A stretch of 64,000 nucleotides of DNA from an uncultured Subdoligranulum sp. (GTDB lineage Bacteria > Bacillota > Clostridia > Oscillospirales > Ruminococcaceae): positions 7,473-71,472 of the forward strand of contig CAZLMA010000005.1 in assembly GCA_964560675.1 (NCBI GenBank). The letters are read 5' to 3'. The translations under genes were made by a program, and so were the position numbers. The notes below the pieces were generated by a model that was not told the origin of the DNA, ran no database searches, and saw only the letters and a list, made by a program, of their open reading frames with translations. The stretch's first letter is position 1. Each line of letters opens with the position of its first letter. Below, piece by piece: positions 1 to 64,000 of the stretch.

Positions 1-1
1 T

Positions 2-523
2 ATGCTGTTCTCTAACCATTTACGGTATGTATTCCATGACACTTTGTCCTTTGTTCCCTTAAGGGCGGAACTGGCGGAAGTCAAGGATTACCACCAGATC
101 ATCCAATTGGACCGCACCTCGCCGGTCATGCTGGATGTACAGGTTCCGCAACCGTTGCTGGAGGTAAACGTACCTCCCTTGACCATTCAAACCTTCATTG
201 AAAATTCCTACAAGTACAACAATGACGGAAATAAAATGCTGGTATTTCGCATCGTGGCAGATCGCATCGAGATGGAGGAAAAAGCCTATTTACGCCTGCG
301 GCTAAGCGATGACGGCAAAGGGTACAGCGCACAGAACCTCGCGGATTTTGAAACGATGGGGGAGCTCTTTGGTACACACCATGTCGGGATCAGCAATCTG
401 CGCAGAAGGATCAACATCCTGTACCACGGGGACTATCAGATGGGCTTCTGCAACGGCGCTGACGGCGGAGCCGTTACCGTGATATACCTGCCCATGGAGA
501 GCAAAGAGGATACAAAAACATGA
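2..523 (+). CDS. Sensor histidine kinase, C-terminal HATPase_c part (YesM/LytS-like); 5' end lies outside the window
   Basis: VPPLTIQTFIENSYKY (N-box), LSDDGKG (G1), HHVGISNLRRRI, GGAVTVI motifs; overlaps the start of a response regulator (ATGA). Confidence 0.85.
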   Translation: MLFSNHLRYVFHDTLSFVPLRAELAEVKDYHQIIQLDRTSPVMLDVQVPQPLLEVNVPPLTIQTFIENSYKYNNDGNKMLVFRIVADRIEMEEKAYLRLRLSDDGKGYSAQNLADFETMGELFGTHHVGISNLRRRINILYHGDYQMGFCNGADGGAVTVIYLPMESKEDTKT

Positions 524-2136
524 ATGTTCTGATCGTAGACGACCAAATCAGTGTCTTAAAGGGCATCGAATCCGGCGTTCATTTTAAGGAGCTTGGAGTA
601 GATAACGTTTTTTATGCTTCCGGCCTAAGAGAGGCCGCGGATATCATCAACCACAACACCGTGGACATTGTCATGTCCGATATCGAAATGCCCAATGAGA
701 ACGGCTTAGAACTGATCAAATGGGTGATGGATCAATATCCCGAGACGCTGTGCATTCTGCTCACCTCCCATGCGGAATTTAATTACGCCCAAGAGAGTAT
801 TCGCTTGGGCTGCTTTGACTATCTGCTCCAGCCCGCGCCGTATGAACAGATCGAGGACTGTCTGCGCCGGGCGCTGCAGGAACTCTATGAGCGCAAAAAG
901 CGCAGCCAGATCTATCGCTTCGGGCAAATGATGAAAACAAACGAAACGGAGCTTATCGAGCACGCCGTAACCAAACTTTTCTCGCGCATACCGGAGGATG
1001 TTGACGATTCTCTCGCGCTTTTAAACGCGGTGGGCTATCCCCTGTTTAAGACTACGCCTGTTCGCATTCTGATCATACACGATGAGCAATACTGCGCCGC
1101 GGAAAAGCCGATCCATTCCGAAAATTCGATCCATACAGTTTTGCAGGAGTGTTTAAAAATCGCTGGCATTACCTACCCTGTCACGTCGCTCACGCACACA
1201 ACCCCGGAAAGAGAATTTTGCGTGACGCTTTTTTCAACCAAATCAGGGGAGTCACCGATGGTATCGTCGGAACAGCTGCACACGTTCTACGAGAAATTGG
1301 CATCCAGGCTGCACGATGACAACATCATGTGCTATGTCGGCAATGAGACGCCGCTGCAGGCGGTGCGAACCGAGTATCACAATCTGCGCAAGATCCTTAT
1401 GGATGAAAATATCGGACAACGTCCGGGGCTATACTTTCACACACCACAGCAGGAATTCACCGTCACCGGCATGGATCTGACAGAGTGCATCAGCCGCTGG
1501 AGAGCCATGCTGGATGCCGGCAATCTGCGGATGCTGGAAAGCGAGATCAATGACGTCATCCTGAATATTGAAAATACAAGCCGATCCAAGTATAAGAGTC
1601 TCTGCGATCTGCACCAGCAGATCACGCATGTGTTTTTCAGCTACCTGTATGAGAACAAGGCAGACGTCGCTGCGCTGTTCAATAACGGTTACAGTTATAC
1701 GGACTATATGGACAGTTATACCAATGCGACATCTCTACGCCGCGCGATTCGCTATATGCTGGATGCGGTTGAGAAGCTGGAAAAGCGCGATGTGCCGCAG
1801 AGTGATGTGGAAAAGGCCCGCGCCTATATAACTGACAACATTACAAATCCCCTCACCGTTTCCGACGTGGCCAAACATGTAAATCTGAGCGCGGAATACT
1901 TTACAAAACTTTTTAAGAGGGAAACCGGTCAGAACATCAAAGAGTATATCATGCAGGCCAAGATTGCCGCGGCGAAGGATCTGTTAGAACACTCAAATAT
2001 GTCCGTCAGTATGATCGCACTGGAATTGGGGTACTCCAACTTCTCGCACTTTTCCCAAATCTTTAAAAAGTACGAGTCCGTATCGCCGAGCGATTACAGA
2101 ACCGCCATGCAGACGAAAAACCGCGAGCCACAGTAA
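520..2136 (+). CDS. Two-component response regulator, REC + AraC HTH (YesN-like)
   Basis: N-terminal LIVDD...DIVMSDIEMP receiver domain; C-terminal LSAEYFTKLFKRETG...LGYSNFSHFSQIFKK AraC HTH. Confidence 0.92.
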   Translation: MNVLIVDDQISVLKGIESGVHFKELGVDNVFYASGLREAADIINHNTVDIVMSDIEMPNENGLELIKWVMDQYPETLCILLTSHAEFNYAQESIRLGCFDYLLQPAPYEQIEDCLRRALQELYERKKRSQIYRFGQMMKTNETELIEHAVTKLFSRIPEDVDDSLALLNAVGYPLFKTTPVRILIIHDEQYCAAEKPIHSENSIHTVLQECLKIAGITYPVTSLTHTTPEREFCVTLFSTKSGESPMVSSEQLHTFYEKLASRLHDDNIMCYVGNETPLQAVRTEYHNLRKILMDENIGQRPGLYFHTPQQEFTVTGMDLTECISRWRAMLDAGNLRMLESEINDVILNIENTSRSKYKSLCDLHQQITHVFFSYLYENKADVAALFNNGYSYTDYMDSYTNATSLRRAIRYMLDAVEKLEKRDVPQSDVEKARAYITDNITNPLTVSDVAKHVNLSAEYFTKLFKRETGQNIKEYIMQAKIAAAKDLLEHSNMSVSMIALELGYSNFSHFSQIFKKYESVSPSDYRTAMQTKNREPQ

Positions 2137-2278
2137 TAGCGCATCTTGTGCGCGAAGGCCGGGAAGCGTTGCCTCGCCATGGCGCCAGCATAAGGAATTT
2201 TTCCGCGATAAAATAGGAAGTGAGTGAAAAAATCAAAAATTTGCTCAAATATTCATCCGGATTGTAGGCGTTAGACCC

Positions 2279-2307
2279 TTGCGAAACGTTTGAAAATATG
2301 CTATTAT
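2279..2307 (+). promoter_or_regulatory. Probable sigma-A promoter of rpsT
   Basis: TTGCGA-17 nt-TATTAT upstream of RBS AAGGAGGTGG. Confidence 0.55.
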
Positions 2308-2343
2308 GGAATGCGTCTCTGAGGCATGAAGGAGGTGGAACGA

Positions 2344-2613
2344 ATGCCTAATATAAAATCTCAGAAGGATCGGGTCGTGCAGGCGAAAAAAGAAGCCGCG
2401 CACAACAAGGCCATCAAATCAAACCTGAAAACCGTCATCAAGAAGGCAGACGCTGCCATCGTCAGCAACGCCGATGACAAAGACAAAGTGATTCAAGGCG
2501 CCGTAAGCACCATCGCGAAGGCGAGGAGCAAGGGTGTCATACATAAAAACACCGCTGCGCGCAAGGTTAGCCGATTGGCAAAACGCGCCAATAAGGCAGC
2601 GAAGTCCGCGTAG
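2344..2613 (+). CDS. rpsT: 30S ribosomal protein S20
   Basis: MPNIKSQKDRV...KGVIHKNTAARKVSRL; strong RBS before ATG 2344. Confidence 0.97.
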   Translation: MPNIKSQKDRVVQAKKEAAHNKAIKSNLKTVIKKADAAIVSNADDKDKVIQGAVSTIAKARSKGVIHKNTAARKVSRLAKRANKAAKSA

Positions 2614-2675
2614 GAAAAGGTTGGAAGGCTTCTGACTGGAGCAAGGACTACGGGAATTTTCCTGTCATAGTTTTT

Positions 2676-2704
2676 CGTGCGGCCCGCCGGGCCGCACGTC
2701 TTTT
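2676..2704 (+). terminator. Intrinsic terminator after rpsT
   Basis: Perfect 10-bp stem CGTGCGGCCC/GGGCCGCACG followed by TCTTTT. Confidence 0.7.
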
Positions 2705-2883
2705 AGGCATCACCGCATAAGACCCACCGCGGCAAAAAAGGCTTCTTGTGCTCAAAGTTTCAAGCACGAGGGCCCTAGGTTTTGCGCGACGGATTGTGCG
2801 GTGCGGTTTGCTTTATTTTTAAGCAGCAGCAAGTTATATCCTGCTGTTCCACACGGACATCATGGTAAAGGGGCGTATTGGCA

Positions 2884-3378
2884 ATGGCAAAAGAAATCCT
2901 GCTGACAAGAGAGGATTATACGAAAATCGAATCGGAACTTGATACTTTGCGCACGGTGCGGCGCAGAGAAGTGGCCGATAAACTCAAAACGGCGCGCGGC
3001 TACGGCGACCTCTCTGAGAACGCGGAGTACGACGCCGCGAAAGAAGAGCAGGCGATGGTGGAGGCCAAGATCGCCGAGCTGGAGGCGATGCTCAAGCGTG
3101 CGCGCATCCTGGACGACAGCGATTTGTCACACGACACGGTTTCAGTCGGTATGCATGTGCGCATTTTGGCGCAAGGCGACCCGGAAGACGCAGCCGAGGA
3201 ATACGACATCACGGGTTCCACCAGCGCCGATATCTCGGCGGGTCGTATCAGTGACGAAAGCCCTGTCGGCTCCGCCCTGATCGGCAAAAAGGTCGGAGAT
3301 GTCGCGGAGGTCATCTTGCCCAACGGCAATATCATTTTCTATGAGGTACTAAATGTCAGCCGGACACAGGCAAAGTGA
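2884..3378 (+). CDS. greA: Transcription elongation factor GreA
   Basis: GDLSENAEYDAAKEEQ and ISDESPVGSALIGKKVGD motifs; alternative TTG start at 2878. Confidence 0.97.
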   Translation: MAKEILLTREDYTKIESELDTLRTVRRREVADKLKTARGYGDLSENAEYDAAKEEQAMVEAKIAELEAMLKRARILDDSDLSHDTVSVGMHVRILAQGDPEDAAEEYDITGSTSADISAGRISDESPVGSALIGKKVGDVAEVILPNGNIIFYEVLNVSRTQAK

Positions 3379-3405
3379 GATTTTACAATACCTAAAAATA
3401 CGAGG

Positions 3406-4941
3406 ATGGGAAAGAGTATGCCACAACGAAATACCGATTTTGCCGCACAGGCAAGTAGTGAACCGTCTCTTCCTGAGCAGGCGGCTGTACGCCGCCAAAA
3501 GCTTGCGGAACTGCGCGCCGCCGGGCAGGATCCCTTTACGTTGACGCGCTATCCGCAGAATGCCTGGTCGAGCGACCTGCAGGCGGAATACGCACAATTG
3601 CCACCGGAAGCACAAACAGACCGCAGAGTCGCATTGGCCGGGCGGCTCATGAGCAAGCGCGTGATGGGCAAGGCGAGTTTTGCCCACCTGCGCGATGCGA
3701 AGGGCGATATCCAGATTTTCCTCAAACGCGACCTGCTGGGCGACGACGCCTATGCGGCTTTTAAAAAGCTGGATGTCGGTGACATTGTAGGCTGCGACGG
3801 CGTAGTGTTTCGGACCAGGATGGGGGAACTGACAGTTCGCGTAGAGTCCCTTACACTGCTGAGCAAAAGCCTGCAGCCGCTGCCGGAGAAGTATCATAGA
3901 TTGACGGATCGGGAGGCCAGGTACCGTCAGCGCTACCTGGATTTGATTACCAATCCGGACTCTCGCGAGGTCTTTATCAAGCGCTCCAAAATCATCAGCG
4001 CGATCCGGCGCTTTTTAGAAGCCAAGGGATTTTTGGAAGTAGAGACGCCCATGTTGGTGGAAAATGCTGGCGGTGCGGCGGCGAGGCCTTTTGTAACGCA
4101 TTATAACGCCCTGGATACCGATGTCAAACTGCGCATCTCGCTGGAGCTCTATCTAAAAAGGCTCATCGTCGGCGGTCTGGATCGCGTATTTGAGATCGGA
4201 CGGGTATTTCGCAACGAAGGTCTGGACACACGCCATAATCCGGAATTCACCCTGATGGAGCTGTATCAGGCGTACACTGATTACAACGGCATGATGGACT
4301 TGACCGAAGAGATGTTCCGCACCGTTGCACAGGAAGTATGCGGCACGACTACCGTGCCGTACGGCGACGCGGTGATCGACTTGGGTGGGCCCTATGCGCG
4401 CCTGACCATGGTGGCGGCCGTAAAGCAGTATACTGGCGTTGATTTTGATACCGTCGCCGACACCGCCGCCGCGAGAGCGCTTGCCGACTCGCACGGCGTA
4501 GTCTGGGAGCCCAGGCATCAAAAGGGCGATATCCTCAATTTGTTCTTTGAGCAGTTTGTGGAAGAGCATCTAATTCAGCCGACTTTTGTGCTGGATCACC
4601 CGGTGGAGATCAGCCCCCTGACAAAACGCAAGCCGGACAACCCCGACTATGTGGAGCGTTTTGAGCTCTTTATCTGCGGACGCGAGATGTGCAACGCCTA
4701 CTCGGAGCTAAACGACCCCATCGACCAGCGCGCGCGCTTCGCCGCGCAAGAAGAGCAGTTTGCGCAGGGCAATCTAGATGCCAACCACACAGACGAAGAC
4801 TTTTTAAACGCCCTTGAGATCGGCATGCCGCCCACCGGCGGGATCGGATATGGCATCGACCGCCTTGTCATGCTGTTGACAAACGCGCCCGCCATTCGCG
4901 ATGTGATCTTATTCCCCACGATGAAACCCTCTATCATGTGA
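3406..4941 (+). CDS. lysS: Lysyl-tRNA synthetase (class II)
   Basis: OB-fold RVMGKASFAHL, motif 2 FRNEGLDTRHNPEFT, motif 3 [15 protein letters not shown]. Confidence 0.98.
   Translation: MGKSMPQRNTDFAAQASSEPSLPEQAAVRRQKLAELRAAGQDPFTLTRYPQNAWSSDLQAEYAQLPPEAQTDRRVALAGRLMSKRVMGKASFAHLRDAKGDIQIFLKRDLLGDDAYAAFKKLDVGDIVGCDGVVFRTRMGELTVRVESLTLLSKSLQPLPEKYHRLTDREARYRQRYLDLITNPDSREVFIKRSKIISAIRRFLEAKGFLEVETPMLVENAGGAAARPFVTHYNALDTDVKLRISLELYLKRLIVGGLDRVFEIGRVFRNEGLDTRHNPEFTLMELYQAYTDYNGMMDLTEEMFRTVAQEVCGTTTVPYGDAVIDLGGPYARLTMVAAVKQYTGVDFDTVADTAAARALADSHGVVWEPRHQKGDILNLFFEQFVEEHLIQPTFVLDHPVEISPLTKRKPDNPDYVERFELFICGREMCNAYSELNDPIDQRARFAAQEEQFAQGNLDANHTDEDFLNALEIGMPPTGGIGYGIDRLVMLLTNAPAIRDVILFPTMKPSIM
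4792..4925 (+). repeat. Direct repeat copy 1 (functional lysS 3' end)
   Basis: GACGAAGACTTTTTAAACGCCCTTG...CCCACGATGAA recurs 1579 bp downstream. Confidence 0.95.
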
Positions 4942-4974
4942 ACGTCCGAAAAGGCCTTTATTTAGAGGACACTG

Positions 4975-5005
4975 AAAAGCCCCCGTCTGACTTTTCAGAC
5001 CGGGG
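4975..5005 (-). terminator. Hairpin terminator between convergent lysS and AAA gene
   Basis: CCCCGTCTGA/TCAGACCGGGG stem; T-tract on the minus strand. Confidence 0.55.
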
Positions 5006-5010
5006 TGTTC

Positions 5011-6520
<1,510 letters not shown>

Positions 6521-6609
6521 AGAAGTCAAAAAGTAGTCAAAATGGATTTCCGTCAAAAAGAAAAAGCGCAGTATGAGCGTTTTTCAACGTCATGTCGCGC
6601 TTTTTTGTA

Positions 6610-6682
6610 TGCGCCCGCGGGGACTCGAACCCCGGACCCACTGATTAAAAGTCAGTTGCTCTACCACCTGAGCTACGGGCAC
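6610..6682 (-). tRNA. tRNA-Lys(UUU)
   Basis: Cloverleaf on minus strand: acceptor GTGCCCG/CGGGCGC, D arm GCTC/GAGC, anticodon arm ACTGA-CTTTTAA-TCAGT, T loop TTCGAGT; CCA not encoded. Confidence 0.96.
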
Positions 6683-6703
6683 AAATTCTCTTACAACGCC
6701 ATC

Positions 6704-6732
6704 ATTATAGCAGGCGTATACGGCCTTGTCAA
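6704..6732 (-). promoter_or_regulatory. Sigma-A promoter of tRNA-Lys
   Basis: Perfect TTGACA-17 nt-TATAAT on the minus strand. Confidence 0.85.
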
Positions 6733-6751
6733 ACAGATTTGTTCTGCGGAT

Positions 6752-6780
6752 TTGCATACCGGGCCGGGTTGCGGTATACT
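6752..6780 (+). promoter_or_regulatory. Sigma-A promoter divergent from tRNA-Lys
   Basis: TTGCAT-17 nt-TATACT. Confidence 0.7.
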
Positions 6781-6786
6781 AAACGC

Positions 6787-6966
6787 GGTGTTGCCTGCAC
6801 CGCGCGGGGCGTATTGGGCTGCCAGCCTTTCCAACTGGGGTTTTACATTCGGCGCAGGCAGTAGCGTCCTAAGGTATGAGAACTGCTTCCTTGCTCTATG
6901 CAAAGGTCAGCGCAACCAACCCACAGCTCTCCCCCTTTCCGCCCCGTAAATCGCTGGGTCAATGCG
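6787..6966 (+). ncRNA. Candidate structured RNA (~180 nt), possibly 6S RNA or a cis-regulatory leader
   Basis: Starts just after a promoter; nested pairings 6804-6811/6940-6947 and 6816-6821/6924-6929, apical hairpins; family not confirmed. Confidence 0.35.
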
Positions 6967-7001
6967 ATATCCGATTCTTACGCTAACGAGGTGAATACGC
7001 C

Positions 7002-7373
7002 ATGCCTGTCCAACTCACGGCCGATTGTTTTTCAAATCTGCGCTTATGTTGGGGCGCCGTGGCACAACCGGAGGATATGCCGGCTGCGATAGAACACATT
7101 TTTGCGGCGGGACGCATGGTAGATCATTACTTTGTATTACCCACGCCCACGCTGTGGACGAATCCGCAGATGCCTTCGCGCAGCGAGATAAGCGGCATCG
7201 TTTTTATGGAGCAGGAAGGCACAGCGCCCTGGCTCGTTTCGCTGCTACGCCCGGACAACAGCGTTTCGGTCGAGGCGGAGATGAGCCGTGCGGAATTTTC
7301 GCGGATGCTAGAAAAAAGCCATGTGGTATTGCCCGGATCACAGGGTTTTGTACCGCCCAAGACAGCCTCCTGA
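7002..7373 (+). CDS. Hypothetical protein (123 aa)
   Basis: RBS GAGGTG before ATG, protein-like composition; no family recognised. Confidence 0.6.
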   Translation: MPVQLTADCFSNLRLCWGAVAQPEDMPAAIEHIFAAGRMVDHYFVLPTPTLWTNPQMPSRSEISGIVFMEQEGTAPWLVSLLRPDNSVSVEAEMSRAEFSRMLEKSHVVLPGSQGFVPPKTAS

Positions 7374-7566
7374 CGGCGCTTGACACTCCTGATCGGCAGT
7401 TCCTGCGCCGCAGAGGATGCATTAGAACTTCTGCCAGTTGCTATTGTCTTTGTCGTCATGGTTTTTTATAGGCAAAGCAAGTAAAACGCGATGGTCTCGC
7501 GATGGATCCTAACGAACCGGTTGGCACAAAGAAACGGTGCAAAAGGATGCCAGAAAATCGATTCCG

Positions 7567-8583
7567 TTATTCCAACTGCAAAAGCCCTACCTTGCGGTAC
7601 ACCTTGCGCACGGTGCGTTCCGCAATACGCGCCGCTCGTTCGGCGCCGTCTTTTAAAATCGTATCGACATACACTTTATCGGCCAGAATCCGCGCGTACT
7701 CCGCTTGTATCGGCGCCAAGGCATCGGCGGTGGTCTCAGCAACGGCTAACTTGAATTCCCCGTATCCCCTGCCGGAAAACTCCTCTTCGATGCTCTGCAT
7801 GTCCTTTCCGGTAAACACAGAATAAATGGTCATCAGATTGGAAATGCCAGGCTTTTGATCCCTGTCGAAGCGCACCACATTATCAGAATCCGTCACCGCA
7901 CGCTTGAATTTGCGCACAATGGTATCCTTCTCATCCGTCATCAGAATATAGGAGTTGACGTTCGGGTCTGACTTGCTCATCTTTTTGGTCGGCTCGGCCA
8001 GACTTTGGATCTTGGCGCCAAAAGCCAGCGTGTACCCCTCCGGCTGCGTGAATGTGGGGCCGTACAGGCTGTTAAAACGGCCGGCGATATCGCGCGCCAG
8101 TTCCACATGCTGGGTTTGGTCTTGCCCGACCGGGACAAGATCGGCGTTGTAGATCAGGATATCGGCTGCCATCAATACGGGATAGCTAAACAGCCCACCG
8201 TTGATGTTGTCGGGGTGCTTGGCGGATTTATCTTTAAACTGCGTCATGCGGCTCAATTCGCCGAACTGGGTATAGCAAGACAGCACCCAAGTCAGCTGAG
8301 TGTGCGCCGGTACATGGCTTTGCAAGAATACGACGCTCGTTTCGGGGTCGATGCCGGCAGCGAGGAGTAGAGCGGCGACCTCACGCGTGCGGCGGCGCAA
8401 AACGGCGGGCTCAGTGCGCACGGTCAGGGTATGCAAATCGGCAACCATATACAGGCATTCATGCTCCGCTTGCAGCGCAGCCCAATTGCGCACCGCACCT
8501 ACATAATTGCCCAGGGTCGGTGTGCCGGTAGGCTGTATACCGGACAAGATGCGTTTGCGCGTCAACTGATTCTGTTGTGCCAT
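7567..8583 (-). CDS. trpS: Tryptophanyl-tRNA synthetase
   Basis: SGIQPTG..LGNYVG (HIGH-like), YPVLMAADIL, VPVGQDQTQH, KMSKS. Confidence 0.98.
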   Translation of the reverse strand: MAQQNQLTRKRILSGIQPTGTPTLGNYVGAVRNWAALQAEHECLYMVADLHTLTVRTEPAVLRRRTREVAALLLAAGIDPETSVVFLQSHVPAHTQLTWVLSCYTQFGELSRMTQFKDKSAKHPDNINGGLFSYPVLMAADILIYNADLVPVGQDQTQHVELARDIAGRFNSLYGPTFTQPEGYTLAFGAKIQSLAEPTKKMSKSDPNVNSYILMTDEKDTIVRKFKRAVTDSDNVVRFDRDQKPGISNLMTIYSVFTGKDMQSIEEEFSGRGYGEFKLAVAETTADALAPIQAEYARILADKVYVDTILKDGAERAARIAERTVRKVYRKVGLLQLE

Positions 8584-8642
8584 AGACAGTCAGCTCCCTT
8601 TTTTGTTCCCTTTGCAGCAGCTATCGATTCCGCGATAGCGCC

Positions 8643-8671
8643 ATCATACCACGTTTGCCCGCCCTTGGCAA
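8643..8671 (-). promoter_or_regulatory. Sigma-A promoter of trpS
   Basis: TTGCCA-17 nt-TATGAT with extended -10 TG. Confidence 0.65.
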
Positions 8672-9056
8672 GAGAAGCGGCTGCCCTGTTATGCTGCAAA
8701 GACGACTGGTTTTCAAACGCTGCCAACCAATGCTGACTTTTGTAATGATGCGATGCCCACAACGCTCCGTTTGACACAGCGGGCGCGTCAAGCAAAGATC
8801 GGACGCGAGATGGACAACCCAAAATGCCGGCTGACCAAAGGAAAGCATCAACCAAAACGGACTGCGCGACATACATCAGCGGGAAAAGTGCGCGTGTTAT
8901 ACAGATTGGACGGTTTCTTTTGCCAAAGTCCCCAGCAATTCGGAATATTGCCAAGTGTGTTTTTTGAACCGTTCCCGCTATAATGGATGCAAACATAAAA
9001 ACGCTGCCAGAAGCGGCGCCGTATGCTATGTTCTGATCGTAAAGGAGCTTTACCCA

Positions 9057-10154
9057 ATGGCAAGAGTCTACAATTTCAGTGCGGGGCCGTCGATGTTGCC
9101 ACAGGCGGTTTTGCAGCGCGCGCAAACACAGATGCTGGATTACCGCAATTCCGGTCAGAGCGTGATGGAGATGAGCCACCGCAGCAAATGGTTTGCGCAG
9201 ATTTTTGACGATACCAAAGCGGCATTGCGCCGGGTTCTAAACGTGCCCGACAATTACGAAATCGGATTCTTTCAGGGTGGCGCAACGCAGCAGTTCGCCA
9301 TGGTACCGCTCAATTTTATGTCAACCGGCACTGCCGACTACCTGATAACTGGCAACTTCAGCAAAAAAGCCGCCGAAGAGGCCGCCAAATTCGGGACGGT
9401 TCGTATCGCCGCCTCCGCGCAAGACAGAAACTATACCTATATTCCGGATGTAAAAGCTGCCGATTACAGTCAGAATGCGAGTTACATCCACATCTGCCAA
9501 AACAACACCATCTATGGAACACGCTATATCGAAATTCCACAGGTCGAGGGCGTGCCGCTGGTGGCTGACATGAGTTCCATGATCGCTTCCGAACCGGTGG
9601 ATGTTTCCCGGTACGGCTGTATTTATTTTGGTGTACAGAAGAACATCGCGCCGGCAGGCATGGCGGTCGCAATCATCCGCCGGGACCTTCTGGGCAAGGC
9701 TGCAGAGGGCTTGCGTCCTGAACAGATCCCCACCATGATGCAGTATACCGTTCTGCTCCAACATGACAGTATGTACAATACACCGCCTTGCTGGTGCATA
9801 TACATAACAGGCCTCGTCATGGACTGGCTGGAACATGACATCGGCGGGCTAGAGGCCATGCAAGCCATCAACACCGCCAAGGCGAAGATGTTGTATGACT
9901 ATCTCGACAGCCAGAATTTTTACCGCAATCCCGTTGAAAAGCCGTATCGAAGTCTGATGAACATTCCTTTCACGAGTCCCAGTGCTGAGCTCGACAAGGC
10001 TTTCTGCGCCGCGGCGGAAAGCAATGGCCTCGTCAACCTGAAAGGGCACAGACTTGTCGGCGGTATGCGGGCTTCGATCTACAACGCGATGCCTGCCCAG
10101 GGCGTAGAAAAACTGATCACCTTTATGGAACGGTTCCGCAAGGAAAATGTATAA
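9057..10154 (+). CDS. serC: Phosphoserine aminotransferase
   Basis: VYNFSAGPSMLP, FQGGATQQF, GVQKNIAPAG, KGHRLVGGMRASIYNA; RBS AAAGGAG. Confidence 0.97.
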   Translation: MARVYNFSAGPSMLPQAVLQRAQTQMLDYRNSGQSVMEMSHRSKWFAQIFDDTKAALRRVLNVPDNYEIGFFQGGATQQFAMVPLNFMSTGTADYLITGNFSKKAAEEAAKFGTVRIAASAQDRNYTYIPDVKAADYSQNASYIHICQNNTIYGTRYIEIPQVEGVPLVADMSSMIASEPVDVSRYGCIYFGVQKNIAPAGMAVAIIRRDLLGKAAEGLRPEQIPTMMQYTVLLQHDSMYNTPPCWCIYITGLVMDWLEHDIGGLEAMQAINTAKAKMLYDYLDSQNFYRNPVEKPYRSLMNIPFTSPSAELDKAFCAAAESNGLVNLKGHRLVGGMRASIYNAMPAQGVEKLITFMERFRKENV

Positions 10155-10328
10155 AAACGCAGCCGTTAGAGTTTGCGTAAACGAGATCTTTGCAAAACGG
10201 CCGAGAGCGTAGTAAAACGTCACACTGCCTTGCAAAGCAGCCAGGCGCACAGGCGTGTTGTTTGAAGAGTAACGCCGCGATGATACCGGCTCTACACCCT
10301 TTGCACGATCCCAAGGGAGAAACATCGA

Positions 10329-11492
10329 ATGTACGTAATCAAAACACTGAATGCGATCGCGGCGGCGGGGCTTGCCAAGCTGCCCTCAAACCAGTTCGAG
10401 ATCGACAACAACACCGAGGAACCAAACGGAATCCTTGTGAGAAGCGCGGACATGCACAACATGCCGCTTGCCCCCAGTCTGCTTGCCATCGCGCGCGCCG
10501 GCGCCGGTACCAACAATATCCCAATCGAGCGCTGCACCGAAAAAGGCATCGTCGTCTTCAACACGCCGGGCGCCAACGCCAACGGCGTCGCGGAGCTGAC
10601 GGTCGGCGCGCTGATTGCCGGCAGCCGCCACATGGCGGAAGGCATGGCCTGGGTGCAGACCTTACAGGGCAGCAAGACACTGGAACAGGACGTCGAGAAA
10701 GGAAAAAAGCAGTTTGTGGGGCCGGAGTTGCGCGGTAAAACGCTGGGTGTGATCGGCTTGGGCGCGATCGGGGCCCGCGTCGCGAACGCCGCTGTCGCAC
10801 TGGGCATGGAGGTACTCGGCTATGACCCCTACATCAGCGTAGATGCGGCCTGGAGCCTCTCGCGCAGTGTACAGCACTGTGTCACCATGGGAGAAATGCT
10901 GCCCCGCTGCGATTATTTGACCATTCATGTGCCCTACCTGCCGGCAACCCGCCACACCATCTGCGAGCGAACCCTCTCCGTCTGCAAAGATGGCGTGCGC
11001 GTTTTAAATTTTGCAAGGGGGGAACTGGTGGATAACGCCGCGATGCTGGAAGCATTGCGCAGCGGCAAGGTAGCGGAATATTTTTGCGATTTCCCCGCCG
11101 CGGAACTTCTGGGCGTGCGCGGTGTATACTGCACCCCGCATTTGGGCGCTTCCACGCCGGAGAGCGAGTCAAACTGCGCCGTGAGCGCCGCCGTTGCGCT
11201 GCGCGATTATTTACAAAACGGCAACATCACCCACAGCGTCAATCTGCCGGATGTCAACCAGCCGCGCATGGGCGGCATGCGGATCTGCGTGCTGCACCGA
11301 AACGAACCGGGCGTGATCTCCGCGATATCGGGTATCCTCAACGAGGCACATCTTAATATTGAAAATATGGTCAACAAGAGCCGGAAGGAAATCGCATACA
11401 CCCTGCTGGACGTGACCGGGCGTTTCGACCGCGACGATGTAAAGCAAAAACTGTGCGCACTGCCCGCCAGCGTGCGGGTACGCATTCTGTAA
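10329..11492 (+). CDS. serA: D-3-phosphoglycerate dehydrogenase with C-terminal ACT domain
   Basis: ARAGAGTNNIP, GVIGLGAIG, TPHLGAST, ACT domain HRNEPGVIS; follows serC. Confidence 0.93.
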   Translation: MYVIKTLNAIAAAGLAKLPSNQFEIDNNTEEPNGILVRSADMHNMPLAPSLLAIARAGAGTNNIPIERCTEKGIVVFNTPGANANGVAELTVGALIAGSRHMAEGMAWVQTLQGSKTLEQDVEKGKKQFVGPELRGKTLGVIGLGAIGARVANAAVALGMEVLGYDPYISVDAAWSLSRSVQHCVTMGEMLPRCDYLTIHVPYLPATRHTICERTLSVCKDGVRVLNFARGELVDNAAMLEALRSGKVAEYFCDFPAAELLGVRGVYCTPHLGASTPESESNCAVSAAVALRDYLQNGNITHSVNLPDVNQPRMGGMRICVLHRNEPGVISAISGILNEAHLNIENMVNKSRKEIAYTLLDVTGRFDRDDVKQKLCALPASVRVRIL

Positions 11493-11647
11493 ACGCTGGA
11501 TTGTTTTGGTAACTATTAAGATCTCCATCTGGAATGCTGCAGTTTTGCCAATGGGAACGAGTCAGCCATCCAATTTTGAGTCAGTTTTTAACCAGACGCG
11601 ACCAGAAAATGCTTTGCCAGTAGCGAAAAGAGAGAGAAGAGCCAGCC

Positions 11648-12484
11648 ATGTTGAAAGCGCCCAAAACCGTTTTGTGCATCCATAGCCTGCCCTGTTTTGG
11701 TCACAGCGGGCTTTCTGTCGTTCTGCCGGTTCTCTCCGCCATGGGTGCCCAGACGGTTGCGCTGCCTACGGTGGTTCTCTCTACCCACACCGGCGGAATG
11801 GGCGAACCGGCACGCATGGAAGATGCAGCGTACGGTGTTGGTGCCATAGCGCATTATGCGAGTCTCGGTTTGTCGTTTGACGCGATCTATTCCGGCTTTT
11901 TGCCAAGCACTGCGCAAGCGCAACTCGTCGAGCAGGCATATGCACTCTGGCCGTCCGCCTATAAAATCGTGGATCCCGTGATGGGTGATCATGGCAGAAT
12001 GTACCAAGGCCTTTCTCTCGACCTGGTCAATACCTTCCGGAAACTATGCGGCAGAGCGGATCTTCTGCTGCCCAATGCAACAGAGGCTGCGCTATTGTTG
12101 AACCAAGCGATGCCACAGGGCAGTACGGTCGCAAAAGAGCAGGCTGCCGCCTGGGCGCAGGCCCTGTGCGGCCTGTGCAGAAATGTGCTGATCACCGGCG
12201 TTGCAGAAGGTGGCAGAATCTTTTGCATGGGCGCCGTGCGCGGCGCGGAACCCTACCGGATTGAGGCTAGGCGCGACCCGCGCCTTTTCCCCGGCACTGG
12301 GGACATCTTCGGCGCGGTGCTGACGGGAAGCCTTTTGCAAGGCAAGACCATAGAGGAAGGTGCCCATGACGCAGCAGACTTCGTGATCACTTGCCTGCGC
12401 GCGACACCCGCCGATGCCGATACACGCTACGGTGTGTATTTGGAATCTGTGCTTGCCTGCTTAACAAAGCGTTCATCCGCCTAA
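11648..12484 (+). CDS. pdxK: Pyridoxal/pyridoxamine kinase family protein
   Basis: LPTVVLSTHTGG, DAIYSGFL, VDPVMGDHG, PGTGDIFGAVL. Confidence 0.8.
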   Translation: MLKAPKTVLCIHSLPCFGHSGLSVVLPVLSAMGAQTVALPTVVLSTHTGGMGEPARMEDAAYGVGAIAHYASLGLSFDAIYSGFLPSTAQAQLVEQAYALWPSAYKIVDPVMGDHGRMYQGLSLDLVNTFRKLCGRADLLLPNATEAALLLNQAMPQGSTVAKEQAAAWAQALCGLCRNVLITGVAEGGRIFCMGAVRGAEPYRIEARRDPRLFPGTGDIFGAVLTGSLLQGKTIEEGAHDAADFVITCLRATPADADTRYGVYLESVLACLTKRSSA

Positions 12485-12537
12485 GCGCCGTCCGAGCCCA
12501 GGCCAAAACGTTCATAAGAAACAGGGGGGTGTGCAAC

Positions 12538-13440
12538 ATGACGAAAATCGGCTTTTTAACAGATTCCAGCTCTGACATACCGCAGGATTTGGCAAAACGA
12601 TACGGCATTGAGATCGTGGGGTTTCCGATCAGTTTAGACGGAAAGCAGTATGTGGAGCGAGAAAATCTGACAAACGACGACTTTTACGACCTGATGCGCG
12701 CGTCCAACGAATATCCGAAGACATCCGCCATCACGTCACTGCAGTGGTGCGATGTATACTGCCGCTACGTGGACGAGGGGTATACGGATCTAATCCATGT
12801 TTGTATTAACGGCAATGGTTCCAGCACATACCAAAATGCGCTGCGCGCCGTGGAGCTGCTCTCCATCCAGCGCCCCGGCCACATGCTCCGGCTTCGCATC
12901 GTCGACAGCCACAGTTACACCATGGCTTTCGGCTGGCCCCTTTGCGTGTGCGCACACCGCATTCGTGCGGGCGACGACATCCTGGAATCGGTATTGGAGA
13001 TGGAGCGCGCGCTCGCGAAGGTGGAAATCTGTCTGTCCGCTTACAGCCTTAAGCAGATGAAGAAGTCCGGGCGCATCCCGGCGGCAGCGTCGGTCGCAGG
13101 GGATCTGTTGGGTGTTCGGCCCATCATCAGTTTAATCGACGGCGTCTCTAGAGTGGAAGCCAAAGTGCGCGGTGATGCCAACGTGGTCCCCGCTATGGTC
13201 AAATGGGTGAAGAGCCACGCACCCAATCCGCGGAACCTACCCTATCTGATTCTCTACACCTCCAGCACCCAAAGGCGGGACGAACTGATCAGGGCGTGCA
13301 GAAGAGAATTCGGTCACGCACCCTCATTTGTGGGGCAGCTGGGCTGCGCAGTCAGCGCGAACAGCGGTCCCGACTGCATCGCGATCGTTTTTGAGGGTCG
13401 TTCCCGCCGCCTGTGCGACTATACGCCCAGTCTGCCATAA
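12538..13440 (+). CDS. DegV family fatty-acid-binding protein
   Basis: KIGFLTDSSSDIP, PKTSAI, SSTYQNA, LKKSGRI-like and LGVRPII motifs. Confidence 0.9.
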   Translation: MTKIGFLTDSSSDIPQDLAKRYGIEIVGFPISLDGKQYVERENLTNDDFYDLMRASNEYPKTSAITSLQWCDVYCRYVDEGYTDLIHVCINGNGSSTYQNALRAVELLSIQRPGHMLRLRIVDSHSYTMAFGWPLCVCAHRIRAGDDILESVLEMERALAKVEICLSAYSLKQMKKSGRIPAAASVAGDLLGVRPIISLIDGVSRVEAKVRGDANVVPAMVKWVKSHAPNPRNLPYLILYTSSTQRRDELIRACRREFGHAPSFVGQLGCAVSANSGPDCIAIVFEGRSRRLCDYTPSLP

Positions 13441-13624
13441 AGCGCGGGCCTGTATTTGGTTCTTTATACAGCGCTGCGGCCTGCCGGGATACCCGGCAGG
13501 CCGCAGCGCATAGAGGGGTGGGAAAGAATAAAAAGTGGATGGATTTATGACAATTATGGTCACCAACCGTTGCTTTCAACAGTAGGTATTATAGCTCCTT
13601 TTTTGCCGCTGTCAAATCCCGGTC

Positions 13625-13653
13625 TTGTTTTTCGCTTGCTTTTTGTTTATAAT
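13625..13653 (+). promoter_or_regulatory. Probable sigma-A promoter upstream of the Lrp gene
   Basis: TTGTTT-17 nt-TATAAT. Confidence 0.5.
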
Positions 13654-13787
13654 ACGGATGTGGAAACTTACAATGTTTTCAAGAAGAGAAGTTGGGAGCC
13701 CTTTCATTTAACAGGTAATCATATCTATTTATTTTTTACTTTATTTTCTTTTTTTATTTGAAAAGCCGAAATCACGGAGGTTCCCGA

Positions 13788-14225
13788 ATGGATGACCTTG
13801 ACGAGAAGATCCTGTCGCTGCTCCAAAAAAACGCGAGAATGCCTGTTAAAGAGATCGCAAGGCAGGTCGATCTTTCCAGTCCGGCCGTTTCCTGTCGCAT
13901 GCATCGGCTAGAGAAAGAGGGCGTGATTGACGGTTACACGGTTCTAGTACACAACCCAAAGGATGCCCAGCAGGTCAGGGCGATCGTATCTGTCATGGTC
14001 AACGCTTCCGGCAGAGAGCCGTTTTTAAAGTTGATAGAAGAGGAAAATCAGGTTAGGCAGTGCTGGCGTGTCACCGGGGGTTGCAACTATATGATCAAGG
14101 TACAGTGCCCTTCCATTGATGCGCTGGAGCATCTGTTAACGCGGATACAGCGGCTTGGCAGCACCACGACACAGATCATTTTGCATACTCAGCTCAACCG
14201 ATCCCGTATTTCCGATGAATGGTAG
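13788..14225 (+). CDS. Lrp/AsnC family transcriptional regulator
   Basis: MDDLDEKILSLLQKNARMPVKEIARQVDLSSPAV...GVIDGY; RBS GGAGG. Confidence 0.93.
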   Translation: MDDLDEKILSLLQKNARMPVKEIARQVDLSSPAVSCRMHRLEKEGVIDGYTVLVHNPKDAQQVRAIVSVMVNASGREPFLKLIEEENQVRQCWRVTGGCNYMIKVQCPSIDALEHLLTRIQRLGSTTTQIILHTQLNRSRISDEW

Positions 14226-14325
14226 CCAGTTTATCCCTATCGCACTTGACAGAGTGCCTACACACTCCTGGTTCATCCTGTCTCTTTGCCAGCAAATCCG
14301 ATTGATTTTGAAAGGTAAAAATCAC

Positions 14326-14718
14326 ATGCTTTATTGTTCTCACTGCGGTAACCCGCTTCCCGAAGGGGCCACCACCTGCCCGCGCTGCGGTGCGCCTGTG
14401 ACCGATGCAAATCAGGACTCCGGCTATAACAATACCGCTGCGCAGCCGCACTACCAGGGCGCAACACAGCCCGACGCCGATACGCTCAGCACTGGCGGGT
14501 ATCTTTTGTACCTTTGCCTGTTCAGCATCCCGCTTGTCGGTTTTATCCTCGCGCTGATATTTGCGTTTTTGTATGATGGCAACCAGGCGCGCAAGCGTCT
14601 GGCGCGCGCTATGCTGTTGTACTTGCTGATCCTCGCTGTTCTTGTACTTATCATCTTCTTCATCACGAGAGCCGTGTTTATCCGACCGATGGCGCAGATG
14701 TTTTGGCTGTGGCACTGA
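14326..14718 (+). CDS. Zinc-ribbon membrane protein
   Basis: CSHCGNPL...CPRCG N-terminus, Q/P-rich linker, two hydrophobic segments. Confidence 0.8.
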   Translation: MLYCSHCGNPLPEGATTCPRCGAPVTDANQDSGYNNTAAQPHYQGATQPDADTLSTGGYLLYLCLFSIPLVGFILALIFAFLYDGNQARKRLARAMLLYLLILAVLVLIIFFITRAVFIRPMAQMFWLWH

Positions 14719-14740
14719 GGGTGACGGCAGCGGAGGATCC

Positions 14741-15730
14741 ATGAAGGCGAGTGTTATCATCCCCAACTGGAACGGCGCGGCGTGGCTGCGCGCGTCAATA
14801 GAGTCCATCTGGGCACAGACGCTGCAGGATTTTGAGCTGATTGTCATCGATAACGGATCCACGGACGAGAGCCTGGCGATTGCCGAGAGTTATTGCGGTC
14901 ACGCTGGGTATACCCTGATCCGCAACGAACAAAACACAGGCTTTTCCCACGCTGCAAACCAGGGAATCGCGGTTGCACGTGGGGAGTACATCGCGCTTTT
15001 TAATAACGACGCCTTTGCAGAGCCGCAGTGGCTGGAGGAATTGGTACGCGCCGCCGAGGTAGATCGACGCGTCTTTGCTGTCTCCAGTCTGATGCTGCAA
15101 GACCGGCAGCCGGAGCTAACCGACGACGCTGGCGATTACGTCACGCTATTGGGATTTGCCTGTAAACGCGGTGAGGGGCTGTTGGCCGCGCGCTACCAAA
15201 AGCCCTGCCGTGTCTTTTCCGCCTGCGGCGGTGCAGCGCTGTACCGAAAAAGCATTCTCGATGAGATTGGCACTTTCGATGAGCTGTTCTTCGCCTATTA
15301 TGAGGACGTCGACCTGTGCTGGCGCGCCAACAACCGCGGTTACCGCACGGTTTTTTGCCCCACGGCGCGCTGCCGGCATATCTGCGGCGCCAGTACCGGC
15401 GCAGAGCGCTACAATCGTTTTAAGAGCGTCCAGAGCGGCCGCAACAGTATCCTTCTGCCCTATAAAAACCAGCCAATGGGGATGCTGCTTTTCAATTTGC
15501 TGCCGATGGCTGCGGGGTATTTGCTCAAAGCCCTGGTGTTTTATCTGCGCGGATTCGGTTCCGCGTATGCGAAAGGCTTTGCCGAGGCAAGAACTGTGTT
15601 GGTAAAAATCGAAAAACCGCCGTTTCGGATGCGTTACCTGCCCAACTATCTTTGGGCAGAGGGCAGTTTGGTCGCAGGCCTTATGCGGTATATCGTTTAC
15701 AGACTGCAGCGGCTGCTTAAAATTACCTGA
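14741..15730 (+). CDS. Glycosyltransferase family 2
   Basis: VIIPNWNG, IDNGSTDES, NTGFSHAANQG, LFNND, YYEDVDLCWR. Confidence 0.92.
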   Translation: MKASVIIPNWNGAAWLRASIESIWAQTLQDFELIVIDNGSTDESLAIAESYCGHAGYTLIRNEQNTGFSHAANQGIAVARGEYIALFNNDAFAEPQWLEELVRAAEVDRRVFAVSSLMLQDRQPELTDDAGDYVTLLGFACKRGEGLLAARYQKPCRVFSACGGAALYRKSILDEIGTFDELFFAYYEDVDLCWRANNRGYRTVFCPTARCRHICGASTGAERYNRFKSVQSGRNSILLPYKNQPMGMLLFNLLPMAAGYLLKALVFYLRGFGSAYAKGFAEARTVLVKIEKPPFRMRYLPNYLWAEGSLVAGLMRYIVYRLQRLLKIT

Positions 15731-15767
15731 ACAAAGGTAATACACTGTGCGCAACTGACAAATACAA

Positions 15768-15800
15768 ACGCCCTTCCCCTGTTAAAATCGGGAAGGGCGT
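15768..15800 (-). terminator. Terminator hairpin between convergent GT2 and sugar kinase genes
   Basis: 11-bp stem ACGCCCTTCCC/GGGAAGGGCGT, T-rich tail on the minus strand. Confidence 0.6.
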
Positions 15801-15834
15801 GATTGCTGTACAATTTTTGTATGCGTTCGGTGAC

Positions 15835-16923
15835 TCAGCGCTTGATGTCGTAGTTCATATTCATCAGGTTGCGGATGGTGTCGACATCGTCGGTAATATT
15901 TGCGTCTCCGTGAATGGTGTGTTTGATCACACTGCTCGCCACGGCGAAGTTGATCATATCCATCGCCCGATATTTGTGCATCATGGCATAGATGAGGCCG
16001 CTCGCGAATGCGTCGCCGCCGCCGACCCTGTCCAGAATGTTAAATGTAAAGAGCTTGCTCTCAAAGGTGTGCCCCTCGTACCACATGAAGGCCTTCAGGC
16101 TGTTTTCGGAGCCGGAATGGGCGTAGCGCACATGGCGGGCAATGCAGCGGATATTGGGATACCGGTCGATGAAAGCCTGGAAGATCTCATCCTGTTGCTC
16201 ATAGCTGGGCTGCAGGGGCACACCATCTTTGTAATCGCCTTTGCTGGGATCGTCTTCGTCGCGCCAGAGATGATAGGGCTCAATGCCAAACAGTACATTG
16301 ACATACGGCAGGCACTGTGTACAGTAATCGCGCGCGGCCTCCCAGCTCCAAAGCGCACTGCGGAAGTTGCCGTCAAAGCTGACCGTCAGGCCCTTTTGCT
16401 GGGCGGTGCGCAGGCAGCGCAGAATAAAATCGGCGCAACCGCTGCCCAGTGCCGGTGTAATGCCGGAGAGATGCAGCCAATCAAAACCGTCAAGCAGCTC
16501 TTCAACATCTACGGTGCTGTAATCAAACTCGGTAAAAGCACTGTGCTTGCGGTCATAGGTGACTTTGCTGGCGCGGATGCCGTAACCGGTCTCAAGGTAG
16601 TACGTGCCGAGGCGGTGCGTGGGCGTCTGCGCATGGGACGAGAGAATCATCGGTGTACAGTGCACATCGTTGGATCGCAGCCAGCGAACCGCGCTTTTTC
16701 CGAGGGAATTGTTCGGCACGACGCTGAAAAAAGTGCTGTCAACACCCAGATTCGCGAGCGCTAAGGCGATATTCGCCTCACTGCCGCCATAGCTGGCCTC
16801 AAAACTGGAGGCCATGCGGATCTTTTCGTAATTGGGCGGCGTTAAGCGCAGCATTACCTCACCGATCGTAATAAAACGCATACCCGTGGTCGGATCGGTG
16901 GCGATAGGGTTGTGGTGTTCCAT
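15835..16923 (-). CDS. PfkB family sugar kinase (2-keto-3-deoxygluconate kinase-like)
   Basis: IGEVMLRLTPP, YGGSEANIA, LHLSGITPAL, DRVGGGDAF. Confidence 0.88.
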   Translation of the reverse strand: MEHHNPIATDPTTGMRFITIGEVMLRLTPPNYEKIRMASSFEASYGGSEANIALALANLGVDSTFFSVVPNNSLGKSAVRWLRSNDVHCTPMILSSHAQTPTHRLGTYYLETGYGIRASKVTYDRKHSAFTEFDYSTVDVEELLDGFDWLHLSGITPALGSGCADFILRCLRTAQQKGLTVSFDGNFRSALWSWEAARDYCTQCLPYVNVLFGIEPYHLWRDEDDPSKGDYKDGVPLQPSYEQQDEIFQAFIDRYPNIRCIARHVRYAHSGSENSLKAFMWYEGHTFESKLFTFNILDRVGGGDAFASGLIYAMMHKYRAMDMINFAVASSVIKHTIHGDANITDDVDTIRNLMNMNYDIKR

Positions 16924-17097
16924 GGCGCATCTCCTCTCAATTTTTTTACAAGATTGAGTTTTAAGTACTCCTACTGTCTCACACTGGTTTGACCGTTATG
17001 CTTCTTAATTTTGCGCGAGCACAGCGCCTTTGTGCAAGGAGACTGACTCAGCTGCTCTTCCGGGAAAGAAGATTTCGGGCTAGATTTCATGAGTATG

Positions 17098-17126
17098 ATT
17101 GTAGCATAGGCAGCTTAAGTTTGCAA
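17098..17126 (-). promoter_or_regulatory. Sigma-A promoter of the PfkB kinase
   Basis: TTGCAA-17 nt-TACAAT with extended -10 TG on the minus strand. Confidence 0.6.
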
Positions 17127-17137
17127 CCGCCCGTTCC

Positions 17138-17166
17138 TTTACACGAGCCAATAAAATTTGTATAAT
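17138..17166 (+). promoter_or_regulatory. Sigma-A promoter of hflX
   Basis: TTTACA-17 nt-TATAAT. Confidence 0.7.
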
Positions 17167-17274
17167 AATTTTATGGGGAAGCTGCCTGCGCGCAAACGTT
17201 GCCGAAACGCCTCTTCAACACCCTTGATTTGACGCGGCGACACAATCACTATCACAGCAAGGACAAAAGGACAA

Positions 17275-18603
17275 ATGCAACAAGAAAACATCGAAATTTT
17301 CGGGGGCGTTGCGCAGCCGGATTCATCGCCGATGCTGCGCGGCGATGCACAGACACCCAGTGACGAAAATGGCTACATCAAGGTCGTTTTGCTCAGCTTG
17401 GATCTTCGCACCTTTGACATACAGCGCAGTTTAAAAGAACTCGCGGCGCTCGCAGAAACAAACGGCATGCGCGCGGTGGCTTCCGTTTGCCAAAAGCGCG
17501 GCGTACCGGATCCCGCGACAATGCTGGGATCCGGAAAGGTAGCGGAGGCCAGGCAAATTTGCGCACAAACCGGCGCGCAGGCTGCCATATACGACGGGGA
17601 GCTCTCTGGCAGCCAACTGCGCAATCTGAATGCTGCGCTAGGGGTAGAAGTTTTAGACCGCACGATGCTGATCCTGGAAATCTTTCGCAATCGCGCCGTC
17701 ACCGATGAGGGCAAGCTCCAGACGGAACTGGCGACTCTTCGCTATCGCTTGCCCCGCCTGCAGGGGATGGGAGAATCGCTGAGTCGCCAAGGCGGAGGCG
17801 GCGGCGGGGGCGGAGGCGCGCGCCGAGGCGCCGGAGAGAGCAAACTGGAACTGGATCGGCGCTATCTGCGCAATCGAGTGCGCCAGCTGGAAAAGCGTTT
17901 GGAAGAGCTAGAAAAGCGGCGCGGAGAAACACGGCGCTCCAGGCAAAAAAACGGTGTGCCGGTCATCGCGCTTGTCGGATATACCAATGTGGGCAAATCC
18001 AGCCTGCTTAATACGCTGTGCGGTGCCGAGATCTATGCGGCGGACCGGCTGTTTGCCACCTTAGATCCCACAGCGCGCAAACTAACCTTGCCGAGCGGAC
18101 TCAACGCCATACTGGTTGACACAGTCGGATTTGTTAGCCGATTGCCGCATCAGTTGGTCAAGGCTTTCCAGAGCACGCTGGAAGAGGCCGCTTACGCGGA
18201 TGTCATCGTAAAGGTAGCGGACGCAAGCGATCCCGACGCGGCGCACCAATTGACACTGACAGAAGAGGTGTTGCAGCAATTGGGGTGCGGCGCAACCGCG
18301 CAGATCACCGTATACAACAAGTGCGATATCGGCGCCTTTGCACCCTACGACCCAAAAACGCTGCTTGTGAGCGCCAAGACGGGGCATGGCCTACCGGCGC
18401 TGCTAGGGCAAATCGACGCGTGTTTGGCGAAGCGGATCTGCTACATGGAGCTGATGCTTCCCTACGATAAGCTCGCTGTTGCCGAAGTGTTGCGAAGCAG
18501 CGGAAAAGTGTATGCAGAGGAATACCGTGACCGCGGTGTATATTTGCGCGCCACCGTTCCTACCGAGATCCGCGAGCGCTTTTTGCCCTACCGTCTCGAA
18601 TGA
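17275..18603 (+). CDS. hflX: Ribosome-splitting GTPase HflX
   Basis: VLDRTMLILEIF, EGKLQTELA, VGYTNVGKSS, LFATLDPT, DTVGF, NKCD. Confidence 0.97.
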   Translation: MQQENIEIFGGVAQPDSSPMLRGDAQTPSDENGYIKVVLLSLDLRTFDIQRSLKELAALAETNGMRAVASVCQKRGVPDPATMLGSGKVAEARQICAQTGAQAAIYDGELSGSQLRNLNAALGVEVLDRTMLILEIFRNRAVTDEGKLQTELATLRYRLPRLQGMGESLSRQGGGGGGGGGARRGAGESKLELDRRYLRNRVRQLEKRLEELEKRRGETRRSRQKNGVPVIALVGYTNVGKSSLLNTLCGAEIYAADRLFATLDPTARKLTLPSGLNAILVDTVGFVSRLPHQLVKAFQSTLEEAAYADVIVKVADASDPDAAHQLTLTEEVLQQLGCGATAQITVYNKCDIGAFAPYDPKTLLVSAKTGHGLPALLGQIDACLAKRICYMELMLPYDKLAVAEVLRSSGKVYAEEYRDRGVYLRATVPTEIRERFLPYRLE

Positions 18604-18658
18604 AGTAGAACAGAATCTACTTCCATCAGCGCCACAGTGGGCAAAGGAGGATAGCAGG

Positions 18659-20347
18659 ATGGATTCGACAAGAAAATTGATGCTCCCAATCGGGTATGAC
18701 AGTTTTGAGGAAATACGTGGTTACGATTTTTACTACGTTGATAAAACTGGACTTATCAAGGAGCTGCTTGAAAGCAAGGCGAAAGTCACCTTGTTTACCC
18801 GCCCGCGGCGCTTTGGCAAGTCCTTAAACATGAGTATGCTCTCCCACTTCTTCTCGCTAGACGGGGATAAGTCCATTTTTGACGGACTTGAGATCTCAAA
18901 AGAAAAAGAGCTCTGCGAGAGATACATGGGCAAGTACCCGGTGATCTTTCTCACCTTGAAAGGGATCGATGGCTTAAATTATGAATCCGCTTATCAACAA
19001 GCCGCCTGGCTCATCCGAAGTGTTGCCCGTAAGTTGGAATATTTGCAAGACAGTGACAAATTGTCCGCAGCGGACAAGGCGGAATACCGAGCGCTGTTGA
19101 ATTTAAACATGGTAGAGGCAACACTTTGCAACAGCCTTCATACACTGTCGGATTTGCTGGAAAAGCACTTTGGCAAAAAAGTCGTATTGCTCATCGACGA
19201 GTATGACGTGCCGCTTGCGCGGGCCCACGCGAATGGGTATTACGACAAGATGGTCTCGCTGATGCGCAGCATGCTGGGCGCCGCGCTCAAAACCAATACG
19301 AGCCTGGAATTTGCGGTGCTGACAGGGTGCCTGCGTATCTCCAAGGAGAGCATTTTTACAGGGCTGAACAACCTGTCTGTCTATTCCGTCACAGACGAAT
19401 GGTTTGATGAATTTTTTGGCTTTACGGATCGTGAGGTGCAGGAGCTGCTCTCTTATTACGGGCTGACAGACTGTTACGAAGAGATCAGGCGGTGGTATGA
19501 CGGCTACCGGTTCGGCAGCAAAGAAGTCTTCTGCCCCTGGGACGTACTGAACCACTGCGTCCGTCTCAGAAAGAATCCGAAAACGCCACCGCAGAACTAC
19601 TGGATCAACACAAGCGGCAACGACGTGATCAAGCGTTTTGTCGCCATGGCGGACGACAGGACAAGAGAGGAAATCGAAACGCTGGTCGCGGGCGGCACCA
19701 TCGAGAAGGACATCCGCGAAGACCTGACCTACTCCGAGATTTACGATACCATCGACAACCTGTGGAGCCTGCTCTATACGACCGGCTACCTGACTTTGCA
19801 GGGCAGGACGGACGAGGGGCTGCTCAAACTGCGGATCCCCAACCTGGAAGTTCGGGACGTGTATGTCAAGCAGATCCGGGAATATTTTAAAGAGAGCGTC
19901 AAAAAAGACACGGAGACACTGGACGCCTTTTGCGCCGCGCTTTTAAAAGTTGACACAGAGGAAGCGAGGAAATGCCTCACCAAGTACCTACGCAGAACTA
20001 TCAGTGTCCGAGACACCATGGCGAGGGACGAGCAGAAGGAAAACTTCTACCAGGGCGTTCTGGTTGGGATCTTATCAGCTAAGGAGAACTGGAGTGTAAA
20101 ATCCAACCGTGAGAGCGGAGACGGCTACGCGGACATCTTGGTAAGGCCGGATGACGGGGACTTAGAAACAGGGATCGTAATCGAGATCAGATACGGCCGC
20201 GATCTGGACAAGGCCTGCAGAGATGCTCTAGATCAGATCGAAAAGAAAAGATACGCGGAAGAGCTCCAAGAGGAAGGGATCGACACCATTCTCAAGTACG
20301 GCATCGGATTTTACAAAAAGACGTGCCGGGTGATGTTGGGCGAGTGA
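18659..20347 (+). CDS. AAA-ATPase-like protein with C-terminal PD-(D/E)XK nuclease-like domain (PDDEXK_9 type)
   Basis: LPIGYDSF, YYVDKTGLI, RPRRFGKS, LLIDEYDVP, YWINTS, NRESGDGYADI; RBS AAAGGAGG. Confidence 0.9.
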   Translation: MDSTRKLMLPIGYDSFEEIRGYDFYYVDKTGLIKELLESKAKVTLFTRPRRFGKSLNMSMLSHFFSLDGDKSIFDGLEISKEKELCERYMGKYPVIFLTLKGIDGLNYESAYQQAAWLIRSVARKLEYLQDSDKLSAADKAEYRALLNLNMVEATLCNSLHTLSDLLEKHFGKKVVLLIDEYDVPLARAHANGYYDKMVSLMRSMLGAALKTNTSLEFAVLTGCLRISKESIFTGLNNLSVYSVTDEWFDEFFGFTDREVQELLSYYGLTDCYEEIRRWYDGYRFGSKEVFCPWDVLNHCVRLRKNPKTPPQNYWINTSGNDVIKRFVAMADDRTREEIETLVAGGTIEKDIREDLTYSEIYDTIDNLWSLLYTTGYLTLQGRTDEGLLKLRIPNLEVRDVYVKQIREYFKESVKKDTETLDAFCAALLKVDTEEARKCLTKYLRRTISVRDTMARDEQKENFYQGVLVGILSAKENWSVKSNRESGDGYADILVRPDDGDLETGIVIEIRYGRDLDKACRDALDQIEKKRYAEELQEEGIDTILKYGIGFYKKTCRVMLGE

Positions 20348-20619
20348 GCAAAACCAAAAAATAAAAAGACAGAACAATGCCCTAAACAAAGTTTATGCGC
20401 AGACGAACAAAAGCTAGGGATCTGCGGCAAAAAATTTTGTTTCGTCGCGTTGCATTCAGCACGGCGATGGACTGTGTTGCACCGTGTGCCAGTAATCATG
20501 ATCCACACCTTGATCTGCCTTCTTCATGCCGATAGGCAAATTTGTCGAAAAAGTAGAGAATTGTACTTATTGCACAAATATAAAGAGCAAATAGTTGAAT
20601 TGTTTATACACAATAGTTA

Positions 20620-20628
20620 CCCCCCCCC
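20620..20628 (+). repeat. C9 homopolymer directly abutting a -35 box
   Basis: TTA-CCCCCCCCC-TTGACA. Confidence 0.9.
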
Positions 20629-20657
20629 TTGACAATTTCTACTGAATCCGGTATAAT
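20629..20657 (+). promoter_or_regulatory. Perfect-consensus sigma-A promoter of the lipoprotein gene
   Basis: TTGACA-17 nt-TATAAT. Confidence 0.9.
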
Positions 20658-20734
20658 GATGGTAGTTTTCAACAACGGCTTCGGCTGCGCTGCAAATACT
20701 GTTATACAATGGGTTTGCACAGTGCCGCCGGGAA

Positions 20735-20863
20735 GGAAACCCCACCTGCCGTTCCCGAAAGCGATTCGGGAACTCCACCTGCCGTTTCCTCGTACGTGAG
20801 GAAATCCCACCTGCAATTTCCTGCCCTATCGATTTTTGGTAGGAAATTCCACTTGCCATTTCC
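20735..20863 (+). repeat. Four 22-bp quasi-palindromic repeats GGRAAY-YCCACYTGCM-RTTYCC in the 5' leader
   Basis: Cores at 20741, 20774, 20806, 20848 (periods 33, 32, 42); sequences between cores form hairpins. Confidence 0.9.
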
Positions 20864-20890
20864 TCTTGGCAAAGAAAGTGAGTGTGTATC

Positions 20891-22663
20891 ATGAGAACGA
20901 ACAAGCGCCCCATCCTCCGATCTTGCTCCGCTGTGCTCTTAGCTGGCGCATTACTGCTGACAGCCTGCAGCGGCACCTCAGTGCAAACCTCGGACGATTC
21001 CTCCCAAGGATCAAACACGCAAGTAGCCGCCGATTCGAACACGGGTGAGCTGGATGCCACTGCGCAGAACAGCGCGGTCGGCGGAGATCTGTCCGACACC
21101 GTTATTGAGGCGGAGGAAGGGACTGGCGCATGGACAACAGTTGATGCGGCTGGCACCGATGCGGCCGTGGCAGCCACAGAAGTTTCCAAGACCTCTGGGA
21201 ACCAGACACAAAACGGCTCTGCTTCCGCCCCAGAGAGTGCGGAAACCAAGAAGGCCGCAGATAAAAAAGCTACGAAGGATTCGACCGATAGCGAGGAGAG
21301 CGAAAGCGCACTGAGCGTGAGCACTACCTCCGGCAACTCTAAGGTCGCAGGCGCTTCGTCCACCACGGATAAGCAGACAAACGAGACGTCGGATTCCGAT
21401 CAGACGACGGATTCCAACAGCAAAGATTCGGCAGACGAGAAGACCGCCGAGAGCGAAGCCGAAAAGACGGATACCAAGTCCGAGAGCGGAAAAACAGAGT
21501 CTAAGGCCGAAACCGATAAGGCTGAAACCAAGCCCGAAAGCGAAAAGACAGAGTCTAAGGCCGAGGCTGATAAGGCAGAAACCAAGCCCGAGAGCGAAGC
21601 AGAACCGAAGCCGTCGAGCACGCCCAAGCCGAGCGCCGACAGCGAACCGACCAAACCCGCTAACGATGATGGAAGCACAGCCAAAGACAACCCCGACGAC
21701 GTGAAACCTGGCAAGACGGGTTCCGGCTCAACTCCTACGCCGCAGCCGAAGAGGACCCCGGAAAAGGCACCCGAGGAGTCACCCGAAAAGTCACCCGAAA
21801 AGTCACCAGAGAAGACGCCTGAGAAGACGCCAAAGCCCACCGGCCCGCTGCAATGCGAACACGAGTATGGCCCGTGGATTGTGACAAAAGAAGCCACCTG
21901 CACATCCTTGGGTTCCCAATACCGCGTGTGTAAGAAGTGTGGCCAATCGGTGCAGTCCACGTTCGCGGGCGGCGATGCGCCGAATTACCACAACTATGTC
22001 TCTTATCAAAAGAATGCCACCTGCCAGCAAGAGGGGTACAGCGGCCTGCGTTGCACGCTGTGCGGCGCGCTGAAAGACGTTGTGACCATTCCGAAGACAG
22101 AACACAGTTTCGTACAGTTAGGTGATAAAAGGGATCCTGACTGCACGCACGACGGACAACTTGTGGAACAGTGCAGTGTCTGCGGATATACCCGGACGAC
22201 AAAGCTCCCCGCAAAGGGACATAAGTATGAGGAGATTGTTATCGCCCCTACCTGTGCTGACGATGGTTATACAAAATATACGTGCACTGTATGTGGATCG
22301 GAAAAACCAGGCAATTTTACCAAGGCAACCGGACAACATGTTTGGGTGGAAGTAAGCAGCACTAAGGCGACCTGCTCGAAGGCGGGCACTGTGACGGAGC
22401 AGTGCAGTACCTGTCAAGCGACTAGAACCAGAGAAACACAACCGGCTACCGGTCAGCATAACTTTGTACAGGATAGCCGAGAAGAACCTCAATGCGAAAA
22501 ACCTGGTCATCTGGTAGAACATTGTACTGAATGCGGGACTACTCACGAGGTTGATCTTCCGAGTCTGGAACACAACTGGGTCTTGAATCCGGATCGCGAT
22601 GGTTTGAGCTATTGTTCCAGATGCGGCGAAGAACATAGTCAACACAAGGATTCAGAAGAATAG
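20891..22663 (+). CDS. Surface lipoprotein with a low-complexity repetitive stalk and C-terminal Cys/His repeats
   Basis: Signal peptide with lipobox LLTA-C; S/T/E/K/P-rich region; six full H..C..G..CxxC units plus a partial seventh. Confidence 0.85.
   Translation: MRTNKRPILRSCSAVLLAGALLLTACSGTSVQTSDDSSQGSNTQVAADSNTGELDATAQNSAVGGDLSDTVIEAEEGTGAWTTVDAAGTDAAVAATEVSKTSGNQTQNGSASAPESAETKKAADKKATKDSTDSEESESALSVSTTSGNSKVAGASSTTDKQTNETSDSDQTTDSNSKDSADEKTAESEAEKTDTKSESGKTESKAETDKAETKPESEKTESKAEADKAETKPESEAEPKPSSTPKPSADSEPTKPANDDGSTAKDNPDDVKPGKTGSGSTPTPQPKRTPEKAPEESPEKSPEKSPEKTPEKTPKPTGPLQCEHEYGPWIVTKEATCTSLGSQYRVCKKCGQSVQSTFAGGDAPNYHNYVSYQKNATCQQEGYSGLRCTLCGALKDVVTIPKTEHSFVQLGDKRDPDCTHDGQLVEQCSVCGYTRTTKLPAKGHKYEEIVIAPTCADDGYTKYTCTVCGSEKPGNFTKATGQHVWVEVSSTKATCSKAGTVTEQCSTCQATRTRETQPATGQHNFVQDSREEPQCEKPGHLVEHCTECGTTHEVDLPSLEHNWVLNPDRDGLSYCSRCGEEHSQHKDSEE
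21481..21597 (+). repeat. 54-nt (18-aa) tandem duplication in the lipoprotein stalk
   Basis: ESGKTESKAETDKAETKP / ESEKTESKAEADKAETKP; CAGAGTCT at 21495 and 21549. Confidence 0.9.
21754..21838 (+). repeat. 12-nt tandem repeats encoding (S/T/A)PEK
   Basis: TPEKAPEESPEKSPEKSPEKTPEKTPKP. Confidence 0.85.
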
Positions 22664-22799
22664 CACAGCATATCAGCGAGAAAAACGTTTTGGTTGACCA
22701 TGTCGTGATCTGCTACAGCTTCTACCAAATAAAGTATCGTTAGCGAGCACATTTTGTTTTGTACGCTTTTGGTAGAAGCTGGCGATTGGCAAAGCAACC

Positions 22800-22833
22800 A
22801 TCCCCGGTCGGAGAATTTCGCCCGGGGATTTTT
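22800..22833 (+). terminator. Intrinsic terminator downstream of the lipoprotein gene
   Basis: ATCCCCGG/CCGGGGAT stem followed by TTTT. Confidence 0.6.
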
Positions 22834-23286
22834 GTGTACCCGCATGTACCCTGTGGGGTATACCCTACTGCATGGCGGCACGTACACACGCCCGCATCGC
22901 CTAGCTGCGGATTACGCGACCGCGTTTGACTTTGCGCCAGCATTACACACATACTGTTTCTGCTCCCGCGACGCTTTTTCGAGGATGCGCGACATTCCCA
23001 TCTTGCAATCTTTCTACAAATCGTGTACACTTTACAAAAGATAGACAAATGGCGAAGACATTGCTGCGTCAGGGTTGCGCCATGCTCCCCAGACCGCCAA
23101 AACGGCACGCGAAGCGTGCTGCCAGTTGCTTCAGGTTTGCGGTCTTAAGATGGGTACTGTTTTACTTTGCACAGACGCCAGGAACAAAAGGAATGCACGC
23201 TTGAGAGGCTCCATTTGTTCTTTTCGCGTTTTGCCCTACGTTGTGTGGTGTGCGCAAAATCAGCACATAAAGGAGGCTACGGTTTT

Positions 23287-23958
23287 ATGGCGCTGGGGGA
23301 TAACATCCGTTACCTGCGTGAGTCACACGGTTTAACACAGATGGAGCTCGCCCGCATCGCGGGGGTCAGCGACAAGGCGGTCTCAACCTGGGAATCAAAT
23401 CTGCGCATGCCTCGCATGGGGCCGCTGGAAAGGATGGCAAACTATTTCGGCGTGACCAAGGGCAGCCTGCTAGAAGATCTCTACGGCAGTACGCCGTATG
23501 CTGTGCATGCTGCGCCGCAAGGTGACCTGGTTGAGGATCATCCCAGCTGCGAACCGGACAAAGCAGAGCAAAACGACTTAAATATGCACCTGCCCGACAA
23601 AGGCCCTGAAACCAAAACTGTCCCTGCGGTGCAAGAGGTCAGTGCGGTCGATGTGTATGACAATCCGCCCACTTTCGCCGGCGCAGATTTTGGGCTGGTC
23701 TACCGGGGCGACAGCATGGCCCCTACCCTGCTACATGGCGACACGGCGTACATCCGTCGGCAGGCATTTGTTCCAAGCGGCGCGCTGGCCGCGGTTCGCC
23801 GGGGCGAAAGGACTGAGATTGTGCGTATCTTTTATACGGAAGACAGGCTGATTTTGCAGCCGGACAACCGTTTGTATCCGCCGCAAGTCTATAACGGTAC
23901 GCACCCGAAAGAAGTTACCGTTTTGGGCAGGGTCGTAGGTATCTACCGCAAACTCTGA
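23287..23958 (+). CDS. XRE-family HTH + peptidase S24-like (LexA/CI-type) transcriptional regulator
   Basis: LGDNIRYLRESHGLTQMELARIAGVSDKAVSTWE HTH; GDSMAP, ILQPDN, VLGRVVG S24 motifs; RBS AAGGAGG. Confidence 0.88.
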   Translation: MALGDNIRYLRESHGLTQMELARIAGVSDKAVSTWESNLRMPRMGPLERMANYFGVTKGSLLEDLYGSTPYAVHAAPQGDLVEDHPSCEPDKAEQNDLNMHLPDKGPETKTVPAVQEVSAVDVYDNPPTFAGADFGLVYRGDSMAPTLLHGDTAYIRRQAFVPSGALAAVRRGERTEIVRIFYTEDRLILQPDNRLYPPQVYNGTHPKEVTVLGRVVGIYRKL

Positions 23959-23983
23959 GCGGGATCTGGAGAGGAAACTGCGT

Positions 23984-24505
23984 TTGAAAACCAAAGCAAA
24001 AACCGGGCAAAGAGCAAAATGGGTCAAGATCGCGGGCATTTTGGCCGCGCTGCTTGCGGCAGCTTTGCTGTTTGTTCTTTTGTACCGCAATTCCCATTAC
24101 CTGTACATTTTGGGGGAATGGCTCGGCATCCACTGCAACAAAACCGAGTTGGAGGCGGTATCGTTGGATGTTGCAGCGCAGCGAACCTTAGAGGAGTTGG
24201 CAGCGGACGAGCGGATTCGGTTTGACCAGAGCGCGATGCTTGTTAATAACCAGTATCCCCTGCCGGATGATTTTGAGCCGGAGCTAACTTTGTACAAAGA
24301 CACAGACGTGCCCATGAACGCCTGCTTGGTGGATGCTTACGCGGATCTTTCCGCGGCGGTTACCGAAATAACGGGCGTTGATCTGTATGTTTCCAGCACC
24401 TACCGCACACAAGAGGACGGCAAACTGACGCTACCGACGGATTTTACCGCTGCGACCATCTCGGCGGACAACACCGGCTGCTATTTGGTCACAGTGCAAG
24501 AATAG
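23984..24505 (+). pseudogene. Truncated M15B (VanY-like) D,D-carboxypeptidase, N-terminal half with an unrelated tail
   Basis: Membrane anchor, MLVNNQYPLPDDFEPEL and VSSTYRTQE motifs, but no SEHxxGxAxD or EPWH in any frame. Confidence 0.6.
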
Positions 24506-24549
24506 CAACGGGATGTGACATGCGCTTGCACAATTGAACCATTTTCGAC

Positions 24550-24578
24550 TTGTTTTTATGACGCCGTGGGCGTATAAT
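24550..24578 (+). promoter_or_regulatory. Probable sigma-A promoter of smpB-ssrA
   Basis: TTGTTT-17 nt-TATAAT. Confidence 0.55.
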
Positions 24579-24661
24579 AGCATCGTCGTTCAGATGCGAA
24601 GTGCAATCGGCTTGCAAATTTCGGCTGAATCCTTTGCGCGAAAAGAGAGGGGCGTGTTTGC

Positions 24662-25135
24662 ATGGCGGCGGACAAAAAGGGCACAAAAAACATTGCCCAA
24701 AACCGCGTGGCACGCCACGAATATTACGTTTTAGAGACTCTTGAAACCGGCATCGAGCTTGTGGGAACCGAAGTTAAAAGCGTGCGCGCCGGAGCGGTCA
24801 ATCTCAAGGACTCCTGGGTGGATGTGGAGCACGGCGAACTGATCGCAAAGGGTATGCACATAAGCCCTTACGCACAGGGCAATATCTTCAACGCCGACCC
24901 GGTGCGTCCGCGGCGACTGCTCGCCCACAAGAGCGAAATCCGCAATTTGGCGCAGCAGGTTAAATTGCAAGGGTTTACGCTGATCCCACTCTCGCTGTAC
25001 TTAAAGGGTGGGCGCGTAAAAATGGAGCTGGGGCTGTGCAAGGGCAAAAAGCTCTACGATAAGCGCGCGGCGGCAACGGCAAAGGATGCGAAGCGCACGA
25101 TTGAGCGCGCTGTCAAAAACCGCAGCATAAGCTAG
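24662..25135 (+). CDS. smpB: SsrA-binding protein
   Basis: IAQNRVARHEY, GIELVGTEVKSVR, RPRRLLAHKSEI, GLCKGKKLYDKR. Confidence 0.98.
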   Translation: MAADKKGTKNIAQNRVARHEYYVLETLETGIELVGTEVKSVRAGAVNLKDSWVDVEHGELIAKGMHISPYAQGNIFNADPVRPRRLLAHKSEIRNLAQQVKLQGFTLIPLSLYLKGGRVKMELGLCKGKKLYDKRAAATAKDAKRTIERAVKNRSIS

Positions 25136-25233
25136 CTGAAACGATCCCAAACTCCGCTGCGCAGGCAAGAAACAGGCGACGTCCTTTTTTGCAATTCGCC
25201 GAGGGGTATCAAACAAAATTCATCATTTTATAG

Positions 25234-25581
25234 GGGGATGCAATGGTTTCGACGGGGGGAGAGAGGCAAGAGCAGCGGGCCGTGGCGGTGACCCACGTTA
25301 AAAGCGCCAACTTAAAATAACTGACAACGAACCTGTTGCAGTCGCTGCCTGATTAAAGGCAGCCGTCCTGCCCACTTGAGCGCCGCGTGGGGTCAGGGCG
25401 TCGACAGGCGCTGAACATGTACGGGCCTGAGCTTGGCAGCCCGTCAGGTATTAACGAAGCTACCAAAATGCAGAGGCGCGGCTGTCCGCGCGCATGGCGG
25501 GAAATTTAAATCGGCAGCCTGCGCCCGAAGATACTCTGGTCGCTTTCTTTTCGGACAGGGGTTCGATTCCCCTCATCTCCA
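25234..25581 (+). ncRNA. ssrA: tmRNA; predicted tag (A)DNEPVAVAA* encoded at 25323-25352
   Basis: 5' GGGGATG...GGTTTCGAC; 3' GGTTCGATTCCCCTCATCTCCA; AATAACTG before the resume codon; directly follows smpB. Confidence 0.96.
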
Positions 25582-25910
25582 TAAAAGAGTGCTACGCGGA
25601 TCTCTCTAAAAATTGCGTAGCATCGTTATTTTTTGAAGTCAAAACCACCTAGGGAAGCGGAGCAAATGATGAAGGAATTGTCACATTGATTGGCGGCGCC
25701 TTCGTAGTGCAGTGCTCGCTGGATCCAGACGCAGACCAATAGGCAAGAAGAAGATCGCCCTTGAGGTACCATCTCCAGGGCAGGCTTTTTCTTTATGTCC
25801 TGACGGGAGACGATGAAATATGGTTGATTGTAAAAAGAAGTAAATTTAATTTCGTGTCCAGTTTTTGTTGACTTGTGTACAAGCTCTGGATTGAAAGGTG
25901 GAATAAAAAG

Positions 25911-26672
25911 ATGTTTTACTTTTTGATGAACCCTATACTCACGTACAACTGGCTGTTGATAGTAGCGGCTGTCGTTCCTGCCATCTTCCTGATGGTACAG
26001 GTCTATAAGCTTGACAGGTTAGACAGGGAAAGTCCTGCTATTTTGAGCAATATGGTTGTTGGGGGGATCCTGGCCGCGCTTCTTGCCCTGGTGATTGAGC
26101 GGGTACTCAGCCTTTTCCTGAACATGCTTGTCCCAGCTGATTCCGATCTTTACAATGTTCTCCTGTATTTTGTGGTTGTGGGCTGCACAGAGGAAAGCTG
26201 TAAATATTTCATGCTGAAGAGGCGGTCATGGTACTCGGTCGAATTCAACTGCCTCTACGACGGCGTGGTTTACGCAACCTTCACTTCCCTCGGCTTCGCA
26301 CTCTGGGAGAATATCAGCTATGTCCTGCATTATGGTTTCTCGACGGCGTTAGTGCGCGCAGTCACGGCCATACCCGGCCATACCTGCTTCGGTATCTTCA
26401 TGGGCGTGTTCTATGGCTGCGCCAGGGGCTACGCCTACCTGCAGGAAGAGAAAAAATCAAAGCTATTCCGTATTCTTTGCGTCCTCGTCCCGACATTGAT
26501 TCACGGATCCTATGATTACATTGCTTCCATGCAAACCGAGAACTCGGAATGGATCTTCATTGTCTTCATCCTGTGTCTGTATGCCATCTCGTATCTACTG
26601 GTGAAGCGCATGTCGAAAAATGACAGGTATATCAACATGGACAGGACGAATTACAGGTTCTGGGATATGTGA
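25911..26672 (+). CDS. PrsW family glutamic-type intramembrane protease
   Basis: VGCTEESCK, GFALWENISY, RAVTAIPGH, LIHGSYD; multiple TM segments. Confidence 0.9.
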   Translation: MFYFLMNPILTYNWLLIVAAVVPAIFLMVQVYKLDRLDRESPAILSNMVVGGILAALLALVIERVLSLFLNMLVPADSDLYNVLLYFVVVGCTEESCKYFMLKRRSWYSVEFNCLYDGVVYATFTSLGFALWENISYVLHYGFSTALVRAVTAIPGHTCFGIFMGVFYGCARGYAYLQEEKKSKLFRILCVLVPTLIHGSYDYIASMQTENSEWIFIVFILCLYAISYLLVKRMSKNDRYINMDRTNYRFWDM

Positions 26673-26838
26673 AACAGCGGCAACGCTTTAATGCGACCGG
26701 TATGTTCTGGCGGCGCGGAATCGTCAATGCATGAAATGTGAAAATGCCAAGCAAGCTGCTCCTGCATAAGACTTATTGCGCTGCGCAGCTCCTTTAGTAA
26801 ACTGCCGATCTTTGCCTGATTCGCTTCGTATTCCAATA

Positions 26839-26867
26839 TTGACAAAGCAGCTTGCTTGCTGTAAAGT
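26839..26867 (+). promoter_or_regulatory. Sigma-A promoter of pfkA
   Basis: TTGACA-17 nt-TAAAGT. Confidence 0.6.
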
Positions 26868-26927
26868 GACCGTTAGGGAGACCGCGTGGCGCAGTATGTG
26901 CATCAACCGGATTGAATGTAGAAGGAA

Positions 26928-28019
26928 GTGATTATCATCGCAAGCAAAAAACGAGTCGGCATCCTGACTTCCGGTGGGGATTGTCCCGGTCTTAACGCCA
27001 CCATTCGAGGTGTTGCCAAGGCATTGTACCAGCGCATGGGGGATAATGTCGAGATCATCGGAATTTTAAATGGATATGACGGTCTCATCCACGGCAACTG
27101 GCGCGAGATGGAGCCCCACGAGTTCAACGGAATTTTAACGGTGGGAGGAACCATCCTGGGCACCAAAAGAACGCCCTTTAAAATGATGACGGTAATCGAG
27201 GAGGACAAAATCGACAAAGTTGCCGCCATGAAACAGACCTACAAGGACGCCAAATTGGACTGCCTGTTGTGCCTGGGCGGCAACGGCACCCACAAGACCG
27301 CCAATCTCCTCAGCCAGGAAGGGCTGAACATTATCGGGTTGCCCAAAACCATTGACAACGATATCTACGGCACCGACGTGACGTTTGGTTTCCACACCGC
27401 CGTCGATATCGCCACAGAGGTCATTGATCGAATCCACACGACAGCCGGCAGCCACAGCCGCGTGATGTGCATAGAAATTATGGGCAACAAGGCTGGCTGG
27501 CTGGCGCTGTATGCAGGTATCGCGGGGGGCGCCGACATCATACTTTTGCCCGAGCGGCCCTATGATATCAATAAGGTCGTCAAAGTTGTGGAGGGCCGTG
27601 CCAAGGCCGGCAAGAATTTCTCCATCATTGCGGTGGCAGAAGGTGCGCTTTCCGTTGAAGAAAGCAAAAAGAAGCGCAAAAAATGGATGGCGGATCGCCT
27701 GGAAGCCGGTTATACCACAGCCACCGTTCGCATCGCCAAGGAGATTGAGGCGATCACCGGCGCCGAGACGCGCACCTGCGTGCCCGGACATATGCAACGC
27801 GGCGGAAGCCCGTCGGCATACGACCGCGTACTTGCCACGCAGTTCGGAACCTATGCCGCAAAACTGGTGGCAGAGGACCATTACGGCGTGACGGTCGCCA
27901 TGGTCAAACGAGAGGTGACAGCCAATCTTCTCAGCGAAGTGGCCGGCAAGGCCCGCCCCGTTCCCGACAACTGCCCGATGCTGAATGTTGCGAGAAGCAT
28001 GGGGATCGGGCTCGGCTGA
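26928..28019 (+). CDS. pfkA: ATP-dependent 6-phosphofructokinase
   Basis: LTSGGDCPGLNA, GGTILGT, GGNGT, PKTIDND, EIMG, GHMQRGG. Confidence 0.95.
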   Translation: MIIIASKKRVGILTSGGDCPGLNATIRGVAKALYQRMGDNVEIIGILNGYDGLIHGNWREMEPHEFNGILTVGGTILGTKRTPFKMMTVIEEDKIDKVAAMKQTYKDAKLDCLLCLGGNGTHKTANLLSQEGLNIIGLPKTIDNDIYGTDVTFGFHTAVDIATEVIDRIHTTAGSHSRVMCIEIMGNKAGWLALYAGIAGGADIILLPERPYDINKVVKVVEGRAKAGKNFSIIAVAEGALSVEESKKKRKKWMADRLEAGYTTATVRIAKEIEAITGAETRTCVPGHMQRGGSPSAYDRVLATQFGTYAAKLVAEDHYGVTVAMVKREVTANLLSEVAGKARPVPDNCPMLNVARSMGIGLG

Positions 28020-28082
28020 TCTGTTTTTACTTTTGCTTCTGTATACATTTTACCGCACTGTTACACAGAAGGAGTGTGCCGC

Positions 28083-28610
28083 ATGGATACTGTTTTACAG
28101 GCAATCGAAAAGAGGAGTTCAACGCGCGGTTTTTTACCTCAGCCGCTGCAAAGTGAGCAATTAGACGCGATCTTGCGCGCCGGTCTACAGGCCCCCACAG
28201 CTGCAAATCGGCAGGAGATTCACTTCACGGTCCTCCGTTCGGACAATCCGATTTTGGCCGAGATTGAGGATGAAAAAAACGCGGCGCTTGAAAAAGCGCC
28301 AGCACAAAACTTTTATTACGATGCCCCGGTCGTGATTATCCTGAGCGGGGACGAATCCTTCTCCTGGTCTGCGGTGGATGCCGGCATCGCGGTAGAAAAT
28401 ATGGCGCTGGCGGCGGAGGGTCTTGGCTTGGGTTCTTTGATTATCGGCTGTATCAAAGGCGCAATGCTGGGGCAGAAAAAGGCAGCATTCGCCGAAAAGC
28501 TCAAATTGCCGGATGGGTATGCTTATCAAATTGCCATTGCCCTGGGAACCAAAGCGACCGCAAAGCAGCCGCACACCTACAATGCGGATAAAAATGTGAC
28601 GATCCTCTGA
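28083..28610 (+). CDS. Nitroreductase family protein
   Basis: AIEKRSSTRGF, APTAANRQ, AAEGLGLGSLIIG; RBS AGAAGGAG. Confidence 0.9.
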   Translation: MDTVLQAIEKRSSTRGFLPQPLQSEQLDAILRAGLQAPTAANRQEIHFTVLRSDNPILAEIEDEKNAALEKAPAQNFYYDAPVVIILSGDESFSWSAVDAGIAVENMALAAEGLGLGSLIIGCIKGAMLGQKKAAFAEKLKLPDGYAYQIAIALGTKATAKQPHTYNADKNVTIL

Positions 28611-28707
28611 TCGCCCGTTTTGCGATGCGCTTTGCAACCGCAGCGCTTCTTTTTGAATCAAAAACATCACGGGGTCCCGGCAGGAAAGGCCGCTTGTATA
28701 GGCCGGA

Positions 28708-29493
28708 TCAGCCGAGCCCCCATTTTTTAAAAAAGCGGCACATACTTTTAAGCTGCAAGAAAAATTTTCCTGCGTCGTGCATCGGCGCACGATGCCAGGC
28801 ATGGATGGCCCCAAACTGCGGCGCCAACCATACTGTTCCTTCGCGCAGAACTTTTTGGGTTAAGTCGGCATCCTCTACATACAGAAAGTACCCGGGGTCA
28901 AAGCCCCCGATTTTAGAGAAGACTTCCGTGCGTACGGCTGCAAAACTACCGGTACAAAACGCAATGCGAACGGGTTTGGAAAGGTCCTGATCTTGCATGG
29001 TATAGTGCCGATCCGCCCGGGTAAAGATTCCGCCAAACACAGGCGCCAGTTGCCTTGCCAGGAGAAACCACGGCGTCGGCTTCAGGCGAGGCAGGTGCTG
29101 GATGGCGCCGTCCTGAAAATACAGTTGCGGCGTCGCCATTACGGCGCCAGGCTGCGCAAGCAGCCAGTCGGCAAGGTCACTGAGTACGTCACCGTCTTCT
29201 TCGCGAAGCCAGATGTCCGGGTTTAGGATATAGTGCACTTCGCTCTCAAGCTCCGGTATGACGGTGTTGTGCGCACTGCCGAACCCTATGTTTTGGGGCA
29301 AAGCGATCACTTTTACTCGGCTGTCTTGGAAATCTGTGGCGGACAATTGCGCGCCGCAACCGTCAGGGCTCGCGTTGTCTAAAATAAACAGGCGAAAATC
29401 CCGGCTTTTTGTATGTTTGAGCAGACTGCGCGCCGCGATGCAGGTCTCTTGGTAATCACAGTAGGCAACGATCCCCGCACTGACGCACGCCAT
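28708..29493 (-). CDS. Glycosyltransferase family 2
   Basis: LDNASPD, NIGFGSAHN, ILNPDI, GGFDPGYFLYVEDADL. Confidence 0.9.
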   Translation of the reverse strand: MACVSAGIVAYCDYQETCIAARSLLKHTKSRDFRLFILDNASPDGCGAQLSATDFQDSRVKVIALPQNIGFGSAHNTVIPELESEVHYILNPDIWLREEDGDVLSDLADWLLAQPGAVMATPQLYFQDGAIQHLPRLKPTPWFLLARQLAPVFGGIFTRADRHYTMQDQDLSKPVRIAFCTGSFAAVRTEVFSKIGGFDPGYFLYVEDADLTQKVLREGTVWLAPQFGAIHAWHRAPMHDAGKFFLQLKSMCRFFKKWGLG

Positions 29494-29496
29494 CGG

Positions 29497-30432
29497 TTAC
29501 TCCTCCTTGCCCAATGCCTCCAGGTTTTCCAGGTCATAGGGTGTATTCTGATACACATAATAGTTGAGCCAGTTCGTGTAAAGAAGATGCGCGTGGGCCC
29601 GCCAGCGAAAAATCGGATCCCGATCGGGATCGTCATCCGGGTAATAATGGGCCGGAACCGCAATGGGTTTGCCGGCCTTTCGGTCTCGACGGTACTCTGC
29701 ATCCAGCGTATATTTGTCATATTCCGGGTGTCCGATCACAAAGATCTGCCTGCCGGAATCGGTCGAGAGCAGCATAGGGCCAGCGATATCGCTGTCCGCT
29801 AGAATGCGAAGACGATCGCATGCTTCAATATCCGCTCGATCGACACCGGCCCACCGGCTGTGCGGCGCGTAAAACACCTCATCAAAACCGCGCACCAGCG
29901 GGTTGGCAGGCCTAATAACTTTGTGCGCATAGACGCCGAACAGTTTTTGTGGATAACTGATCTTTCGGATTCCGAAATGGTAATAAAGGCCGGCCAAGGC
30001 GCCCCAGCAGAGGTGAACGGTAGAAAAAACATTTTCTTTGGAATATTCCATAATTTCGCACAGTTCCGGCCAATAGTCCACCTGTTCGTAAGCCTTGTCT
30101 TCGATCGGCGCGCCTGTGATAATCATACCGTCAAAACGCTCGTTGCGTATCTGATCAAACGTTCTGTAGAAGGCGCGCATATGTTCCTGCGGGACATGGG
30201 TGCTCGTGTGTGTGGCGGTCTGCAAAAAGGTCAGCTGCACCTGCAGCGGGGAGTTGGCAAGCAGACGCGCAAGCTGGGTCTCTGTGACGATCTTGAGAGG
30301 CATCAAGTTCAGGATCAGGATGCGCAACGGGCGGATGTCTTGACTCTGGGCGCGCTGGCGGTGCATGACGAAAACATTTTCTCGGCTGAGAATTTCATAG
30401 GCAGGCAGTTCCTGCGGGATAATCAGAGGCAT
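29497..30432 (-). CDS. metA: MetA-family homoserine O-acyltransferase, probably acetyl-CoA specific
   Basis: LNLMP.KIVTE, ITGAPIE (Glu at the acetyl/succinyl specificity position), CWGALA, GHPEYD. Confidence 0.95.
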   Translation of the reverse strand: MPLIIPQELPAYEILSRENVFVMHRQRAQSQDIRPLRILILNLMPLKIVTETQLARLLANSPLQVQLTFLQTATHTSTHVPQEHMRAFYRTFDQIRNERFDGMIITGAPIEDKAYEQVDYWPELCEIMEYSKENVFSTVHLCWGALAGLYYHFGIRKISYPQKLFGVYAHKVIRPANPLVRGFDEVFYAPHSRWAGVDRADIEACDRLRILADSDIAGPMLLSTDSGRQIFVIGHPEYDKYTLDAEYRRDRKAGKPIAVPAHYYPDDDPDRDPIFRWRAHAHLLYTNWLNYYVYQNTPYDLENLEALGKEE

Positions 30433-30701
30433 TGTACGGTTCCTCGCTGCGATCTTCGGGGTACAAGCCGTAGATTCGATGCGGCTACGGGTCTAATGTG
30501 ACGGTTCGTTGCAATAAGGCAGGGATAGGCTGATTTTAAGCAAAATCTATACAAACAAAAGGCTCCTGGTGAAAACAGAGGCCTTTTTACTCGCCGTATT
30601 TTATTAAGAGCGCACCAAACGAGGCTGCACAGCTTAAAACAACCTATCGCCGCGCACTTCATGCGAATTTCAATGTCGCAACAAAAGACTGTGGAGAAGT
30701 T

Positions 30702-31073
30702 TTACGACTTCGTAGCCTTATTCTCTTTTGTGGCGTCTTTGTTACTGTCTTTGTTGGCGGGGCCCATATCCAATTTGTTCACCGATGCGATTGCCGTTCG
30801 CCGCATGCGCAGCTTGACACGATCGCTCGTCGTTTCAAGCACAAAAGTGTCATCTTTGATGGCGGCAACGTGACCGATGATCCCCCCGATGGTCGTTACC
30901 TCATCACCGATCTCAATCGAATTGCGCATCTCAGCGTCTTTTTTCTCTTGTTTCTTCTGCGGACGCCAAAGGATAAAATAGAGAGCTCCCAGCATCACGA
31001 CAAACGGCACGATGGTTGCAATCAAGCCGCCTGCCGTACCAGTGGATGCGGTATCCAAAAACTGCAACAACAT
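30702..31073 (-). CDS. yajC: Preprotein translocase subunit YajC
   Basis: YFILWRPQKKQEKK...GDEVTTIGGIIG. Confidence 0.95.
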   Translation of the reverse strand: MLLQFLDTASTGTAGGLIATIVPFVVMLGALYFILWRPQKKQEKKDAEMRNSIEIGDEVTTIGGIIGHVAAIKDDTFVLETTSDRVKLRMRRTAIASVNKLDMGPANKDSNKDATKENKATKS

Positions 31074-31164
31074 TTTAAACTCCTCCTACCTTAAAAGCCC
31101 CGCGGTGGTTAGCTGCTAAACGGCTGGTCTCTTTCTCAAATCCGCTCGCCTTATCGGCAAGCTC

Positions 31165-31193
31165 ATTATACAGGATTTCGCGCTTTTGTGCAA
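31165..31193 (-). promoter_or_regulatory. Sigma-A promoter of yajC
   Basis: TTGCAC-17 nt-TATAAT on the minus strand. Confidence 0.7.
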
Positions 31194-31263
31194 GCGCTCA
31201 AACAACCTTTTTCCGCACAGCGCCACACAACTCTTTTAGAGCAAACGCAACAGAGAAAAACGG

Positions 31264-34200
31264 TCACGATTCTTCGCTGCTTAATGACTGTTGCTTTGGG
31301 GAAGGCTCGGAAATTGCCTTGATGACCGTGTGCAAAAGTGCGAGCGGATCCTCGTCATTTTTCACATGTACGGAGATGTAGGGGCGCCCCAAAGAGGAGT
31401 AAAGCACGCGTCCAGGCAGTGCTTTTGCCGCCGATCCCAGTCGCTCTTGATTGATCGCATCACAGTAGAGAAACAAGGTATCACTGCGCTGGGTAATTTC
31501 GACAATATCCGCGTTGGCGGCTTCCACACGGATAAGAGAAACATCCACAAGCCCCTGCACACTCTTCGGAGGATCGCCGTAGCGGTCGACCAATTCATCC
31601 AGCACATCTGTGGCGTCCTCCGGGGTCTCGATCGCGGCGATCCGTTTGTAAGCCTCGATGCGCCCCGCCTCACTGGGAATGTACTCTTCCGGCAGGTAGG
31701 CGTTCACCGTGATATCGACAAGGCATTCGCTCTTGTCGTGCACGGGAGCCTCTCCTTTTACCTCGGAAACCGCCTGTGTCAACAGCTTGACATAGGTCTC
31801 ATACCCTACGGCTTCGATATGCCCATGCTGGCTGTGGCCCAACAAATTCCCGGCGCCCCGAATTTGAAGATCCCGCATCGCAATGCGAAAGCCGGATCCA
31901 AAAGCCGTGAACTCCCGGATTGCGGAAAGACGCCTCTCCGCTTCTTCCGTGAGTATTTTTTCGCGCCTGAATGTCAGGTAGGCATACGCCTTGCGCGCGC
32001 TGCGTCCCACGCGACCACGGATCTGATAGAGCTGCGCCAAACCCATGCGATCCGCATTCTCTATAATCAGCGTATTGCAGTTGGGAACATCAATTCCGGT
32101 TTCGATCAGCGTTGTGCAAACCAGTACATCGATTTCGTTGTCGAGCAATTGCTGCCAAACGCCGGAGATCTCTTCCTCTTTCATCTGTCCGTGGGCGATC
32201 CCGACACGCGCTTTGGGCGCTAAGCGGTGCACTCGTACAGCACATTCCTCAATGGTTTCGACGCGGTTGTACAAATAGTACACCTGTCCGCCCCGGGAGA
32301 GTTCGCGCTGGATCGCGGCGGCGAGAATTCCCTCATCGTATTCCAGCACATAGGTCTCTACCGGCTGTCTGTCAACAGGCGGTTGCTCAATGGTAGACAT
32401 ATCCCGTATTCCAGAAAGTGCCATGTTGAGCGTTCGGGGAATCGGCGTAGCGGATAGGGTAAGAAAGTCAACCCCGATAAAATTCTCTTTCAGCTTCTCT
32501 TTGTGCTTCACACCAAAGCGCTGCTCTTCATCCACCACAACAAGGCCCAAATCTTTGAACTTGACATCATCAGAGAGAAGACGATGCGTACCAATTACGA
32601 TATCCACCGTTCCATTTTTAAGGCCGCGTACAGTTTCCTCTTGCTCTTTTTCGCTTCGATAGCGGCTTAACAGCGCGACGTGAATCGGGAAGGTACCGAT
32701 ACGGGCAAGGACCGTATTGTAATGCTGCCAGGCCAAGAGGGTTGTCGGCGCCAGGATCGCACACTGCTTACCCCCCATCACGCACTTAAAGGCAGCACGC
32801 AGCGCGACCTCGGTTTTTCCCACGCCTACATCGCCGCACAGCAGCCTGTCCATCGGCCAGGGCTGCTCCATGTCTCGTTTCACTTCCGCAATGCTGGCCA
32901 ACTGATCGGGTGTTTCTCTGTAGGGAAAGCGCTGCTCAAACTCCATCTGCCATGTGTTGTCCGGCGGGAAAGCATACCCTTTTGCCTTTCTTCGCTTGGC
33001 ATACAACCGAATTAATTCCTTTGCCATCGCACCCGCGGCCGCTTTAGCACGGTTGCGCGCTTTGTGCCATTCCGAACCGCCTAGACTGCTGAGCCTGACT
33101 TTATTCATATCGCCGTTAGGATGGGTGTAGCGGCTCAAAAGGTCAAGCTGGGTGACTGGGACATATAACACGTCTTTCCCGTCGTATTCTATGCGCAGAT
33201 AGTCCTTTGTAACGCCCTGTACCTCCATGCGCTTGATTCCGGTGTAACGCCCAATACCGTGATTCATGTGCACGACCAAATCTCCCGGCGAGATTTCCGT
33301 CAGGCTGGTAATCGCGTTCTTTGCCAGTTTTTTGCGGCGCTTCAACGCCTCTTCGTCTTCGATGAGCGCACGGCTCGTGAGCACAGCATAATTGGCAAAG
33401 GGGAAGTTACAGCCGCCCGAAAGATGCCCCGGAAGCACCTGAACAACCGCCGTTTTGGCAGGAGGTAAAGATTCCTCCAACCGCGTTGTAACCAGCACGC
33501 CCGGCAAATACCCTCTTAAATCCTGCGCAAGACCCTGTGCCGCTCGCTGTGTACCGACAAGCAACGTCACGGCGGCACCGCTCTCACACAGCGGTGATAA
33601 ATCTTCCAGTAACGCGCCGATTTCGCCGTTCCAGACAGGCAGACTATGCGCAGGTGCGTTGATCAGTGCCTTTAGACGTATCTCCGGCATACTTCTCGCA
33701 AAGTTCTCGGCGCACAAAGTGGGATGCTTGTCAATCAGCGACCACAACCAGGACTGGTCGGCATAGAGCTCCGTCAGCGGGGAATAGAGAATCCCCTCTT
33801 CTAAAAGTGATTTCGTCTCTTCGCCACGGCGGAAATCACAGGCACGCAACGCCTCACGCAGCGAGGCGGGTTCTTCCAGGATCAGCACAAAATTTTGCAA
33901 ATGATCCAGCAATGTGGCTTGTTTGCGGTAGCACACCGCAAGATATTTATCCAGATTGACGGGTGTGATTCCCGAGTCAAGCTTTTCCAAATCTCCTTCC
34001 ATGCATGCGCCGAGAGCAGCCTTTTTTTTGCCTCGCTGCTTTGCCAAAAATCCGCGCAACTGTGTTGCCGTCTGCTGCGGCGTACCGAACAAAACCTCTT
34101 TGGCTGGACTGATGTATATTTTTTCCAGTGATCCCGTTCTTCGCTGGGAAGCCAAATCAAAACTGTGCAGTGTATCAATCTCATCGCCCCAGAATTCCAT

Positions 34201-34773
34201 ACGGGCCGGCTCTTTCATGTCCGGGGCAAAAATATCCACAATTTCGCCGCGTACGGAAAACTGTCCCGGACCGTCTACCTGCATGCGGCGCATATAACCG
34301 GCCCCGACCAGAAGTTCCTCTAACGCCGCGTGCGTGATGGAATCGCCTGGGCGCAGCGTTCTCGTATTGCGCAAGAAGTCCGCACTCGGTATCGTATACT
34401 GGGTCAAGCCTTCCGCGGATACACAGACAGCCTGTAATCGGCCGCCCGCGAGATCGCCCAAAACGGCAAGGCGGCGGTACTCATATTCCCGCGAGGTGCT
34501 TTCGATCGGTCGCAGAATATAATCCCTCGCGGGGAAGACCGCTGCGGCGATGCCGAGCGCATGGAAATCTTCCGCAAAGCGCGTAGCCGCCGCCTCGTCG
34601 GTCGTTACAACGCAGAGCGCCTTGCCCGTGTTATGACAAAGGGCCGCATACATTTGCACACGCCCGACAGCCGGCAAGCCGAACAATGCCGCAGCGCCCG
34701 GTGTGGTAACGGCCGCCGCGACAGATCGGTATTCATTCGTTTTCGTAAGTTGTGTTTCAAACAGAGCTGCCAT
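31264..34773 (-). CDS. mfd: Transcription-repair coupling factor
   Basis: GDLVVHMNHGIG (CarD-like), CGDVGVGKTEV, DEEQRFG, QIRGRVGR, RDLQIRGAGNLLG. Confidence 0.98.
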   Translation of the reverse strand: MAALFETQLTKTNEYRSVAAAVTTPGAAALFGLPAVGRVQMYAALCHNTGKALCVVTTDEAAATRFAEDFHALGIAAAVFPARDYILRPIESTSREYEYRRLAVLGDLAGGRLQAVCVSAEGLTQYTIPSADFLRNTRTLRPGDSITHAALEELLVGAGYMRRMQVDGPGQFSVRGEIVDIFAPDMKEPARMEFWGDEIDTLHSFDLASQRRTGSLEKIYISPAKEVLFGTPQQTATQLRGFLAKQRGKKKAALGACMEGDLEKLDSGITPVNLDKYLAVCYRKQATLLDHLQNFVLILEEPASLREALRACDFRRGEETKSLLEEGILYSPLTELYADQSWLWSLIDKHPTLCAENFARSMPEIRLKALINAPAHSLPVWNGEIGALLEDLSPLCESGAAVTLLVGTQRAAQGLAQDLRGYLPGVLVTTRLEESLPPAKTAVVQVLPGHLSGGCNFPFANYAVLTSRALIEDEEALKRRKKLAKNAITSLTEISPGDLVVHMNHGIGRYTGIKRMEVQGVTKDYLRIEYDGKDVLYVPVTQLDLLSRYTHPNGDMNKVRLSSLGGSEWHKARNRAKAAAGAMAKELIRLYAKRRKAKGYAFPPDNTWQMEFEQRFPYRETPDQLASIAEVKRDMEQPWPMDRLLCGDVGVGKTEVALRAAFKCVMGGKQCAILAPTTLLAWQHYNTVLARIGTFPIHVALLSRYRSEKEQEETVRGLKNGTVDIVIGTHRLLSDDVKFKDLGLVVVDEEQRFGVKHKEKLKENFIGVDFLTLSATPIPRTLNMALSGIRDMSTIEQPPVDRQPVETYVLEYDEGILAAAIQRELSRGGQVYYLYNRVETIEECAVRVHRLAPKARVGIAHGQMKEEEISGVWQQLLDNEIDVLVCTTLIETGIDVPNCNTLIIENADRMGLAQLYQIRGRVGRSARKAYAYLTFRREKILTEEAERRLSAIREFTAFGSGFRIAMRDLQIRGAGNLLGHSQHGHIEAVGYETYVKLLTQAVSEVKGEAPVHDKSECLVDITVNAYLPEEYIPSEAGRIEAYKRIAAIETPEDATDVLDELVDRYGDPPKSVQGLVDVSLIRVEAANADIVEITQRSDTLFLYCDAINQERLGSAAKALPGRVLYSSLGRPYISVHVKNDEDPLALLHTVIKAISEPSPKQQSLSSEES

Positions 34774-34851
34774 AGATCCTAGCCTTCGGATTCATGATCA
34801 ATACAAAATAAAACCTACCTGCAAATGCGTTTTTTTGAGCTTGGTAGCGCA

Positions 34852-35466
34852 TTACCCGTTGTAAAGGTTTTGCGCCTGGGGCAGTTTCCCTGCTACAATC
34901 ATTCGGCAGGCGGCCTCAATATCGCGGTACCGATCTGAGACTGCTGCGGCCATATCCTGCGGGAATTTCCCCAGTACCCATGCAGTCAAATCATAGTCCG
35001 GGCTCGGTTTGGCTCCCACTCCGATGCGAAGGCGCGGGAATTCTTCGCTGTTCAGGGATTGGATGATACTTTTCAGGCCGTTGTGCCCACCGGCAGATCC
35101 GCCGGCACGGATACGAAGATGCCCCGGCTCTTGCGTGATATCATCGCAGAGTACCAGCACCCGCTGCGGCGGTATTCCGTAGAAATCCGCCGCCTGCCTT
35201 ACACATTGCCCGGAATGGTTCATATAGGTCATAGGTTTGAGCAATATCGTTTTTTGCCCCTCTACGCAGGTTGTGCCAAAAAGACCCAGCCATTTGCTTT
35301 TGTTGACGGGGCAAGACCACCGCTGCGACAAATAATCCAGCGCTGCAAATCCGGTATTGTGGCGGGTACCCTGGTACTTTGCGTCTGGATTACCGAGACC
35401 GACAAGAATCCAGGCCGTGCCATCGGCCAACTCGTCGGCGCTACCCGTTTTGCTTTTCAAGAGCAT
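34852..35466 (-). CDS. pth: Peptidyl-tRNA hydrolase
   Basis: VGLGNP..Y..TRHNTGF, KPMTYMNHSG, SAGGHNGLKS. Confidence 0.97.
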   Translation of the reverse strand: MLLKSKTGSADELADGTAWILVGLGNPDAKYQGTRHNTGFAALDYLSQRWSCPVNKSKWLGLFGTTCVEGQKTILLKPMTYMNHSGQCVRQAADFYGIPPQRVLVLCDDITQEPGHLRIRAGGSAGGHNGLKSIIQSLNSEEFPRLRIGVGAKPSPDYDLTAWVLGKFPQDMAAAVSDRYRDIEAACRMIVAGKLPQAQNLYNG

Positions 35467-36181
35467 TTTCTTCCCGCTTTTTCTTCCGTTCGATATAGTC
35501 CTTTAGCTTTTCTTCCGCCCAATCGGGCACATTTACCTGCCCTGTGCGCTCAATCGCCAGTGCGCCATCGGGCACATCCTTCCCGATGGTGGAACCGGCG
35601 GCTGTGTACGCATGATTCCCGATTCTGACGGGGGCAACCAAATTGGTATTGCAGCCGATAAAGGCATAGTCCCCGATCACGGTTCTGAACTTATCTTTCC
35701 CGTCGTAATTACAGGTAACAGTGCCGCAGCCGAAGTTGCAATACGCGCCGACGTCCGCATCGCCGATATAGGTGAGATGACTGACCGTATTCCCTTTGGC
35801 GAAATTCGTATTTTTCGTTTCGACGTAGGCACCCAGATGTACGCCCTCCCCCGTTACCGTGCCGGCACGAACATGGGCAAAGGGACCGATCCGATTGCCG
35901 GGGCCTAGAATCGACTGATAGCACTGGCTGGCATTGACGGTCGAATCGGCGCCGACCACGGTATCTTCTAACAGCGTGTTTGGCCCGATCACACAGCCGG
36001 CGGAAATGACAGTGTGACCGCGCAAGAGGCAGCCCGGCAAAATTAGAGCGCCGGGCGCGATCTCGACTTGTGGATCAATATATACCGATTCTGAGAGAAA
36101 CTTTACCCCGTTTTCAAGATGCTTTTGAAAGGTCTCGGCGTACTTTTTTCGGATATCCATAAATTCTTCTACCGGCGTCAT
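35441..36181 (-). CDS. glmU: GlmU C-terminal acetyltransferase domain only (246 aa)
   Basis: GPFAHVR, SHLTYIGDA, NFGCGTVTCNYDG, FIGCNTNLVAPV; N-terminal uridyltransferase absent. Confidence 0.85.
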   Translation of the reverse strand: MTPVEEFMDIRKKYAETFQKHLENGVKFLSESVYIDPQVEIAPGALILPGCLLRGHTVISAGCVIGPNTLLEDTVVGADSTVNASQCYQSILGPGNRIGPFAHVRAGTVTGEGVHLGAYVETKNTNFAKGNTVSHLTYIGDADVGAYCNFGCGTVTCNYDGKDKFRTVIGDYAFIGCNTNLVAPVRIGNHAYTAAGSTIGKDVPDGALAIERTGQVNVPDWAEEKLKDYIERKKKREENALEKQNG

Positions 36182-36360
36182 CGTCGTTCTCCTATTCTGT
36201 AAAGCGATGATTTGTTAGCATCTGCCGTACTGCGTTGCTTACACTGCGAAAGGCTCCATACGGCAGGCGAATTGCGATGGGTTTTACTTTTTACCAGACG
36301 CTGGGTAGAACGCGCACACAGTCTGATAGCCTATTTTTTTACTTTTTTTGTGGAAAAGGC

Positions 36361-36389
36361 TTGCGATTTTTTCTCTATCGTGGTATATT
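36361..36389 (+). promoter_or_regulatory. Sigma-A promoter of htpG
   Basis: TTGCGA-17 nt-TATATT with extended -10 TG. Confidence 0.6.
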
Positions 36390-36392
36390 AAT

Positions 36393-36419
36393 TTAGCACT
36401 TCAAGCATGTGAGTGCTAA
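36393..36419 (+). promoter_or_regulatory. CIRCE element (HrcA operator)
   Basis: TTAGCACTT-N9-GAGTGCTAA, one mismatch to TTAGCACTC-N9-GAGTGCTAA. Confidence 0.92.
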
Positions 36420-36447
36420 CATTATTGCAAAAGAGGTCTTTACAACT

Positions 36448-38349
36448 ATGGCTATGCGTCAATTCAAGGCCGAGAGCAAGAAATTGCTCGATCTTATGAT
36501 CAATTCCATATACACAAACAAAGAAATCTTTTTAAGAGAGCTCATCTCCAACGCATCCGATGCCTGCGACAAGCGCTATCTTAAAAGCTTAACCGATACG
36601 AGCATGGGTGTCAAGAAGGAAGATCTTGTCATCCACATCAACGCCGATAAAGAGAGTCGCACGTTAACGATCAGCGATAACGGCATCGGCATGGATAAGG
36701 AAGAACTTGAGAAGGACCTTGGAACCATTGCACGTTCGGGTTCCATGGACTTCAAGAGCGAAAACCCAAGCGATAACATCGATATCATCGGGCAGTTCGG
36801 CGTCGGTTTCTACTCGGCCTTTATGGTCGCGCAAAAAGTGACCGTCATCTCCCGCTACCAGGGCAGTGAGGAGAGCTGGCAGTGGTCCAGCAAGGGCGTC
36901 GAGGGTTACACCATAACGCCTGCCGAGAAGGATGAGGTCGGCACAGAAGTAATCCTGGTCCTTAAAGAAGATACGGACAGCGAAAAATACAGCGAGTATC
37001 TCGATGAGTACACCCTTGTCGACTTAGTAAAGAAATACAGCGACTACATCCGCTACCCCATCACCATGTACAGGCAGAAGAGCCGGCAAAAGCCGAAACC
37101 GGAAAATGCCGGTGACGATTACGAGCCGGAATACGAAAATTATACGGAACTGGAAACGCTCAACAGCATGGTTCCCATCTGGAAACGGCCCAAGAGCGAG
37201 GTAAAAGACGAGGACTACAACGAATACTACAAGACAAAATTTATGGATTATACGGATCCGCTGCGCGTAATCACGAGCCGGACCGAGGGCACGGCTACCT
37301 ATACGGCATTGTTGTTCATACCCGGGCGCACGCCCTATGATTATTACACCAAAGAGTACGAAAAAGGTCTGGCGCTGTATGCTTCCGGTGTTATGATCAT
37401 GGAAAAGTGTGCCGATTTGCTGCCGGATTATTTCAGCTTTGTCAAGGGTGTCGTGGACAGCGAGGACCTGAGTTTGAACATCAGCCGGGAAACTTTGCAA
37501 AAGAACAGTCAACTTACACTCATGCGCGACAGCCTGGAGCGCAAAATCAAGAACGAACTGCGTGCGATGCTGAACAACGACCGCGAGAAATACGAAACCT
37601 TCTGGAAATCGTTTGGGCGGCAGATAAAATTCGGCATCTACGGCGACTACGGCATGAACAAAGATTTGTTGGCAGAGTTACTTTTGTTCTCAAGCGCGAA
37701 AGAAAACAAATACATCACCTTAGACGAGTACATCGAAAAGATGCCCGAAGGTCAAAAGTACATCTATTTTGCAGCGGGCGATGAGGTGAGTCGACTTGCC
37801 AAATTGCCGAACGCGGAGCTGGTGAGGAGCAAAGGGTACGACCTGTTATTATGCAGCGAAGATGTGGATGAGTTCTGCCTGCAGATGATGCGGGATTATA
37901 AGGAAAAAGAATTTAAAAATATCAACGGAAGCGATCTTGGGCTGGAGACCGAAGAGGAGAAGAAAGCCGCGGAGGACACGACAGCCGAGAACAAAGAACT
38001 CTTCGACGCGATCTTAAAAGCGCTCAACGGCAAGGTGAAAGAGGTCAAGGCAAATCCCACCTTACAGGCCCATCCGGTATCGCTTTCCAGCGAGGGCGGG
38101 CTCTCCATCGAGATGGAGAAGGTGTTGCGCAAAATGCCAAACGGCGAGGATGTGAAGAGTACCAAAGTTTTGGAACTGAATCCCAACCATTCTGTATTCT
38201 CTGCGCTGAAAGCCGCGCACACGCTTGGCGACACCGAGAAGGTCAACCGCTATGCCGAACTGCTTTACAACCAGGCTTTGCTCATCGCAGGCCTGCCGCT
38301 GGAAGACCCTGTCGCCTACACACAGCTTGTTTGCGAATTAATGAAATAA
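36448..38349 (+). CDS. htpG: Hsp90 chaperone HtpG
   Basis: IYTNKEIFLRELISNASDA, DNGIGM, GTIARSG, IGQFGVGFYSAF, LNISRETLQ. Confidence 0.98.
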   Translation: MAMRQFKAESKKLLDLMINSIYTNKEIFLRELISNASDACDKRYLKSLTDTSMGVKKEDLVIHINADKESRTLTISDNGIGMDKEELEKDLGTIARSGSMDFKSENPSDNIDIIGQFGVGFYSAFMVAQKVTVISRYQGSEESWQWSSKGVEGYTITPAEKDEVGTEVILVLKEDTDSEKYSEYLDEYTLVDLVKKYSDYIRYPITMYRQKSRQKPKPENAGDDYEPEYENYTELETLNSMVPIWKRPKSEVKDEDYNEYYKTKFMDYTDPLRVITSRTEGTATYTALLFIPGRTPYDYYTKEYEKGLALYASGVMIMEKCADLLPDYFSFVKGVVDSEDLSLNISRETLQKNSQLTLMRDSLERKIKNELRAMLNNDREKYETFWKSFGRQIKFGIYGDYGMNKDLLAELLLFSSAKENKYITLDEYIEKMPEGQKYIYFAAGDEVSRLAKLPNAELVRSKGYDLLLCSEDVDEFCLQMMRDYKEKEFKNINGSDLGLETEEEKKAAEDTTAENKELFDAILKALNGKVKEVKANPTLQAHPVSLSSEGGLSIEMEKVLRKMPNGEDVKSTKVLELNPNHSVFSALKAAHTLGDTEKVNRYAELLYNQALLIAGLPLEDPVAYTQLVCELMK

Positions 38350-38360
38350 TCCGGCGCCTT

Positions 38361-38390
38361 ACCGTCCGGGTTCTTCCCGGGCGGTTTTTT
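38361..38390 (+). terminator. Intrinsic terminator after htpG
   Basis: ACCGTCCGGG/CCCGGGCGGT stem followed by TTTTT. Confidence 0.8.
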
Positions 38391-38410
38391 CTTTCCATAT
38401 GGATTTTGTT

Positions 38411-39733
38411 TTACAGCATCTCAACGCCGTCTGCCGTTACGCGTGCATAGAGAAGCGGCGGCAGCGTCGGCTTCTGTGGGCCAATGGCCATGCCGGATAG
38501 GTAGATCTCTTCTGCCTCGCGGAATTTTACAGGGTCTGAGGCATAGAATGTTGCGATCCGATCGCCTTTCTTGACGAAATCTCCCAATTTCCTGTGCAGA
38601 ACGATACCTGCCGTGGGATCGATTTTATCCTCCTTGGTCAGTCGTCCGGCACCCAGCGCCACACTGGCAGCGCCGATACATTCCCCATCGTTTTGAGTAA
38701 TAAAGCCATCCGACGGTGCCTTGAGCGCAGCCTGATACGGCGCGCGGGGCAAGGTTTCTGGATGTGCCAGCATCCTGGAATCGCCGCCCTGCGCAGAAAA
38801 CACCTGGCAGCATTTTCGGAATGCCGAGCCGTCGGCGAGCGTTTGTTGGGCCATACTGCGGCACGCCTCTTGTGCTCCTTTTCCTGCTAGGACCAACATA
38901 TCCGTGGCCAATTGGAGACAAATTTCCTTCAAATCCGCCGGACCGCGGCCGCGCAGTACCTCGATGCTCTCTGCGATTTCCAAGGTATTGCCGACAGCAA
39001 AGCCGAGCGGTTTTTCCATATCCGTGAGCAAGGCCGCGACTTTTCGCCCGTGCTCCGTGCCGATTTTCACCATCAGGCGTGCCAGTTCCAGTGCTTGCGG
39101 AAGTTCTTTCATGAAGGCGCCGCTGCCGACGGTGACATCCAGAAGAATCGCATCACAACCCGACGCCAGCTTTTTGCTTAGGATGGAAGAGGCGATCAGG
39201 GGGATGCAATCAACGGTTGCCGTGACATCGCGCAGCGCATAAAGCTTTTTATCCGCTACTGCGATCTGTTCACTCTGACCGATTACGGCAAGGCCGATCC
39301 TGTTTACCTGTGAAATGAATTCCCTCTGCGTCATCTCGGTGCGCGTGCCGGGCACCGATTCTAACTTGTCAAGGGTACCACCTGTATGTCCTAAGCCGCG
39401 GCCGCTCATTTTAGCTACCTTCACACCGCATGCCGCCACAATCGGCGCCACGACAAGCGTTGTCTTATCCCCCACACCGCCGGTAGAATGTTTGTCAACC
39501 TTGACGCCGTCGATTGCAGAAAGGTCGAAAGAAATACCACTACTTACCATGACATCGGTGAGGATCGCGGTTTCTTCCGGTGTCATACCGCGCAGGTAGA
39601 TCGCCATCAACAGCGCGCTCATCTGATAATCCGGCACAGTACCAGCCACATACCCGCCAACGGCACAGGACAACTCCTCTTTAGAAAGAGCTTTACCGTC
39701 TCGCTTTTTGGCTATGATATCATACATTCGCAT
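38411..39733 (-). CDS. pdp: Pyrimidine-nucleoside phosphorylase
   Basis: DKHSTGGVGDK, KMSGRGLGHTGGTLDKLES, ADKKLYALRDVT, SILSKK. Confidence 0.96.
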   Translation of the reverse strand: MRMYDIIAKKRDGKALSKEELSCAVGGYVAGTVPDYQMSALLMAIYLRGMTPEETAILTDVMVSSGISFDLSAIDGVKVDKHSTGGVGDKTTLVVAPIVAACGVKVAKMSGRGLGHTGGTLDKLESVPGTRTEMTQREFISQVNRIGLAVIGQSEQIAVADKKLYALRDVTATVDCIPLIASSILSKKLASGCDAILLDVTVGSGAFMKELPQALELARLMVKIGTEHGRKVAALLTDMEKPLGFAVGNTLEIAESIEVLRGRGPADLKEICLQLATDMLVLAGKGAQEACRSMAQQTLADGSAFRKCCQVFSAQGGDSRMLAHPETLPRAPYQAALKAPSDGFITQNDGECIGAASVALGAGRLTKEDKIDPTAGIVLHRKLGDFVKKGDRIATFYASDPVKFREAEEIYLSGMAIGPQKPTLPPLLYARVTADGVEML

Positions 39734-39823
39734 GGCTTTCCTCTCCTAAAGATCCCGGCCAATCGATGTTCTTTCTAATTAAAAGGCAAAAGGCGGTACT
39801 GTGCAACGCAGGTTTAGGAGCGG

Positions 39824-41002
39824 TCAGGATTCTTCCAGCACAATCTCCACATTGTCTGTCGCGGGCAGCACATCCCGATCCGAGATAACCTCTATAACAA
39901 CGCCATTGTCGCGTATCGCTATATATTGCTCAGAATAATCGTTTTGGGTAAAATTTTTAAAACGCCAAGTGGTAGAGGGAAGCGCGACGCCATTTTCAAG
40001 AACGCCGAGACGTACGGTCTGTCCCGCGTCGGCATGATTCCAGACGCCGCCGGAGGAAAAATAGGTGTACAGCTGGTTTTGTAAGGCGGTGGAATAGCAG
40101 CGGACAGCCGTTGTGAGAATCTTATTGGATGTGTTATTCTGATTAGCGCCTCCTGCAATCAAAAAGCCTTCGTGGTAATGGTCAACCGCCTGCAAAGAGC
40201 CCTGCAAAATGTTTTCATCGAGCGCGAACACGACTTGGGTGCCCTCGTCATACCAATTTGTCACATGTTGCGCGATCTCATCCGTTGTGCGGCCAACGGC
40301 ATTATACCAAACCCGGCAAGTGACATAAACGCCCTGCATACGTGCGCCGGCCTCGGCGCCCTGAATAAAACCCGTCGCACTTCTGACCGTCTCCGGCATG
40401 GCACCGGAAGCGGCAATCGCGAGCTGGGTGTATCCTTCTACTACCGCCGCATACCCCGCCAACCAGGCGGCCTGTTCCACCCGGAACAGCACGCTGTGTA
40501 CATTTTCTGCCGCCTTGTAATCAGAATACTCTTTGTTATGAGGCTCTGCGTCCAGCAAGAGGAAATCGGTAGCGGCCAGCGATTCTTGCAGATCGTACAG
40601 CGCTACCGCCATATTCTCGCCGCCGCAGACAATCAGTGCAGCATTTTCATCTGCAGCGGATCGGAAGGCGGCCTGCGCAGATTCCTCCCCTTCTTCCTGT
40701 TGCGTAACAGAAATAGCTTTGAAACCAAAGTTGTCGCAGAAAATCTTCACACCACTCCAAAGAGCCGTGTTGAAAACCGATCCGTCCGCGCCTGCACAGT
40801 CAAATACGACACAAACCTTCTCACCGGCGCCGTCAATGGGTACATCCACGTCCTGTGCACGCAACACATAGTAGTCGTCATCGATCTGCGCAAACGGCTC
40901 CGACGTTGGCTGCACTTCCTCCTGTGGTTTTCCGGCGCAGCCCGCAAGCAGTAAGATCGTGCATAACGTCGCCATGAATTTCGATACCTGCATAGCCTTC
41001 AT
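39824..41002 (-). CDS. BMP family ABC-transporter substrate-binding lipoprotein (nucleoside-binding type)
   Basis: Lipobox LLAG-C, DGSVFNTALWSGV, LFRVEQAAWLAGYAA; sits between deoD and pdp. Confidence 0.8.
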   Translation of the reverse strand: MKAMQVSKFMATLCTILLLAGCAGKPQEEVQPTSEPFAQIDDDYYVLRAQDVDVPIDGAGEKVCVVFDCAGADGSVFNTALWSGVKIFCDNFGFKAISVTQQEEGEESAQAAFRSAADENAALIVCGGENMAVALYDLQESLAATDFLLLDAEPHNKEYSDYKAAENVHSVLFRVEQAAWLAGYAAVVEGYTQLAIAASGAMPETVRSATGFIQGAEAGARMQGVYVTCRVWYNAVGRTTDEIAQHVTNWYDEGTQVVFALDENILQGSLQAVDHYHEGFLIAGGANQNNTSNKILTTAVRCYSTALQNQLYTYFSSGGVWNHADAGQTVRLGVLENGVALPSTTWRFKNFTQNDYSEQYIAIRDNGVVIEVISDRDVLPATDNVEIVLEES

Positions 41003-41018
41003 GGGTGTCAGGAACTCC

Positions 41019-41741
41019 TTACTCAATGGCGCCCAAGGCGATTTTAACCATATCGGTAAAACCGTTCTGCCGCTCCTGGGCGGTCGTTATATCCGGTGAG
41101 ACAAAACTGTCCGAGATCGTCAAAAGAGCAGCGGCGTTCTTGCCGAGAATTTTCGCGTTGTGAAAAAGGGCAAAGCTCTCCATTTCAACACAGACACATC
41201 CTTTTTCTTCCCGCAGTCGTTCCCAGTAGGCGATTTTCTCATCGTCAAAGGGCTCGCGGTAAAAAACATCGGTGGAATGGATCAGTCCCTCCGTCAGCGG
41301 TATTTTTAACGCGGCGGCGCTTGCCAGCAGCGCGCGATTCAGCTCTGCGTCTGGGTATTGGATCTCGGCCGGATCGCCGGACTGAACTTTCGCGTAACTG
41401 CTCTGCGAGAATGCGGCGGTTGCGAGCACTACATCAAACAGGTGCACGCGCGCGGTGTAAGCCCCCGCGGAGCCAAGGCGGATGATGTTGTCAACCCCGT
41501 AATCTTTGTACAGTTCATAAGAATAGATACCGATGGATGGCATCCCCATGCCGCTGCCCATAACGCTGACCGGTTTGCCCCGGTAGGTTCCGGTAAAGCC
41601 TAACATGCCGCGGACATCCGTTACCAAAATGGCTTCGTCAAGGAAAGTCTCTGCAATAAACTTGGCGCGCAACGGATCCCCGGGCATAAGAACCGTGCTG
41701 GCAAAATCGCCCCGGTTGGCTCGGTTGTGTGGTGTCGACAT
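41019..41741 (-). CDS. deoD: Purine-nucleoside phosphorylase (DeoD type)
   Basis: VLMPGDPLRAKFIAE, GSGMGMPSIGIYSYEL, IIRLGSAG, VEMESFAL. Confidence 0.97.
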   Translation of the reverse strand: MSTPHNRANRGDFASTVLMPGDPLRAKFIAETFLDEAILVTDVRGMLGFTGTYRGKPVSVMGSGMGMPSIGIYSYELYKDYGVDNIIRLGSAGAYTARVHLFDVVLATAAFSQSSYAKVQSGDPAEIQYPDAELNRALLASAAALKIPLTEGLIHSTDVFYREPFDDEKIAYWERLREEKGCVCVEMESFALFHNAKILGKNAAALLTISDSFVSPDITTAQERQNGFTDMVKIALGAIE

Positions 41742-41805
41742 AGTAAGAGCCTCCTTGTCATGACGTGGGGTTTTGGCCTGTTCTCTGCGAAAGAAGGAAT
41801 AGAAA

Positions 41806-42723
41806 TTGCCGATGCTTCCAAACCATTGCACGCTGTGTCCCCGCGCATGCTGTGCAAATCGCGCAGCCGGGCTAAAAGGCTTTTGCGGTGCGGGAGACGA
41901 ACTGCAAGCCGCCCTGGCCTGCCTTCATCATGGGGAAGAACCCTGCATCAGCGGTGAGCCGGATACCGGTCCGGGCAGCGGCACCGTATTTTTCAGCGGC
42001 TGCACACTCCGGTGCGGCTACTGCCAAAACTACCCGATCAGCCAAGGCGGGGTTGGCAAAGCCATCACGCAGCAACGTCTTTCCGAGATCTTTTGGGAGT
42101 TGCAGGCAAAGGGGGCGAGGAACCTCAACCTTGTAACCGCCACACAGTGGCTGCCCTGGGTTCTGCCTGCGCTGGACGAGGCGCGCAGACGCGGCGTAAC
42201 CTTGCCGGTCGTTTATAACACAAGCGGATACGAAACCGAGCCGACTGTCTTAACTCTGGCCCCTTACGTGGATATCTGGCTGACAGACTGGAAGTACGCA
42301 AGCTCTCAACGCAGTCTTCGCTTTTCGGGTGCGTCCGATTACCCCGAAATCTGCGAGGCGGCTTTGCGCCAAATGCTAACGCAAACCGGCGCTTTTACGT
42401 TTGATGAAGATGGATTTTTAAAAAAAGGCGTCCTTGTAAGGCATTTGGTACTGCCGGGTCAGGTTTCCGACTCTTTAGAAGTGTTAGAGCGCTTAGCGGA
42501 TTTGCGAGAAAAAACCGGAGTGCCCTTTTTGCTCTCGCTTCTTCGTCAATTTACGCCTTGTTATCACGCCGATCAATTGGGCCTACACCGCAAGGTAACG
42601 AGCTATGAATACCGTAAAGTCGTGGACAGGGCCGTATCTTTGGGTCTTATCGATGGTTATACCCAGGACGCAAGCAGCGCCACCGAAGAATACACGCCAA
42701 CGTTTGACTTTGCGGGTATCTAA
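41806..42723 (+). CDS. Radical SAM protein (PflX-like)
   Basis: CTLCPRAC N-terminus, HHGEEPCISG, CTLRCGYCQN (CxxxCxxC), VLVRHLVLPG. Confidence 0.88.
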   Translation: MPMLPNHCTLCPRACCANRAAGLKGFCGAGDELQAALACLHHGEEPCISGEPDTGPGSGTVFFSGCTLRCGYCQNYPISQGGVGKAITQQRLSEIFWELQAKGARNLNLVTATQWLPWVLPALDEARRRGVTLPVVYNTSGYETEPTVLTLAPYVDIWLTDWKYASSQRSLRFSGASDYPEICEAALRQMLTQTGAFTFDEDGFLKKGVLVRHLVLPGQVSDSLEVLERLADLREKTGVPFLLSLLRQFTPCYHADQLGLHRKVTSYEYRKVVDRAVSLGLIDGYTQDASSATEEYTPTFDFAGI

Positions 42724-42788
42724 ACGGTTTTTTACGCCATGCCGTCCTTCCGGGATCGCCTTGCTGTTTTCCACTGGGCAACCCGAGA

Positions 42789-44015
42789 CTAGGGTGCCGC
42801 CTGGTCTGCAGCATTTTCCCCTGGGGGCTCCTCCGCAGGCGGTTGCGCCGTGGGGTCGGTATCGCTGCTGTCCTCTGGGCGCAAATAAGCCCATATTTCG
42901 CCGTCGGAGCGCTGATACGATACGTCAAGTACACCGTGATCCGTGGCTCCTAAGCCCTGCCCCTGTACGTCCAGAATTGTGGTGGACGCGAGCTTGAGTT
43001 TATCTTCTAGATTATGCATGGTGCCCAGCACAACCTGCAGGCGATTTTCATAGCGAAAAGAGAGCTCACTTATATCGGCCACCGAAATGCCGGTCGTGCC
43101 GTCGAGCAAGCCGTAGGTATCCAGCGCGCCGACCAGCGTGAGCAAGATCTCGTTCGCATCTTCCGTATCCGTGCCGGCTAGAGGAACCGGCGTCGGGAGA
43201 GCCCTGTCGCCCTGCGTTGCATCGTTATTGCCCGCCTGCGTGAGCGCGTTATAAGTTTCCAGCTTAAGGTATTGCCCCGGCACGCTGGGCATAATCGCGG
43301 GCAGCTTGGCATCCAGCGCGATCAGGCCCTCCGGAAAGGTATCGCCAGTCCTGAGAACCTTGAGCTGATCGCTTAAAATTAACCAGCTATCCGTCAGGGA
43401 CACAGCGAAAGTCTCCTTGGCCGGACGCACGCGTACAACAACGGTTCCCGGTAAACTGATTCTTACCTTAACTTCATCAAGGTACGGGAGCTGCGCCGCA
43501 AGTTGTTCGCTCTCCTGCGCGGTAGAAAAACCGAACAGATTATCCCCTGGTGCCACCTGCAGCAAATCCAGAATCTGCTGCTCTGTGTAAATTCCCGGAT
43601 CAGCGGGGGTGTTGCCATCCATATCGGTGATTCGATAGTCGGTCACCTTGAAAAGCAGACTGACCGAGAGAAGGACACCCAGCAGCAGCACCACCAGCAC
43701 AAGAAAAACGCCTAACAGGGCGCGGTTGCGGCGCTGCCGTCGGCGCTGCGCTGCCGTGACCCTGCGAACGGCGGGGCCGTTTGTAGATCGTGCGCCGGAT
43801 CCCCGTGCGCGGCTGGAAGAGGATCGGGAAGTGTCTGCAGCGGCCCTGCGATAGGGATCCGCCTTCGTATCATAGCCTGGAGGCGCACTCTGCCGCGGCG
43901 CGTAGATGCTCGCCCGCCCACGAAAAGAGGCAGGATCGCTTTGCACAGACGCGAAAGAAGCGAAAGACCTCTGGTTGCGCATATCGCGTTCCATTCCCCT
44001 TACCTCCTTTCGCAC
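42789..44015 (-). CDS. FtsQ/DivIB-like cell division protein (POTRA)
   Basis: Basic N-terminus, single TM, GDNLF..., LPYLDEVKVRISLPGTVVV; last gene of the dcw run. Confidence 0.75.
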   Translation of the reverse strand: MRKEVRGMERDMRNQRSFASFASVQSDPASFRGRASIYAPRQSAPPGYDTKADPYRRAAADTSRSSSSRARGSGARSTNGPAVRRVTAAQRRRQRRNRALLGVFLVLVVLLLGVLLSVSLLFKVTDYRITDMDGNTPADPGIYTEQQILDLLQVAPGDNLFGFSTAQESEQLAAQLPYLDEVKVRISLPGTVVVRVRPAKETFAVSLTDSWLILSDQLKVLRTGDTFPEGLIALDAKLPAIMPSVPGQYLKLETYNALTQAGNNDATQGDRALPTPVPLAGTDTEDANEILLTLVGALDTYGLLDGTTGISVADISELSFRYENRLQVVLGTMHNLEDKLKLASTTILDVQGQGLGATDHGVLDVSYQRSDGEIWAYLRPEDSSDTDPTAQPPAEEPPGENAADQAAP

Positions 44016-44027
44016 CGCTAACGGCTT

Positions 44028-45149
44028 TTAACCTGTCAATTCTTTCAGTTTGTTCACGATAAGCGCAAGGCTGGAAGGATTGCCCAGTTTTTTAGCGTTT
44101 TGGCCCATCTGGGCAAGTCGGTCCGGCTGGGTGAGTAACGAGTGAACCATCTCGCAGAGCTTTTGACCGGACAAATCTTTCTCTTCGACAACCAGTGCCG
44201 CATCGACATTTTGCAGTTCAAGCGCATTGTAATACTGATGATTTTCCGCCACATTCGGACTGGGAATCAGGATGGACGCTTTGCCCATGACCTCCAGTTC
44301 CGCCAGCGTCAGCGCGCCTGCGCGGGAAATTACCAAATCAGACGCCGCCAACAGCATAGGAATATCATCAAAGTAAGTGCGTACCACCAAATTGTCATTG
44401 GGGGCAAAGCCCTGTTTTTTTTCAAGTTCTTCGAACAGCCGCACGCCGCGGCTGCCGGTTGCATGCATATGGAAAAGCGGCAGATCGCTTTTTGATTCCC
44501 AGGCGCACAAATCCGCTATGACCTGATTGATGCGTTCTGCGCCGAGACTTCCGCCGAAGCTCAGGATCATCGTGCGGTTACCGACGTTAAGCGTCTTTCG
44601 GGCCAAATCCCGCTTACCTGCCCAGTCCAAAATTTCTTGCCTGACCGGGTTACCGGTAACAATCGTCTTTTCCGGCGCACCCAGTTTCTCAACAGCCGCC
44701 GCGCTGGCGGCGAAAATCTGATCCACTTGTTTCGCCAAAAGTTTGTTGGTCACACCGGGGAATGCGTTTTGCTCGTGGATGGCCGTGCGGATTCCGGCCT
44801 TTGCCGCACAGAGCACAATCGGACCGCTCACATAGCCGCCGCAGCCAACGACCAAATCCGGCTGCACTTCACGTACGATCGCCTTGGCGCGCGGTCCCGA
44901 CAACGCCAAATGCCAGACGGCGACAACATTGCGTACAATATTTTCCGGCGTCATTTTACGCTGAAAGCCGTTGACTTCAATGTTGTGAAAGGGATAGCCC
45001 GCCAGCTTGACAAGGTCATATTCCATCCCCTTTTTTCGGCCGGCGAAATGAACCGCTACATCCTTGTCCGCCGCACGAAGCGCACCGGCGATCGCCAGCG
45101 CCGGGTTTATATGGCCGGCCGTCCCGCCGGCCGCAATCAAAACACGCAT
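44028..45149 (-). CDS. murG: Undecaprenyl-PP-MurNAc-pentapeptide GlcNAc transferase
   Basis: AGGTAGHINPA, GCGGYVSGP, HEQNAFPG, GGSLGA, SRAGA, ENHQYYNA. Confidence 0.97.
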   Translation of the reverse strand: MRVLIAAGGTAGHINPALAIAGALRAADKDVAVHFAGRKKGMEYDLVKLAGYPFHNIEVNGFQRKMTPENIVRNVVAVWHLALSGPRAKAIVREVQPDLVVGCGGYVSGPIVLCAAKAGIRTAIHEQNAFPGVTNKLLAKQVDQIFAASAAAVEKLGAPEKTIVTGNPVRQEILDWAGKRDLARKTLNVGNRTMILSFGGSLGAERINQVIADLCAWESKSDLPLFHMHATGSRGVRLFEELEKKQGFAPNDNLVVRTYFDDIPMLLAASDLVISRAGALTLAELEVMGKASILIPSPNVAENHQYYNALELQNVDAALVVEEKDLSGQKLCEMVHSLLTQPDRLAQMGQNAKKLGNPSSLALIVNKLKELTG

Positions 45150-45170
45150 TCAAAGCCCCCATGGCTGTGT

Positions 45171-46436
45171 TCATCCGTTAACGGCTTGCCTTCTGCGCAC
45201 ATAAACCTGCCTCTTTGCCGTTTGTTTCTCTCTTCGTGCTAAATTCGCGTTGCCGGCACGCGATATACTGAGCATAACGCCCATCTGTGCGAGTAGTAAG
45301 AGAAGGCTGGTACCGCCGGCTGAGAAAAACGGAAGGCTGATGCCAGTATTGGGCGTCGCGCCGGTGACCGTTCCGATATGGAAAAAAATCTGCCACGCGA
45401 TCTGCGCCGTGATCCCGATCGCCACCATGCTGCCGAAGAAATCGGGCGCACGGAGGGCAATCAGGATGCCCTGTACGATAAAAAAGGCGAACAACAGCAT
45501 ACAAATCATGCCGCCGATAAAGCCCAGTTCCTCACACAAGATCGAAAAAATAAAGTCATTAACAGATTCTGGAAGCCACTGGTGTTTCTGACGGCTGTTT
45601 CCTAAGCCCAATCCGGTAAGGCCGCCCGAAGCGATGGAATAAACGCTCTGCTGCATTTGCCAGCCGAGTTTGGACGTATCGGCGGCGAATAAGCCCCACG
45701 ATGTCATGCGCTCGCTGGCCCAGCTGTTTTTCTCGTTCGTTAAAAACATCCATCCCGCGACACCGAGGGTCGGCACGACAACCGCCATCCACCTCAGCCC
45801 GCATCCGCCGCAAACCAGCATGGTGAAGACGATAGCTGCGATCAGTACCATCGCGGAGTGATGTGGCTCCAGCGCAAGAAGCAGCATATAGACGAGTAGC
45901 GGCAACAATGGTATCAAAATACCATGTGTCAGCGTATTGCGTTTACTATAGTGCTTAGCGGTATAAGAGGCTACACAGAGGATGGCGGAAAACTTCGCAA
46001 TTTCAGAAGGCTGCACCGTGATGGAACCGAACACAAAAATCCATCGATGCGCGCTGTTATAACTATCGCTGAACAAAGCCCAGATCAGCAGCAGAATGGT
46101 GATAAGATAAAGCGGCCAGTGGGCGTATTGCAGAGCGCGGTAGTCCATGTAGGAGACGACATACATCACCACAAGGCCAATCGCCGCCACGAAGAGCTGG
46201 GGGCGGATGTACTGGTACAGGTCGCCGGTTTTTGCATAACCCGTGGCGTAACTAGCCGAAAACAGAACAACCAGCCCATAGGCCAGCAAAACCAGAAGTG
46301 TTATAACAAATCCATGCGAGACGTGGCCGCGATCCTCTTTAGGCATGACAATGTGCCGCAAAAAGCGGAAAATGTTGCCGATAAACATGTCATAAAAGGT
46401 TGACAGTATGGCCCCGAACAGATTTCCACCGTACAT
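45171..46436 (-). CDS. ftsW: SEDS family peptidoglycan polymerase FtsW/RodA/SpoVE
   Basis: AHRWI, VQPSEIAK, SGGLTGLGLGNSRQK, PESVNDFIF, PNTGISLPFFSAGG. Confidence 0.9.
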   Translation of the reverse strand: MYGGNLFGAILSTFYDMFIGNIFRFLRHIVMPKEDRGHVSHGFVITLLVLLAYGLVVLFSASYATGYAKTGDLYQYIRPQLFVAAIGLVVMYVVSYMDYRALQYAHWPLYLITILLLIWALFSDSYNSAHRWIFVFGSITVQPSEIAKFSAILCVASYTAKHYSKRNTLTHGILIPLLPLLVYMLLLALEPHHSAMVLIAAIVFTMLVCGGCGLRWMAVVVPTLGVAGWMFLTNEKNSWASERMTSWGLFAADTSKLGWQMQQSVYSIASGGLTGLGLGNSRQKHQWLPESVNDFIFSILCEELGFIGGMICMLLFAFFIVQGILIALRAPDFFGSMVAIGITAQIAWQIFFHIGTVTGATPNTGISLPFFSAGGTSLLLLLAQMGVMLSISRAGNANLARREKQTAKRQVYVRRRQAVNG

Positions 46437-46476
46437 AGTTCCCTATTCCTTTGCTGCCAAATCAAACGACCGCGAG

Positions 46477-47490
46477 TCATAGAAGGTAAACATACAAAAC
46501 GCCCAAAGCCGCACCGCTGATGGCCAAAAGGCTGAAAAAGCCATCAATGCGGATTTCCGACCAGCCGCGCAGCTCAAAGGCGTGGTGAATAGGCGTCATC
46601 CGAAAGATCCGCTTGCCGTGCGTGACCTTAAAATAAAAGCGCTGTATCACAACGGTCATCGCGTCCCAGATATACACAGCGCCAAAGAACAGCACCAATT
46701 CGGGGCGGTTGAGGGCGAACGCGAGGCCTGCCACCATGCCACCCAAAAACATACTTCCCGTATCCCCCATAAAAACCTTTGCCGGGTAAAAGTTCCAGAT
46801 CAGGAAGCCCGCGCAACCGCCCGCCACGGCAGTTGCCATAAGCGAAACATGGTAATAAGACAAAAGGCTGGCCGCCAACAGATAGCCCAGCATAGAGACG
46901 AATGTTATACAGGAACAAAGACCGTCCAACCCGTCCGTAAGGTTGACCGCGTTGACCATAAAGACCAATCCCAGAAAAGCAATGGGATAGTAGAAAATGC
47001 CGATATCAACCGCTCCGTAAAATGGGAGAAAAATCCGGGTGCTGTCCATGCCAAGGGAATGGAGCGCTATAAGAAAAGCGGCCGACAGGGCAAACTGGAT
47101 AACCAATTTTTGCCCTTCGGTCAGGCCTTCGTTATGATGTTTGACGACTTTGATCGCATCGTCGGCAAACCCCATACAGCCATTCGCAAAGGCAAACAAC
47201 AAAACAAGCAGCATCACGTTCAATTCTCGGCGACCCAGAAGTTCCGGAGCCTGTGTATTGAACACAATCCATGCGGTACCGACAGCCGCCAGTATTCCGA
47301 AAATGAAACACAGCCCACCCATCGTGGGCGTACCGCCCTTTTTTTGGTGCCATGTGGGGCCCTCTTCCCGAATGGATTGACCAAAATGATAGCGGCGCAG
47401 GGCCGGTATCACAAAGCACCCGGATACGGCTGTTACCAAAAAGCTCACCAGCGCGGATCCGATCAACATCCGGGAGACCATCATCCCCAT
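46477..47490 (-). CDS. mraY: Phospho-MurNAc-pentapeptide transferase
   Basis: KKGGTPTMGG, DDAIK, NAVNLTDGLDGL, VFMGDTGS, MTPIHHAFE. Confidence 0.97.
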   Translation of the reverse strand: MGMMVSRMLIGSALVSFLVTAVSGCFVIPALRRYHFGQSIREEGPTWHQKKGGTPTMGGLCFIFGILAAVGTAWIVFNTQAPELLGRRELNVMLLVLLFAFANGCMGFADDAIKVVKHHNEGLTEGQKLVIQFALSAAFLIALHSLGMDSTRIFLPFYGAVDIGIFYYPIAFLGLVFMVNAVNLTDGLDGLCSCITFVSMLGYLLAASLLSYYHVSLMATAVAGGCAGFLIWNFYPAKVFMGDTGSMFLGGMVAGLAFALNRPELVLFFGAVYIWDAMTVVIQRFYFKVTHGKRIFRMTPIHHAFELRGWSEIRIDGFFSLLAISGAALGVLYVYLL

Positions 47491-47514
47491 ACCGTATACA
47501 CACCCTCTAAAAGG

Positions 47515-48885
47515 TTATTTTTGCGCAGCGACGCGGTAGTAATCTTCTAATATAGCTTCAAGTCCCATCGCATGGCTGGCTTTGACAAGTAGAACATCGC
47601 CCGGGTTCAACTGCTGCAAACAGTTTACCACGTCCTTTGCCGTTTGGCAATGCACAGTTGTCACACCCTCTTCCGCCGCCGCCTTCCCGATCTGCGCGCC
47701 CAAATCCCCGTAGGTAATCAGGGTATCTACCCCGGTTTGCGCCACTTGTTTGCCCACGGCGCGATGGGCCTCTTGCGCCACGCTGCCCAGTTCGAGCATA
47801 TCGCCCAACAGAGCAACATGACGCTTCTCTGGGCGCAGCTTGAGCACTTGCAAGGCTGCGAACATGCTCTCTGGACAGGCATTATAGCAATCCTCGATCA
47901 CGGTGATGTCGCCGCATTTTTTGATATTTTGGCGCATACCGCTGGGAACATAGTTCGCCAGCGCCGCTGCGCAGCGCACCGGTTCGAGTCCGAGACGCGT
48001 TGCGGCGGCATAGGCAGCGAGCGCGTCGCGCACCGTGTGAACGCCGACCGTGGGGATCGTCACGGCGGGCAGACTGCCGAATTCTGTGTCAAAAATCGTA
48101 AAGGTCGTGGACTGTGCGCCTTGCCGTACACTGACGGCGCGTACATCGGCGGTGTCGTTTTCAGGGTTTGCACTAAACCATACCGGCCGCAACCGCCCCG
48201 GCAGCCGCGCCTGGGCAAGCAGATCATTGTCCGCGTTCAGAATCAACGGCGCCTCATCCGGCAACCCCGCACAGATTTCCAGTTTTGCTTTCAGGATATT
48301 CTCGCGGGTGACCAGTTGTTCCAGGTGAGAAACACCGACCGTTGTGATGATCCCCGCCGCGGGTCTGGCCGCCCGTGAAAGGCGCTCAATCTCGCCGAGG
48401 CCGCTCATCCCCATCTCTAAAACCGCGTATTCGTGTGTGGATTCCAGTTCAAAAAGTGTCCAGGAGAGGCCGAGATCATTATTGTGGTTGGCGTCACTGC
48501 GCAGCGTATTGCCGAATGTGGAAAGCACCGCATAACAGAATTCTTTCGTCGTTGTTTTTCCGACGCTTCCTGTCACACCGATCATCAGCGGGCTGAACAA
48601 CATGCGGTAGTTGGCCGCCATGCGAAGCATGGCAAGGTTTTGATCCTGTACGAGTACCGTGCACCGCTCTGGTACACCCGGCACGGGGTGATTCGCCACT
48701 ATGTAGCGCGCGCCAGATCGGTACGCTTGCAGGGCAAAGTCGTGGCCGTCCACTTTGGCGCCCGGGAAACAAACAAAGACGCAACCCGGTATGACTTGGC
48801 GGCTGTCCGTAACGACACCCGTAATGATCTCATTCTCGGCGAGTGTCAGACCGGCCAGCAATTCATTGGCACGCATCGGTTGCAT
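47515..48885 (-). CDS. murF: UDP-MurNAc-tripeptide:D-Ala-D-Ala ligase
   Basis: GVTGSVGKTTTKE, NNDLG, VLEMGM, DCYNA.PESM, LGDMLELG, LVKASH. Confidence 0.95.
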   Translation of the reverse strand: MQPMRANELLAGLTLAENEIITGVVTDSRQVIPGCVFVCFPGAKVDGHDFALQAYRSGARYIVANHPVPGVPERCTVLVQDQNLAMLRMAANYRMLFSPLMIGVTGSVGKTTTKEFCYAVLSTFGNTLRSDANHNNDLGLSWTLFELESTHEYAVLEMGMSGLGEIERLSRAARPAAGIITTVGVSHLEQLVTRENILKAKLEICAGLPDEAPLILNADNDLLAQARLPGRLRPVWFSANPENDTADVRAVSVRQGAQSTTFTIFDTEFGSLPAVTIPTVGVHTVRDALAAYAAATRLGLEPVRCAAALANYVPSGMRQNIKKCGDITVIEDCYNACPESMFAALQVLKLRPEKRHVALLGDMLELGSVAQEAHRAVGKQVAQTGVDTLITYGDLGAQIGKAAAEEGVTTVHCQTAKDVVNCLQQLNPGDVLLVKASHAMGLEAILEDYYRVAAQK

Positions 48886-48977
48886 ACATGATTTCCCTCC
48901 CCCTTACAGGCAGTCAGCCTGTTGCACGCACTGCGAAGACTCTCTGCCGGCGGCAAAAAATAAAGCAAAAGCGCTTT

Positions 48978-51479
48978 TTATTCCGTTTCTGATTCTGTTT
49001 GCGATTCTGTCTGTGCGGCAGCCTCCGGTGGATTCTCTCCCGGGGGTTGCTCGGTTAGCAAGGTTACAACGGTTCCCAGTTCGACACTGCTATCCGCCGC
49101 CACGTCCTGCTCGATCACCTGTGCGTTCTCGTCGCCCGAAATCCGCACATTGAGGCCGGCGGCTTTTAACATCTGCGCGGCAGCGGCACCGGTCTTCCCC
49201 ACCGCATTGGGCACATTCGTGCTCTGCCCAGTCGAGGACTGCGTATAGAGATATACCGTAGAGCCGACGGGCACTTGCATGCCGGCGTAGGGATACTGAT
49301 AGGCCACAGTACCGCTGGCCCCGATCACCTGATGGTTAAGGCCGATTTTGTTCAAGGTGACCTGGGCGGTAGCCCATGCGGTTCCCACCGTATTTTCCAC
49401 CTGCACATCCCCACTCGGGGTGTATTCGGCGGCTTGCTCGATACCCAGGTAGGGCGCCACTTCACTGAGAATGTTGCCGACAACCGGTACCACCACATCC
49501 GATGCGAATTCCGAGGCGGCGCGCGGATCATCCAGCATGACAAAGACCTCAATCTCCGGATCATTCATGGGCAACACACCGGTAAAACTCATGGCGTAGC
49601 GGTAGGTGCCGTTCCATTTTTCGGAATTGTACAGCTGCTCCGCCGTGCCGGATTTTCCGCCGATCCTATATCCCGCCACATAGGCATTTTTGCAGGAGTG
49701 ATAAGCGTTGTCGGTGCCGTTGCCGACGTTATACTCCATCATGTCGCGCAGCTGCGCGCTCACCTGCTCAGAAATAACTTGCCGGCGTATCGTCGTCTCG
49801 TGCTTTTGGATAATGTTGCCGTCCTGATCCGTAACGGTATCGACGACATACGGAGTGACCAGATACCCGCCGTTTGTCACGGCGGCTACCGCGGTAGCCA
49901 TCTGGATGGGGGTAATCGCCATATTCTGACCGAAAGATGCAGAGAGCAGGTTGGTCTCGGTCTGTTCGAGATCCGCTTCGTCATAATAGATCATCCAGCG
50001 GGTCTCGTTGGGCAGATCGATACCGCTCGGCTCTGTAAAGCCGAAAGCATCGAAATAGTCAAAAAAAGTGTGCGCACTGATGTACTTTCCCAGCTGTGCA
50101 AAATAGATATTGCAGCTGTTGTTGATGGCCGTGCCCATGTCCTGCACGCCATGTGCTCTGCCCTGCGCGCATGTGTAGGTGTGCTCCCATCCCGTACCGG
50201 CATTGACCACATACGCGCCGCTGCAGGAAAAAGTCTGTTCTTTGGTAGCGATACCGGAATCCAGCGCGGCAGAGGCTGTGATCAGCTTGAACACAGAACC
50301 TGGGTAATACAATTCTGTCAGATTTTTGTTTTTCCACTGCGCCTCGCGCATCATTCCCTGCACGGTTGTGTATTCATCCTCGTCGATCGCGCCGTCCGCC
50401 ACGATATCCGCGACTTCATCCTCGCCCAGCCGGCTTTCCAGAACGGCAATGGATTCGGCATCCAGTGTTTCACTGTCCAAAATGGTGCGCAGCGTCTCAT
50501 CATAAATCTCAAAGGGTTCGTTCGGATCAAACTGGTTGAGCGTCGCCATTGCCAGGATCGCGCCCGTTTTGACGTTCATCACGATGGCGCACCCGCGGTT
50601 TTGCACATGGTTATCCTGGATTGCCTGTGCAAGGTATCGCTCCGCGATCTGCTGCACATTCTCGTCAATGGTCAGATGCAGATCATAGCCGTCTATCGCC
50701 GGGTAGGTCACCGTATTGGAATCCTCCAGCTCATATCCATTGGCGCTGGTTGAGCCAACGACCCGCCCCGGCGTGCCAGAGAGCAGCTCATCATATGACT
50801 TCTCAAGGCCGTAGAAGCCCTTCCCGTCATTGTCAACAAAGCCGATCACAGAGGACATAAAGGAACCGTACGGATAGCTGCGGGAAAAATTTTGTTCGCG
50901 GTACAGCGTGAGCACGCGCGCTCCCTTTTGCGGCGTGACGCCATCCCGCTGCATCAAAATGTTTCCTTCCTCGTCGCGCTTGGGCACACAGAAATTGCGC
51001 GCAAATTCCAAAACGGCGTCGGCAGTCGGCATATCTAAGCCTTTGGCCAAAACGCGGTAGGCGTAGCGCTCTCCTTTGCTGTTCCTGGCGTTGAGGATCG
51101 CCAGCAAATCCTCCGCGGTGGTTCCGTCATTGAGAATCGCCGCAATTTCCTCGCAGCCCTTTGTAAGGTACGCCTCGCCCTCCTCGGTGATCTGGGAGGG
51201 ATCCGCAATAATGCTCCATACAACGCTGCTCTTGGCAATCAATTTGCCGGTTGCGCCGTAAACGGAGCCACGCGTCGCGGGAATCACGGTGTCGGAAAGC
51301 TGCTGCTGCATGGCCTCGGCGCGATAGGTTGCGCCGTCGCGCAGCTGCAGTGCGTACAGCTGATAAATCAGAAGTCCGAATCCGAAAATGAGAAAGAAGG
51401 ACATGAGGGCCAGCGTGCGCGCGCGCATACCGTTGCTGACGGTGGGATTTTTGTCATTTTTTTGCGGAGAATGTTCCAT
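48978..51479 (-). CDS. Class B penicillin-binding protein (FtsI/SpoVD-like) with PASTA domains
   Basis: PGSVFK (SxxK), SCN, KSGT; C-terminal PASTA-like repeats. Confidence 0.92.
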   Translation of the reverse strand: MEHSPQKNDKNPTVSNGMRARTLALMSFFLIFGFGLLIYQLYALQLRDGATYRAEAMQQQLSDTVIPATRGSVYGATGKLIAKSSVVWSIIADPSQITEEGEAYLTKGCEEIAAILNDGTTAEDLLAILNARNSKGERYAYRVLAKGLDMPTADAVLEFARNFCVPKRDEEGNILMQRDGVTPQKGARVLTLYREQNFSRSYPYGSFMSSVIGFVDNDGKGFYGLEKSYDELLSGTPGRVVGSTSANGYELEDSNTVTYPAIDGYDLHLTIDENVQQIAERYLAQAIQDNHVQNRGCAIVMNVKTGAILAMATLNQFDPNEPFEIYDETLRTILDSETLDAESIAVLESRLGEDEVADIVADGAIDEDEYTTVQGMMREAQWKNKNLTELYYPGSVFKLITASAALDSGIATKEQTFSCSGAYVVNAGTGWEHTYTCAQGRAHGVQDMGTAINNSCNIYFAQLGKYISAHTFFDYFDAFGFTEPSGIDLPNETRWMIYYDEADLEQTETNLLSASFGQNMAITPIQMATAVAAVTNGGYLVTPYVVDTVTDQDGNIIQKHETTIRRQVISEQVSAQLRDMMEYNVGNGTDNAYHSCKNAYVAGYRIGGKSGTAEQLYNSEKWNGTYRYAMSFTGVLPMNDPEIEVFVMLDDPRAASEFASDVVVPVVGNILSEVAPYLGIEQAAEYTPSGDVQVENTVGTAWATAQVTLNKIGLNHQVIGASGTVAYQYPYAGMQVPVGSTVYLYTQSSTGQSTNVPNAVGKTGAAAAQMLKAAGLNVRISGDENAQVIEQDVAADSSVELGTVVTLLTEQPPGENPPEAAAQTESQTESETE

Positions 51480-51668
51480 CTGTCAGATCTCTCTTACAGC
51501 CAGCATGTCGATACAACGATGCTTTTTATAGAAGTTTTTTTCGTACTCTTGTTGATCCTTAGGAGCGAACCGCCATTCGACGTTGATTTTTTACCGACGG
51601 GAAAAGGCCCGGTTGCAAAACCGGGCTGCCATTCGCAGGGATCCTATCGTCACAAAAGGGGTCACTGT

Positions 51669-52154
51669 TCATGACGCCGGACTACCTATCAAACTGAGCA
51701 ATGTGGTCTTTAAATCGCTGAAAAAGGCGAAAGGCTCATTTTCCGTGCGCTCTACGCACGTTTCATCTTGTAAGCGGATATAGGTAATCTGGTCATTGCC
51801 GGATTTTACAAGTCCCAACTCACCTTCCGCGATCTGCTGCACATTGGCATTGGTCGTGATCGAACTCATTTGGGAGGAGAGATAGTCATATGTGCTCTTT
51901 GCATTGGTCAGTTCCTGACGTGTTTCGTCTATCTCACTGGAGAGCCGTGTGACTTGCGCCTGGCTGTAGATCACCGACACGACCATCGCCAGGATGACAG
52001 CGCCGACCAACACGCCCGCCGCCTGCCGTTTTCTTTGCTGCGCTTTTTTACGGCCGCGGCGCGCTGCGCGCGCGCGCTGTGACCGTGCGCTCAGACCAGA
52101 CCCATCACGGCGTGATATCTGCACTTTTTGCGCCGCGGAAGCGTTCGTTGGCAT
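51669..52154 (-). CDS. FtsL-like cell division protein
   Basis: Basic N-terminus, one TM, coiled coil; lies between rsmH and the PBP. Confidence 0.75.
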   Translation of the reverse strand: MPTNASAAQKVQISRRDGSGLSARSQRARAARRGRKKAQQRKRQAAGVLVGAVILAMVVSVIYSQAQVTRLSSEIDETRQELTNAKSTYDYLSSQMSSITTNANVQQIAEGELGLVKSGNDQITYIRLQDETCVERTENEPFAFFSDLKTTLLSLIGSPAS

Positions 52155-52188
52155 GGCGTCCCTCTCCCCTCTTGATCGTATTCGCGCT

Positions 52189-53112
52189 TCATAGCTTTTC
52201 CAGCACGCGCAGCTTTGCGCTGCGGCTGCGCCGGTTCTCGGCTTGTTCCGCCTCATCCGGCACAATCGGTTTGTGTGCGATCAATTTCGCCTTCGGCTTG
52301 CCGCCGCAGACGCAGACCGGCCATTCCGGCGGGCAGGTACAAGAAGACGCCCAGCGCCGGAACTTGTTCTTTACGATGCGATCTTCTAAACTGTGAAACG
52401 TGATCACACACAAACGTCCGCTGGGGGCAAGCAGCGTAAAAATAGAATCCAGTCCCTCGTTTAAGGCGTCCAACTCGCCATTGACAGCAATCCGGAGCGC
52501 CTGAAAGCTGCGCCGCGCCGGATTTTTATGCTTGCGGCGCTCTTTTGGTGGAATCGCGCTCGCGACCAGCGCGGCAAGTTGCCCGGTCGTTGTGATCGGG
52601 TGGTTGACCCGCTCGGTTACAATTTTACGCGCAATGCGCTCTGCATACGGCTCTTCCCCGTAGAGGCTGAGTATGCGGGACAACTGCTCTTGTGAGAGCG
52701 TGTTGACCAGATCGGCCGCGGACGTTCCCGTTTGGCTCATGCGCATATCTAACGGCGCGTCATGCAGGTAACTAAAACCTCGCTTCGCATTGTCCATTTG
52801 AGAACTCGACACGCCCAAATCAAGCAGCGCGCCGTTGAGCGCCGGAATTTTCCGCTGCGCCAGTACGGCAGCGGCATCCCGATAATTGGCGAGAATCACT
52901 TCTGCGGGCAGCCCCGCGAGCCTTTGCGCCGCAACCGCCACCGCGTCCGGATCCCGATCGAGCGCGATCAGACGCCCGGTGGTCAAACGTGCGGCGATCG
53001 CAAGGCTGTGACCAGCGCCGCCAACGGTCCCGTCTAGATATACCCCATCTGCACGGATGTTCAGCCCTTCTACACAGGCTTGCAGCATGACAGGAGTATG
53101 GCAATATTGCAA
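52189..53112 (-). CDS. rsmH: 16S rRNA m4C1402 methyltransferase
   Basis: HTPVML, DGTVGGAGHS, DLGVSS.Q, PLDMRM, FQALRIAVN, FHSLEDR, RSRSAKLR. Confidence 0.98.
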   Translation of the reverse strand: MQYCHTPVMLQACVEGLNIRADGVYLDGTVGGAGHSLAIAARLTTGRLIALDRDPDAVAVAAQRLAGLPAEVILANYRDAAAVLAQRKIPALNGALLDLGVSSSQMDNAKRGFSYLHDAPLDMRMSQTGTSAADLVNTLSQEQLSRILSLYGEEPYAERIARKIVTERVNHPITTTGQLAALVASAIPPKERRKHKNPARRSFQALRIAVNGELDALNEGLDSIFTLLAPSGRLCVITFHSLEDRIVKNKFRRWASSCTCPPEWPVCVCGGKPKAKLIAHKPIVPDEAEQAENRRSRSAKLRVLEKL

Positions 53113-53143
53113 GGTTACACCCCCTGCCCGCTGCGCTCGTGTT

Positions 53144-53560
53144 TCAAAAATCCAGCTCTTCCATCAAGGCGGTAAAGTCCTCGTCTGCCGCTGCCTGGCT
53201 CTCGTTCCAGATTTGGGTATTCCATATCTCGGCAAAGCTACGGCTGCCGATGATGCTGACATCGTGGTCAAGGTGGGCGTATTCCCGCAGCCGACTGGGC
53301 AGTTGGACGCGCCCCTGTTTGTCAGGCGAGACCTCCACCGCTGCGCTGAAAAACGCACGACTGGCCGCGCGGCTGCGAACAATCCCCTTCTCTTCAATCT
53401 TCTGCGCAAGCGCTTCAAACGCGGCTTTCGGGAATGCCGCCAGGCTGTGGTCAAGCCAACGTGTTACATAGAACACATCGCCCATTTCCTCGCGGAACTT
53501 GGCTGGAAAGTTGATGCGTCCTTTGTTGTCAATCGCATAGTCATACTGTCCGACCAGCAT
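53144..53560 (-). CDS. mraZ: Transcriptional regulator MraZ
   Basis: IDNKGRINFP and PDKQGRVQLP repeats; first dcw gene. Confidence 0.95.
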   Translation of the reverse strand: MLVGQYDYAIDNKGRINFPAKFREEMGDVFYVTRWLDHSLAAFPKAAFEALAQKIEEKGIVRSRAASRAFFSAAVEVSPDKQGRVQLPSRLREYAHLDHDVSIIGSRSFAEIWNTQIWNESQAAADEDFTALMEELDF

Positions 53561-53698
53561 ACAGGACGCCCCCCTTCCTGCAACAGTAACCCCGATGCCC
53601 GGGTAGAACCAATTCTTCCCCGCCCGCTAACGCAGTGCGCCATTCCTTCCTTGCGCAGAAGGTACCAACGAAAAATGATGGTTGGGTTTTTTATCTTC

Positions 53699-53743
53699 CC
53701 CACTTAAAACCATTTTATTACATTTTTATCCATTTTTACCCAC
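53699..53743 (-). promoter_or_regulatory. Probable MraZ operator: five direct repeats at a 10-bp period
   Basis: Minus strand GTGGG, ATGGA, ATGTA, ATGGT, GTGGG; resembles known TGGGN MraZ boxes. Confidence 0.75.
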
Positions 53744-53861
53744 TCGCTGTTCAACAGTATAGCATACCATCAAAAAAAATCAAGCCCGCAGCAAACAAAA
53801 ACTGTCTGCTGCGGGCAAAGAATCGGGAAAATGGCGGGCCTTAGGGCGCCTTAGGCTTATC

Positions 53862-54347
53862 TTATTGCTGCGGTTTGCGCGCCTGTGCGGGGCGTTTGGA
53901 AGCGGCATTGCGCAAATTTAGCCGCGTTGATTTGATGCCGGCGATACTGCGGTTGAGGGCGTCCTCAGATTTTTTGAGCACATCCTCGCAGTAATTGTTC
54001 GCGCTGCGCATCAATTCCTCTGACTTGGTCTTGGCATTAGAGAGCAAATCCGATGCGTACTTTTTTGATCGTTTTACGATTTCCTGATCGCTGACCAACA
54101 CGCGGGCGCGCTCTTCGGCCTGCTTGATGATGTTTTCCCCTTCCTGACGTGCGATTGCCAGGATCTGCTCGCGGTCAGCGACTATTTTTTTACTGTCCCT
54201 GATCTCATCTGGCAGATTGTTGCGTACTTCATCGATGATATCCCGCATGCGGTCGACATCGACCACGCGTTTGGCAGCCGCGAAAGGGATCGCGGTACCC
54301 TCCTCTAAGGTTTCTTCCATCAGATCCAGCAGTTGATCAACGCTCAT
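53862..54347 (-). CDS. Conserved coiled-coil protein of the type usually found after rsmD-coaD in Clostridia
   Basis: LLDLMEETLEEG..IPF...VVD...IIDEVR.NLP pattern, coiled coil. Confidence 0.8.
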   Translation of the reverse strand: MSVDQLLDLMEETLEEGTAIPFAAAKRVVDVDRMRDIIDEVRNNLPDEIRDSKKIVADREQILAIARQEGENIIKQAEERARVLVSDQEIVKRSKKYASDLLSNAKTKSEELMRSANNYCEDVLKKSEDALNRSIAGIKSTRLNLRNAASKRPAQARKPQQ

Positions 54348-54360
54348 GGATTTTCCTCCT

Positions 54361-54915
54361 TCATGTATTTAAAGTTTCTTTGCGCTCATAACGGGTGACG
54401 AGTACATTTCCGTACGGATATTGTTTGATTCTGCAAAGCGAGGCGTACTGTTGTGCCAGGGTGGCGGTGCGCTCGCTCTCTGCCAAAACGGCAGCGTTTG
54501 CGTTTAGCAAAGGGAGAAGCTGCGGGAGCACTTTAGGCAGCGTATCATATCCGAAGGGCGGATCCAAAAAAACAAGGTCATAGGTCTCGCGGGGGTGTGC
54601 GAGAAACGCAAAAACATCCGTTACGATGACCGCTGCCTTGTCTTGCACATGGGCCGCGCGGCAGTTTTCGCCGATGATCCGGGCGGCGCGATGGGAACAA
54701 TCGACGAAGGCGCAGCGCGCCGCGCCGCGCGAGAGAGCCTCGATACCCAGTTGCCCGCTGCCCGCAAAGAGATCCAGAACCTTTGATCCCGGTACCAAAA
54801 ACTGTATGGCGGAAAACATGCCCTCTTTTACGCGGCTCAGCGTAGGGCGTGTAACGTTGGTTCCCGGCAGCGTATGAAGGACCGTGCCGCGGGCACTGCC
54901 GGATATCACGCGCAT
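54361..54915 (-). CDS. rsmD: 16S rRNA m2G966 methyltransferase
   Basis: MRVISGSARG, RPTLSRVKE, LDLFAGSGQLGIEALSRGA, FLDPPF. Confidence 0.96.
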   Translation of the reverse strand: MRVISGSARGTVLHTLPGTNVTRPTLSRVKEGMFSAIQFLVPGSKVLDLFAGSGQLGIEALSRGAARCAFVDCSHRAARIIGENCRAAHVQDKAAVIVTDVFAFLAHPRETYDLVFLDPPFGYDTLPKVLPQLLPLLNANAAVLAESERTATLAQQYASLCRIKQYPYGNVLVTRYERKETLNT

Positions 54916-55002
54916 CGTGTTGCCTCCCCGCTTTTTTTACGCTCTCATTATCCGGCGTTTTACCACCCTTGTCAAGACCGATATACACAAACCGAAAAGG
55001 AT

Positions 55003-56847
55003 TTACCTGTGCAGGGCGTTGTAGATCTTTTCCGCCATCGTATGGCTGATTCCTTTGACTTCTTCCAGCTCCCCGATGCTCGCCTGCCTCACCGCCTTCA
55101 CGTTCTTAAACTGCTTAAGCAGCGCATCGCTTGTCTTGGGGCCGACGCCGGGAATTTGCGTAAGTGTGCTTGTGTAGGATTTCTTTTTCATCGCCCGCTT
55201 GCGGTAATCGTTGGCGAAGCGGTGTGTCTCGTTTTGAATGTTCGTCAAAAACGTGAAAATGTTGCGGTTGCGATTGATGGCGATCTCGCCGCCCTTGTCA
55301 TCCACGATGGCGCGGGTTCGGTGGTGATCGTCCTTGACAAGGCCGAATGTCGGTACCAATTGAAAAGCCGTTCCGGCTAACACCTTTTTGACGGCATGCA
55401 CCTGCCCCCGACCGCCGTCAAGCAAGATAAGATCCGGCATTACGGCAAACTGGTTTGCGGGCGAATCCGGTTTTTCGCCGCGTTGGGCCATCTCGTACTC
55501 CGCTACGCGGCGCGAGAGGGTCTCGGCCAGCGACGCGTAGTCATCGGTTCCCTGCACCGATTTGATCGCGAAGCGCCGGTAACCGCTGCGGTAGGGTTTT
55601 CCATCCTGGAAGACCACCATACCGCAAACGTTCGCCTCGTTGCCCCAGTTGGAGATGTCATAGCTCTCGATGATCCGCGGCGGGTTCGCGATTCCCAGAA
55701 CCTGCGCGACTTCTTCCAGAAGTTTTTCTTCCCGTGAATAGCGGCCGCTCTCGCGCCCGAGGCGCTCTACGGCGTTGGTGTACGCCATCGTTACCAATTT
55801 GGCGATGTCACCGCGCTTGGGCACATAGAGCGCAACCGCGCCGCCCCGCGCCTGCGCAAGCGCCTCGTTAAGCGCCTGATGATCCTCGGGCAGCGCATCA
55901 ACCGCCACCACCTTGGGGACGGTCTCGCCATTTAGGTAATACTGTGACAAAAATTCTTCCCGCACGGCGTCGCAGTCGGACGTATCATGAAAGACAAACT
56001 CTCTTTTGTCAACAAGGCGTCCCTCGCGGTAGCGCAGCACTGCCGCGCAGACGGCATTGCTGGTCCCAGCGAGAGCGATGACATCCATTTCTGTCTCTTC
56101 GCCGCGGATCACTTTCTGTCCTTGCGCCACGCGCTCAATGGCGCTGATCTGATCGCGCAGCAGCGCGGCCGTCTCAAAATCCAGACGCTCGGCGGCATTC
56201 GCCATCTTTTCCTGGAGCTGCTTGACGATGTCTTTTTTACCATACCGGATCATATGCAGCGCGGACTGCACCGCGTCGTTGTATGCCTCCTGGCTGATCT
56301 TTCCGCCGCAAACCGCCATACACTTCCCGATATGCGCATTCAAGCAGGGGCGTCCCCTGCCGATATCCCGCGGAAAGTCCTTGTCACATCGAGGGAGCAA
56401 AAAGCAGTCCTGTACAGTCTCAACCATCTCGCGCACCGCGAACGAGGAGGTAAATGGGCCGATGTAATCCGCCTGTGGATCATCTTTTTGAAGCACGGCG
56501 GAAATTCTCGGCCAATCTCCGCGGGTAACCTTGACATAGCTGTACCCCTTGTCGTCTTTTAGCAGAATGTTGTATTTCGGCGCGTGGGCTTTAATCTGGC
56601 TGGCCTCCAAAACAAGCGCCTCAAACTCGCTTTGGCAAACGATCACGTCAAAGGAAAAAGCGTTGTTGATCATCTGGGTTACCTTGGCGTCATGGGCAAC
56701 CCCCTCGCGAAAATACTGCGAGACCCGGGTGCGCAAGCGCTTGGCTTTCCCGATGTAGATGATGGTATCGCTTTTGTCCCGAATCGTATACACACCTGGC
56801 AAGAGCGGAAGCATACAAGCTTTTTTATAGAGCTCCTGTTTGGTCAC
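55003..56847 (-). CDS. uvrC: Excinuclease ABC subunit C
   Basis: GIY-YIG (PGVY...IYIGKAK.LR.RV), LLKDDKGY, IESYDISN, PDLILLDGG, HhH; GTG start inferred. Confidence 0.97.
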   Translation of the reverse strand: MTKQELYKKACMLPLLPGVYTIRDKSDTIIYIGKAKRLRTRVSQYFREGVAHDAKVTQMINNAFSFDVIVCQSEFEALVLEASQIKAHAPKYNILLKDDKGYSYVKVTRGDWPRISAVLQKDDPQADYIGPFTSSFAVREMVETVQDCFLLPRCDKDFPRDIGRGRPCLNAHIGKCMAVCGGKISQEAYNDAVQSALHMIRYGKKDIVKQLQEKMANAAERLDFETAALLRDQISAIERVAQGQKVIRGEETEMDVIALAGTSNAVCAAVLRYREGRLVDKREFVFHDTSDCDAVREEFLSQYYLNGETVPKVVAVDALPEDHQALNEALAQARGGAVALYVPKRGDIAKLVTMAYTNAVERLGRESGRYSREEKLLEEVAQVLGIANPPRIIESYDISNWGNEANVCGMVVFQDGKPYRSGYRRFAIKSVQGTDDYASLAETLSRRVAEYEMAQRGEKPDSPANQFAVMPDLILLDGGRGQVHAVKKVLAGTAFQLVPTFGLVKDDHHRTRAIVDDKGGEIAINRNRNIFTFLTNIQNETHRFANDYRKRAMKKKSYTSTLTQIPGVGPKTSDALLKQFKNVKAVRQASIGELEEVKGISHTMAEKIYNALHR

Positions 56848-56935
56848 GCACCACAAGCCCCCTTTTTGCGCCTGGCGTCGGATACAAAAACGCGGCAGGT
56901 CGCCCCGCCGTGCTTTTGATTCTGCCTAAAAAAAT

Positions 56936-57199
56936 TTACTCCGTAAATCCGGAATTGACCAGTTTAACAAGCCCGTCAACCGCCGCCTGCTCGTCAGAGC
57001 CGTCGGCGATGATGCGAATCGTCGTTCCGCCGACAATGCCGAGACTCAGCACGCCCAATAGACTTTTCGCATTGACGCGGCGTTCCTCTTTCTCGACCCA
57101 AATCGAGGCCTTGTACTCGTTCGCCTTCTGGATAAAAAATGTGGCAGGACGTGCATGCAGACCCACCTGGTTTTCAACGGTAACTTCTTTCACGTACAT
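56936..57199 (-). CDS. ptsH: Phosphocarrier protein HPr
   Basis: GLHARPA (His15) and VNAKSLLGVL (Ser46). Confidence 0.95.
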   Translation of the reverse strand: MYVKEVTVENQVGLHARPATFFIQKANEYKASIWVEKEERRVNAKSLLGVLSLGIVGGTTIRIIADGSDEQAAVDGLVKLVNSGFTE

Positions 57200-57488
57200 A
57201 GCTTATCTCCTATCCTCGCCCTGTTCTCGCAAAGCGCAGCCATGAGAGCCTTGAACGCTAAAAGCACTGACTAATAGGGCGGGGCTCCGTGAACCGCCAT
57301 ACTAGCGCCTATTTTATATGATACAAAGATTTTTGTACAGAGCCTTTCTGTATTTTTGGCATGATTCTTGTAATAAGGCATACCAAATCCTGTATCTTTG
57401 TACAGTTTTGCTAGGATTGTTTTCATAAAAAGCTTTGCCGATCTTACCCATATCCTTAAAATGCATACCTAGGGGAATGCGGTATCTT

Positions 57489-58649
57489 TTAAGGTGCCGC
57501 GCGATCGGGCGGCTGCAAAGCAACGCTTTTCACCCGTTTATAAAGGCACCTGTCAGGATCGGCAACATCCGCCGGCGCAAATCCCATACGGATCAAGAGG
57601 CGTTTGGCGGCGAGATTGTCCCTCTCCATGCATATGGTAGGTACTTTCCCCTCCCGCTCGATCTTTTTGCAGGCGAAATCCAGCATTTTGGTTCCGATCC
57701 CCTGCTCACGCCTGTCCAAAGCGACGTAGAGCGCGCCGATCTGCCCCGCCTCGCTGGAAAAACCTACAAAACCGTCCGCGCTGCCGTACGTGCTGTGCAA
57801 ATAAAAAGTGCAGTTCGCGGGTTCGTCAGCGCGGCATTCCACCTGCTTTTCGCCGCAGAGCGCCAGGAGTGCGTCCCTTTGCGCCTGTGTGCGCACAAGC
57901 TCCATGCGCTCCGACCGCTTCCACCTTGCCACGTCGGTCACGGGGTGGTTTGCCGCCCAGTGCTCATACAGATCCGGGCGTAAAGCCTTGGTGCGTTCCC
58001 GGCTTGCGCGCAGGCGCCACTGCGCAATTTTTTTGTGGTCGCCGGACAGAAGCACAGGCGGTACGCGGCGGCCCTCCCACACCTCAGGGCGCGTATACTG
58101 GGGGTACTCCAGCAAATCGTCCCAGTAACTCTCTTCTTCAAAGCCGCGCGGCTCGGCCAAAACGCCCGGCTGCAGGCGCAGCACACTGTCCGCCACAACC
58201 AGCGCCGCCAGCTCACCGCCGGTCACCACATAGTCGCCGATGGAGAGCACCTCATCCGCGAACGCATCGATCACGCGTTCATCGATGCCCTCGTAGTGAC
58301 CACACACAAGGGTAAGGCACTTATACTGGGCAAGGCGCCTGGCTTCCTGCTCCGTAAACGGGCGGCCCGACGCCGACATAAAAACGATGTGCGGCTTTGC
58401 GGCCCCTTCTTCGGCGCAGGCCTGTTGCACAGCGCGCAGGCAGTCGGCAATCGGCTGCGCATACAGTACCATGCCAGGGCCGCCGCCGTAGGGATAATCG
58501 TCCGTTTGGCGCTGTTTGTTTTTTGTGTAATCGCGGATCTGGTGAAAATAGGCGCGATACAGTCCGCACCTGGCGGCACGACCCAAAATGCTGGTCTGCA
58601 GATACTTCTCGCACAACTCCGGGAACAGCGTGACAAAATCCACTCGCAT
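57489..58649 (-). CDS. trmD: tRNA m1G37 methyltransferase TrmD fused to a C-terminal GNAT domain
   Basis: DDYPYGGGPGMV, CGHYEGIDERV, SIGDYVVTGGE, LEYPQYTRP; extension with LYVALDRREQGIGTKML. Confidence 0.93.
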   Translation of the reverse strand: MRVDFVTLFPELCEKYLQTSILGRAARCGLYRAYFHQIRDYTKNKQRQTDDYPYGGGPGMVLYAQPIADCLRAVQQACAEEGAAKPHIVFMSASGRPFTEQEARRLAQYKCLTLVCGHYEGIDERVIDAFADEVLSIGDYVVTGGELAALVVADSVLRLQPGVLAEPRGFEEESYWDDLLEYPQYTRPEVWEGRRVPPVLLSGDHKKIAQWRLRASRERTKALRPDLYEHWAANHPVTDVARWKRSERMELVRTQAQRDALLALCGEKQVECRADEPANCTFYLHSTYGSADGFVGFSSEAGQIGALYVALDRREQGIGTKMLDFACKKIEREGKVPTICMERDNLAAKRLLIRMGFAPADVADPDRCLYKRVKSVALQPPDRAAP

Positions 58650-58659
58650 AGGTCAGGCC

Positions 58660-59184
58660 CTATTCCTCTGCGTCCGAGGCGGAAAACATACCGGGAATCG
58701 GCGTCACCGTGACTTTCCGGTTTTGGATATCAATCTCTTGCACAAAGGCAGGTACGGCGGGGAACCGATACGTCGCGCCCTTCTCATCCGTGACGGTGTA
58801 GATATCCTGTGCGGCGGGATGATCCACGTCGGAAACAGTGCCGTAGATAACCCCGCTGTTGGCATCTACAACCGAGCAGCCCAAAACATCGTCAATAAAA
58901 TAGCGATCCTGGGGCAGTTGGACATCCCGCTTGGCAAAGTAGAACGTGCGGCCCACCAGGCTGCGCGCTTTGTCTATATCGTCGATGCCGGCAAAACACA
59001 AAATCGCGCGATCCCGCTGCCCGCGCACCGCACGCAAAAGCAGAGGCTCTCCCCCCTCTTGCGACGGATACAGTCTTTTAAGGGAGGCCAAAAACGCAAT
59101 GCCGTCGCAAAGCGGGAGTGCCTTGAGTTCCCCGTGCACGCCGTGCGTGGCAACCAGCCGGCAGGCGGGAAGATATTCTTTCAT
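58660..59184 (-). CDS. rimM: Ribosome maturation factor RimM
   Basis: THGVHGELK, YFIDDVLGC, PRC-barrel C-terminus; operon position. Confidence 0.92.
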   Translation of the reverse strand: MKEYLPACRLVATHGVHGELKALPLCDGIAFLASLKRLYPSQEGGEPLLLRAVRGQRDRAILCFAGIDDIDKARSLVGRTFYFAKRDVQLPQDRYFIDDVLGCSVVDANSGVIYGTVSDVDHPAAQDIYTVTDEKGATYRFPAVPAFVQEIDIQNRKVTVTPIPGMFSASDAEE

Positions 59185-59248
59185 GATACCATTGCCACGA
59201 AGCGCCGACCACGCCGGCCTGCGGGAGCTACAGAGAAAGCACAGCGGT

Positions 59249-59482
59249 TCATCCGATCTCCACAATCGCTTTCTCGCCCTGGCGCACAGCGGCCGCGCGC
59301 GCAACGACGCGTATCGCTTTGGCGATACGGCCCTGCTTGCCGATCACACGACCCATATCATCCTCCGCCACTTGGATATGATAGACAACCGCGCCGTCTT
59401 CCCGCGGGGGATCCGCTACCACTTGTACGGCGTCTTTATTTTCAACAAGGCCGCGGGCCACAGCCATGAGCAATTCCTGCAT
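59249..59482 (-). CDS. khpA: KH-domain RNA-binding protein KhpA (YlqC)
   Basis: DDMGRVIGKQGRIAKAIR. Confidence 0.93.
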   Translation of the reverse strand: MQELLMAVARGLVENKDAVQVVADPPREDGAVVYHIQVAEDDMGRVIGKQGRIAKAIRVVARAAAVRQGEKAIVEIG

Positions 59483-59524
59483 GGGACATTCCTCCTTGGA
59501 ATTCAGTATCGAGCTGTGCGGCGG

Positions 59525-59764
59525 TTACAGAACGCCTGTCTTCTTGAGTAGGTTGCGAACGGTATCGGTCGGCTGGGCGCCATTTGTAAGCCACTGCTTT
59601 GCCTTGTCAGCGTCAATCTTGATGACGCTGGGCTCGGTGGTCGGGTCGTAATAGCCGATCTCCTCAATGAAGCGGCCGTCCCTTGCAAAGCGGCTGTCCG
59701 CTACAACGACGCGGTAAAATGGGGCCTTTTTGGCGCCCATACGGCGCAAACGAATTTTAACCAT
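59525..59764 (-). CDS. rpsP: 30S ribosomal protein S16
   Basis: [37 protein letters not shown]. Confidence 0.98.
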
Positions 59765-59881
59765 TGTCTTTTCCCTCCGATTTTTAGTTTTTCAGGATGA
59801 TTTTCATTTTGTATCGATGCAGGCCGAATGGGCCTGACCAAAGGCCATGGCAAGAAAAAAACAGAGAAGCTTTTGCGATGC

Positions 59882-61228
59882 TCAAAAGCCCGTCATCCCG
59901 CCGCGGCTTAAGCTGTTCATGCTGCGCATAAACGCCTTGGGGTTGCGTTTGGCTTTTTTCATCATCTTGCGCATGGTGTCAAACTGGCGCAAAAGTCGAT
60001 TGACTTCTTCTACGGTGCGACCGCTGCCAGCCGCGATCCGGCGTTTTCTTTTGGCGTCGATCATGCCGGGGTCTGCGCGCTCCGCCGGCGTCATGGAGTA
60101 GATGATCGCCTCAATATGGGGCATGGCCTTTTCGTCGATCGATTCCGGATCCACCTTGGCGCCCCCCGGCATCATTTGCAGCAGGGCCGAGGCGCCGCCC
60201 ATCTTTTTGATCTGCGCAAACTGATCCAGCATATCGTTTAGATCAAACCGGTTTTCCATCATGCGCTTGGCCGCCTGCTGCGCCTGCTTGGCATCCTGGG
60301 TGGACTGTGCCTTTTCGATCAAGGACAAGACGTCGCCCATGCCAAGAATACGCCCCGCCATACGCGCTGGGTAGAACGGTTCCAGATCGGTCAATTTCTC
60401 GCCGGTGCCCTGAAAGTAAATCGGCTGCCCCGTAACGGCCAGCACGGAAAGCGCAGCGCCGCCGCGCGTATCGCCGTCGGTTTTTGTGAGGATAACGCCC
60501 GTTATCCCCACTTTTTCGTGGAACGTTTTGGCGACATTGACCGCCTCTTGCCCGGCCATGGCATCGACAACCAAAAGCGTCTCGTCCACCGCTACGGCCT
60601 GTTTGATGCGAACGAGCTCGTCCATCAAAACCTCGTCGATCTGCAGCCGACCGGCGGTATCTAACAGCAGAATATCATACCCGTAATCCCGCGCGTACAA
60701 AAGTGCGTTTTGGGCAATCTCTTCCGGCTTTTCCGAGGGCCTCTCAAACACCGGAACCCCGGCCTGTTGCCCCAGGATTTTCAGCTGTTCTATGGCGGCG
60801 GGCCGGTATACATCGCAGGCGACCAAAAGCGGCCGACGCCCCTGACTGCGGTAATAGACGGCCAACTTGGCCGCGTGGGTGGTTTTTCCGTTGCCCTGCA
60901 ACCCGCACAGCATCAGAACCGTTTGGCCCTTGTTTTTGATGCGCAGCCGCTTGATCTCGTCACCGCCCATCAGGGCGGTGAGCTCCTCGTTGACGATTTT
61001 GACAACCTGCTGGGCAGGCGTCAGGCTCTCCATGACTTCCTGCCCCAGGGCGCGCTGTGACACCTGTGCGCAGAAATCCTTCGCCACTTTGTAGTTGACA
61101 TCCGCCTCCAGCAGCGCCATACGGACTTCGCGCATGGCGCTCTTGATGTCGTTCTCAGACAGTTTGCCCTTTCCGCGCAGTTTTTTAAAAACGGCCGAGA
61201 GCCGTTCGGACAGGGATTCAAATGCCAT
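59882..61228 (-). CDS. ffh: Signal recognition particle protein
   Basis: ALLEADVN, GLQGNGKTT, DVYRPAAIEQL, DTAGR, TKTDGD.RGGAALS, M domain. Confidence 0.98.
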   Translation of the reverse strand: MAFESLSERLSAVFKKLRGKGKLSENDIKSAMREVRMALLEADVNYKVAKDFCAQVSQRALGQEVMESLTPAQQVVKIVNEELTALMGGDEIKRLRIKNKGQTVLMLCGLQGNGKTTHAAKLAVYYRSQGRRPLLVACDVYRPAAIEQLKILGQQAGVPVFERPSEKPEEIAQNALLYARDYGYDILLLDTAGRLQIDEVLMDELVRIKQAVAVDETLLVVDAMAGQEAVNVAKTFHEKVGITGVILTKTDGDTRGGAALSVLAVTGQPIYFQGTGEKLTDLEPFYPARMAGRILGMGDVLSLIEKAQSTQDAKQAQQAAKRMMENRFDLNDMLDQFAQIKKMGGASALLQMMPGGAKVDPESIDEKAMPHIEAIIYSMTPAERADPGMIDAKRKRRIAAGSGRTVEEVNRLLRQFDTMRKMMKKAKRNPKAFMRSMNSLSRGGMTGF

Positions 61229-61613
61229 CGGCTTCCTCCCACACAGCCATCGTTTCAATAATTTCCAACATCTCGGCGCAGGCGCGCTCAATACGCGGAT
61301 CCATCGTGTAGAGCCCACTGTTGACCGTGCGGACCGAGGACGCCAACTGACGCAGCCGGGAGAGCTGTTTTTGGAATTCGGTTTCGCGCCGTGCGATGCC
61401 CAGCTTGTGTTCCCAGTCCTGCAGCGTCGCCTCGCCGTGCTTGATCGCATCCCGCACGCCCTGGCGCGATATGCCGCAATTCTCGGCGATTTCGGCGAGC
61501 GAGAGATCGTCGTTGTAATACTCTACCATAATTTCCCGCTGGCGGTCCGTCAGAACCGATCCGTAGTGATCCAGCAGCAATGAATAGGACAGATCCTTCT
61601 GCGGTCTTGGCAT
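61218..61613 (-). CDS. ylxM: YlxM/UPF0122 family protein
   Basis: LLLDHYGSVLTDRQ...YYNDDLSLAEIAE...SRQGV; immediately upstream of ffh. Confidence 0.92.
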   Translation of the reverse strand: MPRPQKDLSYSLLLDHYGSVLTDRQREIMVEYYNDDLSLAEIAENCGISRQGVRDAIKHGEATLQDWEHKLGIARRETEFQKQLSRLRQLASSVRTVNSGLYTMDPRIERACAEMLEIIETMAVWEEADGI

Positions 61614-61687
61614 TGAACTTCTCCCCGGCGCCGAAACCCGCGAACAGGGGGCAACCTTGTAAAGCAAATCTCTTTACACCGCAGCGC

Positions 61688-61716
61688 ATTATAACAGATT
61701 TTTTGTGCGCCGTCAA
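61688..61716 (-). promoter_or_regulatory. Sigma-A promoter of the ylxM-ffh operon
   Basis: TTGACG-17 nt-TATAAT on the minus strand. Confidence 0.8.
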
Positions 61717-61802
61717 CCTTCTTGCCGACATTTTTTGGCAAAGGGCGGGTCGATCGGTCAACAGGGACGGTCACACCGAAAAAACGGATGCTTTTGGGCA
61801 GT

Positions 61803-63524
61803 TTAGCAGCCGATGAGCACGGTCTTTCCGTCAAAGGCAAAGCCGTATTTTCGGATCTGCCCCTCTGCAAAGCCGCGGGCTACAAGTTCCCGATCATAGG
61901 CTTTTTCTTCGATCTGTTCAAGCGCCCTCTTTACGGTTGCCTCCAGATCCTTTTCTTTCTCCTTCTCGAATACCTTGAGCTCCAGGATGATCGCGTTCTT
62001 CTTTTGATCCTTCGGCTCTAGTACCACATCGTACCTGCCGTCCCCGCTCTCTCGGTTAGACCTAAGATAGTACTCACGATCCAGGTAGACCATCAGCCCC
62101 AGCACAAATCCGTGGTAAAAGCGCTCGGGTTCCTGCCCACCTACATCAAAAAAGCTGAACACGGTCTGCGTCACGCGGTTTAGGTTGCGGTTCATGCTCT
62201 CTACGTTGCCGCTTACAAACGCGCGCAGGAAATCCTGGTAGGCGGAGGACGCCCCATTAGAGGAAAACCATCCTCTTACCATGACGCGGAACATTCTAAG
62301 GACTTCCCCGTTGGTCAGCGCAAGGGTATAAGTCGGCAAGTCATCTGCCAGCGTGTCGGCGCCGAAGGTTGGATCCGCGCAGGCGGCCAAATCATACCCT
62401 GCAACGCCAAGCACCTTGAGATAGCCGCCGGCCAGCAGTAAGCTCCACAGAGCGTTGTCGTCTTGGTAGAGTTGGGAGAAGACGATCTGTTCGTCGATCG
62501 GCTTTTGGATGCTTTCGCCTGCCAAAAGCCTCTCGCAGTCCATCTTGACTTCTTTGCTGCCCTGCCGGATTAACACACTGACAAGCGAGTTGCTGCTGGT
62601 GTTGACCCAGTAGGTCCCCAGTTTTCTCTTATCTAGGCAGTTCGTGATGGACCAGGGATTGTAGATATTCTTTGCGCGGCCAAACGTAAAACCATCGTAC
62701 CAGTTCTTAACCGCATCGGCCTGGTCGGTTAAGCCAAATTCCACCAAAGCCCCGTCCACTTCCCGCTGGGTGAAGCCAAAGCATTCTTCATATTCCTCGC
62801 TCGTTGTCGTAACCACATCCAGGTTGTTCAGATCCGAGAAAATGGACTCCTTCGCGACGCGCGTGATGCCTGTCATCAGGCCGCGCTCTAAGTAGGGGTT
62901 GTCCTTGAAAGTTGAGCCGAAAAGCGGGCGCAGAAAGGCTACCAGCTGCTCCCAGTATCCGCTAACATAGGCCTCCTGCAGCGGCGTGTCGTATTCATCG
63001 AGCAGCACAATGACCTTTTTGCCGTAGCAGCGGGAGAGATAACTCATGAGGTTGCGAAGCGATCCGGCGGCGACATCATCTGCCATATCTCTGCCAATTG
63101 CCTCAAACGACGCTTTTTCGCCGTCCGATAGCAGATTTTCTTGTAACAGAAAACGGTTTTTCTCATAAAGCCCCTGGATTAGACCGCAGATACTCTTTTT
63201 TGCCACCGCAAAGGTTGTAAATTTCACCTCAGAGAAGCCCAAAGACAGGACGGGGTACGTGCCCTGCAAGGAGCGAAAGCGCTCCTCCCGCCAGATGGAA
63301 AGGCCCTCAAAAAGCTCCGTTCTTCCGGCGTAGTTTGCACCGAAGAAGCAGTTTACCATGTCCATGGTTAAGGTCTTGCCGAACCGGCGCGGGCGCAGGA
63401 TCGCGGTCACTTTTGCGCCACTGTCCCACCATTGCCGGATAAAATCTGTTTTATCGACGTAAAAATACTGTTTTTTGCGGAGGGTCTCAAAAAACTCTTC
63501 TCCGATCGCTACGGTCCTTGCCAT
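61803..63524 (-). CDS. AAA-ATPase-like protein with C-terminal PD-(D/E)XK nuclease domain (PDDEXK_9 type)
   Basis: FYVDKT, RPRRFGKT, LLDEYDTP, YWVNTSSN, NRESGDGRYD...ILELK. Confidence 0.92.
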   Translation of the reverse strand: MARTVAIGEEFFETLRKKQYFYVDKTDFIRQWWDSGAKVTAILRPRRFGKTLTMDMVNCFFGANYAGRTELFEGLSIWREERFRSLQGTYPVLSLGFSEVKFTTFAVAKKSICGLIQGLYEKNRFLLQENLLSDGEKASFEAIGRDMADDVAAGSLRNLMSYLSRCYGKKVIVLLDEYDTPLQEAYVSGYWEQLVAFLRPLFGSTFKDNPYLERGLMTGITRVAKESIFSDLNNLDVVTTTSEEYEECFGFTQREVDGALVEFGLTDQADAVKNWYDGFTFGRAKNIYNPWSITNCLDKRKLGTYWVNTSSNSLVSVLIRQGSKEVKMDCERLLAGESIQKPIDEQIVFSQLYQDDNALWSLLLAGGYLKVLGVAGYDLAACADPTFGADTLADDLPTYTLALTNGEVLRMFRVMVRGWFSSNGASSAYQDFLRAFVSGNVESMNRNLNRVTQTVFSFFDVGGQEPERFYHGFVLGLMVYLDREYYLRSNRESGDGRYDVVLEPKDQKKNAIILELKVFEKEKEKDLEATVKRALEQIEEKAYDRELVARGFAEGQIRKYGFAFDGKTVLIGC

Positions 63525-63582
63525 AAAGCGCCCTTCTTCTTGTCAATGGAAATCGTGCACCGAATTTAAAAGCCCTGCTGCC

Positions 63583-63612
63583 ATTATATCCCATGGCGCG
63601 GCGCGGTAGCAA
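63583..63612 (-). promoter_or_regulatory. Probable promoter of the AAA-nuclease gene
   Basis: TTGCTA-18 nt-TATAAT on the minus strand. Confidence 0.55.
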
Positions 63613-64000
63613 GTATTTTTAGGGAATTCTTACGGTTCCCAATTGCAAAACGTTCTACCTGTTATTGCAATTTACAATTGCAATTTACTACCGGAAAGTC
63701 GTATACAGGGAAGGCATCTTGTTTGCAACACATTTATCAGTTTTGTGTTCCGCGTTTGCGCTGACTGAGATAGAAACAAAGAGAGCTCTAATTTGACGCT
63801 ATATCGACATGATTCAAAGTTTTTTACAAAAATTTTGTCGCAGAGTTACATCCTCTGCGACACTTTTTTGCCCTTTTGCACATATGTAACATTATCACTT
63901 TTCTTACTGAAATTCAATAGATAAATAGAAATTGTGACAGATTTTTCTCCGCTCGTTCCATCCCCTGCGTACCAAAAATTGCCGGAAAATTGGTTTTTAC

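Follow-up and report, generated by a model that had tools for sequence, protein, structure and literature searches.

Four quasi-palindromic units in the predicted 5' untranslated leader of a lipoprotein gene from an uncultured Subdoligranulum sp. probably form an RNA structure

In this study, we analysed a 64,000-nt stretch of the genome of an uncultured Subdoligranulum sp. (hereafter the window) and, within it, a short repeat array that lies between a consensus promoter and the start codon of a lipoprotein gene. The array is made up of a 22-nt unit, GGRAA-NN-CCACYTGC-NN-TTYCC, which is present in four direct copies starting at positions 20735, 20768, 20800 and 20842. We conclude that the element is real and is probably an RNA structure, and that, while unclassifiable, it is of a familiar kind, the structured mRNA leader, and not a demonstrable new class. 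The reading that we favour, tentatively and with a confidence a little short of even, is that the array forms a lineage-specific, cis-acting structured 5' UTR that tunes mRNA stability or translation, with a putative binder for its C-rich cores.

Results

A consensus promoter and a long predicted leader precede a lipoprotein gene

A sigma-70-type promoter, TTGACA-17-TATAAT, is located on the + strand at 20629 to 20657 and agrees with the consensus at 12 of 12 positions. Judged from the position of this promoter, transcription would start at approximately 20664 to 20666, giving a predicted 5' untranslated leader of approximately 226 nt (20665 to 20890, + strand). The promoter-to-ATG distance is 234 nt, with no called gene in between. 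The gene that follows (20891 to 22663, + strand) encodes a 590-aa lipoprotein with the lipoprotein signal MRTNKRPILRSCSAVLLAGALLLTAC, the lipobox LLTAC, a low-complexity stalk and C-terminal Cys-rich repeats; the protein matches no Pfam family. A putative intrinsic terminator, read from the sequence as UCCCCGG...CCGGGGA followed by UUUUU, is found 3' of the gene (22801 to 22834, + strand), and therefore the gene is probably monocistronic. This terminator was not listed in the terminator scan because its loop is longer than 8 nt. An HTH_3 and peptidase S24 (XRE-S24) repressor gene lies at 23287 to 23958, 2.4 kb downstream of the array, and the stretch between the lipoprotein terminator and this gene (22664 to 23286, 620 nt) is free of genes.

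The sequence surrounding the promoter and the gene has several other features. A C9 homopolymer tract adjoins the -35 hexamer (20620 to 20628, + strand) and is a possible phase-variable tract. The genome contains 23 G/C runs of 9 to 10 nt, this tract included, and its run lengths have a second mode at 9 to 10 nt (159 runs of 6 nt, 17 of 7, 6 of 8, 18 of 9 and 5 of 10). The context of these long tracts is often TA-C9, another of them precedes a TTGACA at C17:26882, and as a group they resemble phase-variable contingency tracts. Directly upstream of the C9 tract and promoter are two TTGT...ACAA palindromes, TTGTACTTATTGCACAA (20561 to 20577) and TTGTTTATACACAA (20601 to 20614), which may represent operators or UP elements; within the window, the 17-nt form shows no enrichment. 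The octamer CCACCTGC is also found twice in the part of the lipoprotein gene that codes for the Cys-rich repeats (21894 to 21901 and 22017 to 22024), each time specifying A-T-C (in EATCTS and NATCQQ), probably by coincidence.

Four uniformly oriented units alternate with diverged spacers

A repeat search returned a single direct-repeat family of four copies, spaced 33, 32 and 42 nt apart, all on the + strand: unit 1, GGAAACCCCACCTGCCGTTCCC (20735 to 20756); unit 2, GGGAACTCCACCTGCCGTTTCC (20768 to 20789); unit 3, GGAAATCCCACCTGCAATTTCC (20800 to 20821); and unit 4, GGAAATTCCACTTGCCATTTCC (20842 to 20863), in which a C-to-T change in the core creates a UUG. The cores are located exactly where the original prediction had placed them, with CCCACCTGCC at 20741, TCCACCTGCC at 20774, CCCACCTGCA at 20806 and TCCACTTGCC at 20848. 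Any two units are identical at 17 to 19 of 22 positions (77 to 86%), and 14 positions are invariant. The geometry of the unit is fixed at 5-N12-5, such that the distance from arm to arm is equal in all four, and each unit is 77 to 79% self-complementary with its neighbour. The core itself is asymmetric and has the same orientation throughout. The spacers, GAAAGCGATTC, TCGTACGTGA and TGCCCTATCGATTTTTGGTA, are 11, 10 and 20 nt long and cannot be aligned with one another. Spacing of the units by approximately 3, 3 and 4 helical turns, which had also been predicted, holds, the distances being equivalent to 3.1, 3.0 and 4.0 turns of 10.5 bp.

The unit is confined to this locus. The pattern GGRAANNCCACYTGCNNTTYCC has four matches in the 2.04-Mb genome, all in this array, and its reversed control has none. 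The bare 8-mer core occurs 60 and 61 times on the two strands, compared with approximately 41 expected, and is not enriched genome-wide; the array is the only place in the genome where at least three cores cluster on the same strand. A lone unit copy with two mismatches, on contig C35, was discarded as it lies inside a 766-aa ORF, and a scan of the genome for other clustered 8-mer repeats returned coding repeats only.

The leader is predicted to fold as a chain of hairpins

On the + strand, the leader is predicted to fold with an energy of -84.2 kcal/mol (z -4.83), and none of 200 shuffled sequences folded as well; the minus strand has a z of -2.53. The fold opens with a 5' domain hairpin, P0 (20683 to 20731; -19.2 kcal/mol, compared with -13.1 for the minus strand). 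The three stems that had been described between the cores are all present: H1 (20751 to 20773, -12.4 kcal/mol), in which GTTCCCGAA and TTCGGGAAC form 9 perfect base pairs; H2 (20784 to 20805, -9.0 kcal/mol), in which GTTTCCTC and GAGGAAAT form 8 bp, with one G·U, closed by the loop GUACGU; and H3 (20815 to 20848, -12.5 kcal/mol, compared with -7.9 for the minus strand), in which AATTTCCTGCC and GGTAGGAAATT form 11 bp, again with one G·U. H1 and H3 are retained in every fold predicted, constrained or not. Their G·U pairs give H3 and P0 an advantage of 4.6 and 6.1 kcal/mol, respectively, on the + strand. The C(UUCG)G hairpin proposed near the 5' end, GGCUUCGGCU, is indeed present in the sequence, yet it lies outside the minimum free energy fold.

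Because each unit is a quasi-palindrome, an alternative register exists in which units pair with each other. In this register, units 1 and 2 form long hairpin A (20734 to 20790, + strand; inverted repeat I2, -23.7 kcal/mol), where internal loops with CA/UG pairs are predicted to set the two cores opposite one another, and units 3 and 4 form long hairpin B (20798 to 20865, + strand; inverted repeat I1, -26.0 kcal/mol), whose basal stem is GAGGAAAU/AUUUCCUC. The two registers differ between units 2 and 3: the 3' arm of the former and the 5' arm of the latter either pair to form H2 or close the long hairpins, and H2 thus competes with the basal stems of these hairpins. Over 20725 to 20915, the ensemble energy is -62.0 kcal/mol with H2 enforced, -61.1 with both long hairpins enforced and -63.9 without constraint; the competing folds therefore differ by no more than approximately 3 kcal/mol, which is within the error of the energy model. 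The original prediction had posited a different pair of exclusive folds, with the cores acting either as linkers or as loops. The second of these, with 5-bp arms and 12-nt loops, is no competitor, since its bare hairpins reach only -7 kcal/mol and, when enforced, it attains at best -24.9 kcal/mol compared with -50.4 unconstrained (20731 to 20870).

The spacers contribute to the structure despite their divergence. On the + strand they extend the arm helix by 3, 3 and 4 pairs, a total that random spacers of equal lengths reach in 0.04% of trials (P ~4e-4). On the minus strand the extensions are 3, 2 and 1, a drop due to the two G·U pairs among those of the + strand. Conserved units, diverged spacers and this strand asymmetry point to selection on the structure of the + strand RNA, evidence that comes from a single sequence, with no homologue in the collections searched.

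The start region is predicted to be similarly accessible in the competing folds

A weak Shine-Dalgarno (SD)-like sequence, AAAGTGAG, is located at 20875 to 20882 (+ strand), 8 nt before the ATG; the leader carries AAAGUGAG where the genome consensus is AAAGGAGG. A last stem covering the ribosome binding site (RBS), as had been proposed, is not predicted. Instead, UUGCCA (20853 to 20858) pairs with UGGCAA (20868 to 20873) around the loop UUUCCUCU, forming a last hairpin (20853 to 20873, + strand) directly 5' of the RBS and leaving the SD-like sequence approximately 50 to 60% unpaired. Unit 4 is able to pair in this way because the C-to-U change in its core makes UUGCCA. Across all folds compared, the predicted accessibility of the SD-like sequence is 0.53 to 0.63, and folding therefore does not show an RBS switch.

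The same change in unit 4 supplies the UUG of a possible 13-codon upstream ORF, TTG...TGA (MPFPLGKESECVS; 20853 to 20894, + strand), whose frame is open within an ORF at 20709 to 20894 and whose stop overlaps the main start codon as ATGA. An SD-like AGGAAA lies 8 nt upstream of it, buried in H3. This ORF is speculative, and the probability that it arises by chance is several per cent.

Relatives of the leader were sought and not found

The original prediction recognised no known riboswitch, T-box, CRISPR or type III antitoxin in the leader, and in agreement with this Rfam 15 has no match to it at gathering score. At E values up to 10, the region 20550 to 21000 returned only a chance match to mir-873, on the minus strand (E 0.54; 17 bits, compared with a gathering score of 95), and the window as a whole returned only tmRNA and one tRNA. 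BLAST searches with the leader against 63 same-genus genomes, plasmids (PLSDB) and phages (INPHARED) found no relative. The unit pattern is absent from 61 relatives, where matches with two mismatches are at control level, and IMG/VR holds one single match, from which no relative was established. A two-unit pattern had two chance matches, inside genes, in JGI metagenomes. Among the matches listed for a three-core pattern over genome contigs, most were coding repeats of high-GC taxa, and the two listed from Clostridia proved to be a tandem repeat and a coding repeat. We also built a covariance model of the arrangement core-hairpin-core on the three overlapping unit pairs (self-scores 37 to 62 bits). 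Across 400 order-level and 400 class-level genomes it returned single matches in coding DNA at chance number, with best foreign scores of 25 to 29 bits. Homologues with stem covariation or core conservation, on which the original prediction had staked its reading, were thus found nowhere in the collections searched. In the literature searched, the core sequence was met only in primers and unrelated sequences.

The only other public trace of the locus is an identical 5.3-kb Logan contig. A sibling strain that is 96.3% identical (sample SRR14209495) is represented by a contig that ends within the gene, short of the leader, and the upstream regions of three relatives contain no similar leader. 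The gene is equally restricted: none of the 63 same-genus genomes holds an orthologue of the lipoprotein. Over 1000 distant relatives of its Cys-rich domain are known, but identity exceeds 44% for none of them, whether in the protein collection or in the genus, and the proteins that share this module are distant paralogues only. Nor is the neighbouring HTH-S24 repressor conserved in the genus.

Within the genome itself, none of 142 other leaders that follow near-consensus promoters resembles this one. When all 143 such promoters were clustered by downstream sequence, the only groups to emerge were AAA-ATPase paralogues and tRNA genes. The former amount to approximately 17 paralogous AAA-ATPase (PF09820) and PD-(D/E)XK_9 genes in the 2-Mb genome, including two in the window (18659 to 20347 and 61803 to 63524) and others on contigs such as C2, C3, C6 and C5 (outside the window), each with its own TTGATA-18-TATAAT promoter and with 5' regions that are 82 to 98% identical. 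P0127, pursued as a route to an orthologous locus, is instead related to the upstream AAA-ATPase as a mosaic paralogue; it equals the window copy in its centre and differs at its ends, which suggests gene conversion. As for the tRNA genes, a conserved module of approximately 90 nt, AAAAAAGCGCGAYRTGACGTT...CCGCGCTTTTTCTTTTTG and then ...TTTTGACTACTTTTTGA (sequence approximate), is found downstream of at least five of them: tRNA-Asn (contig C27), tRNA-Thr (C32 and C16), tRNA-Lys (C5, outside the window) and tRNA-Arg (C13). This module may be a shared terminator with a repeated motif, or an attachment site.

Discussion

A proposed structured leader acting in cis

According to the reading that we favour, the consensus promoter would drive a monocistronic lipoprotein mRNA with a 5' untranslated leader, and the leader RNA would form successive stable hairpins, namely P0, H1, H3 and the last one, assembled from the four copies of the unit. 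Since the arms GGAAA and UUUCC of a unit can pair with either neighbour, two arrangements of the leader are predicted. In one, H1, H2 and H3 would follow each other with the C-rich cores, CCACCUGC, single-stranded between the hairpins; in the other, the two long hairpins would form and the cores would face each other in internal loops. An mRNA that is strongly transcribed and has a weak RBS could be shielded by the hairpin array from 5'-end-dependent decay, and the four near-identical cores would be candidate sites at which a sequence-specific factor adjusts translation or stability. That the cores are nearly identical is not accounted for by hairpins alone, and the simplest reason would be such a binder, which is putative. 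We infer each of these steps, from transcription at this promoter and the folds to the function and any binder, from the sequence and its predicted structure.

The original prediction had offered three alternatives for the array, and the RNA-level element is the best supported of them, given the palindromic spacers, the strand-specific G·U pairs and the better + strand fold. The folding results give no backing to the part of that proposal in which the RBS is exposed by a flip of register, and no partner for the RNA was identified. A more elaborate version, in which four single-stranded C-rich patches of identical sequence (YCCACCUGC), lying between the hairpins, make the leader a multivalent landing pad for an RNA-binding protein (for example, one with a KH domain) or the 30S subunit, with binding selecting between H2 and the two-long-hairpin register and so setting how much of a phase-variable surface lipoprotein is made, strikes us as quite improbable.

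Alternative explanations

One point against a cis-acting UTR is that the 5-N12-5 geometry and the helical-turn spacing fit DNA operators equally well. In that case, a dimeric DNA-binding protein would occupy the 22-bp quasi-palindromes, GGAAA-N12-TTTCC with an inner CA..TG symmetry. Bound cooperatively along a single helical face, downstream of the promoter, it would act as a transcriptional roadblock or as the anchor of a loop. The constant arm-to-arm distance, the self-complementarity between neighbouring units, the centre-to-centre distances close to whole helical turns and the XRE-S24 repressor gene nearby are all consistent with operators, which the original prediction had offered as one of its alternatives. 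On our own estimate, though, the phasing alone would arise by chance in approximately 5% of cases. Operators would not need palindromic spacers with G·U pairs on the + strand only, nor an asymmetric core in uniform orientation; no unit overlaps the promoter, and no further unit occurs elsewhere in the genome, including before the XRE-S24 gene, whose product is itself not conserved in the genus. We therefore regard phased operators as unlikely. We assign a similarly low probability to the array having no selected function beyond that of a tolerated leader. It would then be peculiar to this lineage and have arisen by local duplication or slippage, when a small palindrome was copied within an accessory locus that evolves fast. 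In support of this, the array is found in one species only, gene, leader and neighbouring repressor have no orthologues in the 63 same-genus genomes, the genome is rich in repeats and homopolymer tracts, and tandem quasi-palindromic units create hairpins between units automatically. Neutral decay, however, would erode units and spacers equally, whereas here the units are conserved and the spacers, which cannot be aligned, are nonetheless palindromic to an extent rarely reached by random sequence; in addition, the perfect consensus promoter suggests a highly expressed gene under selection. The contrast between units and spacers, together with the strand asymmetry, thus argues against neutral decay of a duplication and against a signal that acts purely at the DNA level.

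Action in trans, or as a decoy, is a further explanation, and we consider it very unlikely. Here, a released sRNA would sponge AGGUGG SD sequences by means of CCACCU, or the leader would serve as a rut site or as a CsrA-type sponge. The cores do constitute C-rich, G-poor single-stranded patches approximately 32 nt apart, and they share CACCU with what we take to be the anti-SD at the 16S 3' end, a part of the rRNA that is absent from the assembly. Against release of an sRNA, no GC-rich hairpin with a U-tract is found between 20665 and 20890, where the only terminator-like match is a weak stem of 7 pairs, two of them G·U, with an interrupted U-run. The original prediction had taken AGGUGG to be an SD variant in use in the window, but it is uncommon, preceding 18 of 1544 long ORFs compared with 253 of 1544 for GGAGG, and the 42 CAGGTGG sites that precede a start codon are mostly inside genes. 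A double GCAGGTGG site on contig C39 was considered as a target in trans and was not convincing. The Rho RNA-binding domain (PF07497) and CsrA (PF02599) were not detected in the genome, which is rated 100% complete. A Rho-dependent attenuator, for which C-rich linkers would be available, was rejected on this ground, as was a CsrA sponge or a CsrA-controlled leader, which would expose GGA in hairpin loops, whereas here GGA is present in the stem arms only.

If the leader is functional, a regulatory 5' UTR would have been assembled fast, from one small quasi-palindrome, before a newly acquired surface-protein gene, and its cores would point to a sequence-specific RNA binder in uncultured gut-type Clostridia. 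As a single-genome curiosity that has no family, it cannot yet inform the classification or annotation of RNAs.

Comparison with known systems

The antitoxin arrays of type III toxin-antitoxin systems (ToxI, CptI and TenpI) consist of near-identical tandem repeats followed by a terminator and a ToxN/AbiQ-type endoribonuclease gene. The present locus is similar in that a promoter is followed by direct repeats of approximately 32 to 42 nt ahead of a gene. We rejected this assignment, as the units are 77 to 86% identical with variable spacers, no terminator separates array and gene, and the downstream protein carries a lipoprotein signal, has no toxin domain and is not of the ToxN/AbiQ type. A CRISPR array, taken as repeats of 23 to 47 nt with unique spacers of at least approximately 21 nt and usually cas genes, was likewise rejected, since the spacers here are 10, 11 and 20 nt long and palindromic, and only four units are present, between a promoter and an ATG. 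Short direct-repeat arrays directly upstream of start codons, of unproven function, have been described in Beggiatoaceae as TAACTGA heptamer repeats (PMC4679880). Those heptamers are contiguous and occur at approximately 170 loci per genome (PMC4679880), in contrast to the one locus, 22-nt units and hairpin-forming spacers described here.

Among RNAs that bind proteins multivalently are CsrB and RsmZ, which present GGA motifs, the TRAP-bound trp leader and 5' leaders with several CsrA sites. CsrA can act on a leader (PMC2896534). Like these RNAs, the present leader repeats a short motif interleaved with hairpins. Unlike the targets in CsrB, RsmZ and the TRAP-bound leader, its motif is CCACCUGC and not GGA or (G/U)AG, and it belongs to an mRNA leader and not to a free sRNA.

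Stabilising leaders are a further point of comparison. A chain of hairpins near the 5' end is a classic means by which Gram-positive mRNAs are protected from 5'-end-dependent decay, and the leaders of S-layer slpA genes and the E. coli ompA 5' UTR are further examples of structured, stabilising leaders. In B. subtilis, the highly structured 5' UTR of hbs stabilises its mRNA against 5'-end-dependent decay (PMC5737220). The locus described here shares with hbs, slpA and ompA a strong promoter, a long hairpin leader with single-stranded segments and a gene for an abundant or envelope protein. It differs from them in that their leaders have a strong SD and no four-copy unit, whereas this leader has a weak SD and near-exact repeats of a 9-nt core.
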